Shown piece by piece: positions 1 through 64,000 of a stretch of DNA of 64,000 bases. Made by a program: the position numbers and the translations under genes. The notes under the pieces are model-generated. The model ran no database searches. It saw only the letters and a list, made by a program, of their open reading frames with translations, and was not told where the DNA came from. Numbering within the stretch: the stretch's first letter is position 1; every line of letters begins with the position of its first letter. Origin of the DNA: a virus (taxonomy: Duplodnaviria > Caudoviricetes); the IMG/VR virus record IMGVR_UViG_3300032295_002421, positions 1 to 64,000 of that record; one strand, given 5' to 3'.

Positions 1-98
1 AGCTAGTCTTAACACTTAGACTGATCATCTTTGTGGACTATGGGTGAAAAGGGGTCTGTCCATGGATTATGGGTAATCGTTACTCCCATCAATTTATA
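1..98 (+). ncRNA. 3' end of a putative structured non-coding RNA (truncated by window edge)
   Basis: No ORF. Successive hairpins: AGTCT/AGACT (5-22), TGGAC/GTCCA, and ATGGG-GTAA/TTAC-CCCAT. It ends at a terminator and lies directly upstream of a tRNA. Confidence 0.35.
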
Positions 99-128
99 GG
101 GAGGCTAGAAATAGCTTCCCTTTTTTTT
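99..128 (+). terminator. Rho-independent terminator
   Basis: GGGAGGCTA-GAAA-TAGCTTCCC hairpin followed by T8. Confidence 0.85.
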
Positions 129-130
129 AT

Positions 131-204
131 TGATCCTTAGCTCAGTTGGTTAGAGCAACAGACTCATAATCTGTGGGTCCTCGGTTCAAGCCCGAGAGGG
201 TCAA
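131..204 (+). tRNA. tRNA with CAT anticodon (Ile2-lysidine type or elongator Met); CCA not encoded
   Basis: Acceptor TGATCCT/AGGGTCA, D-arm GCTC/GAGC, anticodon stem ACAGA/TCTGT with loop CTCATAA, T-arm CTCGG-TTCAAGC-CCGAG, discriminator A. Confidence 0.92.
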
Positions 205-205
205 C

Positions 206-542
206 AAGGCTACTGTTCTTTGACATATAAGGAGAAACAAAACATGGAAACACTATCATTCGTTTTAGGGATAGCATTTGTTGTGGTTATAGCTTTGGCT
301 ATAGTTGCTACTTACGCTTTCGTTAAGGTAATAAATGTGAAAAAAACAACAGAAGAATTAATGAGAGAGACAGATCGAAGATTCGCGGAAGTCTATCAGT
401 CAATAGCTGAAGAAAATAGACATTGTCACTCAAGAATTGATGGTTTTGAAAGAGACATCTATTCACAATTAGATTCAAGATTAGATAAATTAGAAACTAA
501 ATTAACAAACAAAAAATAAAATAGTTAAAGAACAGTAGCCTT
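206..542. repeat. 16-bp perfect inverted repeat pair (206-221 and 527-542) enclosing one CDS
   Basis: AAGGCTACTGTTCTTT versus AAAGAACAGTAGCCTT; pairing extends to 19 bp at RNA level with one G-U pair. Confidence 0.9.
244..519 (+). CDS. Small single-pass membrane protein with coiled-coil C-terminus
   Basis: Start moved from the ORF-track TTG (220) to ATG 244, which follows AAGGAG. Hydrophobic N-terminal helix LSFVLGIAFVVVIALAIVATYAFV. Confidence 0.8.
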   Translation: METLSFVLGIAFVVVIALAIVATYAFVKVINVKKTTEELMRETDRRFAEVYQSIAEENRHCHSRIDGFERDIYSQLDSRLDKLETKLTNKK

Positions 543-547
543 TTAAT

Positions 548-581
548 AAAAAAAGCCGGTAGAAACCGGCTATCTTTTTTT
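548..581. terminator. Bidirectional Rho-independent terminator
   Basis: A-run, AGCCGGT-AGAA-ACCGGCT hairpin, T-run; lies between convergent genes. Confidence 0.85.
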
Positions 582-598
582 AAATAAAGTCTTTTTAA

Positions 599-769
599 TT
601 AAGCAGCTTTTTTCTTCTCCCAAAGAGACCAACCAGCACCAGCTAAAGTCATAATACCACCAAGTACTTCTTGGAATAGGCTCTCATCAATTAGACCTTT
701 TGCAACGATAATACCGCCAACAAAAGTAAGAGCATGTCTGATAAGACCTAATAATTCATTTTGTTTCAT
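599..769 (-). CDS. Small two-TM holin-like protein (56 aa; absent from ORF track)
   Basis: MKQNELLGLIRHALTFVGGIIVAKGLIDESLFQEVLGGIMTLAGAGWSLWEKKKAA: two hydrophobic helices and a basic tail; the RHxLTxxGG pattern recurs in small phage holin-like proteins. Confidence 0.65.
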   Translation of the reverse strand: MKQNELLGLIRHALTFVGGIIVAKGLIDESLFQEVLGGIMTLAGAGWSLWEKKKAA

Positions 770-906
770 TTCTAATGATTTAAGTTAAAAATATGTACCT
801 TATAGTACAAGAATAAATATCTTTATAAATCAATAAAATAAATCACTATAAAGATAGATTATATCAATATCAAAAGACATTCTTATATTTAAATAAATAA
901 AACATT

Positions 907-1125
907 ATGATATTAATTATTTACATTATCAGCATAATTTACTGCATATATAAAATGTATACTAGCTATGCTAAAAGAAACGAAGATCCTCTATATGCAT
1001 CTCCTGCATTAGAAACACTAGCCATATTAGTAATGGCACCAGTATTGATGGCAGTTGATGTTAGCTTTACTTGGGTAAGAAAGTATAAAGAGTATAAACA
1101 AGAAAAAAAAGACAGAGTTTATTAA
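907..1125 (+). CDS. Small two-TM membrane protein
   Basis: 72-aa ORF with two hydrophobic segments and an A-rich leader. Confidence 0.7.
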   Translation: MILIIYIISIIYCIYKMYTSYAKRNEDPLYASPALETLAILVMAPVLMAVDVSFTWVRKYKEYKQEKKDRVY

Positions 1126-1129
1126 TCAT

Positions 1130-1286
1130 TGTCAGGTGGTGAAAGAGTAGCTACACGGCATACACACCCACTCGTCTCGTGGGCGCTGAAAAACAAGATA
1201 GGTATTTAGATATGGGTTGACCACAAAGCCGGCTATTTTGTCTAATACTGAATTGCAGCATGGAGGTTCGACTCCTCCCCTGACAG
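1130..1286 (+). ncRNA. tRNA-like RNA with non-canonical anticodon loop, enlarged D-loop and ~80-nt variable-arm extension
   Basis: Acceptor TGTCAGG/CCTGACA + G73; T-arm GGAGG-TTCGACT-CCTCC; stem CCCAC/GTGGG with loop TCGTCTC; variable arm closed by GCTG/CAGC. Confidence 0.75.
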
Positions 1287-1296
1287 CATTAAATAT

Positions 1297-1383
1297 ACCT
1301 GGATGGCGAAATCGGTATACGCGCAAGACTTAAAATCTTGTGAGCAGAAAAAGCTCGTGTGGGTTCAAGTCCCACTTCAGGTA
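1297..1383 (+). tRNA. tRNA-Leu(TAA)
   Basis: Acceptor ACCTGGA/TTCAGGT, anticodon stem CAAGA/TCTTG with loop CTTAAAA, class II variable arm, T-arm GTGGG-TTCAAGT-CCCAC, A73. Confidence 0.95.
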
Positions 1384-1397
1384 CTAAAATAATAGTT

Positions 1398-1649
1398 ATG
1401 CAAAACAACCCAATTGACAAATGCGTAATGTGTGGTAAAGATACACCATACAGATTTAATGATCACATTGATACTAGAATAGGATATGTTGAAGGTGCTG
1501 GTCAAGGATGTTATCAACCTCATATGTGTAGCCAAGAACGTAGTAGAAGACTAATCACTATTAGTGAGGAATTAATTTATTCAACACCTAATGATCAAGA
1601 ATTAGGAGGTAAAGTAAGAGAAATTTATTGGAGCTCTAAAAAAATATAA
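1398..1649 (+). CDS. Hypothetical protein with CxxC motif
   Basis: Start moved to ATG 1398 because the track start lies inside the tRNA; CVMC...GC...C. Confidence 0.75.
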   Translation: MQNNPIDKCVMCGKDTPYRFNDHIDTRIGYVEGAGQGCYQPHMCSQERSRRLITISEELIYSTPNDQELGGKVREIYWSSKKI

Positions 1650-1652
1650 ATT

Positions 1653-1784
1653 ATGATTTTAGTATTATTTATAGTAGCTATATTATGGATTGCTTATGAA
1701 GTATGGAGGGCTCCATTAATAGATGATAATTACAACACGATAATACCAGCAAAAAAACTTAAAGACTTATTTAAAAATAAATAA
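1653..1784 (+). CDS. Small membrane peptide (43 aa)
   Basis: MILVLFIVAIIWIAYEVWRAP...; exactly fills the gap between neighbouring genes. Confidence 0.55.
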   Translation: MILVLFIVAILWIAYEVWRAPLIDDNYNTIIPAKKLKDLFKNK

Positions 1785-1785
1785 T

Positions 1786-2019
1786 ATGCAGGATCAAAGA
1801 ATGAAAGTCAACATAGACTTAAAAAAGACTACATCAGTAGTATGCGAAGAGTGTTCTAATACAACATTTCAAGAAGCTCTTATGCTTCGTAGGGTCAGTA
1901 AGTTTTTGACAGGTGAAATGCAAGATGGAGTCATTCCTATTGCAACATTTGTATGTACAAAATGTGGACATGTTAACAAAGACTTTTACCCTAAAGAATT
2001 AACTAATGAGCAAGAATAA
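1786..2019 (+). CDS. Zinc-ribbon hypothetical protein
   Basis: CEEC...CTKC motifs. Confidence 0.75.
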   Translation: MQDQRMKVNIDLKKTTSVVCEECSNTTFQEALMLRRVSKFLTGEMQDGVIPIATFVCTKCGHVNKDFYPKELTNEQE

Positions 2020-2272
2020 GGATATATACGGAACAATAACAACGTATAATGATTCTAATAGTAGAATAGTAATTAAAACTGATTCTATTGTAGATTCAAT
2101 AGTAGATAAGTTTATAGATCGTTCTAGAGTAGGTAAAGAAAAATATGGAGTTACCTTAGATCGTGAAGATTGGTCATTAGAACAGTGGATAGAAGCTGCA
2201 ATTGAAGAGCATATGGATGCTATTCTATACCTTCAGAAAATCAAATCTATTATTACAGGTAAAAAGAAATAA
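2006..2272 (+). CDS. Putative all-alpha NTP pyrophosphatase (MazG/dUTPase-like fold)
   Basis: GKEKYG-TL-R...EEHMDAILYL acidic helix pattern. Confidence 0.5.
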   Translation: MSKNKDIYGTITTYNDSNSRIVIKTDSIVDSIVDKFIDRSRVGKEKYGVTLDREDWSLEQWIEAAIEEHMDAILYLQKIKSIITGKKK

Positions 2273-3177
2273 TGCCTAAACCTAATTTAAACATCAATTG
2301 GGCTACTCAAACTCCTGTATCATATTCTCAATATTCTATTTATAAGCAATGTGAATACCAATGGTATTTAACTTATATAAAGAAAGAGAGCTCATTTAAA
2401 CCGTCTATCTATTTAGTATACGGTACTGCAATGCATGAAACTATACAAGAGTATCTCAAACTCATGTATGAAAAGTCTGGTAAAGCTGCAGATGAACTTG
2501 ATCTAGATAAGATTCTTGAAGACAGACTTATAGAGAATTATAAACAGAGTTTAGTAGACAATAAGAATGAACACTTTAGCAATAAAGATGAGTTAAAAGA
2601 ATTCTTAGCAGATGGTCAAGCTACTTTAGAATGGTTTAAAAAGAATAGATCTAAATACTTTTCTAGAAAAACATCTGATTTAGTTGGTATAGAAATTCCT
2701 ATCTTACTTCCAGTAATAGATGATATTCCTGGAGTTCTTATGAATGGATCTATAGACTTTATAATATATGAAAAAGCTGTAGATAAGTATACTATCTATG
2801 ATATAAAGACATCAACTAAAGGATGGTCTGATTATGAAAAGAAAGACCAAACTAAGATCAATCAGATACTTCTATATAAAAGGTTTTATTCCAAGGCAAT
2901 GAATGTGCCAGAAGAAAAGATCGATGTTAAATTTTTTATAGTAAAAAGAAAAGTATTCGTTAATCCAGATTATCCAACATATAGAGTTCAAGAGTTTATA
3001 CCTGCTAATGGAAAGAAAAAAGTGCAAGATGCATTTGAAGACTTTTCTAAATTTATAAGAGAGTGTTTCAATCCTAATGCTAAGCATAATAAGGAAAGAT
3101 CTTATACAAAAAATATCAATAATTGTAAATTCTGTCCTTATACGAATAAGCCTGATTTATGTGATAAAACTCCATAA
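2272..3177 (+). CDS. PD-(D/E)XK exonuclease, Cas4/AddB-like
   Basis: SYSQ...QC; GTAMH; GSIDFII; YDIKTS; QILLY; C-terminal CKFC-x8-C iron-sulfur ligands. Confidence 0.85.
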   Translation: MPKPNLNINWATQTPVSYSQYSIYKQCEYQWYLTYIKKESSFKPSIYLVYGTAMHETIQEYLKLMYEKSGKAADELDLDKILEDRLIENYKQSLVDNKNEHFSNKDELKEFLADGQATLEWFKKNRSKYFSRKTSDLVGIEIPILLPVIDDIPGVLMNGSIDFIIYEKAVDKYTIYDIKTSTKGWSDYEKKDQTKINQILLYKRFYSKAMNVPEEKIDVKFFIVKRKVFVNPDYPTYRVQEFIPANGKKKVQDAFEDFSKFIRECFNPNAKHNKERSYTKNINNCKFCPYTNKPDLCDKTP

Positions 3178-3238
3178 AAATATTTTTTTATTTACATATT
3201 TATTTGTATATTCTTGTATATTTATTATAAAAGAAAAT

Positions 3239-3457
3239 ATGATAAATAAATCAAAAAGAGTTATAACATCGGTAAAAATACCGGAGACTCTATATGAAGA
3301 CTTTAAAGTAACATCTGTTAAGACTAAAATAAATTTACAAGATATAGTTGAAAGAGCTATGTATATGTATCTTACAGATTCAGGATTTAGGCAAAGTATT
3401 CATGAACAATATAACACACATTACACAGGATCTACTTTAATTGAAGCAATAAAATAA
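3239..3457 (+). CDS. Small ribbon-helix-helix-like DNA-binding protein
   Basis: Start moved to ATG 3239. TSVKIP strand followed by two helices (LYEDFK..., LQDIVERAMYMYL). Confidence 0.55.
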   Translation: MINKSKRVITSVKIPETLYEDFKVTSVKTKINLQDIVERAMYMYLTDSGFRQSIHEQYNTHYTGSTLIEAIK

Positions 3458-3464
3458 GTTACAT

Positions 3465-4907
3465 ATGATAAATGGTTATATCCCTCAAGCACAAAGAAAA
3501 AAAATACTTTTTCTATGTGATGATATTAGAATGACAAGTGGTATCTCCACAATGGCTAGAGAAATAGTTGTAGGAAGTTCACATGTATTTAATTGGGTAA
3601 ATGTAGGTGGCGCAATTAATCATCCTGATCAAGGCAAAAAATTAGATATTTCTGCCGATACTAATAGGATTATGGGTATTAATGATTCATCTGTATTTAT
3701 ATATCCAATGAATGGATATGGAACTCCAGACGTAGTTAGACATTTAATAGAAATTGAAAAGCCAGATGCTATTATGTTTTTTACAGATCCTAGATATTGG
3801 GTTTGGTTATTTCAAATGGAAAATGAAATTAGGAAAAAAATACCTATGATATATTTAAATATCTGGGACGATCTTCCTGCTCCACTTTATAATCAATCAT
3901 TTTATGATTCTTGTGATACTTTAATGGCAATATCAAAGCAAACTCTTAACATCAATAAAATGGTATTAGGAGATAAAGTAAAAGGAAAAATTCTTAAATA
4001 TGTTCCTCATGGAATTAACGAAAAGATATTTTATCCTATTACTGAATTTATGCAAAGCCAAAATGAAGCTTTAGAAAAAAAGAAAAAAGAAATATTTGGT
4101 GATTTTAAACCTGAGTTTGTTGTATTTTACAATGCTAGAAATATTAGAAGAAAATCTACGTCTGATTTAATTGCTGCGTATGCTACTTTCTGTGATAAAA
4201 TAGGAAAAGAAAAAGCTAAGAAATGCGCATTATTAATGCACACACAAAGAGCAGACGAAAATGGAACAGATTTAAATGCTGTAATAGATCTAGTGTGTGA
4301 TCCAGAATACCAAAAAGTATATTTTTCAGATGCAAGACTTAATGCAGAAGATGTAAATTTACTTTACAATATGTCTGATGTAACTGCACTAATATCATCT
4401 AATGAAGGTTGGGGACTATCCTTAACAGAAAGCATGATGTGTGGTAAAATGATTATTGGTAATGTTACAGGAGGTATGCAAGATCAAATGAGATTTGAAG
4501 ATGAAAATGGTAAATGGATTGATTTTGATAATAAATTTTGTTCTAACCATTTTGGAAGATATAAAAAACATGGAGATTGGGCAATACCTGTATTCCCTAG
4601 TAATATAAGTATTGTAGGATCTATACCTACTCCATACATTTATGATGATAGATGCGACTTTAGAGATGTAGCTAAAGCAATAGAAGAGTGCTATAATATG
4701 TCTCCTAGTGAAAGAAACGAAAGAGGCATGTCTGCTAGAAAGTGGGTTCTTTCTGAGGAATCTATGATGAGTGCAGCGCATATGTGCGATAATGTTATAT
4801 CTACTATAAATCAAACTATTAATACATTCAAACCTAAAAAACAGTTTGAATTAATTAAAACAGAAAAATTAGAAAGAAAAAAAATTGTACACCCTTTAGT
4901 TTATTAA
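3465..4907 (+). CDS. GT-B fold glycosyltransferase (GT4-like)
   Basis: YVPHGIN, NARNIRRKS, SSNEGWGLSLTESMMCG...GGMQDQ. Confidence 0.88.
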   Translation: MINGYIPQAQRKKILFLCDDIRMTSGISTMAREIVVGSSHVFNWVNVGGAINHPDQGKKLDISADTNRIMGINDSSVFIYPMNGYGTPDVVRHLIEIEKPDAIMFFTDPRYWVWLFQMENEIRKKIPMIYLNIWDDLPAPLYNQSFYDSCDTLMAISKQTLNINKMVLGDKVKGKILKYVPHGINEKIFYPITEFMQSQNEALEKKKKEIFGDFKPEFVVFYNARNIRRKSTSDLIAAYATFCDKIGKEKAKKCALLMHTQRADENGTDLNAVIDLVCDPEYQKVYFSDARLNAEDVNLLYNMSDVTALISSNEGWGLSLTESMMCGKMIIGNVTGGMQDQMRFEDENGKWIDFDNKFCSNHFGRYKKHGDWAIPVFPSNISIVGSIPTPYIYDDRCDFRDVAKAIEECYNMSPSERNERGMSARKWVLSEESMMSAAHMCDNVISTINQTINTFKPKKQFELIKTEKLERKKIVHPLVY

Positions 4908-4908
4908 T

Positions 4909-6213
4909 ATGAAACAGTTGTGCGTAATTAGTTGTCCTATTGACACATATTCAGGTTATGGTGCTAGATCTAGAGATTTTGTTAAAGCTCTATACGAATT
5001 AAAAAAAGACGATTATGATATTAAAATTATATCTCAACGTTGGGGAGTTACTCCTTGGGGATATATTAAAGATCATAAAGAAGAATGTAATTGGTTAGAG
5101 CCTTTAATATTACAAGCTCCTCAATTACCAAAACAACCTGATATTTGGATTCAAATTACTGTTCCAAATGAATTTCAACCTATTGGAAAATATAATATAG
5201 GTTTGACTGCTGGCATTGAAACTACAATTTGTGATGCTAGTTGGATAGAAGGAGTGAATAAAATGGATATAACTTTAGTATCATCAGAACATTCAAAAAA
5301 GGTATTCCAGCAATCTACATTTGAAAAAAGAGATCAACAAAATCAAGTTCTTGGTATAATTAAACTTGAAAAGCCTATAGAAGTTTTATTTGAAGGAGTA
5401 GATTTAAATAAATATTTTCATATTGAAGATGAAGATCTTGAAGAAACAGATTTAGTACTTGAATTAGATGAAATTAAAGAAGATTTTTGTTTTCTTTATG
5501 TAGGTCATTGGCTTCAAGGAGAATTAGGCGAAGATAGAAAGAATACTAGTTTAATGTTAAAAACTTTCTTTGAAACTTTTAAAGATAAGAAAAATAAACC
5601 GGCATTAATAATGAAAACATCTGGTGCTGGATCTAGCATAATGGATCGTGATGAAATGCTTAAAAAAATAGATGCTATTAGAAACTTAGTAGGTGGAGAT
5701 TTACCAAGCGTTTATTTACTTCATGGTGAATTAGATGATAAAGATATTAATAATCTTTATAATCATCCTAAAGTTAAATCAATGTTTAATTTAACTAAAG
5801 GTGAAGGATTTGGTAGACCTTTATTAGAGTTTACACTTAGCAAAAAACCAATCATAGTATCTGCTTGGTCTGGGCATGTAGATTTTCTTGATAAAGAATT
5901 TTGTTGTTTTGTTGGTGGAGAATTAAAAAATGTTCATCCATCTGCACAAGTACAAAATATGATATTAGCAGAATCCCAATGGTTCAATCCAGATATCGTT
6001 CAAGCAAGTACCCACTTAAAAAATGTTTATGAAAAATATTCTAAGTATGAAGAACTTGCTAAAAGACAATCCCATATATCTAAAACTAAATTTTCATTTA
6101 ATGAAATGAAAAATTTACTTGCTACTTATTTAGATAAAATACCAAAACAGGCACTTATTCAACTACCTCAACTAAAGAAAATAGAACTTCCCAAACTTAA
6201 AAAAGTAGATTAA
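4909..6213 (+). CDS. GT-B fold glycosyltransferase (GT4-like)
   Basis: TYSGYG, TKGEGFGRPLLEF, SAWSGHVDFL. Confidence 0.85.
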   Translation: MKQLCVISCPIDTYSGYGARSRDFVKALYELKKDDYDIKIISQRWGVTPWGYIKDHKEECNWLEPLILQAPQLPKQPDIWIQITVPNEFQPIGKYNIGLTAGIETTICDASWIEGVNKMDITLVSSEHSKKVFQQSTFEKRDQQNQVLGIIKLEKPIEVLFEGVDLNKYFHIEDEDLEETDLVLELDEIKEDFCFLYVGHWLQGELGEDRKNTSLMLKTFFETFKDKKNKPALIMKTSGAGSSIMDRDEMLKKIDAIRNLVGGDLPSVYLLHGELDDKDINNLYNHPKVKSMFNLTKGEGFGRPLLEFTLSKKPIIVSAWSGHVDFLDKEFCCFVGGELKNVHPSAQVQNMILAESQWFNPDIVQASTHLKNVYEKYSKYEELAKRQSHISKTKFSFNEMKNLLATYLDKIPKQALIQLPQLKKIELPKLKKVD

Positions 6214-6455
6214 TGACATCAAGTGAATTTACAATATGGTTAAAAGGATTTGTAGAAGCTTGTAATGATTTTGCTCCTACACCTAAACAATGGGATAGAA
6301 TAAAAGAAGTTCTAGAAAAAGTATCTGATAATAAAAACTTTTCTATAGGAGTAGGCGGGACTGGCGTTTTAAATATATCTGGAAGAACAGACGCTACTTC
6401 GTTACCATCAGGAACAAATATTACTTACACAACTAAACAACAACTCAATGACTGA
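6213..6455 (+). CDS. Hypothetical protein
   Basis: Coupled ORF (TAATG overlap). Confidence 0.7.
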   Translation: MTSSEFTIWLKGFVEACNDFAPTPKQWDRIKEVLEKVSDNKNFSIGVGGTGVLNISGRTDATSLPSGTNITYTTKQQLND

Positions 6456-6894
6456 TAATTTAATAACATGCCCAAAGTGTAAAGCACCTGAGTCTTGTTA
6501 CACTCAACCTGTAAATGAATTTCACAAAGCTTATGTTTGTTTATCTTGCGGTTTTCAAACAAATGATTTGATGCGTGAAAGTGAATTTAACTTTGAAGAG
6601 TATGAGAATGAACTTCCAGAACTATATAAAGATATAAAACAAACTGATGATGAAGGTAGAGTTTGGTACCCTAATGTAATTAATATAGAAGGTAAAGGAA
6701 CAGTATTTGCTAATGGTACTTCAAAAGAAGAGTGGGAGTGGAGTTCCATTAAAAGTATAGAACTTACTGAAGAAGAAAAAGAACAACCTAAGTTTAAAGG
6801 TAAAAAGTATAAATCAGATTCTAAAACACTAAAAAGTTTTGGTAAAGATTATTTTGAAGCTTGTGAATATATTGGCTTCTATGATATAAAATAA
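6448..6894 (+). CDS. Zinc-finger hypothetical protein
   Basis: CPKC...CLSC motifs. Confidence 0.75.
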   Translation: MTDNLITCPKCKAPESCYTQPVNEFHKAYVCLSCGFQTNDLMRESEFNFEEYENELPELYKDIKQTDDEGRVWYPNVINIEGKGTVFANGTSKEEWEWSSIKSIELTEEEKEQPKFKGKKYKSDSKTLKSFGKDYFEACEYIGFYDIK

Positions 6895-6899
6895 ATGTT

Positions 6900-7499
6900 A
6901 TGCCATCAATTAGTTATGCTATAACTGCTTGTAACGAGCACAAAGAACTATTATTCCTATTAGAATTTTTACGTAATAATATACGTCAAGAAGATGAAAT
7001 AGTTATCCAATTAGACTCTAATGCGACTGAGGAGATTAGATCTATTGCTAAAGACTATATAGAATTCCCTCTTAATAAAGACTTTGCATCATTTAAAAAT
7101 AATCTTAGTAAGCATTGTACTAAAGACTATATCTTCCAAATAGATGCAGATGAATATCCTAATTTACATTTAATTGCTAACTTGGCAGATATATTAGAAT
7201 ATAATCAAACAATTGATGTACTTTTAGTACCTAGGATTAATACAGTTGAAGGACTAACTGCACAACATATAGGTCAATGGAGATGGAGCGTTAATGATAA
7301 AGGATGGGTTAACTTTCCAGATTATCAATGGAGAATATGGAAAAACAATAGCAAGATTAAATGGATAAATAAAGTACACGAACGCTTAGAAGGATTTGAA
7401 ACATACTCTGTATTACCACAAATGGAAGAATATTGTTTATTTCATCCTAAAGATATTCAAAGACAAGAAAGACAAAATGCTTTATACGAAACAATATAG
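6900..7499 (+). CDS. GT2 family glycosyltransferase
   Basis: ISYAITACNE, IFQIDADE (DxD), FPDYQWR, KVHE. Confidence 0.85.
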   Translation: MPSISYAITACNEHKELLFLLEFLRNNIRQEDEIVIQLDSNATEEIRSIAKDYIEFPLNKDFASFKNNLSKHCTKDYIFQIDADEYPNLHLIANLADILEYNQTIDVLLVPRINTVEGLTAQHIGQWRWSVNDKGWVNFPDYQWRIWKNNSKIKWINKVHERLEGFETYSVLPQMEEYCLFHPKDIQRQERQNALYETI

Positions 7500-7501
7500 T
7501 T

Positions 7502-8863
7502 ATGACAAAAACAGAAATGTATCAAGATTTAGAAGGATATCAATTTACAGAAAAAGAAATCCTTAGATTAGTACAAAGGTATATAGAAGAAAAACATTAT
7601 AAAAAAAGTTGGGAAGCAGGAAAAGATTGGGTTCAATATGCAGGGCCTTATTTTTCGTCTGATGAATATGTAGCGGCGGTTAAAAGTCTACTTACAGAAT
7701 GGTTAGTATTAGGAGCAGAGGCTAATAAATTTGAAACTAAATTCCCTAAAAAGTTTGGTAAAGACTATGGACTATTAGCTAATTCAGGATCTAGTGCAAA
7801 CTTATTAATGATGTTAGCTACGACTTCTAAAAGAGGTCGTAACTTACCTAAAGGTACAAAAGTAATTACACCAATTGCAGGTTTTCCTACTACTATAAAT
7901 CCTATATTACAAGTAGGATTCACACCTATTTTTGTTGATATTGAACTTGAAACTCTTAATTTAGATCTTGATCAAGTAGAACAAGTATGTATAAATAATC
8001 CTGATGCAAAGATTATTACATTTGCTCACGTATTAGGAAATCCTCCTAATATGAAAAAGCTTATGGAAATTATTGAAAAGTATGGTTTAATCTTATTAGA
8101 AGATTGTTGTGACGCATTAGGATCTTTCTATGAAGGAAAACCTTTAGGCTCATTTGGTGAATTAGCAAGCTGTTCATTTTATCCAGCGCATCATATGACT
8201 ATGGCAGAAGGTGGATTTGTTGCATGTAAAGATGAACATACAGAAAGGATTATACGTAGCTTTAGAGAGTGGGGTCGTGGTTGTTATTGTATAGGTAAAC
8301 AAAATCTATTAGAGAAAGGATCGTGCGGTTGTAGATTTAATAATTGGCTACCATCATTACCTAATGATTTATTTGATCACAAATATGTTTATGAAGAAAT
8401 AGGTTATAATTTAAAACCAATTGAACTTCAAGCTGCAATAGGATTAGTTCAAATGGAAAAACTAGATGAAATAGGTAAACTTCGTAGAGAAAACTATAAG
8501 AATTTATTTAATGCCTTTAAAAAACATGAACAATATTTTCATTTACACGAAGCACAACCAGGAGCAGACGTAGATTGGTTTGCATTCCCGATAACATTAA
8601 AGGATACTGCACCATTTAAAAGATCTGATATATGTCAATTCTTTGAATCAAATAAAATACAAACAAGACCTTACTTTGCAGGTAATATTATGTTACAACC
8701 TGCTTATGAAGGATTAATGGACCCAAAAGAAGTTATTGAAAAATTCCCTATCGCAAGAAAAGTTACAACAGATACATTCTTTTTAGGTACATCTCCTGTT
8801 ATTAATAAGGAAAAAATAGACTATATAGAAACTATTCTTAATAAATTTATTAATCAATTATGA
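7502..8863 (+). CDS. rfbH: NDP-4-keto-6-deoxyhexose 3-dehydrase (E1/RfbH/DdhC family, PMP and Fe-S dependent)
   Basis: NSGSSANL, EDCCDALG, SFYPAHHMT (His in place of the aminotransferase Lys), GRGCYC...CGC Fe-S cysteines. Confidence 0.9.
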   Translation: MTKTEMYQDLEGYQFTEKEILRLVQRYIEEKHYKKSWEAGKDWVQYAGPYFSSDEYVAAVKSLLTEWLVLGAEANKFETKFPKKFGKDYGLLANSGSSANLLMMLATTSKRGRNLPKGTKVITPIAGFPTTINPILQVGFTPIFVDIELETLNLDLDQVEQVCINNPDAKIITFAHVLGNPPNMKKLMEIIEKYGLILLEDCCDALGSFYEGKPLGSFGELASCSFYPAHHMTMAEGGFVACKDEHTERIIRSFREWGRGCYCIGKQNLLEKGSCGCRFNNWLPSLPNDLFDHKYVYEEIGYNLKPIELQAAIGLVQMEKLDEIGKLRRENYKNLFNAFKKHEQYFHLHEAQPGADVDWFAFPITLKDTAPFKRSDICQFFESNKIQTRPYFAGNIMLQPAYEGLMDPKEVIEKFPIARKVTTDTFFLGTSPVINKEKIDYIETILNKFINQL

Positions 8864-9849
8864 GTAATAAGAAAGCTTTAATTACCGGTATTAATGGACA
8901 AGACGGTGCATATTTAACAGAATTTCTTTTAGAAAAAGGTTATGATGTATACGGTATATTGAAACGCAATTCTGTTTCTGAAAATCAAACATCTAGACTT
9001 AACACTATATATTCTCAGATAAAAAATAATCTAGAATATGCAGATATGACAGACATTTCTTCTTTATATAGAGTAATTAATAAAATCAATCCTGATGAAA
9101 TATATAATTTAGCTGCGCAATCCCATGTAAGAATATCATTTGATCAACCTATTTATACAGCTAATGCTACTGGTATTGGAGTATTAAATTTAATGGAAGT
9201 TGTAAAAGAAGTTTTACCTTCTGCTAAAGTATATCAAGCATCTTCATCAGAAATGTTTGGAAATTCTATCGATCAAGATGGGTTTCAAAGAGAAACCACA
9301 CCAATGCACCCAGTTAGTCCTTATGGATGTTCAAAACTATTTGGATATAATATAACTAAAAACTATAGAAAATCATATAATTTATTTGTATCAAATGGAA
9401 TTTTATTTAATCATGAATCTCCAAGGCGTGGTACTAATTTTGTTACAAATAAAGTAGTAAAAGAAGCTATTAGAATATATTATGGACAATCTAATGAATT
9501 AAGATTAGGTAATTTAGAAGCAACAAGGGATTGGGGTCATGCAAAGGACTACGTAGAAGCAATGTGGAGAATATTACAACTAGAACAACCAGATGATTTT
9601 GTTTGCGCAACAGGAATTTCTCACTCGGTTAGAGATCTATGTGAATATGTTTTTACTCAATTAGGATTAAATTATCAAGATCATGTAAAAATAGATGAAA
9701 AGTATTTAAGGCCTGAAGAACTTAATGATTTAAAAGGAGATGCTACTAAATTAATTAAATCAACAGGATGGAAATCTAAATATACTTTTGAAACTATGTT
9801 AGATGAAATGATTGAATATTGGAAGTTTGAGTTAAATACAGTATTTTAA
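8860..9849 (+). CDS. gmd: GDP-mannose 4,6-dehydratase
   Basis: ALITGINGQDGAYL, NLAAQSHV, ASSSEMFG, SPYGCSK, FNHESPRRG-NFVT. Confidence 0.95.
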   Translation: MSNKKALITGINGQDGAYLTEFLLEKGYDVYGILKRNSVSENQTSRLNTIYSQIKNNLEYADMTDISSLYRVINKINPDEIYNLAAQSHVRISFDQPIYTANATGIGVLNLMEVVKEVLPSAKVYQASSSEMFGNSIDQDGFQRETTPMHPVSPYGCSKLFGYNITKNYRKSYNLFVSNGILFNHESPRRGTNFVTNKVVKEAIRIYYGQSNELRLGNLEATRDWGHAKDYVEAMWRILQLEQPDDFVCATGISHSVRDLCEYVFTQLGLNYQDHVKIDEKYLRPEELNDLKGDATKLIKSTGWKSKYTFETMLDEMIEYWKFELNTVF

Positions 9850-10751
9850 TGAAAAAATTAATTACAGGAGGAACTGGACTTATAGGATCAGCTTTTAAAG
9901 ACGGGATAAAAGTAGGATCTAACGATTATAATTTAATCGATAAAACACAAGTAGAAAAGATGCTAAGTGATAATAAACCTAATATAGTTATTCATACAGC
10001 AGCTATGGTAGGTGGTTTAGGTGCAAATATGACATATCCTGCAGACTTCTTTTATCACAATATAATGATGAACACAAATGTAATAGAACAATCAAGACTT
10101 GCTAATGTAGACAAGTTAGTTTGTTTCCTATCTACTTGTGTATTTCCAGATAAAGTTGAGTACCCTTTAAATGAATCTAAAATTCATCAAGGCGAACCCC
10201 ACTTTTCAAATGCCCCGTATGCCTATGCTAAGAGAATGGCAGATATTCAAATACAGGCATCTAATAAACAATACGGCACAAAATATTTTTCTGTAATACC
10301 ATGTAATGTATATGGCCCTAAAGATAATTACCATCTTCAAAATGGTCATGTCATTCCTACATTAATTCATAAGTGTTATTTGGCCAAACAAAACAAGACA
10401 GACTTTGAAGTATGGGGAGACGGATCGCCATTAAGAGAGTTTATATATTCTCAAGATGTTACGGACATTATAGACTTGTTAATTGAGAAATATGAAGGAA
10501 CTGATCCCATTATAATTTCTAATCCTCAAGAATATACAATAAAACAAGTAGTAGATCTTATTGTTGAATATATTGGTTTTGAAGGAAAAATTAAGTGGTT
10601 AACAGATAAACCTAATGGACAACACAGAAAACCTTCAACAAATAAAAAGCTTATTGATATAATAGGTGATTTTAATTTTACTACTTTAGAGTTAGGATTA
10701 AAAAAGTCAGTAGAGTTTTTTATATTAAACTATCCAAACATTAGAAAATGA
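9849..10751 (+). CDS. fcl: GDP-L-fucose synthase (or related GDP-4-keto sugar epimerase/reductase)
   Basis: ITGGTGLIG, AAMVGGL, FLSTCVFP, YAYAKR, HVIP-LI. Confidence 0.92.
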   Translation: MKKLITGGTGLIGSAFKDGIKVGSNDYNLIDKTQVEKMLSDNKPNIVIHTAAMVGGLGANMTYPADFFYHNIMMNTNVIEQSRLANVDKLVCFLSTCVFPDKVEYPLNESKIHQGEPHFSNAPYAYAKRMADIQIQASNKQYGTKYFSVIPCNVYGPKDNYHLQNGHVIPTLIHKCYLAKQNKTDFEVWGDGSPLREFIYSQDVTDIIDLLIEKYEGTDPIIISNPQEYTIKQVVDLIVEYIGFEGKIKWLTDKPNGQHRKPSTNKKLIDIIGDFNFTTLELGLKKSVEFFILNYPNIRK

Positions 10752-11737
10752 AAATAGCTTTTATTAGTGAATTACCTTTAAAAGATAAAGTTGCAGAAAA
10801 CTATCCAAATATGAGAACTGAATTTGCTTGGATGTTTGCTTTAAATGCTGATCATTTTAATATTACTAAAATATCAGAAGTAATAGACTATGATCATGTT
10901 TTTATAATATTTCCTAAAGGCGAAGTCTATTTAAATTCTGTAGGATCCAAATTAATTAATAAACAAAATCCAGTATCAGATTTATTAAGAATTGATTTTA
11001 TAGGAATATTAAAACAATTAAATAAAAAAGTACATTTTATTCAAGAAGGTCCTCATTGGTTATGGAATGATTATGAAGTAGAAGATCAAATAAATTACTT
11101 AAATATGATATGGAGTTGTGACTCAATATTTTGTCATAATTCATATGATAGTAATTATTATTCTGGATTATTTCCTGGAAAAAAAGTTAATGTAATACCG
11201 ACCCTATTAATAGAAAGCTTATTACAAGATATAGTACCGGACCATCAAGATAAAACAATGATTGGAGGAAACTTTGCAAGATGGTATGGAGGATTTGAAT
11301 CTTATACAGTAGCATCGATTTTTAATAATCCAATATGGGTTCAAGATTCTCATGCAAAAAGAAATCAAGAACCAATGATGGAAAATCTAAATCACTTACC
11401 AAGATTAATTTGGCTTGATTGGATGAAACAATTATCTACTTTCAAATATGCAGTTCATTTAATGCCAACAGTGGCTGCTGGAACTTTTTCTCTTAATTGT
11501 GCATATTTTGGAATACCTTGTATAGGTAATGCAGAAGTAGATACCCAAAACGTTTGCCATCCAGATTTATCAGTAAATGTTTCAGATATTAGATATGCTA
11601 GAAAATTAGCAGAGTCTTTAAGAGATAATAAAACATTTTATGAACACTGTAGTAAAACTGCCAAAGAAAATTATCACAAGCACTATTCTTTAGAAGTTTG
11701 GAAAGATAGTATGAATCAAATATTAAATACTTTATGA
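10748..11737 (+). CDS. Putative GT-B glycosyltransferase
   Basis: HFIQEGPHW, AAGTFSLNCAYFGIPCIG (GT-B C-terminal pattern); cluster context. Confidence 0.65.
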   Translation: MKIAFISELPLKDKVAENYPNMRTEFAWMFALNADHFNITKISEVIDYDHVFIIFPKGEVYLNSVGSKLINKQNPVSDLLRIDFIGILKQLNKKVHFIQEGPHWLWNDYEVEDQINYLNMIWSCDSIFCHNSYDSNYYSGLFPGKKVNVIPTLLIESLLQDIVPDHQDKTMIGGNFARWYGGFESYTVASIFNNPIWVQDSHAKRNQEPMMENLNHLPRLIWLDWMKQLSTFKYAVHLMPTVAAGTFSLNCAYFGIPCIGNAEVDTQNVCHPDLSVNVSDIRYARKLAESLRDNKTFYEHCSKTAKENYHKHYSLEVWKDSMNQILNTL

Positions 11738-14115
11738 TAATACAAATAACATTAGTTAGAAATGAGTTGACTCTTATTAAAGAACTACTTCCTATTTGGA
11801 AGAAGTACGCTGATGGCTTTGTATTCATGTTAGATACTAATACAGATACTACAGAAGAATATTTGAATGAAGTAAAAGAAAAATATAACATTTTAAATGT
11901 TATTAAAAATGAACAACTTGATGGTGAACTAACTATAGAAACTAATGTAAGACAAAAATTGTTTGATGAAGGTTTAAAATATTCAAATAAAATAATTTGT
12001 TTAGATGCTGATGAATACTTAGATGGTTCTCTAACCAAGCAAGAATTAGAAGAGATCTTAGATAAAAATCCAGATACACTTTTCCATTTAAACTGGATCC
12101 AGTATACATCATCTAACACTATAAGAGTAGACGGGCCTTGGAAAAACAATATTAAAGATAGAATAGGTTCTTATACAGGTAAACCTCAGTTTGAAAAAAA
12201 GCAGATGCATTCAACGCATCTTCCTATTCCTAAAAATCAACTTGCTATAGATAAATTGTTTGTTGCCCACTTACAATGGTTAGATAAGAACTATGTAGCT
12301 ATAAAACAATACTTTTGGAAGGTAACTGATTATATCAATAATAAGAAGTATGGTGTAGATGTAGCAGGTACTACCGCATATGATCAATCAGTAAACAACT
12401 TTAATTGGGAAGAAGAGTATTTTGATTTTGAACTAAAGATAAGAGAAGATATATTTGAAGATATACCTAATTCAAATAACTATAGAGTAGATTGGATTAA
12501 AGAGAATGTTGCAAAATATAATATACCTAATTTAGGAGATTGGGGTTACAATATTCATGATAGTGTACCAATGTATTTTTGTACAGCAGCAGATGAAAAA
12601 CACTATCCTATTCTTATAAACATGATTGGTAGTCTTCATAAGCATAATTACTACGATATTGTAGAGATTCGTGTATACAATCTCGGTTTTAATGAACAAC
12701 AAAAAAGTGAATTAAAAAATATAAAGAAAGTAAAAGTATGCGAAATAGAAAAGACAAACCCTCAGATATTAGAACTTATTCAAACTAGCGAAACTAAATT
12801 ATCTAGAGGAGCATTTTCATGGAAACCTGTAGTTATAAAAGACGCGCTAGATCATCAACCATATACACTTTATATAGATGCTGGAACTACTGTATTAAAA
12901 CCCATAAATAATATATTCAAACATATTATTCAAAATAAATACCTTCTACTTGATTGTGGGCATTCTATAAAATGGATGACTACAAAGCATGTAATAGAAA
13001 GCCAAAACCTAAATTCACCAGAGAATAATTGGATCTTAGAAGACAGCATATTTGGAATAGATGCAGGCTTTCAAGGTATATCCAAAGAACTGTATGATGA
13101 TTATGTACTCCCAGTCTATGAACTAACAAAGGATATCAATAACTTTATTGATGATAAGACATGTCCAAATGGATATGGAACTGCTAGACAAGATCAAACT
13201 CTATATAGTATACAAGCTAGAAAACTTGGGCTTCATTTAAACTACCATGATGATCCTACAAAAGATTGTAATTTTGTTATAGATAAAAATAAAATACCTT
13301 TTCATTTAACTCATAATAAATTAAATATAAGAGAGAACACACTTATATTTAGATCTAGATGGAATTTAGATTATCCTTTATATAAAGATTATTCTAGTAG
13401 TTTAAAAAGAAAGTACTTAATATCTGTAGCAACAGGTATTGGTTTATTAAATAAATATGAAAGATTTATAGACTCATATTTTAATAATATACAACAACAA
13501 GTAAATTTTAATAGAATAGAATTTATAATTGTTTACAGTGAATGGTCTAACAAGTTTGATAAGTATGCAAATCTATCTAATATTAGGTTCATACAAGAAG
13601 ATCAAAAGCTTGGAGCTTATCATGCATGGAATTTAGGGATCATAAATGCAACAGCTGAGTATGTTACTAATTGGAATATAGATGATTTAAGGTTCCCTCT
13701 TAACAATAAAATCAAATATGATACCCTATCTAAAAATTTACAATTAGACTTAGTATATAATTGGTATGTAGGAGTAACACCTGAAGAATTAGAAGCAGAT
13801 ATAGACATATATTCAAAACCTATACAACAATACCCAGATGAATATCATAACCATACACATATTGCATGTATGGCTGGACCTGATCCACTATGGAGAAAAA
13901 CGTTTCATTTGTTCGGAGGATTATTTAATTTTAAAGAATACAGCATTATTGGAGATTGGGAAATGTGGATAAGAATGTCAAGAATGGGTCTTAAATTTAA
14001 ATTAATTCCTCATATACTTTGTATTTATGTTGATCATCAAGACACGGTTAGTAAAAGTAATGACACCAAATTAGAAGAGCAAAAAATAAAGTTAGCTCAA
14101 CAATATAAATTTTAA
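11734..14115 (+). CDS. Three-domain glycosyltransferase (GT2-like + DUF1647-like GT-A + GT2-like)
   Basis: N-domain ICLDADE; middle domain FSWKP...YIDAG...RQDQ; C-domain GAYHAWNLGI...NWNIDD...IGDWEMWIR. Confidence 0.8.
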   Translation: MIIQITLVRNELTLIKELLPIWKKYADGFVFMLDTNTDTTEEYLNEVKEKYNILNVIKNEQLDGELTIETNVRQKLFDEGLKYSNKIICLDADEYLDGSLTKQELEEILDKNPDTLFHLNWIQYTSSNTIRVDGPWKNNIKDRIGSYTGKPQFEKKQMHSTHLPIPKNQLAIDKLFVAHLQWLDKNYVAIKQYFWKVTDYINNKKYGVDVAGTTAYDQSVNNFNWEEEYFDFELKIREDIFEDIPNSNNYRVDWIKENVAKYNIPNLGDWGYNIHDSVPMYFCTAADEKHYPILINMIGSLHKHNYYDIVEIRVYNLGFNEQQKSELKNIKKVKVCEIEKTNPQILELIQTSETKLSRGAFSWKPVVIKDALDHQPYTLYIDAGTTVLKPINNIFKHIIQNKYLLLDCGHSIKWMTTKHVIESQNLNSPENNWILEDSIFGIDAGFQGISKELYDDYVLPVYELTKDINNFIDDKTCPNGYGTARQDQTLYSIQARKLGLHLNYHDDPTKDCNFVIDKNKIPFHLTHNKLNIRENTLIFRSRWNLDYPLYKDYSSSLKRKYLISVATGIGLLNKYERFIDSYFNNIQQQVNFNRIEFIIVYSEWSNKFDKYANLSNIRFIQEDQKLGAYHAWNLGIINATAEYVTNWNIDDLRFPLNNKIKYDTLSKNLQLDLVYNWYVGVTPEELEADIDIYSKPIQQYPDEYHNHTHIACMAGPDPLWRKTFHLFGGLFNFKEYSIIGDWEMWIRMSRMGLKFKLIPHILCIYVDHQDTVSKSNDTKLEEQKIKLAQQYKF

Positions 14116-14122
14116 ATTAGGT

Positions 14123-14614
14123 ATGATAGTAGGTAGTGGAGATATTGCAAAAATATTAGAAGACAGAGAAGGTGCAATTTTCTTTGCATCTGGCGTTTCA
14201 AATAGTAATGAAAAGAGAGAGGAAGAATATCAAAGAGAAAAAAACTTGTTACTAAAACAAGATAAAAGTAAGTGTATATTTTATTTTAGTTCTATTTCAA
14301 TAGATGAAGTTAATAAATCACAAAATAGATACCTTCAGCATAAAAAAGAAATGGAAGAATTAATAGACTCATCTTATGAAAACTACAATATAATAAGAAT
14401 AGGCAATATAAATTGGGGTACTAATCCAAATACATTTATAAACTATATAAAAAATAAATTAAAGTTAAATGAACCTGTGATTATTAAAGACGAGTATAAG
14501 TTTATAATTGATCAAAAAACTTTATTGCTTCTTACAAAGTCACTCCCATTAACTGGTAAGAATCTTATAAATGCATTTTCTAAAATGGGGAAAGTAGCAG
14601 ACTTATTAAAATAA
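14123..14614 (+). CDS. Short NAD-dependent epimerase/dehydratase-like protein
   Basis: MIVGSGDIA, FFASGVSNS, YFSS, Y-HK. Confidence 0.6.
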   Translation: MIVGSGDIAKILEDREGAIFFASGVSNSNEKREEEYQREKNLLLKQDKSKCIFYFSSISIDEVNKSQNRYLQHKKEMEELIDSSYENYNIIRIGNINWGTNPNTFINYIKNKLKLNEPVIIKDEYKFIIDQKTLLLLTKSLPLTGKNLINAFSKMGKVADLLK

Positions 14615-14626
14615 ACAATTAAATAA

Positions 14627-15457
14627 ATGAAAAATTCTTTTTACATTATTACCATTCATAATAAACAAGATCTAATTCAAAAAGTTCTAGAAGGAGTAGT
14701 TAACTCCACAAAGGACTCAGAATACAAAGTTAATATAATTTGTGTTTTAGATGGATGCACAGATAATTCTGAATCTATTATAGATGAATTTACTAAGACT
14801 ATAGATCCTAGGTATGTAATCCATAAAATATATCAAGATGATGTTCACGAATTATTGTCATTAAATGCCTCATTTAAGTACATAGAAACATTAGAACATT
14901 CGGAAGAAGATCTTATATTCTTACTCCAAGATGATGTAATCTTACAAGAACCAGATCTAAATGAAATAATAGAATTACTATATAATCAAAATACAGAATT
15001 AGGATACGTTTCCTTTAGGTGTGGACTACTAACTAGTTTAGATCAACAAGGAGTTCTTTGTGAGCATTCATTTATAGAATCAACAGATGGACATTGGAAA
15101 CAATTGAATCTAGATCATTTTATTGAAATGAATAATAAAGAGTTTGGCTTTATTGAGATTGTAATAAAAAGCCCAACATGCATAAAGAAAAAAGTTTTAG
15201 ATAAGGTAGGATATTTTGATGAAAACCTAGCTCCATTTGGCCATGACGATTTAGACTTATGTATAAGATTAAATAAACTAGGATATAAAAATGCCGTGTT
15301 TGGTGCAAGCTTCTCTAGTAAGTTAGATTGGGGAGGTACTAGAGAGGAGAAAAACCAAGATAAAGAATATCATAAAAGTTATAATGAAATTATCTGGAGA
15401 AATAAAATATACTTAACAAATAAACACAGAGATTATTATGAAGCTAAGCAAAAATAA
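14627..15457 (+). CDS. GT2 family glycosyltransferase
   Basis: ITIHN, DGCTDNS, LLQDDV, GHDDLDLC-R. Confidence 0.85.
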   Translation: MKNSFYIITIHNKQDLIQKVLEGVVNSTKDSEYKVNIICVLDGCTDNSESIIDEFTKTIDPRYVIHKIYQDDVHELLSLNASFKYIETLEHSEEDLIFLLQDDVILQEPDLNEIIELLYNQNTELGYVSFRCGLLTSLDQQGVLCEHSFIESTDGHWKQLNLDHFIEMNNKEFGFIEIVIKSPTCIKKKVLDKVGYFDENLAPFGHDDLDLCIRLNKLGYKNAVFGASFSSKLDWGGTREEKNQDKEYHKSYNEIIWRNKIYLTNKHRDYYEAKQK

Positions 15458-16196
15458 ATTACATGAAGATTTTATAAAGTATTCTAAAGATTGGATAGAT
15501 ACAGTTGAAAATAATTCCTCAGTGTATGACTATTTTGAGAAGCAAGTAAATGATTATGACAGTTTATTTAACCACACAGAAATTGTTGCTAAGTATAAAC
15601 TAGGATATGGAGAGAAAGCTTTTCGATATTTGTGGGCATTAGTTTTTTCTCAAATGCCAAAAGAAGGAAAGTTTCTAGAGATCGGAGTATTTAAAGGATC
15701 TATATTAGCTTTATCTCAGCTCGTATCAAAAGAATTAGAACTGAACATATCAACATATGGATTAACACCCTTAAATAATACAGGAGATAAATACTCTGTG
15801 TATGATATAGATAACTATGAGTATGCCATTTCATTTCTCTATCATAATTTAGGACTAACTATAGATAATACATTTATTATAGAAGGACTATCTACAGATG
15901 AAAATGCTAAGAATGGTGCTAAAGAGAATGGACCGTATGATGTTGTTTATATAGATGGTGGTCATGACTATGAAACAGTTGTAAGTGACATTGATTTATC
16001 CACAGAGATACTAAAACCAGGTGGATTGTTAGTCATGGATGATGCATCTAGCTTATTAAACTTAGGTCCTAATCATAAAGGGTTTGCGGGCCACTTAGAC
16101 GTAGGTCTTGCAATCAGAGATCATATCGATACTAAAGATATCTACAAACATTTATTTGCTTGTGGACACAACAGAGTTTGGATTAAAAATAAATAG
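15438..16196 (+). CDS. Class I SAM-dependent methyltransferase (Methyltransf_24-like)
   Basis: LEIGVFKG, YIDGGHDYE-V-D, GGLLVMDD. Confidence 0.85.
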   Translation: MKLSKNKLHEDFIKYSKDWIDTVENNSSVYDYFEKQVNDYDSLFNHTEIVAKYKLGYGEKAFRYLWALVFSQMPKEGKFLEIGVFKGSILALSQLVSKELELNISTYGLTPLNNTGDKYSVYDIDNYEYAISFLYHNLGLTIDNTFIIEGLSTDENAKNGAKENGPYDVVYIDGGHDYETVVSDIDLSTEILKPGGLLVMDDASSLLNLGPNHKGFAGHLDVGLAIRDHIDTKDIYKHLFACGHNRVWIKNK

Positions 16197-16197
16197 A

Positions 16198-17166
16198 ATG
16201 AATTATATAGTTGTAACGTCAATTAATGGAGTAACTGAAGCCATAAAAAAGTTTAGTAAGATAGATGATTGGAAAGTAGTTGTGGTTGGAGATTTAAAAA
16301 GCGTTACTTATCAACACGAGAATGTAAAATTTTTAACAGTACAAGAACAACAAGACTTAGGCTTCAATATATTTAATACTACACCTTACAACCATTACTC
16401 AAGAAAAAACATTGGATATATATATTCAATTGGTCAAGGAGCTGAATATGTATATGATACTGATGACGATACTATTCCATATAAAAACTGGGGTATAAAA
16501 GATTTTAAATGTGATAAAGCAATATTAGGAGATAAGTACATTAATCCATTTAGTTTTTTTACAGATCAAAATGTGTGGCCTAGAGGATATCATTTACCTT
16601 ATATTAATAAAATACAACAATATACAAAAGAAGATGGAGATTATAATGTCGGAGTATGGCAAGGAATTATAGATGGTGATTCTGACTTTGATGCTATATA
16701 TAGACTTATAATAAATAAACATATTAAGTTTAATGATCATGAAGATATTGTAATCTCTCCTAATTCATATTCTCCATTTAATACTCAAAGTACTTTATGG
16801 AATAAAAAACTTTATAGTTTAATGTATATACCTATAACTGTTGACTTTAGATTTACAGATATTTTAAGAGGCTACATTGCTCAAAGAATAATGTGGGATC
16901 ATGGATATAGATTAGGGTTTCATTCTCCAAATACTTATCAAATTAGGAATGCTCATGACTACTATAAAGATTTTCTTGGAGAAATATCAATGTATCAAAA
17001 CATTCCTAAAGTAGTTGAATTATTAGATCAAATAAAATTGCCTAATGATTCTATAGAAAAAGATTTGTTACTAATATATTCATCTTTAGAAAATAAAAAT
17101 ATTGTTAGTAAATTAGAAATAGAAAATTTAAATAATTGGATAAAAGATATAAATAGTTTAAAATGA
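16198..17166 (+). CDS. STELLO/DUF288-like putative glycosyltransferase
   Basis: Start moved to ATG 16198. VVVGDLKS, PYNHYSRKNIGY, YDTDDD, WPRGY, D-DAIYRL, RFTDILRGY-AQR. Confidence 0.85.
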   Translation: MNYIVVTSINGVTEAIKKFSKIDDWKVVVVGDLKSVTYQHENVKFLTVQEQQDLGFNIFNTTPYNHYSRKNIGYIYSIGQGAEYVYDTDDDTIPYKNWGIKDFKCDKAILGDKYINPFSFFTDQNVWPRGYHLPYINKIQQYTKEDGDYNVGVWQGIIDGDSDFDAIYRLIINKHIKFNDHEDIVISPNSYSPFNTQSTLWNKKLYSLMYIPITVDFRFTDILRGYIAQRIMWDHGYRLGFHSPNTYQIRNAHDYYKDFLGEISMYQNIPKVVELLDQIKLPNDSIEKDLLLIYSSLENKNIVSKLEIENLNNWIKDINSLK

Positions 17167-18119
17167 TAAAAGTAGTTTATGTAACAGGATGTTTAGGATT
17201 TATAGGATCTTATGTAACTAGGGCTTGTTTAGAAAAAGGTTGGTATGTAAGAGGCATAGATAAGTGTACTTATGCATCCAATGAAGATCTTTTATCTGAA
17301 TTCACAAAAAAATATCCTGATAGATTTTCTTTTGAAAAAATAGATATTAATGACATGAAGTTTCTTTATGAGTGTGATTATATTATAAACACAGCAGCAG
17401 AAACCCATGTTGGAAATTCTATAGTAAGTAGTGATGAGTTCATACATTCTAATATAGATGGAGTTCATAATTTATTAGAGCTAATTAAAAACTATAGATT
17501 AGAATCTAATAGAAAACCTACTCTTCTGCACTTTTCAACAGATGAAGTTTATGGAGATATAGATAAAGGTACACATACAGAAGCCGATTTATTAAAACCA
17601 TCTAATCCATATTCAGCAACAAAAGCTGCAGCAGATATGTTAATACTTGCTTGGGCTAGAACATATAACCTACCCTATGTTATTGTTAGACCAACCAATA
17701 ATTATGGAATTGGACAGTATGTAGAAAAGTTAATTCCTAAGTCTTGTAAAATGTTGCACTTAGGAAAAAAGATATCGTTACATAATAACGGAACTCCTAT
17801 AAGAAATTGGCTTCATGCAGCAGATACTGCCAAAGCAGTAATAACAATTATAGAGTCTGGCGTTCAAAATGAAATTTATAATATAGCCGGGGGATTTGAA
17901 CAATCAAATTATGACACTGTAAAGAAAGTTATAAAAGAATTTAATGGATCTGATTATATTGAAAAATATCTAGATCTATCTTATTCCAGAATAGGGCAGG
18001 ACATTAGATACGCATTAGATGATTCTAAATTAAAAAATTTAGGTTGGAAACCTACTATGAAGTTTGATGAAGAAATTTCAAAAATAATTGATTATTATAG
18101 AAATAGGTTTATATGGTAA
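17163..18119 (+). CDS. rmlB: dTDP-glucose 4,6-dehydratase-like
   Basis: VTGCLGFIG, AAETHV, STDEVYG, NPYSATK, NNYG-GQ-EKLIP, R-GQD-RY. Confidence 0.88.
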   Translation: MIKVVYVTGCLGFIGSYVTRACLEKGWYVRGIDKCTYASNEDLLSEFTKKYPDRFSFEKIDINDMKFLYECDYIINTAAETHVGNSIVSSDEFIHSNIDGVHNLLELIKNYRLESNRKPTLLHFSTDEVYGDIDKGTHTEADLLKPSNPYSATKAAADMLILAWARTYNLPYVIVRPTNNYGIGQYVEKLIPKSCKMLHLGKKISLHNNGTPIRNWLHAADTAKAVITIIESGVQNEIYNIAGGFEQSNYDTVKKVIKEFNGSDYIEKYLDLSYSRIGQDIRYALDDSKLKNLGWKPTMKFDEEISKIIDYYRNRFIW

Positions 18120-18149
18120 ATAATATTCAAATATAAATAAAATACACGT

Positions 18150-18809
18150 ATGATAACACTAGATGAATTAGCGAACAAGCATAACACAGATAAAGGAACA
18201 AAATATGGACATGTAACGGTTCATGGATATGCTCCAATATATGAAAATTACCTATCTAAATGGAAAGATAAATCTATTAGACTTTTAGAAGTAGGAATCT
18301 GCATGGAGCATACAACAGGAGGACATTCAGTAAGAATGTGGCATGAGTATTTTAAAAATGCTTCTATCTATACTTTTGATATAGCGGATATGAAACATTT
18401 AGAAACAGAATTAGGAAATAGAGTTAAATTTTATAAAGGAGATCAGAGTGTTAGATCAGATTTTGAAAACATGTATAAAGAATTTGGTTCTGAAAACTTT
18501 GATTTTATTTTAGAAGACGGTTCACATATACACCAACATCAGATAATATCATTTGGCCATTTATTTAAATACGTTAAACCTGGAGGTTATTACATATTAG
18601 AAGATGTAACTGAAGAAGGATATCCAGTTTGCTGTATAAGAAATGATGAAACATTTAAATTCATAAAAAAATTAAAAAATGAAAATATAGTTGAATCTGA
18701 ATGGTTAACTAAAGAAGAATCAGAATATCTACAAAAAAATATTAAACAAATAGATATTCATGAAGATATACAAAACGCTTATAGAACTATAATCATACAC
18801 AAAAAATAA
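18150..18809 (+). CDS. Class I SAM-dependent (sugar O-)methyltransferase
   Basis: TDKG, LLEVG, GDQS, DFILEDGSH, KPGGYYILED. Confidence 0.8.
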   Translation: MITLDELANKHNTDKGTKYGHVTVHGYAPIYENYLSKWKDKSIRLLEVGICMEHTTGGHSVRMWHEYFKNASIYTFDIADMKHLETELGNRVKFYKGDQSVRSDFENMYKEFGSENFDFILEDGSHIHQHQIISFGHLFKYVKPGGYYILEDVTEEGYPVCCIRNDETFKFIKKLKNENIVESEWLTKEESEYLQKNIKQIDIHEDIQNAYRTIIIHKK

Positions 18810-18812
18810 TTT

Positions 18813-19613
18813 ATGAATACTAGAGAATTTAAATGTTCAAAGATACTAACTGATCTTGTAGAGAACGACGGCCTAATAGGAATTAAGACAAGCTTTGAAG
18901 ATGAAGGAGCTACATTTAATGAAACAATTAGATTAAAAGAAGTTTGCAATCAATCAAAAGTCAAACTCAATCTTAAAATAGGAGGGCCAGAAGCTATAAG
19001 AGATATGAAAGATTTATCAATTATAGGAGTGAAAGGCGTAGTTGCTCCTATGGTAGAATCAGGATTTGCATTAAAAAAGTTTGTAGACTCGATCAATAAA
19101 ACCCTCCCCCAGGATATTATATCATCATTGCAACTCTTTATTAATGTAGAAACAAAACAAGCAGTGGAAAACATAGATTCTATTCTATCTATGAAAGAAG
19201 CAGATACATTGTATGCTATTACAGTAGGTAGAGTTGATTTAGTTTCTTCAATGGGAAAAGATAGATCTTATGTAAATAGTAATGAGGTTTTTGAAATGAC
19301 AAAATCAGTATTTACTAAAGTAAAAGAAAAAGGATTAAAAGCTTGTCTAGGTGGAGCGGTATCTGTAGAGTCATTAGAGTTTCTTAAAAAACTAAATTCA
19401 GAAAGGTTATTAGATAAATTTGAAACTAGATATGCAATATTTGATCCATCAATAACGCTTAAGAATTTATCTAGGGCGCTATCTAAAGCGCAGATGTTTG
19501 AATATGAATGGTTGATGGCAAAGCATGAATATTATACTATGAATGCTAATTATGATCTCAATAGAATTAAAATGATTCAAGATAGAATTAATCAATCTAT
19601 AGACTTTAAATAA
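18813..19613 (+). CDS. HpcH/HpaI aldolase / citrate lyase family
   Basis: KIGGPEA, APMVES, NVET, VGRVDL. Confidence 0.75.
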   Translation: MNTREFKCSKILTDLVENDGLIGIKTSFEDEGATFNETIRLKEVCNQSKVKLNLKIGGPEAIRDMKDLSIIGVKGVVAPMVESGFALKKFVDSINKTLPQDIISSLQLFINVETKQAVENIDSILSMKEADTLYAITVGRVDLVSSMGKDRSYVNSNEVFEMTKSVFTKVKEKGLKACLGGAVSVESLEFLKKLNSERLLDKFETRYAIFDPSITLKNLSRALSKAQMFEYEWLMAKHEYYTMNANYDLNRIKMIQDRINQSIDFK

Positions 19614-20245
19614 TGAAAGTATTAGTTACAGGATCATCTAAAGGAATAGGAAAAAGAATAGATACCTTATTTAGTATTAATGGCCATGATGTGTATGCTC
19701 CTAATAGAGATGAACTAGATCTATCTAAAGACTTTAATTTAAACAGAACTGACTTTGATGTTGTTATAAATAATGCAGGGATAAATCCTTTGAATACTAT
19801 TAGAGACATGGACCAAGAATTGGTCATGAGAGTAAACTACTATTCTCCTTTAAAAATAATCCAGCAGTGTTTACCATATATGATAAATCAAAAGTGTGGT
19901 CATATTATAAACATAGGTTCTATATGGTCTAATATAGCAAAGGAAAAGAGAGCGGCATATTCTGCAAGTAAGTCTGCTTTAGAATCACTAGCAAGATCAA
20001 TAACATCAGAATACGGAAAGTATGGTATATTAGCAAATACAGTATCTCCTGGTTTTATTTTAACTGATCTTACAAAACAAAATAATACAGAAGATCAGAT
20101 AAAAGACTTAGAGAAAAATATACCGCTTAATAAATTAGGAACAGTTAATGATATAGCTAGTTTCGTTTATTTTTTAGCCACTCAAAATTCATACATAACA
20201 GGACAAAATATAATAATTGATGGAGGTTATTCATGCGTAGCTTAA
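19613..20245 (+). CDS. Short-chain dehydrogenase/reductase (FabG-like)
   Basis: TGSSKGIG, NNAG, YSASK, N-VSPG, ITGQ-I-IDGG. Confidence 0.92.
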   Translation: MKVLVTGSSKGIGKRIDTLFSINGHDVYAPNRDELDLSKDFNLNRTDFDVVINNAGINPLNTIRDMDQELVMRVNYYSPLKIIQQCLPYMINQKCGHIINIGSIWSNIAKEKRAAYSASKSALESLARSITSEYGKYGILANTVSPGFILTDLTKQNNTEDQIKDLEKNIPLNKLGTVNDIASFVYFLATQNSYITGQNIIIDGGYSCVA

Positions 20246-21261
20246 ATATAAAATCTAAGTTTGGACAGTACTCTGTTAAATTCTATAATCAAGTTTCTGA
20301 TATACAAGAATTTATACAGGACGGTATTGTAATTGTGGATTCTAAAGTCTATGAATTATATAAAGATTATCTTCCTGTAGATTCTATTTTATTTGATTGC
20401 ATTGAACAAAATAAAACTTTAGACGGATCTGTAACCATATTCAGAGAGTTAATAAAAAGAAAAATAAAATCTAATGGTAAAGTAATTGCTATAGGAGGAG
20501 GAATACTTCAAGATGTGGTTGGATTCGTATGTTCAACATATTGTAGAGGAATACAATATGATCTAGTTCCGACTACTCTATTATCTCAATGTGATAGTTG
20601 TATAGGCGGCAAAACATCTATAAATTTTGAATCAGTAAAAAATATATTAGGTACATTCTATCCTCCTAATAATATATTAATATGCCCAGAATTTATTAAG
20701 ACTCTTACAAATGAAGATCAATTGAGTGGAATGGGAGAGTTAATTAAATTTAACATCTTAAAAAACACAATAGGTAATATAAAAAATAATATTGATTTAA
20801 TTAGTATGATATATGATGGACTTTCATATAAAGCATCAATCATACAAATAGATGAGTTTGATAAGAAAGAAAGAAAATTTTTAAACTTTGGTCATACTTT
20901 TGGTCACGCTTTAGAATCTACTTCTGACTATAATATTCCTCATGGAACTGCAGTTTTGTTTGGTATATTAATAGCAAATAAAGTATCTAATTTTTTAGGA
21001 CTCTTAAGTTTAAATAAAGAATCAGAATTATTTGATTTAATTTACCCATATATAAAACATCAAAAAATAGAAGAGGATTGGTTTAATTTTGACAATCTTA
21101 TTTCTATTATAAAACATGACAAGAAAAATACAGGCACTATAAATATGGTTCTATTGACAGATAAAGATCCTAAAATAGTTCCTATAGAATCAGAAGAAAA
21201 ATTACAGTTAGCACTAAAAAATATTTATGCGTCTATCAGATTATGTAATAAAATATCTTAA
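20233..21261 (+). CDS. 3-dehydroquinate synthase-like sugar-phosphate cyclase
   Basis: GGGILQD, RG-PTTLLSQ-DS-IGGKT, NFGHTFGHALE, HG-AV. Confidence 0.88.
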   Translation: MRSLNIKSKFGQYSVKFYNQVSDIQEFIQDGIVIVDSKVYELYKDYLPVDSILFDCIEQNKTLDGSVTIFRELIKRKIKSNGKVIAIGGGILQDVVGFVCSTYCRGIQYDLVPTTLLSQCDSCIGGKTSINFESVKNILGTFYPPNNILICPEFIKTLTNEDQLSGMGELIKFNILKNTIGNIKNNIDLISMIYDGLSYKASIIQIDEFDKKERKFLNFGHTFGHALESTSDYNIPHGTAVLFGILIANKVSNFLGLLSLNKESELFDLIYPYIKHQKIEEDWFNFDNLISIIKHDKKNTGTINMVLLTDKDPKIVPIESEEKLQLALKNIYASIRLCNKIS

Positions 21262-22969
21262 AGATAATTACCAAGTAGATACAGTATTCACAGTCTCAGG
21301 TGGTGGTTGTATATTCTTAGTGGACTCCCTAACCAATATAGAGGGGGTTAATTATATAGCTACGCATCACGAACAAGCAGCAGCCATTGCAGCAGAAGGG
21401 TATTCTAGAATGCATAATAAATTAGGAGCGTGTGTAGTTACTAGTGGTCCTGGTGGAACTAATGCTATTACAGGTGTATTAGGAGCTTGGTTAGATTCTA
21501 TTCCTATAATAGTGATTAGCGGTCAAGTAAATAAGGAAATGACTACTAATTACAACAATCTATATAACCTAAGACAATTAGGAGATCAAGAGTTTAATAT
21601 AGTCGAGTCTGTAAAGAATATGACAAAGTATGCAGCACAAGTCAATAATCCAGAAGATATAAAATACCATTTAGATACTGCATGTAAACTAGCAACCTCA
21701 CAAAGACCAGGACCTGTATGGTTAGATATACCACTGAATGTCCAATCGACGAATATAAATCCAGATGAGTTAATAGGCAATGATTCAGTAGAAGATACAG
21801 AACAGGTTAAGTGTCCTGATAGTATATTAGATAAAGTTGCAGAAGAATTGAACAAGTCTAAAAAACCACTCTTAATAGTTGGTAATGGAGTTAGACTTTC
21901 AAGTGGTGTAGATCAACTTAAAAAGTTTATTAGTAAAATAAAAATACCTGTCATATCTTCAGTAAATGGAAATGATCTGATTAATGACGATTATGAAGGA
22001 TATGCTGGCAGATTTGGAACTCATGCACAAATATGTGCAAACAATCTTATATCTGAAGCAGACCTTATTTTATCTGTGGGTTCTAGATTATATGTAAGAC
22101 AAACAGGTTACAATTTTAAAGGGTTTGCAGAGAATGCGTGTAAGATATATGTGGATGTAGATATTAATGAACTAAATAAACCAACGTTATATCCAGATAT
22201 TGCTATACATTCAGATGCTAAGTTCTTTTTAGAACAAATGATAGATAAAGATATAAATACTATAGATAAAGAATGGTTAGATTATTGTTCTAATAAGTAT
22301 AAAGAAACACCAACTGTTTTACAAAGACATAGAAACAAGAAAGATTTTGTTAGTCACTATCATTTTGTAGAAACTTTAGGATCTCTATTAAAACCAACAG
22401 ACCATGTAGTTACAAGTGACGGTACAGCAAATGTTGCGACCATGCAAGTATTAAAACTTAAAGGAGATCAGAGACTAATAACAAATACAGGAAATGCTCC
22501 TATGGGTTATGGTCTTCCTGCGGCAATTGGTGCGGCATCAACAAAAATACCTGTAGTTTGTATAGAAGGAGATGGAAGTTTACATTTAAATGTACACGAA
22601 CTACAAACAGTTAAACATTATAATTTACCAATAAAGATAATTCTATTTAATAATGATGGATATACATCTATAAAGATATCACAAAAAGCTTTCTTTAATG
22701 GTAAGTTTGTAGCATCAGAAAAGAATAGCGGTGTTTCATTCCCTAATTTTAAAAAGCTTATTAATGCTTATGATCTTAAATATATGTCTATAGAAAATCA
22801 TAGTTTGATGAAAGATATTTTAAAACAATTTCTTTCTTTGGAAGGTCCTGCAGTATTAGAAGTGTTTACCGATCCTGAAGAATTCCACGAACCTAAAGTT
22901 GTTGCTAAGTTAGGATCCGATGGTAAATTTATTCCTGGTAATTTACAAGATATAAAATGGATACAATGA
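21227..22969 (+). CDS. ThDP-dependent enzyme, acetolactate synthase-like (YerE-type candidate)
   Basis: HHEQAAA-AAEGY, TSGPGGTN, RPGPVWLDIP, GDGS...NNDGY. Confidence 0.9.
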   Translation: MRLSDYVIKYLKDNYQVDTVFTVSGGGCIFLVDSLTNIEGVNYIATHHEQAAAIAAEGYSRMHNKLGACVVTSGPGGTNAITGVLGAWLDSIPIIVISGQVNKEMTTNYNNLYNLRQLGDQEFNIVESVKNMTKYAAQVNNPEDIKYHLDTACKLATSQRPGPVWLDIPLNVQSTNINPDELIGNDSVEDTEQVKCPDSILDKVAEELNKSKKPLLIVGNGVRLSSGVDQLKKFISKIKIPVISSVNGNDLINDDYEGYAGRFGTHAQICANNLISEADLILSVGSRLYVRQTGYNFKGFAENACKIYVDVDINELNKPTLYPDIAIHSDAKFFLEQMIDKDINTIDKEWLDYCSNKYKETPTVLQRHRNKKDFVSHYHFVETLGSLLKPTDHVVTSDGTANVATMQVLKLKGDQRLITNTGNAPMGYGLPAAIGAASTKIPVVCIEGDGSLHLNVHELQTVKHYNLPIKIILFNNDGYTSIKISQKAFFNGKFVASEKNSGVSFPNFKKLINAYDLKYMSIENHSLMKDILKQFLSLEGPAVLEVFTDPEEFHEPKVVAKLGSDGKFIPGNLQDIKWIQ

Positions 22970-23745
22970 AAATATTAATAACAGGAGCTAATGGATATAT
23001 AGGAAATTCTTTATATAGATCTTTAAAAGATTTACATGAAGTTTCTACTATAACTAGAGAAAATTGTGATTTAACAGATCAAAATAGTGTTAATTTATAT
23101 TTTAAAAATAAATGGTTTGATGTAGTTATACACTGTGCAGTATCTGGAGGTAACAGATTAAAACCAGAAAACTCTCAAGTTATAGACTCTAATCTAATGA
23201 TGTACTATAATTTATTATACAATAAAAAATGTTTTAATAAATTAATACATTTTGGATCAGGAGCTGAATTTCATAGATGGTGGACTCCATATGGTTTAAG
23301 TAAAAAATTAATAAGCTCATCAATATCTGGCCAAGATAATTTTTATAACTTAATAATATATGGATTATTTGATGAATTTGAATTAGATAGAAGATTTATT
23401 AAGTCTAATTTAAAAAGGTATATAAATAAAGAACCAATGCAAATAGATGATAATAACTATATGGATTTTTTTTATATGCAAGACTTAATACAAGTAGTAA
23501 ATTATTGCATAGAAAATGAAAGTCCTCCAAAATATATAAATTGCGTTTATAAAGAAAATTTAACCTTAAAAAATATAGCCGATTTTATAAATACCTTAAA
23601 TGATTATAAAGTAGACATAAAAATAAATGGATCGGAATTTCCAATTGAAGGGTATACTAGTTTTAATAAAGATTTAAAATTACCATTTGTAGGACTTCAA
23701 CAAGGAATAATAAACACGTATAATAAATTAAAATGGAACCAATAA
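22966..23745 (+). CDS. NAD-dependent epimerase/reductase
   Basis: Start at ATGA overlap. ILITGANGYIG, HCA, FGSGAE, YGLSK. Confidence 0.85.
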   Translation: MKILITGANGYIGNSLYRSLKDLHEVSTITRENCDLTDQNSVNLYFKNKWFDVVIHCAVSGGNRLKPENSQVIDSNLMMYYNLLYNKKCFNKLIHFGSGAEFHRWWTPYGLSKKLISSSISGQDNFYNLIIYGLFDEFELDRRFIKSNLKRYINKEPMQIDDNNYMDFFYMQDLIQVVNYCIENESPPKYINCVYKENLTLKNIADFINTLNDYKVDIKINGSEFPIEGYTSFNKDLKLPFVGLQQGIINTYNKLKWNQ

Positions 23746-25016
23746 GTTTTATAACAAACACAGGAGCTAACACTTTAGAATATACTAAATTACTATTAGA
23801 ATCTTTAAAAATTAATTTAGTTGGTAAAGAACATGAGATTATAGTTTTTATAGATAAAGATAATGATGGAACATATCAATATCTTAAAAGTATTAAAAAA
23901 GATTTTTACGATTTAAAAATAGTAACACATAAACTTAAAGGGCCAGTAGGATATCAAAGGAACTCCAATCTTCTTGTTGATATAGCTAAACATAATATAG
24001 TTAGTTATCTTCAAAGTGATATGGTTATATCACCAAATTATGATATAGACATACTATCTGAAATAGAAGATGATTGTATAATAAGTTCAACTAGAGTAGA
24101 ACCACCACTTCATGGTCCATCTAATGTTGTAATAATAAAAGATTTTGGCGTAGATCCTTTACAATTCAATATAGAAGATTGGAATTCATATTCTATTACT
24201 GTAAAGGAAAATAAAGTAGCTGAATACTTTTTTGCTCCATATACTTTTTATAAAAAAACATGGCAAAAGATCGGAGGCTATGATACTATATTTAGAAGAT
24301 CTAGAGAGGATTCAGATTTTGTACAAAGATGTGTTCAATCTGGAATAAAGTTAAAACAAACATTTAAACCAGTTGTTTATCATTTTACTTGTGTAAGTTC
24401 TAGAGGAAAAAATTGGTTTGATGAAAACAATAAAGAAGCAAAAGAAAGAGTAGAATTACAAAAAATTGCAGACGGAATAGAGATAAGAAGATTCTTAAAA
24501 AAATGGGGAGGTTTTAATCATGGAGAAAGTAAGTTAAAAAAATTAGATATAGATCTTGTAGTAAAAGACAATAAACAATTAAACCCAATGTTCTTAGCTC
24601 AATTAGAAGTTTATTGTTCTAGAGTATGGTTGAAATCAAAAGAAGAGGTGGATGTTTTAATTCAAATCCTAAGTAACGAACAAGATCCAGCTAATACACT
24701 TTTAGGATATACTAATGAAGGTTGGGAAGAAGCTAAACACTTATTTAGAACTACAGACTTTAAGTCTATTTATAGAGTTGGACAACCTGTAGATTTTAAT
24801 ATAAAAATAGAAGTAAACTTTGAAAATATAGATCCATCTAAAGATGAATTCATACAAAATATAACGCGTTTAAGTGACATTCTGGAAGGTTCTGAACCTG
24901 GAATATATGAACTAGGATCCGCCAAAATAGAGATCAGAAATATGGTAGATTTAACCCAGGAGCAAATTATAGTTAATAATCCAAAATTTGATTTTTCACT
25001 TTTAAATATAGAATAA
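23733..25016 (+). CDS. GT2 family glycosyltransferase with C-terminal extension
   Basis: DKDNDGT, YLQSDM, IGGYD, REDSD, VYHF-CVSSR. Confidence 0.85.
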   Translation: MEPISFITNTGANTLEYTKLLLESLKINLVGKEHEIIVFIDKDNDGTYQYLKSIKKDFYDLKIVTHKLKGPVGYQRNSNLLVDIAKHNIVSYLQSDMVISPNYDIDILSEIEDDCIISSTRVEPPLHGPSNVVIIKDFGVDPLQFNIEDWNSYSITVKENKVAEYFFAPYTFYKKTWQKIGGYDTIFRRSREDSDFVQRCVQSGIKLKQTFKPVVYHFTCVSSRGKNWFDENNKEAKERVELQKIADGIEIRRFLKKWGGFNHGESKLKKLDIDLVVKDNKQLNPMFLAQLEVYCSRVWLKSKEEVDVLIQILSNEQDPANTLLGYTNEGWEEAKHLFRTTDFKSIYRVGQPVDFNIKIEVNFENIDPSKDEFIQNITRLSDILEGSEPGIYELGSAKIEIRNMVDLTQEQIIVNNPKFDFSLLNIE

Positions 25017-25618
25017 TGACAGCAAAATATTCAGTAGATTGGTTTAGTAATAATATTCCTATATGGGATCAGATATTTACGGAATTTAAGATTAAAGGTT
25101 CTGATAATTTAAGATTTTTAGAAATAGGATGTTTTGAAGGTAGATCAACAAATTATTTACTAGATAATATTTTAACAGGAAATAATTGTACTATAGACGT
25201 AATTGATACATTTGGAGGATCTATTAATGAAGCGGGTATGAATTTTGATGTATCTTTTAATTTTAGTACTTTATATGAAACATTTGTTAAAAATACAGAA
25301 CCTCATAAAGAAAAAATCAATATTCATGTTGGATATTCTGGAGATGTTTTAAGAAAATCTTTCAAGAAAAATTATTTTGATTTTATATACATAGATGGAT
25401 CTCATACAGCCCCGGATGTATTACAAGATGCTGTGCTTTGTCATGATTTATTAAAGTCAAAAGGTATTTTAATATTCGATGATTTTGGATGGAAAGATCC
25501 TAGTAATCTTGATCCAACAAATAGTCCGGAATTAGCAATTGCTTGTTTTTTAAATTGTCATAATAATAACTATGGTATGATAACCCAAGGGTATCAAATA
25601 GCAGTTATGAAAAAATAA
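25016..25618 (+). CDS. Class I SAM-dependent methyltransferase (Methyltransf_24-like)
   Basis: LEIGCFEGRS, YIDGSH, GILIFDDF. Confidence 0.88.
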   Translation: MTAKYSVDWFSNNIPIWDQIFTEFKIKGSDNLRFLEIGCFEGRSTNYLLDNILTGNNCTIDVIDTFGGSINEAGMNFDVSFNFSTLYETFVKNTEPHKEKINIHVGYSGDVLRKSFKKNYFDFIYIDGSHTAPDVLQDAVLCHDLLKSKGILIFDDFGWKDPSNLDPTNSPELAIACFLNCHNNNYGMITQGYQIAVMKK

Positions 25619-25629
25619 AAAATTGTAAG

Positions 25630-25637
25630 ATATTTAT
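25630..25637 (+). promoter_or_regulatory. Candidate phage late-promoter motif ATATTTAT
   Basis: Lies 10 nt before ATG 25648; the same 8-mer precedes several other core/virion genes (see findings). Confidence 0.45.
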
Positions 25638-25647
25638 ATAAAAAACA

Positions 25648-25962
25648 ATGGCAAAAGCGGCTAATCCATTATTTAATATAACTGTAGCAGGAAAGAAATA
25701 TAAACTCAGGTTTGATGTCAATGATAATCCAACTAAACTTGGAGTTAAAATGCAGTTTGTAATTGACCAAGAATTTGAAGATCCTAGAGACAAACAAATG
25801 TTGGCTAATGAAATTAGTGTAGCACTGCAAAAGAAACTTGGGGCTTCTGGGGTTATGGTTGATTATGATGATCGTAATCCATACAAAAACGTAATAGGCT
25901 TTATAGTGCCTTTAAATTCTGTGGCTATGTTATTAATTAAAGCCATGAAAGGAGGAGCATAA
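25648..25962 (+). CDS. Hypothetical protein
   Basis: 104-aa ORF with a clean start context. Confidence 0.75.
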   Translation: MAKAANPLFNITVAGKKYKLRFDVNDNPTKLGVKMQFVIDQEFEDPRDKQMLANEISVALQKKLGASGVMVDYDDRNPYKNVIGFIVPLNSVAMLLIKAMKGGA

Positions 25963-25979
25963 AATAAAATAAATTAGTT

Positions 25980-26336
25980 ATGGTAAGAAGAAGAGTTGTC
26001 AGGGCTTTATTTGATAATCCTGAATACCTTACAGCAGAAGATGTTTCTCAGTCTGAAATACTTAAATCTTTATTGAAAATACATATACCTAATTCTATAG
26101 AGTATGCTATAGTTAATAAGAAGATTTATGCTTGTTTGTTTGAGATAAATGAAACTAATGAATACGTAGAGATCCATAAAAACCATTGGGTTCAGGCTTT
26201 AGAAACCTGTTTACTATGGTATATTGAAGAAGAGAATTATGAAATGTGTACTCATATTAAAAATATAATTCAATCAATTCAAGATAAGAATAAGGCCAGA
26301 AAATTTACAACTAAAACTAAAGCCAGTGGAGAATGA
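25980..26336 (+). CDS. Hypothetical protein (C-terminal UVR-like helical hairpin)
   Basis: YIEEENYEMC-IK pattern. Confidence 0.7.
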   Translation: MVRRRVVRALFDNPEYLTAEDVSQSEILKSLLKIHIPNSIEYAIVNKKIYACLFEINETNEYVEIHKNHWVQALETCLLWYIEEENYEMCTHIKNIIQSIQDKNKARKFTTKTKASGE

Positions 26337-26733
26337 TTTTAAACAAATTCAATTAGGAGTAAACTCTATAATTGGAACTAAGACTGTAATAAGAAGAAAG
26401 AAAAAGACTGAAGTAGATAAGAAAAGAGAATTGTTTTTTAACATGATGAATAGTCTAGATGAATTAAACGTCAGACAAAATATTATGTATGCGGATCTTA
26501 ACTTAGACTTTGCAGATTATGATGAGAAGTTCTTTACTGTTATAGATGCTCTTATCTATATGCACTTTGGTAAACAATGTACTGAGGTAATTAGTTTCTA
26601 TTTGTATGAAAGAGTAAATAGTGATGGTACATTAAATCCAATAATAGTTAATGACAAAGATGAATTAATACTTGAAAACCCATATGATCTTTGGCATTTA
26701 ATGTGCAAACTAAATCCTAAATTAGATGCCTAA
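26326..26733 (+). CDS. Hypothetical protein
   Basis: GTG start; coupled to both neighbours. Confidence 0.7.
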   Translation: MENDFKQIQLGVNSIIGTKTVIRRKKKTEVDKKRELFFNMMNSLDELNVRQNIMYADLNLDFADYDEKFFTVIDALIYMHFGKQCTEVISFYLYERVNSDGTLNPIIVNDKDELILENPYDLWHLMCKLNPKLDA

Positions 26734-27478
26734 AGGTTTCTTCACAAAAGAAAATATGGCTAAAGAAGCCAGACCAGATACCTGGTGGAATAAAGGACTT
26801 CAATTAACAGAAGAGCAACTTAGAGAAGCTATGGCAAATAGTCGTAGCAATAAAGAAGCTGCTAGATGGCTTGGTATTACAGATATAACATATAAGAAAT
26901 ACGCTAAGTCTTATATTGATCAAGAAACAGGAAAGACTTTATTCGAACTACATAAGAATATTCCTGGTAGAGGTGTACCTAAAAACCTTGCAGGTTCTAA
27001 ATGGAAAGTTGACTTAGATGAAATGCTTAAAGAGAGTCAACCTATTAATTCAAAGAGAATAGCAAAGCTCAAAGAAGCTTTAATGAAAGATGGTAGACTT
27101 GGATATCAATGTTCATCGTGTAAATTCTCAGAGAAAAGATTAACGGACATGAAAGCTCCACTACTACTCAGTTTTAAAAATGGAAAGAAGAGTGATTGGA
27201 GACTTGAAAATTTACAATGGCTTTGTTACAATTGTCATTTCCTTTATGTAGGAGATCCATTCTCAAATAAGATGCTACAAAAAGTAGAAGCAGTTTCTAT
27301 TGATAGTCCTGAAATAAAAGAAGAAGTACAAGAGTTATATCAACTTGATGACTTTTACTATGAACATTTAAAAAAGCTTGGACTAGAAGGAGACGGAGAC
27401 GTATTATTCAAAGATCAAGATCTTATAGACTACAAGGATCAGGATGACGGATCCGAATTTATAGACATCAGAAAGTAA
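26726..27478 (+). CDS. HTH + degenerate HNH/zinc-finger protein
   Basis: SNKEAARWLGI HTH; CSSC...LENLQWLCYNCH. The usual LDHIDG segment reads LSFKNG. Confidence 0.7.
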   Translation: MPKGFFTKENMAKEARPDTWWNKGLQLTEEQLREAMANSRSNKEAARWLGITDITYKKYAKSYIDQETGKTLFELHKNIPGRGVPKNLAGSKWKVDLDEMLKESQPINSKRIAKLKEALMKDGRLGYQCSSCKFSEKRLTDMKAPLLLSFKNGKKSDWRLENLQWLCYNCHFLYVGDPFSNKMLQKVEAVSIDSPEIKEEVQELYQLDDFYYEHLKKLGLEGDGDVLFKDQDLIDYKDQDDGSEFIDIRK

Positions 27479-27507
27479 CCATTTATATATATAGTTTCTT
27501 TATATAT

Positions 27508-27661
27508 ATAACCTATTAATTTCCAATACTTTATAACTTATTGATTTTCAATCACTTGCATAACTGATTGATTTCCAATCGACAATTTTTAAAAAAAGAC
27601 TAAAAAGATTTTTTTATGTCAAAAATATGTCGTAATTTTACTATGTATCAAATCAATAATG
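27508..27661 (+). promoter_or_regulatory. Early promoter cassette 1: three ~25-bp direct repeats + TGTCnTAATTTTA element + start codon
   Basis: Repeat units at 27508, 27533 and 27560 (ATAACTnATTGATTnTCAAT...); TAATTTTA at 27633 resembles the Bacteroidota TAnnTTTG -7 box. Confidence 0.8.
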
Positions 27662-28003
27662 AATATGGACATCAAGATCTTCGTTTTTAACTACATTACT
27701 AAAGAGACAATCATTGACAGTACGATAACTGTTCAAGGCGATTTTGCAACAGCCGAGGCTAACCACCAGGTATTTAGAGAAGTTCATCCGGACTGTCAAG
27801 TCAATTTTGTTATTGATAGTAAGAACTTTATTTTTGCTCCACCTTTAAATCAAGAAAAGGACGAGATCGCTTATGAAGAAGGTCGTATGACTTGGAACGA
27901 GTATGTGTCTAAATGGCACGGAGGTTCAGCATTAGAAAGCGATAGCGATATGCCTAGCTATGAAGATATGGCGCATGCTGCATTTTATTCTCAAAATTTA
28001 TAA
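27659..28003 (+). CDS. Hypothetical early protein
   Basis: First gene after cassette 1. Confidence 0.75.
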   Translation: MNMDIKIFVFNYITKETIIDSTITVQGDFATAEANHQVFREVHPDCQVNFVIDSKNFIFAPPLNQEKDEIAYEEGRMTWNEYVSKWHGGSALESDSDMPSYEDMAHAAFYSQNL

Positions 28004-28014
28004 AATAATAGAAT

Positions 28015-28158
28015 ATGAAAATATTAAGCGTAAATGATTATTTTGTAGAGGTATTGTGGATAGATGATAATGAGATCGAATACATTCCACGTGAAGAGTT
28101 TGACAAGAAGTATGGAGCTCCAAAAGATCCTTCAATTCCAATTTTATTCATTAAATAA
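28015..28158 (+). CDS. Small hypothetical protein (47 aa)
   Basis: MKILSVNDYFVEVLWID...; gap-filling ORF. Confidence 0.5.
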   Translation: MKILSVNDYFVEVLWIDDNEIEYIPREEFDKKYGAPKDPSIPILFIK

Positions 28159-28240
28159 ATAGTTATGACTCTAACAGTTCCAATCGTTACTTATCCACAT
28201 TTTCCAAAAGAAATTCAAACAATCCACTTAAATTAAGGTT

Positions 28241-28603
28241 ATGACTCAAAAAGAAATTAAAGCATTAGCATCAGAAATTATTGGCGACGGACAACTTCCT
28301 AATAAGTTCTTCGTAACAGTAAGTCCTTATATTACAACTATTGATGAGTTTGGAGATCATAATTCAGAACTTATTGAAGGTTACACTGATGAGGATACTA
28401 CAACAGAAGTCTTTGACACTTATGAAGAAGCCGAAGAATATTTCAATACAATAGATCTTGATCATCGTTATGGTACAGGACATGCCATGATTGAAGATAG
28501 ATTGACTGGACAAATTACAGAAATATTTTTAGAGTCAGTAGTTGAAGTTAATTATCATTTGCGTGGACATGATATGTCAAAAACATTTGGTTATAAAAAA
28601 TAA
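28241..28603 (+). CDS. Acidic hypothetical protein
   Basis: AAGGTT-ATG start context. Confidence 0.75.
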   Translation: MTQKEIKALASEIIGDGQLPNKFFVTVSPYITTIDEFGDHNSELIEGYTDEDTTTEVFDTYEEAEEYFNTIDLDHRYGTGHAMIEDRLTGQITEIFLESVVEVNYHLRGHDMSKTFGYKK

Positions 28604-28607
28604 TATT

Positions 28608-28829
28608 ATGAATAAATTAAGAATACGGAAAACAATTACGCCTAAGAATTCTTTAGAGTATAATGAATGGCTAAAAGAATTTAATTTTGGAAGTGCTTAT
28701 GATCTTACTAAAGAGAAAGCTAGGAAGCACTCTTTAAATGAACACTACGACTTTACTAAACTAATTCCTCAGACTGAAGAATTTAGTTTTAAAAATATCC
28801 TAGAATTGGTTAAATTTAAGTTCCTATGA
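28608..28829 (+). CDS. Hypothetical protein
   Basis: Start moved to ATG 28608. Confidence 0.65.
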   Translation: MNKLRIRKTITPKNSLEYNEWLKEFNFGSAYDLTKEKARKHSLNEHYDFTKLIPQTEEFSFKNILELVKFKFL

Positions 28830-29149
28830 TAATTGTGCACTCTTTTATAGTTCCATTCTTTTGGATAGACGAGAAAGGTCCTTATCTAATAGATGATAAT
28901 GGAAGAAGAGATTTGCCTCAAGGTACCACAAGAGATCAGATCCTGTGGTTCAAGAAGCCTCATAGAGGTGGAAAGAACCCTGCATTTGAAAGGGATATTG
29001 AATGGGATGTGGAAGGTACAAAAGGTAAGAAGTATCTAGTGACACTCAAAGGAAAAACCTGGGAGTGCAACTGTCACTCTTTTAAATTTTCTGGAAATAA
29101 AAGAACATGCAAACATATAGAGGACTTAAAGGGTTCATATTTATCATAG
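28826..29149 (+). CDS. SWIM zinc-finger protein
   Basis: WECNC-x9-CKHI (CxC...CxH). Confidence 0.8.
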   Translation: MIIVHSFIVPFFWIDEKGPYLIDDNGRRDLPQGTTRDQILWFKKPHRGGKNPAFERDIEWDVEGTKGKKYLVTLKGKTWECNCHSFKFSGNKRTCKHIEDLKGSYLS

Positions 29150-29167
29150 GACCTAAAACCTATCTAT

Positions 29168-29761
29168 ATGAACAAGAAGGAAAGAGAGTTCGTCAAATAC
29201 GTAAAGTCTGAATGTAAAAAGTATGGGGTCAAGTGTGACTTGAGGAAAACTAGATACGTTAGATTATCAGGAAATATAAAGTGCTCAGGATATTTTGATG
29301 AAGATACTCCGGCTCTTGTTTGTTCAATGAATAGAAAGGATTGGATAGAGATCCTTGCACATGAATTTTCTCACCTCACGCAATGGATAGAGCAGATAGA
29401 TATTTGGAAGAAGTGTATGACAAGTATGCCTCTTGTAGATGCTTGGTTAGAAGGTGAAGAGGTTCCTAATATAAAGAAACATTTGGCAGTATCTAGAGAG
29501 TTAGAATTGGATAATGAAAAAAGGTCTGTAAGAATTATTAAAAAGTTTGGTCTAGATGTAGACATAGATAGCTATATAAAAAAGGCTAATGCATATATCT
29601 ACTTCTATAATAGATTATTGGCTACAAGAAAGTGGGCCACTCCAAACAATAGCCCATACAGTAACCAAAAGATCATAGAGAAGATGCCAAGGTATTTTAA
29701 AGCTGATTATTCAATAACACCTAAAAGAATAGAAAAAGTATTCATACAAGAAAACTTATAG
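29168..29761 (+). CDS. Zincin-like metallopeptidase (ImmA/IrrE-like)
   Basis: ILAHEFSH plus a downstream acidic ELELDNE segment. Confidence 0.65.
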   Translation: MNKKEREFVKYVKSECKKYGVKCDLRKTRYVRLSGNIKCSGYFDEDTPALVCSMNRKDWIEILAHEFSHLTQWIEQIDIWKKCMTSMPLVDAWLEGEEVPNIKKHLAVSRELELDNEKRSVRIIKKFGLDVDIDSYIKKANAYIYFYNRLLATRKWATPNNSPYSNQKIIEKMPRYFKADYSITPKRIEKVFIQENL

Positions 29762-29763
29762 TT

Positions 29764-30144
29764 ATGGACTCAACAATAAAGCCTACGAGAAAACACGTAA
29801 ATCAAATCCTTGATTGGTGTATAAAGACTTATGGTAAATCTAAATTCAATAGACCAATTCCAGAAATAGAGTTTAAGAAACCAGACTACTATACAGAAGG
29901 ATGTATAGCATATTACGATGAGATTGATGCTGTTATATTTGTAGACAAAGTTGCTAATGATAGTTTAAATGAGTTAGCGAATAGCATCATCCACGAATAT
30001 ATACACTACAAACAAAACATGAAACACTATCAGATACTTGCAATGTATCTACCAGATCATAAAAATCCTATGGAAATTGAGGCATCAAAAATTGCTAAAA
30101 GAGATACAAAAAAGTGCTTAAAAGAACTATTTGGCACTAAGTAG
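29764..30144 (+). CDS. Zincin-like metallopeptidase
   Basis: IIHEYIH...PMEIEA. Confidence 0.65.
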   Translation: MDSTIKPTRKHVNQILDWCIKTYGKSKFNRPIPEIEFKKPDYYTEGCIAYYDEIDAVIFVDKVANDSLNELANSIIHEYIHYKQNMKHYQILAMYLPDHKNPMEIEASKIAKRDTKKCLKELFGTK

Positions 30145-30188
30145 TTTAACCTTACTATTAATATTTATTATTATATTAATTTAATATA

Positions 30189-30479
30189 ATGACTATACTT
30201 CAAGTAACAGAATCAGAACACATAAAAGAGTATTTTTTACAATATGGGATTTTGGGTATACTTGCTTTTTTACTTGGCTATTTTGCATGGATGCAATATC
30301 AAAGACTTGTTAAAAAAAATGATATGCTTGAAGAAAAAGTAGATAGACTTCAAGAAGAAATGATGGGATTAATTGCAGAAGAAAGAGATAGACTAGCAGA
30401 ACTTATTAAAGATAATACTGAAGCGTTGCGTGAATTACAGAAAACGATATTTAAGTACATGGTTAAAAATAATGAGTGA
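30189..30479 (+). CDS. Single-TM + coiled-coil protein (BhlA-holin-like)
   Basis: QYGILGILAFLLGYFAW TM helix followed by a heptad-rich tail. Confidence 0.5.
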   Translation: MTILQVTESEHIKEYFLQYGILGILAFLLGYFAWMQYQRLVKKNDMLEEKVDRLQEEMMGLIAEERDRLAELIKDNTEALRELQKTIFKYMVKNNE

Positions 30480-30793
30480 TGGATTACAAGAAATATTCTT
30501 TAGGCAAAATGGGAGATAAATTAGTTAAAGCAATGGAAGCTAAAGAGCATTTCGATAAGAAAGAAATTGAAAATAATTATATAAGAAAAATACAAACACT
30601 AAAAGAGATCCTCACTCACGAATATAAATTTGCTACTGAAAATAAAGGTAAGCATTCAAATTACGCAATTAAATTAGAAGTAGTTGAGAAGCATATAGAC
30701 TACGTAAAAAAGGTTCAAAATAAAAAGTCATTTGATCAATCAGATAAACAGATCATAGACCAACTAATCCTAAAGTATACCTCCCATAACTGA
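30476..30793 (+). CDS. Hypothetical protein
   Basis: Coupled ORF. Confidence 0.65.
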   Translation: MMDYKKYSLGKMGDKLVKAMEAKEHFDKKEIENNYIRKIQTLKEILTHEYKFATENKGKHSNYAIKLEVVEKHIDYVKKVQNKKSFDQSDKQIIDQLILKYTSHN

Positions 30794-30943
30794 TTGATTT
30801 CCAATCACTTATAACTTATTGATAATCAATCACTTATAACTTATTGATTTTCAATCGAGAATTTTTAAAAAAAGTCAAAATAAATTTTTTTATCTCGATG
30901 GAATGTCTTAATTTTACTATGTATCAAACAAATAAAAGTTATG
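30786..30943 (+). promoter_or_regulatory. Early promoter cassette 2
   Basis: Repeat units at 30786, 30811 and 30836 (exact 25-nt period); TGTCTTAATTTTACTATGTATCAAA. Confidence 0.8.
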
Positions 30944-31819
30944 AATAAGCAAGTTATCCTCTCAGCTCTAGAAGCACAGCTCAAGACAAAACAGTCAGAA
31001 ATTGAAGTCTATGAAAATGACATAGTCAAGCCAGCGTACGAAGCACAGAATGCCAGTATCTTAGCTTGGTTCCAAGAAAATGTATCTAATTTAATTCAAA
31101 AAATATCAGCTACTAGAGACAGGATTGAGATCATGAAATTCGAAGAGCATGCACGCTGGAATTCATGTACTATTTCTCTAATGACTGACTATAGAAGTGA
31201 GTCTAGATCTAAGTACGCTGAGTTTAGTTGGTATAGTTCTAGAGCTACGGCAAAAGACGGATTTGTTCTAGCCGATGTACAAATATTTGGAGCCGTAGCT
31301 GCTAAGTTTCAAGAGATAGAAAACTTATTCATATATGAATGGGGACCAGCATTTACTGAGATATATAATGAGCTCAATAAAATGGAAAGAGAGTGCTCAG
31401 ACTTGAGTACTACTATTAGTAATACAAAGAGCGAAATCGCTAGTGAAGCAAAGAATCAATATAAAAAAGCTGGCTTCTTTTGTAAATTAAATACTAAAAA
31501 ATATATCCATACAAATTGGGATACAAATGATGTTACTTTGCAAGATATAGATCATCAAATAAAATTACAAATAGGTAGAAGTAACTATGACTATGTATAT
31601 GCAAGTGCTTTTAAAGTGAAAGAAATAAACAAATACAAATGCACATTACAAATCTCTAACTCACATGGAGTATTAGATAAAGAATTTACTGTAACAATTA
31701 AAAGATTTAATCAGTTTATCGATGATGTGTTTAATTGGCAAAATGGTGGATCTGAAAGTGATAGTAAATACACTATAGATAGGTTCAATAGGAGATATGC
31801 TAAACAAGAAAATGCATAA
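30941..31819 (+). CDS. Hypothetical coiled-coil-rich early protein
   Basis: 292-aa ORF after cassette 2. Confidence 0.8.
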   Translation: MNKQVILSALEAQLKTKQSEIEVYENDIVKPAYEAQNASILAWFQENVSNLIQKISATRDRIEIMKFEEHARWNSCTISLMTDYRSESRSKYAEFSWYSSRATAKDGFVLADVQIFGAVAAKFQEIENLFIYEWGPAFTEIYNELNKMERECSDLSTTISNTKSEIASEAKNQYKKAGFFCKLNTKKYIHTNWDTNDVTLQDIDHQIKLQIGRSNYDYVYASAFKVKEINKYKCTLQISNSHGVLDKEFTVTIKRFNQFIDDVFNWQNGGSESDSKYTIDRFNRRYAKQENA

Positions 31820-31916
31820 TAATGAAGTACATTAAGTATTTAAAAGATGAGTCATTATTGGCACTAATAGGATTAATTCTAATATTCATTTATATCATAT
31901 CAAAAAATTAAAGGTT

Positions 31917-32372
31917 ATGGGATTAGACATGTACATGTATAAAAAACTTTATATATCTCAAGGTGATTTTTTTAAAGAAGAATATAGAGATCAGGTCTCT
32001 ATTACTAAAGGTGGTAAAGATCATCCTACAATTAAAAATAGTCGCGTTAGATATGTAATTGAAGAGATAGGATATTGGCGTAAAGCAAATGCTATTCATA
32101 AATGGTTCGTAGATAATATTCAAAAAGGACACGATGATTGTGGAGAATATTTTGTATTTCCAAATCAACTTCAACAACTTAAAGATCTTTGCCTTCAAGT
32201 AATTGAAGACGGTAATAAAGCTCCTGAATTACTTCCTACTAATAGTGGTTGTTTCTTTGGTAGTACTGAATATGATGAATATTATTTTGATGATCTACAT
32301 GAAACAGTAAAAATAATAGACGAAGCTTTATTAGATCCTGAAGGAGCTTATTATTATTCATCAAGTTGGTAA
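31917..32372 (+). CDS. Conserved phage hypothetical protein
   Basis: MGLDMY...YWRKANAIH-WF...GCFFG-EYD motif family, common in phages. Confidence 0.8.
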   Translation: MGLDMYMYKKLYISQGDFFKEEYRDQVSITKGGKDHPTIKNSRVRYVIEEIGYWRKANAIHKWFVDNIQKGHDDCGEYFVFPNQLQQLKDLCLQVIEDGNKAPELLPTNSGCFFGSTEYDEYYFDDLHETVKIIDEALLDPEGAYYYSSSW

Positions 32373-32382
32373 AAATAAAAAC

Positions 32383-32652
32383 ATGAAGACATTTAAAGAC
32401 TTAGAATTTATAGAAATAAAAGATCTATTCTATAATGGAGTGCAGTGTAGAATTCAATTTGGCAACGGATACGGAGCCAGCATAGTTAGACACAACTTTA
32501 GTTATGGAGGAAAAGAAGGTCTCTATGAGCTTGCTGTATTAGATGAGAATGGAAAGCTACATTATGACAATCCAGTAGCTAATGGAGATGTTAGAGGGCA
32601 TTTGACACCTGATGAAGTTACAGAACTATTAAAACAAATTCAAGAGTTATGA
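32383..32652 (+). CDS. Conserved phage hypothetical protein
   Basis: F-NGYGAS...SYG...LYELAVL motif family. Confidence 0.8.
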   Translation: MKTFKDLEFIEIKDLFYNGVQCRIQFGNGYGASIVRHNFSYGGKEGLYELAVLDENGKLHYDNPVANGDVRGHLTPDEVTELLKQIQEL

Positions 32653-32852
32653 AAAAGTATTGTAAAGTATGTGGAACTGAGATCCACCCAAAACGTGTAG
32701 CATTAGGATATTCTACTTCTTGTGTAAAGCATTCGACTGCCGAAAGATATACAGGTATTGTGGCAGCAGGATCTAAAAATGACTTTGAAGTTCATGTCAT
32801 TAAAGATAGTAAGGTTGCCAAAGAACTTGTTAAGATGTCAAATATTTATTAG
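32649..32852 (+). CDS. DksA/TraR-like zinc-finger protein
   Basis: CKVCG-EIHP-R...CVKH resembles the C4-type DksA/TraR finger. Confidence 0.5.
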   Translation: MKKYCKVCGTEIHPKRVALGYSTSCVKHSTAERYTGIVAAGSKNDFEVHVIKDSKVAKELVKMSNIY

Positions 32853-32862
32853 AAAGAATCAA

Positions 32863-33141
32863 ATGAATTACGTAGACCCAGTTAAGTATAGCAAAGCAAT
32901 CTTATCATTGATGGAAGATGAATCAATGCCACAAGAGGAAACCATTCCGGTTAAAGGTAATATGACTATGAAAGAAAGAGTATCTAACCTTTCTCCTGAT
33001 GATAAAAAGAAACTTGAGGAATACATTGATGCTATTAAAGAGATCAAGAAAGAGATCCACGAATTAATTAATAAAGATGCCATTGCAGAAGAAGGCGGTA
33101 ATATGTCTTCAGGATTGTATATGAGTACAGAAGAGGAATAA
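32863..33141 (+). CDS. Hypothetical acidic protein
   Basis: Start moved to ATG 32863. Confidence 0.65.
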   Translation: MNYVDPVKYSKAILSLMEDESMPQEETIPVKGNMTMKERVSNLSPDDKKKLEEYIDAIKEIKKEIHELINKDAIAEEGGNMSSGLYMSTEEE

Positions 33142-33152
33142 AATAAAATAAA

Positions 33153-33500
33153 ATGGTTTTGTTAAATTTAGTTTACGGAGTTCTTTATGGTATAATAGGA
33201 CAAGTCTTATCTTTTATTCAACTACAAGGCGGTATCAAATGGGGTTGGACTGAGAAATACAGTTGGGCTCTTATGTTACTTGGACTTCCTATTAGTTGGG
33301 CATTCATGAAAAGTGTCCACAATTTTATCTTAGCATTTCATGGAGAAACTTGGCCTTCAAGACTATTAGGTTTTGGAATTGGAGTTATAGTATTCATTGC
33401 ACTTACTTGGTTTTTATTTAAAGAAGGTGTAACACTAAAGACTTCAATTTGTTTATTTCTTGCATTAGTTATAATTTTGATACAAATGTTGTGGAAATGA
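33153..33500 (+). CDS. Four-TM small membrane protein (SMR/DMT-like)
   Basis: 115 aa with four hydrophobic helices and FLFKEGVT before the last helix. Confidence 0.6.
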   Translation: MVLLNLVYGVLYGIIGQVLSFIQLQGGIKWGWTEKYSWALMLLGLPISWAFMKSVHNFILAFHGETWPSRLLGFGIGVIVFIALTWFLFKEGVTLKTSICLFLALVIILIQMLWK

Positions 33501-34234
33501 AAACTGTTGTATTAGGAGATACTCATGGAAGATCTAATTGGAAGCTTGCTATTCATCAAGAAAAGCCCGGTAGAGTTATATTCATTGGTGATTACTTTGA
33601 CTCATTTGAGTTTAGTGGAGTAGAGCAGATTAATAACTTTAAAGAGATTATAAAGTATAAAGAAAATAATCTACAAGTTGAAGTGGTAATGTTAATTGGC
33701 AATCATGATCATCATTACTTTCCAGAAGTAGGATATACAGGTACTAGTGGTTATCAAAATAAAATTGCTCCATCAATTACACAAGTGATAGATGAGAATA
33801 GACATCATTTACAAATGGCTTATGGTTTTGGTGAGTATCTATTTACTCATGCTGGTGTAAGTCCTGTATTTATGGATGAAACATTTGGAGAAAATGATTG
33901 GAGTATAGAAAACATTGTAGTAGATCTAAATGAAATGTTTAAATATAAACCTAAAGCATTTGACTTTAATGGTTTTGAATATACAGGTAATAATACAACA
34001 CAGACACCAATCTGGATTAGACCGAGTGCTTTGATGTCTGCAAATAAGAAACATCCTAAAGGATTAAAGAAAGACTATATTCAAATTGTAGGACATACCC
34101 AAATGCGTAAATTAGATTTAGAAGATAGTAATAAATTTACAGGAGGTAGATATTATTTCATAGATACTATGGATACAACAGGACAATATCTTATAATTGA
34201 AGATGGTAAACTAAGTGTTAATTCTGTAAAATGA
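33497..34234 (+). CDS. Calcineurin-like metallophosphoesterase
   Basis: Start moved to ATG 33497. GDTHG, GDYFD, GNHD, HAG, GHT. Confidence 0.9.
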   Translation: MKTVVLGDTHGRSNWKLAIHQEKPGRVIFIGDYFDSFEFSGVEQINNFKEIIKYKENNLQVEVVMLIGNHDHHYFPEVGYTGTSGYQNKIAPSITQVIDENRHHLQMAYGFGEYLFTHAGVSPVFMDETFGENDWSIENIVVDLNEMFKYKPKAFDFNGFEYTGNNTTQTPIWIRPSALMSANKKHPKGLKKDYIQIVGHTQMRKLDLEDSNKFTGGRYYFIDTMDTTGQYLIIEDGKLSVNSVK

Positions 34235-34243
34235 TTATTAATT

Positions 34244-34417
34244 ATGACAGTAAAAGAAAGAGCCAATTTTTTGGTAGAAAGATATGGAGATAACTGTATT
34301 CAAGTTGTTAATAGTTTATTAGAAGACAATACAGAAACAAATTATTTGTCTTATTGGAAAGATGTACTTAAAACATGTCAAGAAATTCTAACAAATAAAA
34401 AACAAGTTAATGCCTAA
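34244..34417 (+). CDS. Small hypothetical protein, distant paralogue of 41760..41996
   Basis: MTVKERA-L...YWKDV versus MTAKEKA-L...YWEKV. Confidence 0.55.
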   Translation: MTVKERANFLVERYGDNCIQVVNSLLEDNTETNYLSYWKDVLKTCQEILTNKKQVNA

Positions 34418-34574
34418 TGTAGTTGATCTAGTAGATCGTATAGAAGAAATGTTTACTGATATGCCTGATAAAAGAAAGAAGAAGGAATATCAAGAATGGA
34501 AAGTAACTATCAATAAGTTAATAGAAGAAGTAAATAAAATGTCAAAGATAAAAATGTATTCAACCATTAAATAA
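34410..34574 (+). CDS. Small hypothetical protein (54 aa)
   Basis: MPNVVDLVDRIEEMF...; coupled, gap-filling ORF. Confidence 0.55.
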   Translation: MPNVVDLVDRIEEMFTDMPDKRKKKEYQEWKVTINKLIEEVNKMSKIKMYSTIK

Positions 34575-34580
34575 AAAGTT

Positions 34581-34964
34581 ATGGCGTACAGTCGTTTCGG
34601 ATCCAGCCGTTGGTACACTTATTGGTATGAAGATTATAGTTCAGGAATAAAGTTTCCTACTAAAAAAGAAAAGAGGAAACAAATGTTTATGATCCATGAC
34701 TTTCCTACGTATATAATTACATACGGGGAACTACAAGATAAAGGGATAGGTAGAATATGGGATGACATAAGATTATTCTATTGGACTGATACAGAAGAGT
34801 TTAAAGCAAAGAAACCTTCTGAAACTGAAATGCGTGAACTAATGGATTATATTTTTCAATGGGAAAAAGATGTGAATAAATATTTTAAATTATTTAATTT
34901 TATAAAATATGAATGGTATTATCCATTAAGAATTAAAATAAAAAATTATGGAAAAAAATTATAA
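34581..34964 (+). CDS. Hypothetical protein
   Basis: MAYSRFG-S-WY N-terminal motif. Confidence 0.7.
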   Translation: MAYSRFGSSRWYTYWYEDYSSGIKFPTKKEKRKQMFMIHDFPTYIITYGELQDKGIGRIWDDIRLFYWTDTEEFKAKKPSETEMRELMDYIFQWEKDVNKYFKLFNFIKYEWYYPLRIKIKNYGKKL

Positions 34965-35178
34965 GCAACACAATTCTGGACACTATCTAGAATTAGCAGA
35001 TAGACTGTGTGTAATCATGGGTAATATAGATGAATATTGTTATGATCACCCTGCTTCTAATGATGAGATTAAAAAACTTATAGATGAAGCAATGAAGAAT
35101 CTTTGGGATGCATATCAAATAACAGGAGTAAACATATGTGAATATTCCGGACTAAGAGGATTAGAAGGATACGAGTAA
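34948..35178 (+). CDS. Hypothetical protein
   Basis: 76-aa ORF. Confidence 0.65.
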   Translation: MEKNYKQHNSGHYLELADRLCVIMGNIDEYCYDHPASNDEIKKLIDEAMKNLWDAYQITGVNICEYSGLRGLEGYE

Positions 35179-35214
35179 GCGCGGCCGCGGGTAGGGCACT
35201 TTTCGAGAGGGCCT
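35179..35214. other. GC-rich patch with 10-bp palindrome CGCGGCCGCG (35180-35189)
   Basis: Intergenic and anomalous against the AT-rich background. Confidence 0.6.
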
Positions 35215-35337
35215 AAAAAATACCATAAATACAAATATGCCAGAAACTACACTACAAGAAGTCCTAACCATAATATTAATATGGGAAATAACAAGACTCA
35301 TACTAAGAAAGCTATGGTATAAAATAATAAACAGACT

Positions 35338-35523
35338 ATGAATTGGAATGACCCAAGAATCTCTAAGATCATAGAACTAGAACTAAGAGTAACTAGAGCT
35401 GTGATCAACGGACATCGACCGGCCGAAAACGACGAATACGAAAATGATAGATTAGAAATTCAAAAACTAAGAAAAGAAATAGAGAATGAAAACAGAAGCA
35501 ACAGAGATCATCAAAGCAGTTAG
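35338..35523 (+). CDS. Hypothetical protein
   Basis: 61-aa ORF. Confidence 0.6.
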   Translation: MNWNDPRISKIIELELRVTRAVINGHRPAENDEYENDRLEIQKLRKEIENENRSNRDHQSS

Positions 35524-35695
35524 GTTTATAATTGAAAACAAATTCGGTGAACCAGGTTGTAAAGAACCGGAGCATATATTACTAGAAAGGTCTAAGATAG
35601 TTACTAGGTATATAATAGGCAGAGTATTAAAAACAGACTTAGATCCAAAGTATCTAGTAGAGTTACAAGAAGAGATTGACTCACTAAAAAGTTAG
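35486..35695 (+). CDS. Hypothetical protein
   Basis: 69-aa ORF. Confidence 0.6.
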   Translation: MKTEATEIIKAVRFIIENKFGEPGCKEPEHILLERSKIVTRYIIGRVLKTDLDPKYLVELQEEIDSLKS

Positions 35696-35715
35696 AATTT
35701 CTCTGGTCCGTGAAA

Positions 35716-35728
35716 TGTCATATATTTG
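35716..35728 (+). promoter_or_regulatory. Bacteroidota-type -7 promoter element (TGTCA-TATATTTG)
   Basis: Exact TAnnTTTG with the same TGTC prefix as the cassettes; 21 nt before ATG 35750. Confidence 0.55.
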
Positions 35729-35749
35729 ATATATATAAAAATTGTAAAA

Positions 35750-35944
35750 ATGAGAAACACCAAGTTAATTACAATCCTATTGTTAATAGTAGGATCAATA
35801 CTATTTACAGGTTGTATAACAAGTAAAAGAAATAGTAGTTGTTTAAATCCTAAAAGTAAAGGATACAAATATACACCTAGACTTCAAGGAAACCAAAAGT
35901 GGAACTACAAAAAATACATGGGCCCGAAAAGGAAAGTGAAATGA
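35750..35944 (+). CDS. Small putative lipoprotein
   Basis: Basic N-terminus, hydrophobic core, lipobox-like FTG-C. Confidence 0.6.
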   Translation: MRNTKLITILLLIVGSILFTGCITSKRNSSCLNPKSKGYKYTPRLQGNQKWNYKKYMGPKRKVK

Positions 35945-36222
35945 CAAGACAAGAAATAAAAGCAAATAAAGAGAGAACTCTTCTTAAAGAACTTATCGAT
36001 AAGATGTTTGAGATAGCAGGTCATGATCTTAAGTTTGAAGATGTAGAAGGTAGGACTGATAATTGGTTCCAACAGTATACAATGACTGAAGAACAGAATA
36101 AGGAATGGAGAGAATGGGGAACTAAGCATATTAAAAAGAAGAAACGTTACTATTCGAAAATAGCATCTCGCGAAATGGCGTTCCTTGATTTATATTGTGG
36201 ACTTAAAATTGAAAACAAATAA
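35941..36222 (+). CDS. Hypothetical protein
   Basis: Start moved to ATG 35941. Confidence 0.7.
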   Translation: MTRQEIKANKERTLLKELIDKMFEIAGHDLKFEDVEGRTDNWFQQYTMTEEQNKEWREWGTKHIKKKKRYYSKIASREMAFLDLYCGLKIENK

Positions 36223-36223
36223 C

Positions 36224-36460
36224 ATGGCACAACAAGATATAATGCAAGACGGTACACCTTATCCATTTGCATCTGGACCAGTAGATGATGGATATAAATT
36301 ACCTATTAATAATTCACAAAAAGACTGGTTTAAGGTAGAAAATGGAAGATTAAAACATGTGTTTGAGTTACATACTCGAGGTGGTTTTTTATGGAGGTTA
36401 TGGTTTTTGATATCGGCTCCAATAATTTGGTTAGTTAAAGGTGAAATTAAAATTAAATAA
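36224..36460 (+). CDS. Hypothetical protein with C-terminal hydrophobic helix
   Basis: Start moved to ATG 36224. Confidence 0.6.
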   Translation: MAQQDIMQDGTPYPFASGPVDDGYKLPINNSQKDWFKVENGRLKHVFELHTRGGFLWRLWFLISAPIIWLVKGEIKIK

Positions 36461-36462
36461 CT

Positions 36463-36933
36463 ATGATAGCAGTATTACTAATTAAACATGAAGGAGAAGA
36501 TAGACTCTTAAATAAATGTTTGGCTTCATTAGAACAACAAACAAATAAAGAGTTTAAAGTCTATGAGACTAATCCTGAGTCTATTAATCAGACTATTCAA
36601 TCTATACTAGGTGAAGGTTTGAAATACATTTGCTATTTGGATAGCTATGACTATTATTTGCCTGAACATATTGATACAGTATATAAGGCAATAGCAAGGG
36701 CAAAGACTAGATACATCTATACTATTTCTAAAGTGGTTAGATATAAAGATTGTGGTGGTGCTTGTTGTATTGAGGATGAAGTTCCTAGAATTACAGAGAA
36801 GATGTTTGATGAAAGAGTAGTTGATATTAATAGTGTGATTAGATCAGCTATTTGTTTGAACTACGATTTTGAAGAATCAAATACTGCAACACAAGTAAAC
36901 ATAATTACTGTGACGCATAGATTAAGTGACTAG
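36463..36933 (+). CDS. Short GT2-like (GT-A) protein
   Basis: CLASLEQQTNKEF and YICYLDSYDYYLPEHI match GT2 N-terminal motifs. Confidence 0.55.
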   Translation: MIAVLLIKHEGEDRLLNKCLASLEQQTNKEFKVYETNPESINQTIQSILGEGLKYICYLDSYDYYLPEHIDTVYKAIARAKTRYIYTISKVVRYKDCGGACCIEDEVPRITEKMFDERVVDINSVIRSAICLNYDFEESNTATQVNIITVTHRLSD

Positions 36934-37184
36934 ACTTTCTTTATTATGGATTTAATGTCACAATAGCAAGAGTTAGCGCCATGTGCTATAGCCATTAAAA
37001 TCCACATTAAAGTCATTTCATTTAAACCTAAAAATGTTTTTACTTCAATCTCTTGTGAAATAGAATCTGGTGAACAGTGGATTATAGATGGAGTTGGTTC
37101 GTAAAAATAAAAAGCAAGAAGAAGAAAAGATACAGATACCCAATACCTTAAAAAATAGTATATAAATTTATTTAGCATATACAA
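36930..37184 (-). CDS. Small two-TM membrane protein, opposite to flanking genes
   Basis: Fills a gap with no + strand ORF; two hydrophobic helices. Confidence 0.55.
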   Translation of the reverse strand: MYMLNKFIYYFLRYWVSVSFLLLAFYFYEPTPSIIHCSPDSISQEIEVKTFLGLNEMTLMWILMAIAHGANSCYCDIKSIIKKV

Positions 37185-37195
37185 ATAAATATAAA

Positions 37196-37750
37196 ATGAA
37201 AGTAAATAGGGAAGATCTTAAGTGGTACATAGACAATGTTAAGTACAACTATCCTAACTCAACACCTGAAGAGTTTGTTGATCACCTTGCTAATTACATT
37301 GAGATGAATCCAGGTTGTATTGATGTGAATGGTAAAGCAAGACGCGGTAGATATTATTATTCAACCGTAGGTTATGGAGTATTCAGTTTGTTTGGTGAGA
37401 AATACAGAATGGGTAGGATTGAAATATTTGATAAAAAAACTGAATCGGGATATCAAGTAGATGAAGGAATCTATAGCCTACCTCATGAAGTTGCAAAACA
37501 ATTTGAAGACTTTATTGAATCAATTGAAACAGATCTACCAATTGAAATAAAAATAGGTTCACATGAATGGTGTGAAGAGGAATGTGCTAAGTCACTTGGC
37601 TTTACTGATAGTGATCAGATGAGAGAACCTGAAGCAGTTAAAGCTTATCAAAGAAAAAAGAATGATGAATATGCTAAGTCACAAGGATATAAAGATTGGG
37701 ATGATCTAGTAGCTAATTCTAAATGGTCAAAGAAAAAGAATGAAAAATAA
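37196..37750 (+). CDS. Hypothetical protein
   Basis: 184-aa ORF. Confidence 0.75.
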   Translation: MKVNREDLKWYIDNVKYNYPNSTPEEFVDHLANYIEMNPGCIDVNGKARRGRYYYSTVGYGVFSLFGEKYRMGRIEIFDKKTESGYQVDEGIYSLPHEVAKQFEDFIESIETDLPIEIKIGSHEWCEEECAKSLGFTDSDQMREPEAVKAYQRKKNDEYAKSQGYKDWDDLVANSKWSKKKNEK

Positions 37751-37838
37751 AATAATAAAGTTTTTTAAAGACATATTCTTAGGCTTTAAAATAGCAGAAG
37801 AACTTAAGAAGAAAAGTCAATGGGGTAAATTCTAAGTT

Positions 37839-38150
37839 ATGAAATTAGAAACGCTTACTAAAATTATAGGCACATTAAAGAATCAAAGTGAAGTAACTAA
37901 TCAACTGTACAGACTTAATGTAGATTTAGTTGAGTTTGCAGATCCTTATGAATCAGTAATTACTATACTAATTAAAGAGATTTATGGAGAAGAAGGTTAT
38001 GATTGGTTTAGTTGGTTTTGTTATGACTGTGATTTTGGTAGCAAATATAGTAAGAAAGATCCTGGTGCATGGGATAAAGATAACAATCCTATTTGCTACG
38101 ACATAGAATCACTTTGGAATTGTTTAGAAACTGAATATAAAATAAAATAA
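37839..38150 (+). CDS. Hypothetical protein
   Basis: W-WF-YD-DFG motif. Confidence 0.7.
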   Translation: MKLETLTKIIGTLKNQSEVTNQLYRLNVDLVEFADPYESVITILIKEIYGEEGYDWFSWFCYDCDFGSKYSKKDPGAWDKDNNPICYDIESLWNCLETEYKIK

Positions 38151-38151
38151 T

Positions 38152-38346
38152 ATGGCAACACTTATTGCAACAATCGCTCTTGTATTTCTATTTGCAGGCA
38201 TTCAACATGCGGCTAATTGGATGGTTAGAAAAGTTTATAAAGATGTCTATGGACAAAGAGATGCCTCGTCTGTGATGATCGTGGTCATTCTGGCGGTGGT
38301 CCTGAGCGTCTTTTGTGTCCAAATGATCATACTTTTGAACCAATAA
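38152..38346 (+). CDS. Small two-TM membrane protein
   Basis: Two hydrophobic helices. Confidence 0.65.
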   Translation: MATLIATIALVFLFAGIQHAANWMVRKVYKDVYGQRDASSVMIVVILAVVLSVFCVQMIILLNQ

Positions 38347-38350
38347 TGGC

Positions 38351-38504
38351 ATAAGTTATTGATTTTCAATCACTTACATAACTAATTGATTATCAACAAG
38401 TTATAACTTATTGATTTTCAATCGACAATTTTTGAAAAAGATCAAAAAAAATTTTTTTATATCAAAAATATGTCTTAATTTTACTATGTATCAAATCAAT
38501 AATG
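38351..38504 (+). promoter_or_regulatory. Early promoter cassette 3
   Basis: Repeat units at 38351, 38378 and 38403; downstream part nearly identical to cassette 1 through ATGAATATG. Confidence 0.8.
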
Positions 38505-38741
38505 AATATGCTTAGTAACTACAGAATGAACCTCCCGCAATTGACAGCCGCTCTCAGAAGCAGATGCTTGAACAGGACTGCGGATTATTTTGAATCTTTT
38601 AAGAATGACGATACTGTCACTCTAGATGGTCTGTACATAGACAAATCATTTGTTAGACGTCATATCGGACCTGGCGACTTAATGCTAAACCTTGAATGCG
38701 AAGTTACTTCTTACATTTTTGGTGTCCATATCGAAGCCTAA
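38502..38741 (+). CDS. Hypothetical early protein
   Basis: First gene after cassette 3. Confidence 0.65.
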   Translation: MNMLSNYRMNLPQLTAALRSRCLNRTADYFESFKNDDTVTLDGLYIDKSFVRRHIGPGDLMLNLECEVTSYIFGVHIEA

Positions 38742-38766
38742 TCTTTAATCAATCAAAATAATCAAT

Positions 38767-38970
38767 ATGAGCTTTAAGAAATATAACGAGAATTTAAGAA
38801 TGGTATCAGTTGACGGAGTAGACTACGCAAAGTCGTACAGTACATTAGTAGCTAGAGTAGAAGACAAAAAGTTGATCGAACTTGGTCGTTGGTCTAAGAC
38901 TACCACAAAACATGTGAACTACGTGGCTAAGCAGCTCGGTCTTGAATTGATAAGATTTAGTAACAATTAA
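38767..38970 (+). CDS. Hypothetical early protein
   Basis: SY-TLVA...WS-TT-KH motif family. Confidence 0.7.
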   Translation: MSFKKYNENLRMVSVDGVDYAKSYSTLVARVEDKKLIELGRWSKTTTKHVNYVAKQLGLELIRFSNN

Positions 38971-38981
38971 AATTTTATAAT

Positions 38982-39185
38982 ATGTGTAAGAATGAATTAG
39001 AAAAAATGGTCCGCATGAGCCAAGAAGAATACATGCAACAGAATCCTAATTACGAACCTATGTTCCCTAAAGGATGGGATGATGATAGTAGGTGGCCAGA
39101 GTTTAAGTATGACTATGACTCTTTCAGATCCACTCAAATTGCTATCGACCACCATTTAGAGGTTATGGCAGGTTGTTGGGACTAA
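38982..39185 (+). CDS. Hypothetical early protein
   Basis: 67-aa ORF. Confidence 0.6.
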   Translation: MCKNELEKMVRMSQEEYMQQNPNYEPMFPKGWDDDSRWPEFKYDYDSFRSTQIAIDHHLEVMAGCWD

Positions 39186-39211
39186 TATTAATCAAAAAAA
39201 CAATAAAAGTT

Positions 39212-39496
39212 ATGCAAGACATTAATTATCCAGTTGGGTTCACCATTTTCAAGTTAGACGAAGATAAAGAAGAGTATACCATTACAGGTAATATAGCCAA
39301 GGCATATAAATTTAGAGATTTTGAAAGTGCTTATGATTTGGAAGAATATATAAATAAGCACATAGATTGTTCAGGTATTGCTTTTGACTCCGAATACTGC
39401 CAGTTTTTTGCTTATGCTAAAACTGTAGATCGAGCAAAGAAATTTGTCGAGGATATAACTACTTGGGTAGTTAAAGTAAAAGAATTAGTAGATTAA
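39212..39496 (+). CDS. Hypothetical early protein
   Basis: Start moved to ATG 39212. Confidence 0.7.
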   Translation: MQDINYPVGFTIFKLDEDKEEYTITGNIAKAYKFRDFESAYDLEEYINKHIDCSGIAFDSEYCQFFAYAKTVDRAKKFVEDITTWVVKVKELVD

Positions 39497-39517
39497 AAAA
39501 TTAAAACAATAAAGGTT

Positions 39518-39712
39518 ATGAATTACAAAATGAAATTGAGTGACTTAAAAGAAATGGACGGACTTTACTACATAGCAGATATTGTAGACGTAGATGGTAG
39601 TCCTTGGGTTAGTAAAGAGTTCGCACTACAAACTTTAGATCTAGTGAACGCTGAAATGAATCAGCCGGTATTTGAAGACTTCGGAGATGATCTATTTGAA
39701 GATGAGTTCTAA
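39518..39712 (+). CDS. Small acidic hypothetical protein
   Basis: AAAGGTT-ATG start context; D/E-rich. Confidence 0.65.
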   Translation: MNYKMKLSDLKEMDGLYYIADIVDVDGSPWVSKEFALQTLDLVNAEMNQPVFEDFGDDLFEDEF

Positions 39713-39799
39713 AAAAACTTATCTACTCTAAAGATAGATTTTTATACAACAAAAAAATGTCTTAATTTACATTTATATTAAAAAACAAAAAAAGCAGTT

Positions 39800-40045
39800 A
39801 TGCAAAATTCAAATCGCCCGAGCTCTTACACTAAATTGAGCTACATTCAGAAAGTTAGTCGTGTAAACAGAAAGCTCCGTCTTGGAGACGTAACTAGAGT
39901 TGCTGAGACAACCGGTTTTTCTACCACTCATGTGGCAGACGTACTAACAGGTAAGTACTTCAACGATCGTATCGTTAATGAAGCTTACGACATGACACGT
40001 GGACGTAAGTCTAATGTGTACAAGCTTTCTAGCTTGGAGGCTTAA
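39800..40045 (+). CDS. Small basic HTH DNA-binding protein
   Basis: GDVTRVAETTGFSTTHVADVLTGK helix-turn-helix; has its own TGTCTTAATTT element (39738) and a terminator. Confidence 0.65.
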   Translation: MQNSNRPSSYTKLSYIQKVSRVNRKLRLGDVTRVAETTGFSTTHVADVLTGKYFNDRIVNEAYDMTRGRKSNVYKLSSLEA

Positions 40046-40071
40046 TAACCTCACTCATTATTGATTATTTC

Positions 40072-40101
40072 GGCCTGGATCTCTATCCGGGCCTCTTTTT
40101 T
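40072..40101 (+). terminator. Rho-independent terminator
   Basis: GGCCTGGAT-CTCT-ATCCGGGCC followed by a T-run. Confidence 0.85.
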
Positions 40102-40253
40102 ATAACTGGTTGATTATCAATACTTTATAACTGATTGATTTTCAACCACTTATAACTGATTGATTTTCAATCGAGAATTTTCAAAAAAAGACTAAAAAGA
40201 TTTTTTTATTTGACTGGAATGTCTTAATTTTACTATGTAACAAATCAATAATG
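40102..40253 (+). promoter_or_regulatory. Early promoter cassette 4
   Basis: Repeat units at 40102, 40127 and 40152 (25-nt period); TGTCTTAATTTTACTATG...ATGAATATG. Confidence 0.8.
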
Positions 40254-40667
40254 AATATGAACAAGATTATCAACACCCTCGGACTCGGAACCTGCAACTT
40301 TATCAGAGAACAAAAAGGATCTTACAGGATCGTCTACAAATGCCAAGCCGGGTTCATGAGTATTGCGGAAGCAAAATATAACGATGACATGGCTAATAAT
40401 TTCGGACCTGCTCAACTGTTGTCTAGTTGGAAAAAGGGTTCACTTCAAACTATCCAATTCATGGCAGAAGGCGGACAGCACTGGCTTACTGTATTCGCTA
40501 GAAAAGGTAAGAAGGTTGTCGTGATCGATGAGGAGATACTTAAAGATCTTACTGTCGGTACTATCAATTCTTATTGGATTGACACGAATCTGTATTCTCA
40601 AAAACAGTATGCGTATGTCAATGCTAAGAATTGGGCATGTAAAGCATTCGTAATGAATGCCGCCTAA
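40251..40667 (+). CDS. Hypothetical early protein
   Basis: First gene after cassette 4. Confidence 0.75.
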   Translation: MNMNKIINTLGLGTCNFIREQKGSYRIVYKCQAGFMSIAEAKYNDDMANNFGPAQLLSSWKKGSLQTIQFMAEGGQHWLTVFARKGKKVVVIDEEILKDLTVGTINSYWIDTNLYSQKQYAYVNAKNWACKAFVMNAA

Positions 40668-40705
40668 TTTCCAACTAATTAATTAACCAACAAAATTATC
40701 AATAT

Positions 40706-40921
40706 ATGTTTAGAGAAGGAATTTACAGACGTTCAGATCTTATTGTACTTGAAACAATCGAACAGGCTTGGGATGGTGACGAGCTAGTCATAAACTCAGG
40801 AGACGAGAAAGTATGGTTGACTCATCGTGAGAATCGTGCTTACAATGGAGACTATACACTTGAGACTTTATGTCCTATCAGTGGAAAGTGGGAGCAAGAA
40901 TCATTTTCGTTCAAACAATAA
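40706..40921 (+). CDS. Hypothetical early protein
   Basis: 71-aa ORF. Confidence 0.65.
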   Translation: MFREGIYRRSDLIVLETIEQAWDGDELVINSGDEKVWLTHRENRAYNGDYTLETLCPISGKWEQESFSFKQ

Positions 40922-40930
40922 AATTGTAAT

Positions 40931-41155
40931 ATGAAAGTCAAATACACGCCAGGAACACCTGAAGGATTGGTAGGTAAAACCCATACAGTAGAAATAATAG
41001 GCCTGAAGATCTCTAAGATCAGAGGAGTGCTTAATAAGCCACTGATCCAACAGGTGAGAATTAAATATAAAGATGGTAAGACTGAATGGATTGATGGAAT
41101 GAAATTATATAGCGATACACAGCCAAGTAAATTTTTAGAACATTATCAATATTAA
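40931..41155 (+). CDS. Hypothetical early protein
   Basis: 74-aa ORF. Confidence 0.6.
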   Translation: MKVKYTPGTPEGLVGKTHTVEIIGLKISKIRGVLNKPLIQQVRIKYKDGKTEWIDGMKLYSDTQPSKFLEHYQY

Positions 41156-41166
41156 AATATAAAGTT

Positions 41167-41373
41167 ATGGCAACATTAATTAAAAAAGCTGAAAAAGCCG
41201 TAAGAGAATTTAAGGTAGGAGATCTTATTTGTTGGAGTACTTATTTCCATGACGGAAGATCTTATGAGACAACGTACTACAGTGGTACAGTAACTAAAGT
41301 CAACCGAGTCAATCTGATTGCAGAAGACAAAGAAGGAAATACTTGGAAAGTAGAAAAGGAGGAAGTAATATGA
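41167..41373 (+). CDS. Small SH3/Tudor-like hypothetical protein
   Basis: FKVGDLI...GTVTKV...W-V beta-barrel pattern. Confidence 0.5.
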   Translation: MATLIKKAEKAVREFKVGDLICWSTYFHDGRSYETTYYSGTVTKVNRVNLIAEDKEGNTWKVEKEEVI

Positions 41374-41750
41374 AAATAGAAGTATCAACTGGAGAGATCC
41401 TAGACAAGTTCTCTATCTTAATCATTAAGAGATCTAATATTATGGATGATGCCAAGCTAGACAACATCCAGAAGGAGATAGATGAATTACTTCCTATGTT
41501 CATTAGTATTACTTGCAAAGATAAAAAAGTCTATGACAAATATATTGATCTTGCAATAGTTAACAAAGAACTTTGGAGTATAGAAGATGATATCCGAGAA
41601 TGTGAGAGACAAAAAGACTTTGGAGATAAGTTTGTCCAATTGGCCAGATTTGTGTATATTAGGAATGACGAGAGAGCCAAGATCAAGAAGGAGATAAACC
41701 TATTGACTAATTCAGATATAGTGGAAGAGAAGTCTTATGAATCCTATTAA
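41370..41750 (+). CDS. DUF6165-like protein
   Basis: Start moved to ATG 41370. IEVS-GE-DK-SIL-IK...N-LW-IED-IR...AR-VY-ND-RA-IK-EIN...EEKSY. Confidence 0.75.
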   Translation: MKIEVSTGEILDKFSILIIKRSNIMDDAKLDNIQKEIDELLPMFISITCKDKKVYDKYIDLAIVNKELWSIEDDIRECERQKDFGDKFVQLARFVYIRNDERAKIKKEINLLTNSDIVEEKSYESY

Positions 41751-41759
41751 ATAAAAGTT

Positions 41760-41996
41760 ATGACAGCAAAAGAAAAAGCAACCAAATTAATTTCAATGTC
41801 TGAGCTAATCATATTGGCAGAGACGGGGCATAAGCTAAACGTAAAAGAACGTAAAGATATTGCTAAGCGTCATGCAATTAATTGTTGCGATGAAGTATTA
41901 GGAGAAACATCTAATAAGCATTTTATAATAGGAAGAAATGGTGCAAGCGGTGTAGAATATTGGGAAAAAGTAAAACAAGAATTAGAAAATTTATAA
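41760..41996 (+). CDS. Hypothetical protein
   Basis: MTAKEKA...C-EVL...YW-VK family. Confidence 0.7.
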   Translation: MTAKEKATKLISMSELIILAETGHKLNVKERKDIAKRHAINCCDEVLGETSNKHFIIGRNGASGVEYWEKVKQELENL

Positions 41997-41997
41997 T

Positions 41998-42156
41998 ATG
42001 GAAAATTTAGACAAAGCAAAGACAGCATACAATACTCTATTAAAGAGTGGAATGTTCTATGAGTTCTATCCTCAATTGACAGGTAACTGGGATGAGGATA
42101 AGGACTTTTGGTTCGAGGAATATATGGAACAAATGGAAAGAATGAAAAACAGATAG
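41998..42156 (+). CDS. Small hypothetical protein (52 aa)
   Basis: GMFYEFYPQLTGNWDEDK; gap-filling ORF. Confidence 0.55.
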   Translation: MENLDKAKTAYNTLLKSGMFYEFYPQLTGNWDEDKDFWFEEYMEQMERMKNR

Positions 42157-42158
42157 GG

Positions 42159-42545
42159 ATGGATAAAGAACAACAAAAACAAATTCTAATAGATATTATG
42201 AATGAAGATCAGAAAGATGGATTGTATGAAATACGCCCAGGACTCTTAACGTATGATGAAGGAAAGTGGACTATGTATACTGTTTGTCATAATGGATTAT
42301 GGTCTGAAGGTATTCCACTTCATCCGAATGAACATAGAATTTGGATGCACAAATATCAAATGGGAGAAGTTCCTACTCAAGGTAAGAAGATAGACTATCA
42401 AGTTGAATATGGTACTGGAGTTGTTTATGCTATTACCGATCTTAAGAAGCCTAACACTTCAACTATAGGATCCAAGTTAGATCTGATCCTAGAAGAGATT
42501 GACAAGATCAAATGGATGCTAAGAGATTTAGATAGTAGAGTCTAA
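42159..42545 (+). CDS. Hypothetical protein
   Basis: Start moved to ATG 42159. Confidence 0.65.
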   Translation: MDKEQQKQILIDIMNEDQKDGLYEIRPGLLTYDEGKWTMYTVCHNGLWSEGIPLHPNEHRIWMHKYQMGEVPTQGKKIDYQVEYGTGVVYAITDLKKPNTSTIGSKLDLILEEIDKIKWMLRDLDSRV

Positions 42546-42569
42546 AGATATTTATATAAAAAGATCAGG

Positions 42570-43601
42570 ATGAAATTAAGACAACTACTCGAAGACCTTA
42601 CTCTAGAGTTAAATATGCCTAAGCCAGAAGATGCCTACAAGTTTGATAAGATAGCATCTAAGAATTTAGGATACGGAGATTATTACAAGTACGCCTATAC
42701 GAATGTTAAGGGAGATCCTATGGAAGTAACTGTACTATCTACCAAGAAACCAAAGGATCCTGGAATTACACTCTATGTGGCATTTGGTGCAGACGTTACT
42801 GCTCAAGGTACTAAGACTGATTTTATTCCTGATCCTGGTAATGAAGACCCGGATGAAGAAGATAAGTACGATCAAAAGACAGGAGCTGGAGATGTATTGA
42901 AAGTTCTGGCTACCGTGGTCCAAGCTGTAAAGAATACTGTTAACAAGGTTGGAGGTATGGATAAGATATACGCAATGGCATGGTCACCAACAGATCCTAA
43001 AAGAGCAAATGTATACGACCACTACGTACAAACCCTGTTCCCAACCTTTAAGAAGGATCTACAAATGTCTAGGCATTCTTTTAAGTACTATATCAACCAA
43101 GACTTCAAAGGTAAGGAAGTAAATGAGATTGGATTGGACAGTGAAAAGATGAAGCCATATAGATTTACTACAGTAGAAGATGGAGAAGATCGTAGAGTAT
43201 ATTCTTTTAAAACCGATAGCGGTCTTGATTATATGGTTGAATTGGAAGAAGAAGTAGATGATGATCTTGGTATGGTATTGTATATAAACTTTGGAGTGTT
43301 TGATAAAGATGATGTTGGAGCAGGATCAAACCAAAATGTGGTAACAAATAAGGGAGAACAATATAGAGTAATGAATACCATTGCTGCCATAGTAAAAGAA
43401 GACTTAGCCATTAATTCATATATCAAATACATAACATTTAATCCTGCTAAAAGAAAACTTCCTAATCCTATAAGTGGAAAAGAAAGAGATATAGATTCTA
43501 ACTCAAGAGCGAAGCTGTACATGAAATATATTATAGGCAGACTTCCTAATGCTAAAGAGATAGATGATCCTAAATACCCAATCCTCATAAAGATTAAATA
43601 G
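42570..43601 (+). CDS. Putative internal head/ejected protein with two tandem copies of one domain
   Basis: MKLRQLLEDLTLE leader; two related ~150-aa units; ATATTTAT upstream (42548). Confidence 0.6.
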   Translation: MKLRQLLEDLTLELNMPKPEDAYKFDKIASKNLGYGDYYKYAYTNVKGDPMEVTVLSTKKPKDPGITLYVAFGADVTAQGTKTDFIPDPGNEDPDEEDKYDQKTGAGDVLKVLATVVQAVKNTVNKVGGMDKIYAMAWSPTDPKRANVYDHYVQTLFPTFKKDLQMSRHSFKYYINQDFKGKEVNEIGLDSEKMKPYRFTTVEDGEDRRVYSFKTDSGLDYMVELEEEVDDDLGMVLYINFGVFDKDDVGAGSNQNVVTNKGEQYRVMNTIAAIVKEDLAINSYIKYITFNPAKRKLPNPISGKERDIDSNSRAKLYMKYIIGRLPNAKEIDDPKYPILIKIK

Positions 43602-43602
43602 A

Positions 43603-44091
43603 ATGAAACTATCCAAGATACTAAAGGAAGTAATGTCAGAAATAGGAGATGCTTCTAAAGAACCATATGGACCTATTGATACAATAACAGATGATGAAGG
43701 AGATAGACAATATGGATTTAAAACAGAATCAGGAACCATATACGAGGTAAAGGTAGAAACTTTCTATAGAGGAGAAGGAAAACCTGTAATAGCAGCAGTA
43801 TCATTTGGAATAATAGGAGAGGATGGAGATATATCTTATGATGCTCAAACAGGAGAGAATGATATATACAGAATAATGGCAACCATAGTAGCCGTAGTAA
43901 AGAAAGATCTTAAATCAAATCATGCAGATATAATAGAGTTCTCCCCGTCTAAAAGAGCAGGAGATAAAGACAAAGATCCAATGTCAAACGTAAGAACCCA
44001 ACTTTACACAAGATACATTAAAGGACAATTCCCTAATGCTGAAGTAACTAGAACTCTTCATGGAGATATAAGAGTTGACTTAAAAAAATAA
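43603..44091 (+). CDS. Putative internal head protein; third copy of the same domain
   Basis: MKLSKILKEVMSE leader; Y-FKT-SG-Y-V...FG...YR-M-TI-A-VK-DL...F-P-KR...R-LY-YI is shared with 42570. Confidence 0.65.
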   Translation: MKLSKILKEVMSEIGDASKEPYGPIDTITDDEGDRQYGFKTESGTIYEVKVETFYRGEGKPVIAAVSFGIIGEDGDISYDAQTGENDIYRIMATIVAVVKKDLKSNHADIIEFSPSKRAGDKDKDPMSNVRTQLYTRYIKGQFPNAEVTRTLHGDIRVDLKK

Positions 44092-44396
44092 ACCGACTGG
44101 CCCAAGAAATAAACATACATAATAATCCAGTAATAGATAAAGATATAATACCAGAGGATAAGAATACAGATAAGGATATAAAGAAAACAACTCCTACACC
44201 TATACCTGTATAAAGAAACAATATAAAGGATATAGATAAAAGATCCCAATCCCTAATTACCTAGTGTAGTACTAGAAAGATCTAACGGATATAAAAAATT
44301 AATATTGTTAGAAAGTGTTAGTTTGTGTCAATTTGTGTATAAAAGAATAAGAGAAAGAATAACCTGGATCCGTAGCCATATCACGCCCGCGCCGCC
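44092..44396. other. Non-coding, A-rich skewed segment with GATAAAG/GGATATA-like repeats ending in an all-GC run (44384-44396)
   Basis: No credible ORF; strong strand asymmetry. Confidence 0.45.
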
Positions 44397-44566
44397 TAAG
44401 TGATTGATACCCAATAAGTTAGAAAGGATATTTACGTATATAAGAGATTGATTACCAACGACTTATAACTGATTGATTGCTAATAAAAACTTTTCAAAAT
44501 AGTTGCCTAAATATTTTTTTATGTCACTGGATTGTCTTACTTTTACTATGTATCAAATCAATAATG
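44397..44566 (+). promoter_or_regulatory. Early promoter cassette 5 (more divergent)
   Basis: Repeat-like units at 44397, 44440 and 44465; TGTCTTACTTTTACTATGTATCAAATCAATAATG. Confidence 0.7.
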
Positions 44567-44842
44567 ACAATGACAGACAGAACACAGCTTATCCTCTCCT
44601 CAGTACGTAACTACGAATTCATTAAGAAGGCCATTGACACCATTAACGAGAACCTCTACAGTTCAGACCTATGGGTGAATGACAGGATCCAGATGGACGT
44701 AGAACAGGATGAGGACGGAAACATGAGTAGGTTCATCATCACTGGAACTGCCTTAGACTTCTTTCAGATCGGCCTTAGGTACGGTTCACTAGAGGAAATG
44801 AAAAGGAATAAAGAGATCAGTGACATCATTAACAGATACTAG
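44564..44842 (+). CDS. Hypothetical early protein
   Basis: Start moved to ATG 44564 at the end of cassette 5. Confidence 0.7.
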   Translation: MTMTDRTQLILSSVRNYEFIKKAIDTINENLYSSDLWVNDRIQMDVEQDEDGNMSRFIITGTALDFFQIGLRYGSLEEMKRNKEISDIINRY

Positions 44843-44908
44843 GTCCACTCCAAAGAATTATTTTACCACATCAGATTAATTAATTAAATTACAATATAAA
44901 TAAAGGTT

Positions 44909-45703
44909 ATGAATTTGAACACTATTACATCTATCTCTCTCGACTCTGCAAGACAAATCGCTCCAGCTATCTTTGCTACTTCACCTGCACCGACTATCAA
45001 AAGTCCGAAGTACCAGTTCACTCCTACGTTTGAGGTTATCGAACACATGCAAGATATGGGTTACGCATTGACAGGAGTTAAGCAATCTAGTTCTAACGTA
45101 GAGCTCCGTAAGAATTGGGGCATACACATCACCCGCTTCCAACACCCTGACCTTTACATTAAAGACCCACAGGGTATGATCGAGGCAAGGCCTGAGGTTG
45201 TGCTTATCAACTCACATGATGGCACAAGGCCAATTCAATTTGAGATGGGACTGTTCCGCCTAGTGTGTGAGAATGGTTTAGTAATCAAGGACAAGGACAT
45301 GGGAAGCTTTAGAGAGCGCCATACCAAGATGAACTTCCAAGAGGTTAAGAACCTTATTGATGAGAAAGTATCTGGACTCCAAGGCGTAGTTAATACCATA
45401 AGCAAATGGAATATGATCGAGATGACTGATAAGCAAAGATACCAGTTTGCTGTAGAAGCATTGGCCTTAAGACTTTCAGATGATCGTCAGCCTGAACAGT
45501 ATGAGGTATTAGATATTCTTAACGCTAAGCGTAGTGTAGATGAACAACCTACCTTGTGGCACACATATAATACCGTACAAGAGAATCTTATTAAGGGTGG
45601 GTTCCAATTAAACAACCGTCAAGCTAGGGCTATCAAGAATCCTATAGAGGACTTCAATATCAACCAAGGCCTATGGAGTTTAGCTAGCGCTTACTCAAAC
45701 TAG
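44909..45703 (+). CDS. DUF932/DUF945 family protein
   Basis: PEVVLINSHDG...GLFRLVCENGLV...LW-TYN-VQENLI-GG. Confidence 0.85.
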   Translation: MNLNTITSISLDSARQIAPAIFATSPAPTIKSPKYQFTPTFEVIEHMQDMGYALTGVKQSSSNVELRKNWGIHITRFQHPDLYIKDPQGMIEARPEVVLINSHDGTRPIQFEMGLFRLVCENGLVIKDKDMGSFRERHTKMNFQEVKNLIDEKVSGLQGVVNTISKWNMIEMTDKQRYQFAVEALALRLSDDRQPEQYEVLDILNAKRSVDEQPTLWHTYNTVQENLIKGGFQLNNRQARAIKNPIEDFNINQGLWSLASAYSN

Positions 45704-45850
45704 TTGGTTAGAGAGACGAGCTCGCGAGCGACATGCTTGCGGCTTGCTCTTGACCTTTAGCAGTCAACTAGCACCACAGCAATGACCTAATTATGGTAGA
45801 TAGGAGGGCCCTAGCCGGGGGCCCCGCGTTGACTGGCCACGCACACCGGG
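45700..45850 (+). ncRNA. GC-rich multi-hairpin element (ncRNA or ssDNA signal)
   Basis: Long hairpin 45700-45771 (CTAGTTGG/TCAACTAG, AGAG/CTCT, CGAGC/GCTTG, CGCGAGC/GCTTGCG) plus GGGCCC/GGGCCC and GCGT/ACGC stems. Confidence 0.5.
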
Positions 45851-45890
45851 AAAATTTTGAAATTCTATAAGAATATAAATACGTAAATAA

Positions 45891-46301
45891 ATGAAAGAGA
45901 CAGTAAAGAAAAAATTGGTAGATCACATGTTAGCAAATGGTAATGACTTTTCTTATACAGAAATGATCGAGTTTATTTTAAAAACTAACTATGGAAAAGC
46001 ATATCAATATGATCATACCAGTTCAGACCGTGGTTACTATGCCACCAATTTCTCTAAGAAGTGGAATGGATATATGGTAAATGGTAAAGGTCCTTGCGGT
46101 GTGTACAAAAACGAAAATGGAAGGTACAGTGCTACCTATTATAAAAAAGTAGATAAAATGGAAGAAAAAAACATATATAAGAAACTGTTTGATACAGTAG
46201 AAAAAGCAGGAAAGTTAATCGCCAAATTCGGTGCTATATCTATTCCAGCTACAATGAAGAAAACCCCAAACGGAAAGTATATTGTAACATTCAAAATTTA
46301 A
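45891..46301 (+). CDS. Hypothetical protein
   Basis: 136-aa ORF. Confidence 0.7.
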   Translation: MKETVKKKLVDHMLANGNDFSYTEMIEFILKTNYGKAYQYDHTSSDRGYYATNFSKKWNGYMVNGKGPCGVYKNENGRYSATYYKKVDKMEEKNIYKKLFDTVEKAGKLIAKFGAISIPATMKKTPNGKYIVTFKI

Positions 46302-46311
46302 ATATAGAAAC

Positions 46312-46503
46312 ATGGATAAATTCAAACAACATTTCGAGGTATGGGAAAAGATCCTTATGGCTCTTGCCCTAATTGCATCAGCATCAGTATTGACAGTTAA
46401 TCTAAAGGAAGGAAATGATTATGGTTGGCAGGTTGTTGCTATCCTATGGATTGTAACCTGTTGGTTGAAAACAAACAAGATCAAAGAACTTGAAAATAAA
46501 TAA
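46312..46503 (+). CDS. Small two-TM membrane protein
   Basis: Two hydrophobic helices. Confidence 0.65.
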   Translation: MDKFKQHFEVWEKILMALALIASASVLTVNLKEGNDYGWQVVAILWIVTCWLKTNKIKELENK

Positions 46504-46505
46504 AT

Positions 46506-46670
46506 ATGAATTTTAGTTTTAACAGCAATTACAATACAATCTATTTCATTCCTACCATATCCATTTGTTATGAATATGTAGATAGTAAATTAGAATATAT
46601 GTTCTTGGATATTTCGTTCTTGAAATGGTGTGTCACTTTTACTATCAAAAAAATGGAATTGAAATTCTAA
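46506..46670 (+). CDS. Small hypothetical protein (54 aa)
   Basis: MNFSFNSNYNTIYFIPTISI...FLKW; gap-filling ORF. Confidence 0.45.
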   Translation: MNFSFNSNYNTIYFIPTISICYEYVDSKLEYMFLDISFLKWCVTFTIKKMELKF

Positions 46671-46716
46671 ACTCCGGGAAAAATTTAAATTTACAAAAAA
46701 CAATAAATACAAAAAT

Positions 46717-46965
46717 ATGAAAAAGACAGAACAATTCGAAATTAGCCCATTGACACGTATTCCAGGTGGATCCTTTATTACCATTGAATTCTCAGATGGT
46801 TCATCATCCAGAGGCGTGAACGTTAAACATGTAAGGAAATATATAGAGACTGTAATTACAGAATCTTTATTGAAAGGTCTGGATGTTACTAAGGCTTATT
46901 TTACTGGTGACCATGAATTGGTTTACGAGAATGGTAAGTTCTTTAATCTGGATAAGAAGGGATAA
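46717..46965 (+). CDS. Hypothetical protein
   Basis: 82-aa ORF. Confidence 0.65.
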   Translation: MKKTEQFEISPLTRIPGGSFITIEFSDGSSSRGVNVKHVRKYIETVITESLLKGLDVTKAYFTGDHELVYENGKFFNLDKKG

Positions 46966-47042
46966 TCCGGAAATGTCCAAAGTGATAAATTTGTAAATAC
47001 TATATTTTAGGGCCCCTATGCGGAAACGAAAACATTTATAAT

Positions 47043-47324
47043 ATGGCACTATTAACTATTCTATTGTCTATACTAATCTGCTTTATTGTTGTTAGGTTTG
47101 CTAGGTTCACTTTAGCAATTGCATCGATCTTATTAGGTCTAGTATTCCTAGGTGTTCTAATAATTCCTTTCAACCCTGCAGTTGGTATAGCAATGGTAAT
47201 AGTATTTGCCTGTTTAATATCTGTATTGATTATGGCACTCATGTTTTCCGGACTTGTATCTCTATTAGTAGTCACTCCGTTGTTATTATTGTGGCAAGGC
47301 ATAAAACTATTATTTAATAAGTAA
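47043..47324 (+). CDS. Highly hydrophobic three-TM membrane protein
   Basis: Almost entirely apolar, 93 aa. Confidence 0.7.
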   Translation: MALLTILLSILICFIVVRFARFTLAIASILLGLVFLGVLIIPFNPAVGIAMVIVFACLISVLIMALMFSGLVSLLVVTPLLLLWQGIKLLFNK

Positions 47325-47355
47325 TTCAATATTTATTAGTAGCAAAATTATTATA

Positions 47356-48576
47356 ATGAAAGATTTTAACATCGCAAAGTATTTAAAAGAAAACCATTTA
47401 GGTTCTCATGCTATTCTTGGTGCCTACGTAGATTTGCATAATTTAAAAGAAGAAGAGGAAACAAAGTTAGATACAGAAATTCCGTATGAAGGTCCAGAAC
47501 ATAAGCTGGATGGCTTTGGTGATGAATTTAAACAAGATAGTCCTGTAGAAGAAAAAGCAGGTAAAGATGATAGAGATAGTTTAATGGCAAAACTATTTGC
47601 TATTCAAAAAAGATTTGGATGGAAAAAAGTAAGTCGAGATCGAGAGCCATTTCAAAATATAAGAATAGCTGATGGTTTAAAATTAGTTCGTAATAACTAT
47701 GTTGAAGATGGTAGTATTACTATTGATATTGATAGTACAGTAAGTAAAGCTGCTTTTAGTGAGATCAGAAATTTACTACAAACAAAATTTCCTGATTGGA
47801 AAATAGATCCTAGCAGTGTTAGAAAAGATGTTGATCCTGATACTGATTCTAAGAATGTATTATTCTTTAATATAGTAAAAAATAAATCTGTTAAAGAAAA
47901 TAGTCCTGTAGAAGAACTTGAAAAGCCTGAGAAAATATATTCTAATGATTGGATGAATAACTCTATAGATGATAAAAGAGTTGGTAGTTGGACTTGTTAC
48001 TATACGGATCAAATGGGCACTATTTATTGGGTACATGATGATATCCCAGGTGAGCATATTATGGTTTATGCAACACCACATTGGGATGGGGCAGAAGGAA
48101 TAGCTATTGAAGTTCAAGTAGATTACGGTGAGCATACATTAGATCAAGAAGTTGTAGGTGATCCTTCATATCCTGATTTTGAAAGCTACGCCCAAGATAT
48201 GATTCCTGTTCTTAATAAAGTAGAATCTAAATATAAATCTGGTAAATATCACGATTATATTGATTATGGCGATTCTATGGATACTGATGATTCTGTAAAT
48301 CCATTTCCTTCAATAGTAGGAGATGATGATGATGATTCTGTAGGTCCAATTGCTGTTAAAGAAAAGGAATATGCTGATGATGAATATGATGATGAAGATG
48401 ATAGATTTGCTTCATTAGGTGGAGAGCAAATTAAATACGCAATAAAAAATCTAATGAATAGTGGTTTTGATAGTAGAGATATTGCACAATTTGTAATAGA
48501 TACTATTGATAGATTTGAATCTTTTAATGAAGAAGTAACTGTATCATCATCTGGTGTTCAAATGGAAAAAAAATAA
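47356..48576 (+). CDS. Putative internal head (poly)protein, acidic
   Basis: MKDFNIAKYLKE leader; repeated LKE/VKE/PVEE motifs separating domains; ATATTTAT upstream (47329). Confidence 0.55.
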   Translation: MKDFNIAKYLKENHLGSHAILGAYVDLHNLKEEEETKLDTEIPYEGPEHKLDGFGDEFKQDSPVEEKAGKDDRDSLMAKLFAIQKRFGWKKVSRDREPFQNIRIADGLKLVRNNYVEDGSITIDIDSTVSKAAFSEIRNLLQTKFPDWKIDPSSVRKDVDPDTDSKNVLFFNIVKNKSVKENSPVEELEKPEKIYSNDWMNNSIDDKRVGSWTCYYTDQMGTIYWVHDDIPGEHIMVYATPHWDGAEGIAIEVQVDYGEHTLDQEVVGDPSYPDFESYAQDMIPVLNKVESKYKSGKYHDYIDYGDSMDTDDSVNPFPSIVGDDDDDSVGPIAVKEKEYADDEYDDEDDRFASLGGEQIKYAIKNLMNSGFDSRDIAQFVIDTIDRFESFNEEVTVSSSGVQMEKK

Positions 48577-48579
48577 ACT

Positions 48580-48819
48580 ATGGCATTTAACTTTAAGCAA
48601 TTTACAGCAAATAATCCTCTTCTAAAAGAAATTGATGCAGAAGAATTTGATTATATGGATAATGATCAATTAGATGCAGCAGGTCTTACAGGAGATAAGA
48701 TAGGCCCAGATGAAGCAGGAAGTTCTTTTCCTAGAGTTGAATTTGAAGAAGCCGTGATCAAAGCTTTAAAAGCAGGTATAGATAAAAATACTCTGCATAA
48801 GATAATTGATTGGAATTAA
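48580..48819 (+). CDS. Putative small internal head protein
   Basis: MAFNFKQF...LLKE leader. Confidence 0.5.
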   Translation: MAFNFKQFTANNPLLKEIDAEEFDYMDNDQLDAAGLTGDKIGPDEAGSSFPRVEFEEAVIKALKAGIDKNTLHKIIDWN

Positions 48820-48840
48820 CCTTTGCAAGCCCATACATAT

Positions 48841-48869
48841 AGCCCTCGGCAAGTGCCAGGGCTTTTTTT
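48841..48869. terminator. Terminator at convergence of the + and - gene blocks
   Basis: AGCCCT-C-GGC-AAGT-GCC-AGGGCT followed by a T-run. Confidence 0.8.
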
Positions 48870-49323
48870 ATTCTACATCCTTTCTATAGAACCTACCTTG
48901 GATATTATCGTTATATGAATCTATATGAAGAACTTTGTAGTGCATTTGCCACCAAACTTCGTAATAAGTCAATTGTTTCTTAGAGTAACATAATTGTAAG
49001 ATCTCTCTAGCAAACATGTCGTCTCCTATTTCTTTTCTTTCTTGATTAAGAAGCTTATTACTTCCATGGTATGATAACCAATCGGACTCTTTAACTATCT
49101 TCCTCTTGCGTGGGACGCGCCCAGGTTTGTCCCATTCCGCGATCTCCTTTTTGGTTAATGCTTTATTGGTATTATTGAAAAGAACCTTTCTACCTATATA
49201 GAATTTGCCATTAACTAGATTGACAATCTTATATATAAAGCCAACAGTATTGGATGGAAAGTCTTCTATTGAATTAAACTCTCTAGTAACTCCTAGAGGA
49301 TCAAAATATAACCATTTTCTCAT
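48868..49323 (-). CDS. GIY-YIG nuclease (T4 endonuclease II-like)
   Basis: GFIYKI-N-NGKFYIGRK...DW-Y-GS...F-REIL...E. Confidence 0.85.
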   Translation of the reverse strand: MRKWLYFDPLGVTREFNSIEDFPSNTVGFIYKIVNLVNGKFYIGRKVLFNNTNKALTKKEIAEWDKPGRVPRKRKIVKESDWLSYHGSNKLLNQERKEIGDDMFAREILQLCYSKKQLTYYEVWWQMHYKVLHIDSYNDNIQGRFYRKDVE

Positions 49324-49333
49324 ACTTTATTTT

Positions 49334-49723
49334 TTAGCTATCCCACCTTACAATAAAAGTCATATCTGTATTTGGTGGTATTGGATATGGTCTAGACAAT
49401 TTTCCTACTACTAATAATTCATCTTGATCATTATATAATCCTATTGTAGTTACATAAGGATGAAAATCTGAACCTGTTATTGCATCTATATATGAACCTG
49501 AAGTTCCTGCTTTTGTAGCACTAAGATTTTGTGTATAATTAAAATCATTTTCTTTTACTTTACACCTAACTTCATTCTGATATATAGTTATTTCTGATTG
49601 CAAAGACATTGTAAATGGGGAATACGAAATGAGCTCAGTATCTGTAATAAGATAGTTATTTTCATCTTCTGTTATAAGAAATAATGAATCTTCTGCCGTT
49701 AAAAAAGTAACTACTGCTGACAT
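49334..49723 (-). CDS. C-terminal half of a baseplate/tail-collar-like virion protein
   Basis: TIYQNEVRCKVKENDFNYTQN...TTIGLYNDQDELLVVGKLSRP aligns with the C-terminus of 53388..54419. Confidence 0.75.
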   Translation of the reverse strand: MSAVVTFLTAEDSLFLITEDENNYLITDTELISYSPFTMSLQSEITIYQNEVRCKVKENDFNYTQNLSATKAGTSGSYIDAITGSDFHPYVTTIGLYNDQDELLVVGKLSRPYPIPPNTDMTFIVRWDS

Positions 49724-49725
49724 AC

Positions 49726-50337
49726 CTATAAATATTCAGATTTTATTTCTTCCCACAAAAATTTTGTTACCTCTTTATTATAGTTATCTTGATAAAAATA
49801 TGGTCCATTTTTTGGAGTTAAATAAACCCTTTCTTTACTTTCCATAGTTATTGCTATATCACAAAACTGATTAGTTGATAAAGAATCTATTAAAAATTTC
49901 ATCATTAATTTTGCTGATTTAATATTAGGTATTAAACAAGGAGTTAATGATAGCATATAGTAAACTCTGTAAAAATCATTATTAAAATCTTTTATCTCCA
50001 TATTTGGTTTTATCCCTCCACAATTATATAAACTACCTCCTAAAAAAATAAAATCACATTCATCTGGTATATTAATACTTTCTGGTAGCGGTCTTATTAA
50101 TTCCATATCATCATCTATTGATATAAAAGGAAATTTATTTTTTTCTATTGCATCACATATTAATTTTATTTGTCCAAAAGAAATTCTATCTTGTCTTAGA
50201 TCTAGTTTTATGTCATTAGATATTCTATAATACTCTAAATTTAAATTATTAAATAAGGCTTCTATTTTATTTCTTCTATCCGTATATCCTTCATAATTTA
50301 AGTAATAAAATGGTATATCAATTAATTTTACATCCAT
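49726..50337 (-). CDS. GT25-like glycosyltransferase
   Basis: FYYLN...DRR, SFGQIKL, ISIDDD, DFIFLG, MLS-C. Confidence 0.7.
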   Translation of the reverse strand: MDVKLIDIPFYYLNYEGYTDRRNKIEALFNNLNLEYYRISNDIKLDLRQDRISFGQIKLICDAIEKNKFPFISIDDDMELIRPLPESINIPDECDFIFLGGSLYNCGGIKPNMEIKDFNNDFYRVYYMLSLTPCLIPNIKSAKLMMKFLIDSLSTNQFCDIAITMESKERVYLTPKNGPYFYQDNYNKEVTKFLWEEIKSEYL

Positions 50338-51083
50338 AGTATAGTATTATTAGATATATTAAATATTTGGTTTTTATTTTCTAATAAAACTTTTTTATGA
50401 TTTTCTATATCTAGTAAAGGATTTCTAGTTTCTCCTAACCCTCCCTTATCGCTTATATCAAACATAAAGTTTTCACATTTAACAGTATGAGGAGGATTAA
50501 AATGAAAATAAGCATTTATATAACTTTCATCATTTACACCGGGTTCGTATGGTATTTTTTTATCTTCTATTTGCCAATCTCTTAACGTTTTACAAAAATT
50601 TATAACCACATCTTTTTTTCCGCCAAAAAAAGCTCCGTAATGGTATGTGTAAGGAAGTGGACTGTCTTCTGGTACATATGCCTTAGAGTCTTTAAATCTA
50701 TCAAACCCCTTTCCTCCAGATAAAAAAGATCTATTTCCATAATGCTCTCCGCCTACAAGATCTCCTAAAAACCAATTTTCCGTAAAATCTTTAGATACAT
50801 TAGTATCTGCATCAAAATAATATAAATAATCGCAATCTATTTCCTCTAATAAAATAATATTTTTAAATTTTGAATTTGTTCCATCAACCCAATTACTATG
50901 CATTTCTTGATAAAACTTTACATTTATTTCAGATGGTAGATATGGTTTAGGATCTGTATCAGAAAAAAAGTAAAATTCTATATTTAAATTACCTTTATAA
51001 TGATGAATAAATTTTTTTATAAATCTAATTCCAAGTAAAAAATAAGCATTAGTAGCTATTAAAACTATTCCTATTTTTTTCAT
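50328..51083 (-). CDS. GT6 family (ABO/alpha-1,3-Gal/GalNAc transferase-like) glycosyltransferase
   Basis: IGIVLIATNAY, YFFSD, YYFDAD, YHYGAFFGG, NDESYINAYF. Confidence 0.85.
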   Translation of the reverse strand: MKKIGIVLIATNAYFLLGIRFIKKFIHHYKGNLNIEFYFFSDTDPKPYLPSEINVKFYQEMHSNWVDGTNSKFKNIILLEEIDCDYLYYFDADTNVSKDFTENWFLGDLVGGEHYGNRSFLSGGKGFDRFKDSKAYVPEDSPLPYTYHYGAFFGGKKDVVINFCKTLRDWQIEDKKIPYEPGVNDESYINAYFHFNPPHTVKCENFMFDISDKGGLGETRNPLLDIENHKKVLLENKNQIFNISNNTILWM

Positions 51084-52036
51084 ATTAAAGGAGATTTTTT
51101 TTCTACTTCTTGTATTTCTTGATAGTATTTATAACTTGCTGTTCCTTCTTTTATTCTAAGATTTAAATTATATGGTACAAAATCTCTATATTGAGCTTTG
51201 TAAAATTTACCTCCGCAGGAACAAGTAACTCCAGCATTATGAAATATATTAGTTTCATTAAATCTTTCTTCTGTATCTGTACCCCAACAAAAATCTAATT
51301 CTTTTATTACTTTAGTTTCTTGACCATTTAACCAACCATTCCATAGTACTGCCCACATATCTGCACACCATATTTGGAGTTCATGATATGATTCGTTTTC
51401 TTGTTTTTTTAAATTATTTAATTGTGTAATTTGAAAATATAATTCTTCACAATCTTTTTCTACTTTTTCCCAAAATGTATAATCAATATTTTTAAGAATA
51501 TATTGAGCACCACCTGAATTAGAATTCATTAATTTAGGAATAACTGGATCCATTCCGATTATTTCACACATTTTTAAATAAACATCTTCACCTTTACCTT
51601 TTATATAATTATAATTTATGTAACTATTAGTATCACTTAAATACCAAATATTATCATTTACAAATTTATTCCAATCAACTGGTTTTGTAAAAATAATATC
51701 GCAATCATGATAAAATATAGCTTCATTAAAAAGTTCTGGGTGTTCTTTAAAATGTTGTTTTAATATATTTGGTCTTATTGAAGAAATATATTTTATTGGA
51801 TGTTTTCTAGTGTCTGGATAAAAGAAAAATCTTACTGTATCGTAATAGGTTGTTAGTTTATCCCATATTTCAATTACTTCTGGATTACTAGTTTCATCAT
51901 TAGGATTACAAGCAATAAGAATATCAATATTATTTGGATTTATACCATTTTTAATAAAGTTATTTATCATAACTTCTACTTGCCAAGCATAATAAATAAG
52001 TCTTGGTTGAACACAAATGTAACGTAAATTTTTCAT
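51080..52036 (-). CDS. Peptidyl hydroxy-amino-acid O-glycosyltransferase-like (SERGT1/GT96 or HPAT/GT95-like GT-A)
   Basis: YYAWQVEVMINNF, YISSIRP, FYHDCDIIF-KP, GGAQY, WCADMWA parallel the plant SERGT/HPAT motifs (YFDWQ, INKP, LDADMI-GP, GG, WISEMY). Confidence 0.65.
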   Translation of the reverse strand: MKNLRYICVQPRLIYYAWQVEVMINNFIKNGINPNNIDILIACNPNDETSNPEVIEIWDKLTTYYDTVRFFFYPDTRKHPIKYISSIRPNILKQHFKEHPELFNEAIFYHDCDIIFTKPVDWNKFVNDNIWYLSDTNSYINYNYIKGKGEDVYLKMCEIIGMDPVIPKLMNSNSGGAQYILKNIDYTFWEKVEKDCEELYFQITQLNNLKKQENESYHELQIWCADMWAVLWNGWLNGQETKVIKELDFCWGTDTEERFNETNIFHNAGVTCSCGGKFYKAQYRDFVPYNLNLRIKEGTASYKYYQEIQEVEKKSPLI

Positions 52037-52065
52037 AACAATTTTATTTTTATTTTTTATTTATT

Positions 52066-53364
52066 TTAACATGGTACAGATGATACCGAAATTCCAGGAC
52101 CAGGACCATAAGAGAAAGTATTATCTCTTACACACGGCGTATTTACAGAACTAAATGTATTAACACTACCACCTGTTGAATTATTATTTTCACACAAATT
52201 ACCAGTCCAAGACGTACCTGTACCTTGAGTTTCTATTGTATAAACTGAACATGTAGGTACTTCTGTAGTTGTTGTTGTTGTTGTGCTAGTAGTTGTCGTA
52301 GTAGTGGTTGTCGTAGTAGTAGTTGTTGTAGTAGTCGTAGTTTCAGATGCAGAAGCACTTACATAATAAGATTTACCTGAAGCTGCTGTAAATGTATAAG
52401 AATTTACTGTTGCAGGTATTGATCCAGGGGTTGATATATTATTATGTAAAACTGTAGAATCAGTTAGATTTTCTATATATAATCTATAAGAACCCAATGT
52501 ACCACCTTGACTATTTTGTTGTGAATATATAGAACTTCCTGCAGAAGCTATAAAACTATTATTTTCTGTGGAGAACGATGATACTACATTTGTACCATCA
52601 TCATTTATTAATAAGTCAGAATCTACATAAGGACTAGCTAATTCTGTATTTGCCCAAAATATAGTAGCTGGTACTTCTGTTGTAGTAGTAGTCGTTGTAC
52701 TAGTTGTTGTTGTAGTCGGCGCTGCTGTAGTTGTTGTAGTTGTGGTACTAGTTGTTGTTGTACTAGTTGTTGTTGTAGTCGGCGCCGCCGTAGTTGTTGT
52801 AGTCGTTGTACTAGTTGTAGTTGTGGTCGTAGTAGAATCTATTATAGCGTTTCTATAATCTAAATTAGTTATTACAACTATACCTTGATTATATAAAATA
52901 TTTCCTACATGTATATTAAGATTATCTGTATCTATAATATTTCCATTACCATCATCTATAATATTATAAGTTAATCCTGTTAAATTAAAACTCTTTCTAC
53001 TTATATTTTCTCCAAATACAGTTCTTGGTATAGATATAACAGTTATTTCATCGCTAGATGATATTGGAAAATATCTAAAATCATTATCAAAAGTACCTTC
53101 TGCTGCTGTTGATTGAAGATTATCATTCCATGCACTAGCTGAATTATCTAAATTTCCTGTAATATAAGAATTATAATATAATTGTTGTGCTAGTTTGTAT
53201 ACAAGAAATTCAGTTTTGTTTACATTAAAAGATCCATTAATTCCTCTATTAACAGTTATTCCACTATTAATAACAGAAGAACTAAAGTAAGATGCAGAGT
53301 ATTTTAACTTTATAGGATAAGTAGAAATATCTGACCTATCAAGAGTATTTTTTGATGATCCCAT
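52066..53364 (-). CDS. Virion protein: conserved N-domain + mucin-like poly-Thr stalks + two small beta/Cys domains
   Basis: ISIPRTVFGENI-SFNL, DDGNGN, GNILYNQGIVVITN N-domain; two Thr tracts each ending in TEVP; 4-Cys C-terminal domain. Confidence 0.85.
   Translation of the reverse strand: MGSSKNTLDRSDISTYPIKLKYSASYFSSSVINSGITVNRGINGSFNVNKTEFLVYKLAQQLYYNSYITGNLDNSASAWNDNLQSTAAEGTFDNDFRYFPISSSDEITVISIPRTVFGENISRKSFNLTGLTYNIIDDGNGNIIDTDNLNIHVGNILYNQGIVVITNLDYRNAIIDSTTTTTTTSTTTTTTTAAPTTTTTSTTTTSTTTTTTTAAPTTTTTSTTTTTTTEVPATIFWANTELASPYVDSDLLINDDGTNVVSSFSTENNSFIASAGSSIYSQQNSQGGTLGSYRLYIENLTDSTVLHNNISTPGSIPATVNSYTFTAASGKSYYVSASASETTTTTTTTTTTTTTTTTTSTTTTTTTEVPTCSVYTIETQGTGTSWTGNLCENNNSTGGSVNTFSSVNTPCVRDNTFSYGPGPGISVSSVPC
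52264..52341 (-). repeat. Poly-Thr tract 2 (25 Thr + 1 Ser in 26 codons)
   Basis: Mixed ACN codons. Confidence 0.95.
52678..52836 (-). repeat. Poly-Thr tract 1 (42 Thr, 5 Ser, 2 x AAP in 53 codons)
   Basis: Two copies of TTTTTAAPTTTTTST with mixed ACN codons. Confidence 0.95.
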
Positions 53365-53387
53365 TTACAAACTGTTATAGTAGTTTC

Positions 53388-54419
53388 CTACCAATCTAAT
53401 TTAACTCTAATAAGAGCTTCTTTAGTAAAATCTTTAGTTAGTGGCTTAGACATTTTAGCCACAGCTAACAATTCATTATTATCATTATATAATCCTACTG
53501 ATGTTGGAAATGTTTGAGGACTATTAATAAAATTAGAATATATTAAATCACCAGATCCTGTAAAAAATGATGGATTAGTAGTATAATTATAATCTGAATT
53601 TTTAACTCTAACAAATAGATAGTTTGAAGAAATTGTTTCCTGAGAATTTAATTGGAAAAAAGATCCACTATTAATTGTTCTAAAAATTAGATTATTATTA
53701 AAACTAGCTGCATTTGAAGTAACCGCTGTAGAAAAAGAAGTTCCAATACCACCGTCTCCTGATGCTAAAGAAAGCGCTCTTGGATTTAAAAGTATCAATC
53801 CGATATCAGGTAAAAATAATCCATAACTACCAGAAACTGTATATCCCTTAGTAGCTCCTGTTAATGTAGGACTATTTCTTGCGGTACCATTAGATCCTGA
53901 TACTATATTATAAACTCTTCCGCCGTCTAAATACGATATGATATTTATATCATTAGAATTGTCTGTTAATTTTATAGGTCCACTACCTGCGTTTGCAAGA
54001 TATAAATTAAAAGTACCAGGAAATAAACTCTCTTTATATTTATTTCTATCAATTTGAATAGCAATTAAATCATCAGAGTCTACGTTTCCAGTTCCAAAAT
54101 TAATTGAACTTTCAGCGTCTCCGTAAATTAAATTTCTAAATTGTCCAAAAGTAATTCTAGTAGGACTATTACCTGTAACTATTGGATTTAATGGAGCAGA
54201 TCCTGATCCTGCATAATGTCCATAAGCAACAGAAAATTGAATAGAAGCTGATGGGGAAACAATAGATCCATCATAAACATCTACATAATAACTTCCTGTA
54301 GAACTAGCTGATGCTGTAAAAAAATTAGTAAGAATAGTTACATTATTACTCCATGCCGGTGCTGTTACCGAGTCAGATGATATGACAAAATCTGATGCTT
54401 CTAATCTTGTAAATGACAT
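53388..54419 (-). CDS. Virion baseplate/tail-collar-like protein (intact paralogue of the split gene)
   Basis: Contains both the N-type motifs (IQIDR-KE-GTFNL, YGLFLPDIGLI) and the C-type motif TSVGLYNDNNELLAVAKMSKP. Confidence 0.75.
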   Translation of the reverse strand: MSFTRLEASDFVISSDSVTAPAWSNNVTILTNFFTASASSTGSYYVDVYDGSIVSPSASIQFSVAYGHYAGSGSAPLNPIVTGNSPTRITFGQFRNLIYGDAESSINFGTGNVDSDDLIAIQIDRNKYKESLFPGTFNLYLANAGSGPIKLTDNSNDINIISYLDGGRVYNIVSGSNGTARNSPTLTGATKGYTVSGSYGLFLPDIGLILLNPRALSLASGDGGIGTSFSTAVTSNAASFNNNLIFRTINSGSFFQLNSQETISSNYLFVRVKNSDYNYTTNPSFFTGSGDLIYSNFINSPQTFPTSVGLYNDNNELLAVAKMSKPLTKDFTKEALIRVKLDW

Positions 54420-54430
54420 ATTTTATTATA

Positions 54431-55087
54431 TTATGAGTTTTTTGTAATTGTTACAGGTATACTAATTCTTGCTCCAGAATCACGACCAACTACAACTAAA
54501 GTAGTAAATAATGAAGTATTTGATCCAAATAAAGTATTAACTGTAGTTGCAGTTAAGTTAATTGTAGTTCCTATAACAGTTTTACTTACATTAGTACCTA
54601 TAGTAGTTGTAGAATTAAGAGATACTGCTTCTGGTGTATTTATACCTACTCCATTAAATGAACTCATTACTCTAACATCTCCAATTGTGGCTACATATCC
54701 TGATTGTTCAAAAGTTGAAGTAGCGCCGAGGTAGTTTAGAGTTTGAGGAGTAATTGCAAGAGATGCTCCTTGTTTTAATTTAATTGCATCATATCCTAAA
54801 TCAAGTACAGGTACTTTAGCTGTTCCTCTAGGAAGAGTAATAAGTTTATACTTCATAATCTCAGTATCATTAGGATATGCTTGAATTATAGGCATAGCCT
54901 CAATAGCCTCACCATAGAATGCGGATCCTGATGGGTGGTTTGGATTATAAAGACTGTAATCTATTTCATCATCACCTAAAGAAAATTGGGTAATTAGAAA
55001 AGATCCATTATTTCTAGAAAGAAGTTCTCTTCCTTTTTTAGTAAGGATAGCATCTACTACCACCGATGTACTACTTAAATATGACAT
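54431..55087 (-). CDS. Virion structural protein (tail-collar fibre N-terminal-like motif)
   Basis: AILTKKGRELL...ITQFSLGDDE resembles the LT-G-LA...IT-A-GD motif of tail-collar fibre N-domains. Confidence 0.6.
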   Translation of the reverse strand: MSYLSSTSVVVDAILTKKGRELLSRNNGSFLITQFSLGDDEIDYSLYNPNHPSGSAFYGEAIEAMPIIQAYPNDTEIMKYKLITLPRGTAKVPVLDLGYDAIKLKQGASLAITPQTLNYLGATSTFEQSGYVATIGDVRVMSSFNGVGINTPEAVSLNSTTTIGTNVSKTVIGTTINLTATTVNTLFGSNTSLFTTLVVVGRDSGARISIPVTITKNS

Positions 55088-55114
55088 ATAAATGGGCTTT
55101 TAAATAAATATGTG

Positions 55115-58100
55115 TTATTGGAAAATTATTGTGTTTGTATCTGGGTCTATTAAATTCTGTTGTCTTAGAGATTTTATAACATTTCCAGAATTATCTCTTA
55201 CATCTGGATCTATATATTGTGGGAAAAGTATTCCGTCTTGAGTAATCGGTGTTTTTAAATTATAGTTTAAAATAACATTTGTTTCATCAGGAATTCTTTT
55301 TAGTACTATATATCTACAAATTTGACTAGGAAATTGTCCAAGTTTAGTATCAAGAGGATTAATATCTTTATCTACAGTAAAAGTCCAAAATGATCCTGTT
55401 GAATCTTCTAAAGGAGAAGCACTTAAAACTCTATATTCTGATTTTGGAGTAAATCCACTTGATGTATTATATAATCTAATCAAATCCATGTTTTCCAAGA
55501 AAAATGTAAATACAGGAGTATCTATTCCTGGATAGCTACCACTAAAAATAAAGTTATCATAATATGCAGATTGAGTTAATGATAATTTTATAGTTCTATT
55601 ATCAATTGCATACCAACAAGGATCTTGATCTACAATTTCATCTATAAATTGTGTAGTTGTAATAGTACTTGGAGTTCCTGCAACCCATTTTTGCACATTT
55701 GTTATTTGTGGAGGATTATAATAACTAGCACCACCAACTGTGATATAAAAAGGTAAAGTTTGCCCAATAGCTCTTTCTATTTGTCCATTTATAGTTGTAT
55801 ATCCAGATCCAGGATTAGTTGGAGTCATTTGCCAATATACAGTTAAATTTTCTGTAATAGGACTAGTTCCTCCTGCGCAAGAAGCGGTATATCCATATAT
55901 GTTTTGACCAAACTGATTATTTATATTATATAGAGAAGACCAATTAGCTAGAGTGTATTCAGCAGATGGAGCAGAATAAACTCTACCACCAGGATTAGAA
56001 ACAGTAGATGTAATTTCTATAGGATTATCTAAATAAAATCCGACATTGTTACTTTCAGAAACTCTAAATAAAATAGGACTATATCTATAACCTCCTTCAT
56101 ATATAGTAAAATTACTATTATTAGCTAATCTTTGTATATAAGGATTAGTATTATCATAATTAAATAATGATACATCTAAAGTCTCTCCTGATTTAAATAC
56201 ATTTTGAGTAGTAAAAATATTTTTATTTAATTTAGTTAAATCTAATACGTTTTCACTATTATCTATAAAGTATTTAATTTGTGCATTAGCTCTTTGAGGT
56301 AATTGAAAAGATGCAGAGTATATATCTATTAAATAAGCATATTGATATTTTATTTTATCAATTGCTGCTGTTTTACCAAACGAAATATCTCCATCAGTGT
56401 ACACATTATATTGTGAACTTTGTACATATGATCCACTATATCTAGGAATGATAGATCTTTTTAAATTATAATTATAATCTTGAACATATGCATATGGGTT
56501 ATTAAAATTAGTGTACGTTGCATAATTATCAATTCTAGAATTATTCATAGATTGAGTAACTATTCCATAATTTACAGGGATTGATTGATCTGAGGTATAA
56601 TCAAGATCAAATAAAACTGTAGATCTTACTGATTGAGTAACATTTTGGTATAAAGCCCCTAATGAATATGTAGCAAAATAAGAAGCAGAAGATGCTAAAC
56701 TAGATATTTCTACTTGTGGAAAAGCCTCTCCATTTGTAACAATAATATTAGATCCGCTAAATTCTCCTGTATATTTTTCTATTCCATTAGAACTAGAAAT
56801 AAACACAGATCCAGATGAACATATTGTATAGCCTGTCCAACCAGAATATCCTTCAATAGCGCCACCAGAAGATCCAGATATTTCTATCATATCAATAGAC
56901 TGGGAATAGTCATTAAAACTAACACTTGGCTCGTGCCTAGCGTATTTATTTCTCTCTAGCATGTGTGATTTAACTATGATACCAGTAGAGAGATTTGCTC
57001 TAGCAGGAACATAATCTTTAATCATTTTAAATAAAGAGTTATTATAAAACTTAATAAGTCTTATATATTCCCAAATACTATTAGGTTGAGTATATGTTGA
57101 AAAATAAGCATTTTTAAAACTATCCAAAGGAAAGTATGAAGAAGAATATTGATATCCTGGCGAACCAATTAATTGATCTATATCAAAATATCCTTGCGAT
57201 GATACAATATTATTATTAATAGTATCTGCTGGAGAAAATCCAACTTCAATATTAGTTGTATTTAATCTATTAGTATTTTTATAATATTGTAAACTTGCTT
57301 CAGGATGTAATAAAGAAGAAGACAAAGTTAAACTACTTGTTATTGTAGATATTTTATATGTAGATGAATCTAAATCATAAATTCCATTTACAAAATCTAT
57401 AGGAGTTCCTCCAAATTCTCTAACTGTTAAAATATTATCTGGTATTCCAAATGTGCTAATTAATGCTTTAACTCCTCTTTCTGTTCCTTTACTTTTTAAT
57501 AAATAAGGTAAATTGTGATATAATCTTTTATAAAATTCTTGTTGAATTTCTTTTGCTGATAGTGTCGTCAAACTTGAAGTTACATAATTTGTTATGTACT
57601 CAGATCCAGTTGGAGGTAATAAAGATCCATCTGCATTTATTCCGAAAAGAGTATAATAAAGATTATTAGATATATTTGAGTTAGTATATAATTGAATTCC
57701 AAAACCCCTTAACGCGTCTCCTACAAGATCTAAAGATATTCCAGTATCAGGATTGTTTGTTGCATTATATCTATTAGATAAATCTTTATAATATATCCAA
57801 ATATTATCAAAATGCTGGCCAATCATATCTAAAAAAGTTATGAATGGTTCATTATTTGAATCGTCTAATAAATACTGAGGTATTGAATTATGTAGTAAAT
57901 CTTTATTAGTAGAATCATAATATGATGCTGAAAATAATAAAGATTGAGTGGTAGGTGTCGGTATAGTATTACTAGATCCTAAAAAATTAGATACTTGAGA
58001 AGAAGTTACTGAATATAATTGATACGGTTGGGTTGATGTTGATTTAGGCCAAGCCCAACTTGATGAATTAAAATATAAAAAATATTCATATGTATCAAAA

Positions 58101-59152
58101 TTAGTTATTATATTATCTATAGCTTGTTGAGCTGAATCTTTAGTAGCATTGGCATATGTGGAATTTGTTGCTCCTCCTGCAATTAATGACTGACTATATT
58201 GTTGCTGCTTATAATTTTCTATTAATTGAATTTTATAAATAAAATTACTTACTCTTTCATAAGCACTGGAAAAATGTACAAAGTTTTTAAAATTACTATA
58301 ATCTATATTAATTGCTATAGATTTATCTTGATAATAACTTAGTAATTTTTGAAATGAAGAAGTAACCGGACTAGCTATTAAATTATCGTAGTTATAATAA
58401 GGAGTAGTTTGTCCGTTTTTATTATTTATTTCTACGTTAAAATTAGGCCCTCTTAAATAATTTAATTCTGTAACTTGAGCAACTTGAGATTGTATAGAAA
58501 CTTCAAAAGTTGCTGGTTCAGATATTTTATCTACTATCCATAAATTATCTTTTAATGAATATTTACTATCTAAAGGCTCATATAATTTTATAAGTAAATA
58601 CCCTCCTAAATCATCCTCTGTATAAGCTACATTATTTGCAGCTACTAATTCATTATTTCCAAAATTTAAATAAAATACCGGATAATAATTTCTAGTGGCT
58701 ATTATTGCTTGGTATGCATTAAATCCAGATCTTATAATATCTGAACTTATTGTTTGTGAAGCTAATCTTAATTCAGTTCTATCTGACGAAATCTCCTTAA
58801 TCCAATAAAAACTTCCTACTGATGAATTAAATAGCCTATTATAAAAACAATACTGTAAATTAAAAATACCTCTCTTAAAACCCCTTTCTTTAAGATCTAA
58901 TTCAGGATTTAAAGTTAATGCAGAATATGTATTATTTTTTGGATTATTTAATATATATGGATAATAATCTGATGCATCATAGTCAATAAAAATGCTACTT
59001 CCATTTTCATCATATATAAACAATTCAATATAGTCTCCCTCATTTCCAAAAGAAGAATTTATATAATTAACATTAATTAATGGTCTATCTTTTGCTGAAA
59101 GATCTCCAGATGGATTACCAGTTCCGGTATATGTAATATTAACTAATTCCAT
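55115..59152 (-). CDS. Large baseplate wedge/tail protein (T4 gp7 / P2 gpI-like core)
   Basis: DMIGQHFD, YLLKSKGTERGVKALISTFGIP...VREFGG; 1345 aa, Ser/Thr/Asn-rich. Confidence 0.65.
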   Translation of the reverse strand: MELVNITYTGTGNPSGDLSAKDRPLINVNYINSSFGNEGDYIELFIYDENGSSIFIDYDASDYYPYILNNPKNNTYSALTLNPELDLKERGFKRGIFNLQYCFYNRLFNSSVGSFYWIKEISSDRTELRLASQTISSDIIRSGFNAYQAIIATRNYYPVFYLNFGNNELVAANNVAYTEDDLGGYLLIKLYEPLDSKYSLKDNLWIVDKISEPATFEVSIQSQVAQVTELNYLRGPNFNVEINNKNGQTTPYYNYDNLIASPVTSSFQKLLSYYQDKSIAINIDYSNFKNFVHFSSAYERVSNFIYKIQLIENYKQQQYSQSLIAGGATNSTYANATKDSAQQAIDNIITNFDTYEYFLYFNSSSWAWPKSTSTQPYQLYSVTSSQVSNFLGSSNTIPTPTTQSLLFSASYYDSTNKDLLHNSIPQYLLDDSNNEPFITFLDMIGQHFDNIWIYYKDLSNRYNATNNPDTGISLDLVGDALRGFGIQLYTNSNISNNLYYTLFGINADGSLLPPTGSEYITNYVTSSLTTLSAKEIQQEFYKRLYHNLPYLLKSKGTERGVKALISTFGIPDNILTVREFGGTPIDFVNGIYDLDSSTYKISTITSSLTLSSSLLHPEASLQYYKNTNRLNTTNIEVGFSPADTINNNIVSSQGYFDIDQLIGSPGYQYSSSYFPLDSFKNAYFSTYTQPNSIWEYIRLIKFYNNSLFKMIKDYVPARANLSTGIIVKSHMLERNKYARHEPSVSFNDYSQSIDMIEISGSSGGAIEGYSGWTGYTICSSGSVFISSSNGIEKYTGEFSGSNIIVTNGEAFPQVEISSLASSASYFATYSLGALYQNVTQSVRSTVLFDLDYTSDQSIPVNYGIVTQSMNNSRIDNYATYTNFNNPYAYVQDYNYNLKRSIIPRYSGSYVQSSQYNVYTDGDISFGKTAAIDKIKYQYAYLIDIYSASFQLPQRANAQIKYFIDNSENVLDLTKLNKNIFTTQNVFKSGETLDVSLFNYDNTNPYIQRLANNSNFTIYEGGYRYSPILFRVSESNNVGFYLDNPIEITSTVSNPGGRVYSAPSAEYTLANWSSLYNINNQFGQNIYGYTASCAGGTSPITENLTVYWQMTPTNPGSGYTTINGQIERAIGQTLPFYITVGGASYYNPPQITNVQKWVAGTPSTITTTQFIDEIVDQDPCWYAIDNRTIKLSLTQSAYYDNFIFSGSYPGIDTPVFTFFLENMDLIRLYNTSSGFTPKSEYRVLSASPLEDSTGSFWTFTVDKDINPLDTKLGQFPSQICRYIVLKRIPDETNVILNYNLKTPITQDGILFPQYIDPDVRDNSGNVIKSLRQQNLIDPDTNTIIFQ

Positions 59153-59490
59153 TATAATAAATTATTGATATTATTCATAGATTGATTTATATCTAATATC
59201 TGTTGACGTAAAGAATTTATTTCTTCTATTAAAGCTTGTTTTTCCGCATCTAAAACAGACCCACCTAAATACTCTTGACTTCTTTCAACTAAATAAGAAT
59301 GAGAATTTATAGATCCAGAAACAGGTATTTCAAAAAATAATAAATCATAATATTCAAAAAATTCATCTACAGTTATTAAACTAGAAGTTACAATTGTTTC
59401 TTCTGTAATAAATTCTTCAAAATTTGTATTTATAGCTTTTGTGTATGTAGCTAATCCATATATTTTTTTTGATAATTCTATATTTGCCAT
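59152..59490 (-). CDS. Hypothetical protein in baseplate module
   Basis: Coupled ORF with C-terminal coiled coil. Confidence 0.7.
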   Translation of the reverse strand: MANIELSKKIYGLATYTKAINTNFEEFITEETIVTSSLITVDEFFEYYDLLFFEIPVSGSINSHSYLVERSQEYLGGSVLDAEKQALIEEINSLRQQILDINQSMNNINNLL

Positions 59491-60596
59491 TATCTAGTAA
59501 CTTTAAATATTAAATCATTATCTATTTCATAAGATGTACCATCTGATAATACCGTTTTAATTAGTATTTTATAATATCTTTCTGGTTCAAGTCCATTCAT
59601 ATATAGGTTAAAATAACTATTTATTCCATCACAACTAACTTTTGTGTACGTAGTGTCATAATCTATTAGTATATCATTTGTCTTTACATCTTGTAAAGCC
59701 CAATAAGATGTTTGAGGAAGCACTTTATTTGTTAAATATAAAGAAGATGTTGTAAATGTTCTTATTGGGTATTTATCTCTTGCATTTATATTGAACCTAT
59801 ATTTTCCTGTTCCGTATTTGTAAGTATCTAAATTATTAGATAAAGTAATTACACTATCTGTACTATTAATTACCGAAAGACTTCCTGTAGAATATGAACT
59901 ATCATCCCACTTTATTTCTAATGTTGGAGGATAAATAGTATGCGTATCTACTGAAAAAAAACTTAGTCCTATATAACTACCTGAGTTTTGTTCTATAACA
60001 TTTGGATGTTTTATTAAAAATCCATAATTAGGATATGAACCACTAAACCAAGTGTTAACTATAGAACTTACATCAACGTTTATATCTTTATTATCAGAAT
60101 AGCCAAATGATTGAGTAGTTGATCCATTTGTCCACGAACCACCTCCAGGAGTTAAATAATATGATCCATTTCCCCATTGATTTGATGCAGTTGAAAATTG
60201 ATTAGGATTATACCAACATGCTCCATTTCTAGTTTCTGGAATATCTCCAAATTTACCTGTTCCCATTTGCCACGACTGAGAAACTTGTCTTACTTCTAAA
60301 CTATAAGTAGTATTTAAATTTTCAGCAGTTGCTAAATATAGTCTTAAATTAGTTTTCCAAGATCCTGTAGTAAAAGATTTTAAAACAGCAATATCTGAAT
60401 CTGAAAAAGATATAATTGATCTTCTTAAATTATCTTGAAGAAGAGGTTCTGATGGTACAGGATCAACAAAATAATTAGATGGATTATTAGAGTTTTTTAC
60501 AGATACTTCTAAAATAGAATCTAATCCAGTATTGGCAGCAGGACTACTAGAATATAATGTAGTATCAGCAGTAGCAAATATTTTATATACAGCCAT
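59490..60596 (-). CDS. Virion protein with DNRLRE/CBM-like beta domain
   Basis: ADTTLY...NTG, RSII-F, W-GTG, GGGSW, D-DVS-IV-W...NYGF-IK, F-S-D...P-LEI-W. Confidence 0.6.
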   Translation of the reverse strand: MAVYKIFATADTTLYSSSPAANTGLDSILEVSVKNSNNPSNYFVDPVPSEPLLQDNLRRSIISFSDSDIAVLKSFTTGSWKTNLRLYLATAENLNTTYSLEVRQVSQSWQMGTGKFGDIPETRNGACWYNPNQFSTASNQWGNGSYYLTPGGGSWTNGSTTQSFGYSDNKDINVDVSSIVNTWFSGSYPNYGFLIKHPNVIEQNSGSYIGLSFFSVDTHTIYPPTLEIKWDDSSYSTGSLSVINSTDSVITLSNNLDTYKYGTGKYRFNINARDKYPIRTFTTSSLYLTNKVLPQTSYWALQDVKTNDILIDYDTTYTKVSCDGINSYFNLYMNGLEPERYYKILIKTVLSDGTSYEIDNDLIFKVTR

Positions 60597-60609
60597 TTTT
60601 TATTTTTTT

Positions 60610-62466
60610 TTACATTGTTACTACACGACCTTGAATATCTGTATTAGGATATTTTACTTCAAATATAGAAGGATCTAAAGACGGATAAAGAACTCCGTTT
60701 AAAGTTCCTGCAGATATATCATATGAGTATCTGGAATATCCGCTAGTTAAACCAGATTTATTAACTATATTAACTTTTTTAACTGTTTGAACTCCTTCAA
60801 CAATTTCTAATATAGAATAAATGTCTCCTAATATTATAGGTTGATTTATTTGCCAATTGTTAATATTAAAAAAGTCTTGTAATACTGTTATACATCTAGC
60901 TAATACATCTTGACTAGTATAATTAGGTCTAATTATAATATCAAAATCACAACCAATATTAATTATATATGCAGGTTTTATATTAACTGCATCTGTCATC
61001 ATTCTATAATCTGATAAATATGTTTGTAAATTTTCAAGCATAGCAGGAGAAGGGTTTTCTAAGTTGTTATTAGAATTTAATCCTAAAACATAAAGACTAA
61101 CTAAAACTTGATCTTTTTGACCTATATCTCCTCTCATGTAATTATTAAAAGTAGCATCGTCTTTAGTTACATATGCCTTAGAAATTTTACCATATCTAGG
61201 ATCCATACTAAGAGTTCTTGCTAAATAATCTTCTTGAGTTACAGCTCTATATTGTGTTGGAAATTCTGCTAATATATTTAATTTTAATTCATTAACAGTA
61301 TCTCCATCGCCACCACCAGAAGCAGGATCTATATTATTAACTGCTAAGGTATTTTGATATGTAGTATTACCAGCGGAAGAAAAAGATGATATTTCAGTTA
61401 ACTGATTAGATAGTACATTTGATCTTGCGCCTCCTCCAACTAAATATTGAAATGTTATAGTAGTATTTTTAGGAGCCAATCCATAAGTTTGTGTTGTAAC
61501 AAAATTAGTAGGATCAAATGAGCTAGATAAAGTACTAAGTCCACCACCAGATAAACCAACACTTACATTATTAGGATTAGGTAAAACAGCAGTATCTGCT
61601 ACTGAATTTATTCCTGGTCCAAATTCTATTTCTAAAGTTCCTTCTGATGTAAATCTAGAAACAAATCTTCTAGAAACATACATTTTTTGAAGCATATAAG
61701 GAACTTGATTCTGGTATTGATATAATGATGGATAATTTGCCGCTGTATTTTCTACTGGTTTTAATATATAATCTTGGGCTAAATAAGGTACTTCATACCA
61801 TGTGTTTCCATCGCTATCTTTGGCATCTAAAATAGTTATTATTGAACTATCAGAAATTGATACAGTAGAAAATCTTTGAGGTGCTCCAAAAGCAAAATTT
61901 GCTGTTTTTAATTGGCCAGATAATGCTTGTCTAGTTTTTTTAAGAATATAAGAAGTAGGAATATTAGAACTATCTATTGTATATACATCTATAGTAGTTG
62001 GATCCATAGAAGATGACATAGAAAAATCTATTTTATCAGGGATATAAAAAGAAACACTAGAATCTACATTAGATCTAATTTGCATTCCTTGTCTTACTGT
62101 AAATGCATAAGAAAAATCTGGAATGGTTTCTGTTCCTATATTAATTGATGGTATTTGTTGATATATTTCTACATTTGCTATTGCCGCAGAGCTTATTTTA
62201 GGTCTATACCCTAACATATAAGCTAAAGTATATAAATTATTTTTTTGTTTTGCATATTGTAAAAAGCTCTCTTGTATTTGATTATCTAAATAAAAAGATA
62301 ATACGTCTCCAACATAAGCCGCCATATCAATAAACATAGATCCTGGACTGGCTTGTGTAAAATCGTTATATACTGTAGGGTAATACGCCCTAGCATACTC
62401 TATAAGATCTGTTTTAAATGTATTAAAATCTTTATTTATATATGATATATCAGTTTGAGTAGCCAT
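60610..62466 (-). CDS. Baseplate wedge subunit, T4 gp6 / baseplate J-like
   Basis: Y-NKDF-K-LI, DF-ASPG-MF-DM-AYVGDVLSFYLD, LGY-P, GGGD...RAVT-EDY. Confidence 0.85.
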   Translation of the reverse strand: MATQTDISYINKDFNTFKTDLIEYARAYYPTVYNDFTQASPGSMFIDMAAYVGDVLSFYLDNQIQESFLQYAKQKNNLYTLAYMLGYRPKISSAAIANVEIYQQIPSINIGTETIPDFSYAFTVRQGMQIRSNVDSSVSFYIPDKIDFSMSSSMDPTTIDVYTIDSSNIPTSYILKKTRQALSGQLKTANFAFGAPQRFSTVSISDSSIITILDAKDSDGNTWYEVPYLAQDYILKPVENTAANYPSLYQYQNQVPYMLQKMYVSRRFVSRFTSEGTLEIEFGPGINSVADTAVLPNPNNVSVGLSGGGLSTLSSSFDPTNFVTTQTYGLAPKNTTITFQYLVGGGARSNVLSNQLTEISSFSSAGNTTYQNTLAVNNIDPASGGGDGDTVNELKLNILAEFPTQYRAVTQEDYLARTLSMDPRYGKISKAYVTKDDATFNNYMRGDIGQKDQVLVSLYVLGLNSNNNLENPSPAMLENLQTYLSDYRMMTDAVNIKPAYIINIGCDFDIIIRPNYTSQDVLARCITVLQDFFNINNWQINQPIILGDIYSILEIVEGVQTVKKVNIVNKSGLTSGYSRYSYDISAGTLNGVLYPSLDPSIFEVKYPNTDIQGRVVTM

Positions 62467-62468
62467 TT

Positions 62469-62882
62469 TTACATATTTTCAATAGTTAGAATAACAGAAT
62501 CATTTTCATTTGATGTAAGCAGTCTATAACTAAATTTTATATTTATAGTACTATAATTTGGATTAGGTATTATACTTAATTGAGTTATTTCAATTTGGGG
62601 AAACTTTAATTCCATTTGAGTTCTTATAGACTGTTCAATCTCTTCAAGAGTAATTTGATCTATTTGTTCAAATAATCTAGCCCTAAGACCAGCACCAAAA
62701 GTAGGATTAAAAACCCTTTCCCCAGGATCTGTTAAAAGATAATTTATAATATTATATTTTAATTGATCTTTTGTGGTATATACAGATGAAAATACATTAT
62801 CAGCAGCAAAAGGTATTTTTACACCAATTGCTGTTGATGGTTTTAAATCTAGTGGTGATATTTGTTTTACTCCGTAGGCCAT
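62469..62882 (-). CDS. Baseplate wedge subunit, T4 gp25 / GPW-like
   Basis: N-LLT-PGERVFNP-FG-GL-LFEQ. Confidence 0.88.
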   Translation of the reverse strand: MAYGVKQISPLDLKPSTAIGVKIPFAADNVFSSVYTTKDQLKYNIINYLLTDPGERVFNPTFGAGLRARLFEQIDQITLEEIEQSIRTQMELKFPQIEITQLSIIPNPNYSTINIKFSYRLLTSNENDSVILTIENM

Positions 62883-63322
62883 TATATTTGTCCTTGTTCT
62901 TTAAGTTTTGCCATAAGTCCAGTAAAATCAGGAACCTCATTTATTTGAACTGCATCTATATTTGAACTGGGTCTAGCCGTTCCTAACATTCCTTCTACAC
63001 TACCTACCTTAACCTCTCTAGGTTGAAATGCCAATCCAGGATGAACATTATCTGAGGTCATATTAAAATCTTCATTTAACATATTTTGTGCAGTATCATT
63101 TAAGAATGCTGCCATAGGATTATTTCCTGTAAATTTAACAGGTTTAGGAATAGCCGTGTTTAAAGTTCCTGGTATTTTAGATTTTACCTGTTCCTGTAAA
63201 CTCTTTTTAGGGTCTGCCATAGGGGTTTTTTTAACCTCACTTAATAGTTTAGGAAGTTCCTCTTTAAGAACTGTTCTGAGTTCTTCCCTTATTAGTTTTC
63301 TTAATTGGTCTATTTGTCCCAT
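62882..63322 (-). CDS. Hypothetical protein (LIREE-VLKEE leader)
   Basis: 146 aa; ATATTTAT upstream on the minus strand (63328-63335). Confidence 0.7.
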   Translation of the reverse strand: MGQIDQLRKLIREELRTVLKEELPKLLSEVKKTPMADPKKSLQEQVKSKIPGTLNTAIPKPVKFTGNNPMAAFLNDTAQNMLNEDFNMTSDNVHPGLAFQPREVKVGSVEGMLGTARPSSNIDAVQINEVPDFTGLMAKLKEQGQI

Positions 63323-63369
63323 ATATTATAAATATTATTTTTAATAATTTACTATTAATATTATTTTTT

Positions 63370-64000
63370 TTATCCTGAGGTACTAGTTTTTCCGTTATTT
63401 GGATTTATATTTCCTAATTCTGTTTTCATATTATTATTCTGGGCAGATAGAGCAGATCTCATTTTTTTTCTTAGTGATTTACCTCCTGGTAAATTATCTA
63501 TAAATTGAGAAAGTCCTAATTCTTTATTTTGATTTAATACAAAATTTGCATCTGTTAAAGTTGATGTAAGATCTTGTAAATCTAAATCATCATCTCCTAA
63601 AAACTTATTAGATTCTAAAACAGTCAGTAAATCATCAGGAGATAAGGCAGGGATAGAAACATCTATTAATCCTTTTGAATATAATATAAATTTTACTTCG
63701 TTTATTATAATTAAATCTAAAGAAGCAAATGTTGGAGTAGATTGGGCTACAATAAATCCATTTTGATCTCTAGCTATTCCAAATCTTCTTCTTATAGAAA
63801 TTCCCTCATCCGTTAGTTCTTCAGGAATAATTTCTATAGCATAAGGACCTATATTTCTTTGTAATCTATTAGTATTACTATTATATGAATTTATAAAATT
63901 TCTTAGAGGAACTGCTGAATTTTCTAAAGAATCTATAGTATCTTGTATTTCTTTTTTAAGAGGTTCTTCTACATTAGTGCAATTTTGTAAACTACTAACT
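63370..64000 (-). CDS. 3' part of a hypothetical protein (start outside window)
   Basis: Open frame from 63999 (VSSLQNCTNVEEP...) to TAA at 63370-63372; not in the ORF track. Confidence 0.75.
   Translation of the reverse strand, partial: VSSLQNCTNVEEPLKKEIQDTIDSLENSAVPLRNFINSYNSNTNRLQRNIGPYAIEIIPEELTDEGISIRRRFGIARDQNGFIVAQSTPTFASLDLIIINEVKFILYSKGLIDVSIPALSPDDLLTVLESNKFLGDDDLDLQDLTSTLTDANFVLNQNKELGLSQFIDNLPGGKSLRKKMRSALSAQNNNMKTELGNINPNNGKTSTSG

Follow-up and report, generated by a model that had tools for sequence, protein, structure and literature searches.

In Gram-positive bacteria, the serine-rich-repeat adhesins (PsrP, Fap1 and GspB) are glycosylated stepwise in the cytoplasm by the products of a gene cluster that includes GtfA/B and GlyD/GlyE, with extension of the GT8 type. 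Among eukaryotic viruses, PBCV-1 (A64R) and Mimivirus (R655/R699) encode cytoplasmic GT-A enzymes that glycosylate virion proteins. In phages, the closest described case is that of mycobacteriophages Che8, Corndog and Myrna, whose own glycosyltransferases modify their capsid or tail proteins (Freeman et al. 2023, Cell Host Microbe 31:1216, according to papers citing that work: PMC12619734, PMC12363180, PMC11256854). The first-pass annotation of the locus considered here knew of no phage cassette that joined an acceptor to its initiating transferase; as a claim of novelty this is too broad, because two of these papers (PMC12619734, PMC12363180) already record phage-encoded virion glycosylation in mycobacteriophages.

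How does the present locus compare? The stretch of DNA that we analysed, hereafter the window, spans 64 kb of a large, Flavobacterium-type phage. Its relevant features are the following.

48868..49323 (-): SegE-type GIY-YIG homing endonuclease, ending the gene run (Pfam PF19835, E 6.6e-26)
49334..49723 (-): C-piece, 129 aa, homologous to the C-terminal third of gp166 of Flavobacterium phage immuto
49726..50337 (-): GT25-like GT-A glycosyltransferase, 203 aa (AF2 model, pLDDT 92.6)
50328..51083 (-): GT6 glycosyltransferase, 251 aa (Pfam PF03414; alpha-1,3-Gal/GalNAc-transferase family)
51080..52036 (-): GT318, a 318-aa GT-A glycosyltransferase (phrog_4417, E 1e-61), proposed priming protein O-glycosyltransferase
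52066..53364 (-): Thr-rich baseplate-module protein, 432 aa, putative glycan acceptor, made up of the next five features
52069..52263 (-): distal domain B, residues 368-432, with four Cys
52264..52341 (-): Thr tract 2, residues 342-367, 25 Thr and 1 Ser in 26 residues, followed by EVP
52342..52677 (-): variable domain A, residues 230-341, between tracts 1 and 2
52678..52836 (-): Thr tract 1, residues 177-229, 42 Thr in 53 residues, with two TAAP breaks, followed by EVP
52837..53364 (-): N-piece, residues 1-176, homologous to the N-terminal two-thirds of immuto gp166
53388..54419 (-): 343-aa neighbour, homologue of immuto gp165 (47% identity to immuto_165)
60610-62466 (-): gp6-like wedge protein, upstream in the same strand run as the cassette
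62469-62882 (-): gp25-like wedge protein, upstream in the same strand run as the cassette

The four open reading frames of the cassette are co-oriented, as annotated in the first pass, and tightly packed, with a 29-nt gap between the 432-aa and 318-aa genes, a 4-nt overlap between the 318-aa and 251-aa genes and a 10-nt overlap between the 251-aa and 203-aa genes. The baseplate context is also real, in that the two wedge genes lie upstream in the same strand run. The description of a single baseplate-module run, however, overlooked the location of the cassette, which is within a split gene and next to a gene for a homing endonuclease. Gene 166 is unsplit in immuto, whereas in the window phage the cassette lies between the two pieces of its homologue: in BLASTP, the N-piece aligns with residues 62-234 of immuto_166 (E 4e-6 and 1e-3) and the C-piece with residues 241-356 (40% identity, E 3e-25). 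The N-piece is kept across 21 related loci at 29-77% identity and the C-piece in 23 loci, each time after the glycosyltransferase cassette. Together they flank variable cargo in approximately 21 loci, SegE always coming next and holding the same position as in the window. The C-terminus of the 343-aa neighbour is paralogous to the C-piece (E 5e-12), and the lowest GC of the window is found in the cassette.

Among the open reading frames of at least 150 aa in the window, only the 432-aa gene encodes a Thr tract. The first-pass description of its two tracts, including the mixed ACN codons and the small domain after each, proved exact. Tract 1 consists of 42 Thr, 5 Ser, 4 Ala and 2 Pro, so that Thr makes up 79% of tract 1 and 96% of tract 2 and the two tracts contain only 2 Pro in total. 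The Thr codons (ACA 31, ACT 26, ACG 7, ACC 3) are mixed in a manner similar to the rest of the gene, as in a long mucin-like (PTS) tract selected as protein; the Pfam Mucin match (E 7e-4; 20 bits, the cut-off being 34.7) reflects composition alone. A 63-nt unit is present in 2.3 copies within tract 1 at 89% identity, which indicates that part of this tract is a recent duplication, and relatives also carry tracts, of differing length and sequence. For domain A, we found one weak homologue among all fetched loci and no match in Pfam or PHROG, and for domain B no homologue in the fetched loci.

The 318-aa protein had been called a GT-A enzyme, and its AF2 model (pLDDT 96.8) bears this out. The best matching folds are LgtC (Z 14.6 over 233 residues, 3.5 A), Skp1 AgtA (Z 14.2), the UGGT catalytic domain (Z 14.0) and glycogenin (Z 13.7), and the matches to these four enzymes span the entire chain (217-248 residues aligned, Z 13.5-14.6); GlyE (5gvv) matches at Z 12.9, and the best Foldseek E-value is 6.5e-8. 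Glycogenin, Skp1 AgtA, GlyE and UGGT all glycosylate proteins. The model has the GT-A fold, its metal ligands being provided by a D-x-D motif and, further downstream, a His; in 43 sequences, D111 is at least 90% conserved and D113 and H266 are invariant. GT318 is thus a confidently modelled GT-A enzyme of the retaining GT8/GT24/GT77 type, although its identity to enzymes of these families is just 6-12%. No Pfam GT family, GT8 included, was matched by GT318 or by 42 relatives, and no PDB sequence by GT318 at E up to 10. The family, which forms 868 clusters at 50% identity, is unannotated, every source name being "hypothetical protein". GT318 is 66-84% identical over more than 100 relatives, whereas the neighbouring structural proteins are less conserved (47% to immuto), which indicates purifying selection. 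The genes that follow it vary among relatives (GT6, GT2, GT32, methyltransferases) while GT318 is kept, and it is also found fused to domains of these same types.

The likeness to SERGT and HPAT that the first pass saw in this protein was not reproduced by sequence models. When the window protein and 56 relatives were scanned with Pfam HPAT (PF23452) up to an E-value of 1, nothing significant was found (the best reached E 0.23), and a search of five phage records up to an E-value of 10 gave no match either. The sole link is a lead from a language model: among the 30 named Atlas clusters nearest to GT318, which include viral ones, 22 have PF23452 in 10-40% of their members.

Both other enzyme calls hold, on different grounds. 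The 251-aa protein matches PF03414 with 39.8 bits (cut-off 25) and 77 PDB GT6 sequences, the best being Bacteroides ovatus BoGT6a (4ayj, E 7e-12), a GT6 of the bacterial/phage type (phrog_3317) with which it aligns end to end. Its FDAD aligns with FNAN of BoGT6a, giving it the GT6 DxD motif, and the catalytic Glu is kept (NDES against HDES; HDQS of the E192Q mutant falls in the same column). The DAD sets it apart from BoGT6a with its metal-independent NAN and makes it similar to the metal-dependent GT6 enzymes of vertebrates. Where BoGT6a has a Gly beside the (F/S)GG motif, the 251-aa protein has an Ala. In human GTB and GTA, an Ala/Gly difference bears on the choice between UDP-Gal and UDP-GalNAc, and by analogy the 251-aa enzyme would favour UDP-Gal. 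Typical GT6 acceptors are Fuc-Gal or LacNAc. The 203-aa protein is GT25-like in its fold, which by AF2 and Foldseek is a GT-A fold close to that of GT25 enzymes of known structure, and it carries a DxD motif: the best matches are 9u7j (an unnamed glycosyltransferase and top VIA match, Z 14.7), Mimivirus R655 (Z 13.7) and COLGALT1 (8zgc, Z 13.6; 9evk, Foldseek E 9e-6), and in its DDD at 75-77 the residues D76 and D77 are invariant. By sequence, no Pfam family, PF01755 (GT25) included, was found at E up to 0.1, and a profile of 27 homologues found no PDB sequence; weak GT25 matches (E 1e-4 and 3e-3) came only from extra domains of fused relatives.

Does the enzyme travel with Thr-rich virion proteins? 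The first pass had proposed looking for such co-occurrence across phages, and the result is strongly positive. We collected 80 IMG/VR loci with GT318 at 50-81% identity. A Thr tract was present in the same-strand ORF directly upstream of GT318 in 52 of 75 loci, whereas of the other ORFs only 18 of 492 had one (Fisher p 7e-40, a statistic inflated by the shared ancestry of the loci, which are not phylogenetically independent); with tracts masked, the acceptor proteins form only 7 single-linkage groups. In Chryseobacterium phage MA9V-3 (39% identity in the transferase), two of the three genes that directly precede the transferase gene carry poly-Thr tracts, and one of these two is its immediate neighbour. 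In the Gram-positive siphophages iLp84, phiFL1A and CHPC971, the transferase gene lies within the structural module, and all (ACN)7 sites of the whole genome map either to the C-terminus of the capsid protein or of the major tail protein, or to a head-module protein of 126 aa. Every (ACN)8 site of a 176-kb genome adjoins the transferase gene. No GT2 or GT1/GT4 gene was found in MA9V-3, iLp84, phiFL1A and CHPC971, which therefore probably encode no transferase other than the GT318 homologue; we counted this, together with the conservation of GT318 ahead of variable genes, in favour of a priming role.

Matched pairs point in the same direction. First, the capsid protein of iLp84 ends in ...KVLVPTTTTTTTSK, whereas that of iLp1308, which lacks the transferase, ends in ...KVLIPKP, and the tail proteins differ likewise. 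Second, Javan17 and Bassarid, compared with phiFL1A, have neither the transferase nor Thr runs. Third, immuto, compared with the window phage, has neither the transferase nor an (ACN)7 site. In all three comparisons, the relative without the transferase is thus also without Thr runs. The type of genetic linkage between phage transferases and candidate structural acceptors that is known from mycobacteriophages was therefore found here by both adjacency and presence/absence.

We counted several observations against a virion target. The adjacent gene lacks a tract at 23 of the 75 loci; on the supporting side, four near-complete genomes that carry the transferase beside a tract-less neighbour encode poly-Thr proteins elsewhere. 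In the reverse direction, GT318 lies in the flank of 8 of 95 poly-Thr viral loci, which we counted in favour, the other 87 having none within the fetched flank. Two loci of the same clade as the window, L010 (transferase 81% identical) and L025 (55%), carry the transferase and an N-piece that ends exactly where the window's tract starts, with no tract on these short contigs.

Taken together, these sequence comparisons and structural models make it likely that the cassette provides phage-encoded O-glycosylation of the virion, primed by GT318. The conserved N-terminal domain of the 432-aa protein would anchor it at the periphery of the baseplate, its two poly-Thr linkers carrying the two variable distal domains. 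GT318, predicted to be a soluble, metal-dependent GT-A enzyme, would move the first sugar from a nucleotide sugar to hydroxyls of the Thr runs, in the cytoplasm, before or during assembly; its retaining GT8-like architecture, D-x-D motif and conserved His suggest that the linkage is probably alpha. The GT25-like enzyme, predicted to be an inverting beta-transferase, and the GT6, a retaining enzyme of the alpha-1,3-Gal/GalNAc type, may then extend and cap the glycan, in an order suggested by the usual behaviour of their families. Dense glycosylation could yield extended, protease-resistant stalks that present the fast-evolving distal domains. The initiate-extend-cap order and the bottle-brush function are inferences.

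The three transferase genes are packed together, as the first pass noted, but its "dedicated three-enzyme" pathway may be incomplete. It overlooked a sugar-nucleotide cluster of approximately 20 kb in the same window (3.4-25 kb), which encodes a GDP-mannose 4,6-dehydratase, a DegT aminotransferase, epimerases/reductases, methyltransferases and at least four further glycosyltransferases. This cluster represents other glycosylation business, in which the cassette transferases might be involved, and we counted it, too, against the main reading. With this cluster in the window and the cassette content after GT318 varying freely among relatives, GT318 might only prime, unusual sugars and further transferases from the cluster, or else host enzymes, finishing the glycan and the GT6 and GT25-like enzymes perhaps serving another one. 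We regard this as unlikely, because the cluster is inconsistent among GT318-bearing relatives (absent in G005, with only distant SDR homologues in G001 and G004) and because the three transferase genes are translationally coupled and start 29 nt past the acceptor gene.

It is also improbable, in our judgement, that the tracts serve simply as flexible or extended linkers and never receive sugars, and that the three transferases act on other targets, for instance glycans of the host envelope in the course of infection or phage DNA bases. Phage transferases are known above all from DNA glucosylation and serotype conversion (reviewed in PMC12619734; see also PMC13326640 and bioRxiv 2023.12.21.572611), L010 and L025 pair GT318 with no adjacent tract, and the large sugar cluster has no assigned target. 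Such an account leaves unexplained, however, why the transferase lies in the capsid/tail modules of small siphophages, why Thr runs there are restricted to major virion proteins, and why Thr tails and transferase are lost jointly in the matched pairs. That the region is mainly selfish cargo, a swap site in a split structural gene kept by SegE with the Thr extension and transferases as low-use passengers, fits the splitting of the gene relative to immuto, the variable cargo ahead of SegE and the low GC, but is highly improbable given the purifying selection on GT318 and the pairing of enzyme and tract in lineages without a split gene or SegE, and, as a description of the way in which the cassette spreads, it can be reconciled with virion glycosylation.

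Returning to virion glycosylation, the Thr run appears to be a portable acceptor tag. In other phages, this enzyme family is paired with capsid, tail-tube and decoration proteins whose tails consist of Thr only. A wider proposal seems to us evenly balanced between true and false: that a bare run of approximately seven or more Thr is a portable, encoded O-glycosylation tag read by one widespread, unnamed phage GT-A family, at capsid or tail-tube C-termini or internal fibre linkers, so that phages infecting Bacteroidota, Firmicutes and other hosts could cover selected surfaces of their virions with sugars at will. The present locus would combine the tag with swappable extension enzymes and distal domains, in a split gene beside a homing endonuclease, as a modular "glyco-fibre" exchange site. 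If true, glycosylated virions would not be a mycobacteriophage oddity but common in dairy and gut Gram-positive and aquatic Bacteroidota phages, which would matter for how stable phages are, how they adsorb and adhere to mucus, and how antibodies recognise them in phage therapy. In that case, a function would also be gained for an unannotated family made up of hundreds of sequence clusters, and a one-enzyme, one-tag O-glycosylation would be attractive for bacterial glycoengineering.

How close, then, are the known systems? The plant and algal enzymes HPAT (GT95) and SERGT1/SGT1 (GT96) resemble the proposed role of GT318 in that both are thought to act directly on a repetitive structural protein and to attach its first sugar, but the candidate acceptor in the window has Thr and only 2 Pro in its tracts, not Hyp or Ser-Pro motifs in a Pro-rich repeat; we know of no solved HPAT or SGT1 structure for comparison. 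The giant-virus enzymes match the folds of GT318 and the 203-aa protein (2p6w, Z 11.4 and 11.9; 9crz, Z 13.7), although they belong to eukaryotic viruses and have other acceptors and other glycans. The serine-rich-repeat adhesin systems share a dedicated gene cluster and a long Ser/Thr-rich protein, as well as GlyE as a fold match of GT318, but their primer is a GT-B (GT4) pair and their product is exported by accessory Sec, whereas here the conserved first enzyme is of the GT-A type and the product is proposed to be built into the virion. As for the mycobacteriophages, their glycans, according to the papers citing that work, sit at capsid and tail-tube C-termini, much like the Thr tails beside GT318 in iLp84, phiFL1A and CHPC971. 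The enzyme family differs at BLAST sensitivity, since none of the 77 phage records in which a GT318 homologue occurs is from a Mycobacterium phage, and the candidate acceptor of the window is an internal mucin-like linker of a baseplate-module protein whose Thr run looks portable.

The window, part of a 160-kb phage contig, is AT-rich (~30% GC), and its nearest isolate is the Flavobacterium phage immuto, with which a neighbouring structural protein shares 47% amino-acid identity. Genes for gp25-like and gp6-like baseplate wedge proteins open a minus-strand run that ends in the following genes:

52066-53364, minus strand: ORF for the 432-aa Thr-rich protein
51080-52036, minus strand: ORF for a 318-aa protein, here termed GT318
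50328-51083, minus strand: ORF for a 251-aa protein
49726-50337, minus strand: ORF for a 203-aa protein
49334-49723, minus strand: 129-aa ORF
48868-49323, minus strand: SegE-type GIY-YIG homing endonuclease, last gene of the run

In this order, the genes are spaced by a 29-nt gap, overlaps of 4 and 10 nt, and gaps of 2 and 10 nt. A scan for promoters and terminators did no better than on shuffled sequences (51 promoter-like sites vs 41.8 +/- 6.9; one terminator-like site vs 1.6), so that it is the gene spacing that suggests an operon. The segment 50001-52000, which corresponds to the glycosyltransferase cassette, is the part of the window lowest in GC (0.252 vs about 0.30), and its GC skew is strongly negative.

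The two Thr tracts reported in the first-pass annotation have exactly the sizes claimed: 42 of 53 residues are Thr in tract 1 and 25 of 26 in tract 2, with EVP after each. Their mixed ACN codons were confirmed, usage being the same as elsewhere in the 432-aa gene, and part of tract 1 is made up of a recent 63-nt duplication. The small domain after each tract is essentially without homologue, close relatives included.

The three glycosyltransferases of the cassette are real. GT318 matches no Pfam family and no PDB sequence but belongs to phrog_4417 (E 1e-61); its structural model (pLDDT 96.8, from an alignment of 43 sequences) has a GT-A fold, and the solved structures closest to it come from retaining enzymes in the GT8/GT77/GT24 group.

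Solved structures matching the fold of GT318
LgtC: Z 14.6
AgtA, the Skp1 galactosyltransferase: Z 14.2
UGGT catalytic domain: Z 14.0
Glycogenin: Z 13.7
GlyE: Z 12.9

GlyE glycosylates a serine-rich adhesin of pneumococcus. In GT318, D113 and H266 are invariant and D111 is at least 90% conserved; a set of this kind usually forms the metal site of GT8/GT77/GT24-type GT-A enzymes. The 251-aa protein is, as had been proposed, a genuine GT6 (39.8 bits to the Pfam family; E 7e-12 to BoGT6a) that keeps the DAD motif and the catalytic Glu. The GT25-like label given to the 203-aa protein also holds: although this protein has no Pfam match, the top fold for its model (pLDDT 92.6) is an unnamed glycosyltransferase (9u7j, Z 14.7), the GT25 enzyme COLGALT1 is among the closest solved folds (Z 13.6), and in its DDD at 75-77 both D76 and D77 are invariant. 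Sequence searches of the PDB with GT318 and with the family profile of the 203-aa protein yielded nothing useful.

Does GT318 travel with Thr tracts in other phages? It has 3807 homologues at E < 1e-5 and 868 clusters at 50% identity. Within the same clade, the synteny is kept: a protein with the N-terminal domain, a long Thr/Ser tract and a variable C-domain is followed by GT318, variable enzymes (including GT6, GT2, GT32 and methyltransferases), an ORF of ~100 aa and SegE. The co-occurrence test that the first-pass annotation had proposed was strongly positive: among 80 IMG/VR loci, 52 of the 75 same-strand ORFs immediately upstream of GT318 carry a Thr tract, vs 18 of all 492 other ORFs of at least 150 aa. 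Because the loci are related and the acceptors form only seven linkage groups, with 45 of the 52 merging in one single-linkage group, the 52 cases are not independent events and the Fisher p of 7e-40 overstates independence. In the reverse direction, the flanks of 95 poly-Thr viral loci contain GT318 in 8 cases, far in excess of its background frequency; near the majority of viral Thr tracts the enzyme does not occur. Four near-complete GT318 genomes lack an adjacent tract, and all four encode poly-Thr proteins elsewhere.

The acceptors of three loci (L067, L074 and L232) resemble beads on a string, with six to eight Thr tracts recurring every ~70-100 residues and small domains between them. 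Among the representatives P0124-P0219, many GT318 homologues are fused to GT2, GT32 (Gly_transf_sug), GT6, GT25-like or Methyltransf_24 domains, and one to radical SAM/SPASM; in P0212, a poly-Thr protein is joined in frame to a GT318 fragment.

The coupling extends to isolated phages of independent lineages. In Chryseobacterium phage MA9V-3, poly-Thr tracts occur in two of the three genes immediately upstream of the transferase, the adjacent one included. The transferase gene belongs to the head-tail module in Lactobacillus phage iLp84, Enterococcus phage phiFL1A and Lactococcus phage CHPC971. Pure Thr tails terminate the capsid and major tail proteins of these three, and every site of seven consecutive Thr codons, (ACN)7, in their genomes falls either within one of the tails or within a small protein of the head module beside the transferase. 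None of the four isolated phages with GT318 has a GT2 or GT4 gene, so that GT318 probably serves as their only, and hence priming, transferase.

Phages were also compared in matched pairs. The transferase of iLp84 is absent from the whole of the related phage iLp1308; the capsids of the two are near-identical, but their C-termini differ (...KVLVPTTTTTTTSK in iLp84 vs ...KVLIPKP in iLp1308), and a like difference is seen between their tail proteins. The comparison of phiFL1A with Javan17 and Bassarid had the same outcome. In the pairs iLp84/iLp1308 and phiFL1A/Javan17, the poly-Thr tail tracks the GT318 homologue on capsid and major tail proteins that are otherwise near-identical. These pairs are culturable systems and offer a ready test of the glycosylation hypothesis. 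Immuto has neither GT318 nor an (ACN)7 site, and its gene 166 is intact.

Immuto gp166 is matched over its residues 62-234 by residues ~54-167 of the Thr-rich protein, and the 129-aa ORF located after the transferases matches gp166 residues 241-356 (40% identity, E 3e-25). We therefore deduced that one baseplate-module gene has been split relative to immuto, with the cassette between its pieces. About 21-23 related loci retain both the N-terminal piece (52837-53364, minus strand) and the C-terminal piece (49334-49723, minus strand), and in relatives the SegE-type endonuclease (48868-49323, minus strand) always follows the latter; it may help the variable cassette to spread by co-conversion. 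In two loci that carry GT318 (L010 and L025), the N-terminal piece ends exactly at the position where the tract of the window protein starts, which indicates that the split and the transferase are independent of the Thr-rich extension. The split gene and these tract-less relatives were missed in the first-pass annotation, as was a second sugar locus:

3465-25016, plus strand: sugar-nucleotide/glycan biosynthesis cluster of ~20 kb

This cluster encodes transferases (two GT4-like proteins, GT2 proteins and a STELLO-like enzyme), further enzymes (a DegT aminotransferase, GDP-mannose 4,6-dehydratase and epimerases/reductases) and other proteins (two Methyltransf_24, an HpcH aldolase, an SDR, a DHQ-synthase-like protein and a TPP enzyme). 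Immuto and one GT318-bearing relative (G005) lack a homologue of the GDP-mannose 4,6-dehydratase, and two other relatives (G001 and G004) have only distant ones. The cluster may serve a virion glycan, the host envelope or something else.

Gene anatomy, folds, conserved catalytic motifs and genomic coupling are the observations from which we consider it likely that GT318 primes virion O-glycosylation. In the cytoplasm, GT318 would place the first sugar, probably alpha-linked, on the Thr runs; the glycan would be extended and capped by the GT25-like and GT6 enzymes; and the glycosylated tracts might form stiff, protected stalks that present the variable distal domains. The original observation is confirmed and its first-pass interpretation is supported in part: the co-occurrence stands, but the proposed SERGT/HPAT likeness of the first enzyme was not reproduced. 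The Pfam HPAT model (PF23452) gave nothing significant by hmmscan in GT318 or 56 relatives (42 aquatic, 4 isolated-phage and 10 Gram-positive-clade homologues; best E 0.23), and searching five phage records in six frames brought no match either. The sole link, a lead only, is that PF23452 occurs in 10-40% of the members of many viral clusters neighbouring GT318 in a language model.

The claim of novelty holds in part. Phage-encoded virion glycosylation has been published for mycobacteriophages (Freeman 2023, as cited in passages of PMC12619734 and PMC12363180), and this kind of system is therefore already known; according to the same passages, the glycans, attached at the C-terminal ends of the capsid and tail-tube subunits, shield the particles from antibodies. 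Full-text literature searches returned no description of the pairing of a GT318-type enzyme with poly-Thr in phages. What appears to be new is the enzyme family, together with a Thr run as acceptor tag, broad across phage groups, and a mucin-like fibre of the baseplate whose extension enzymes are swappable.
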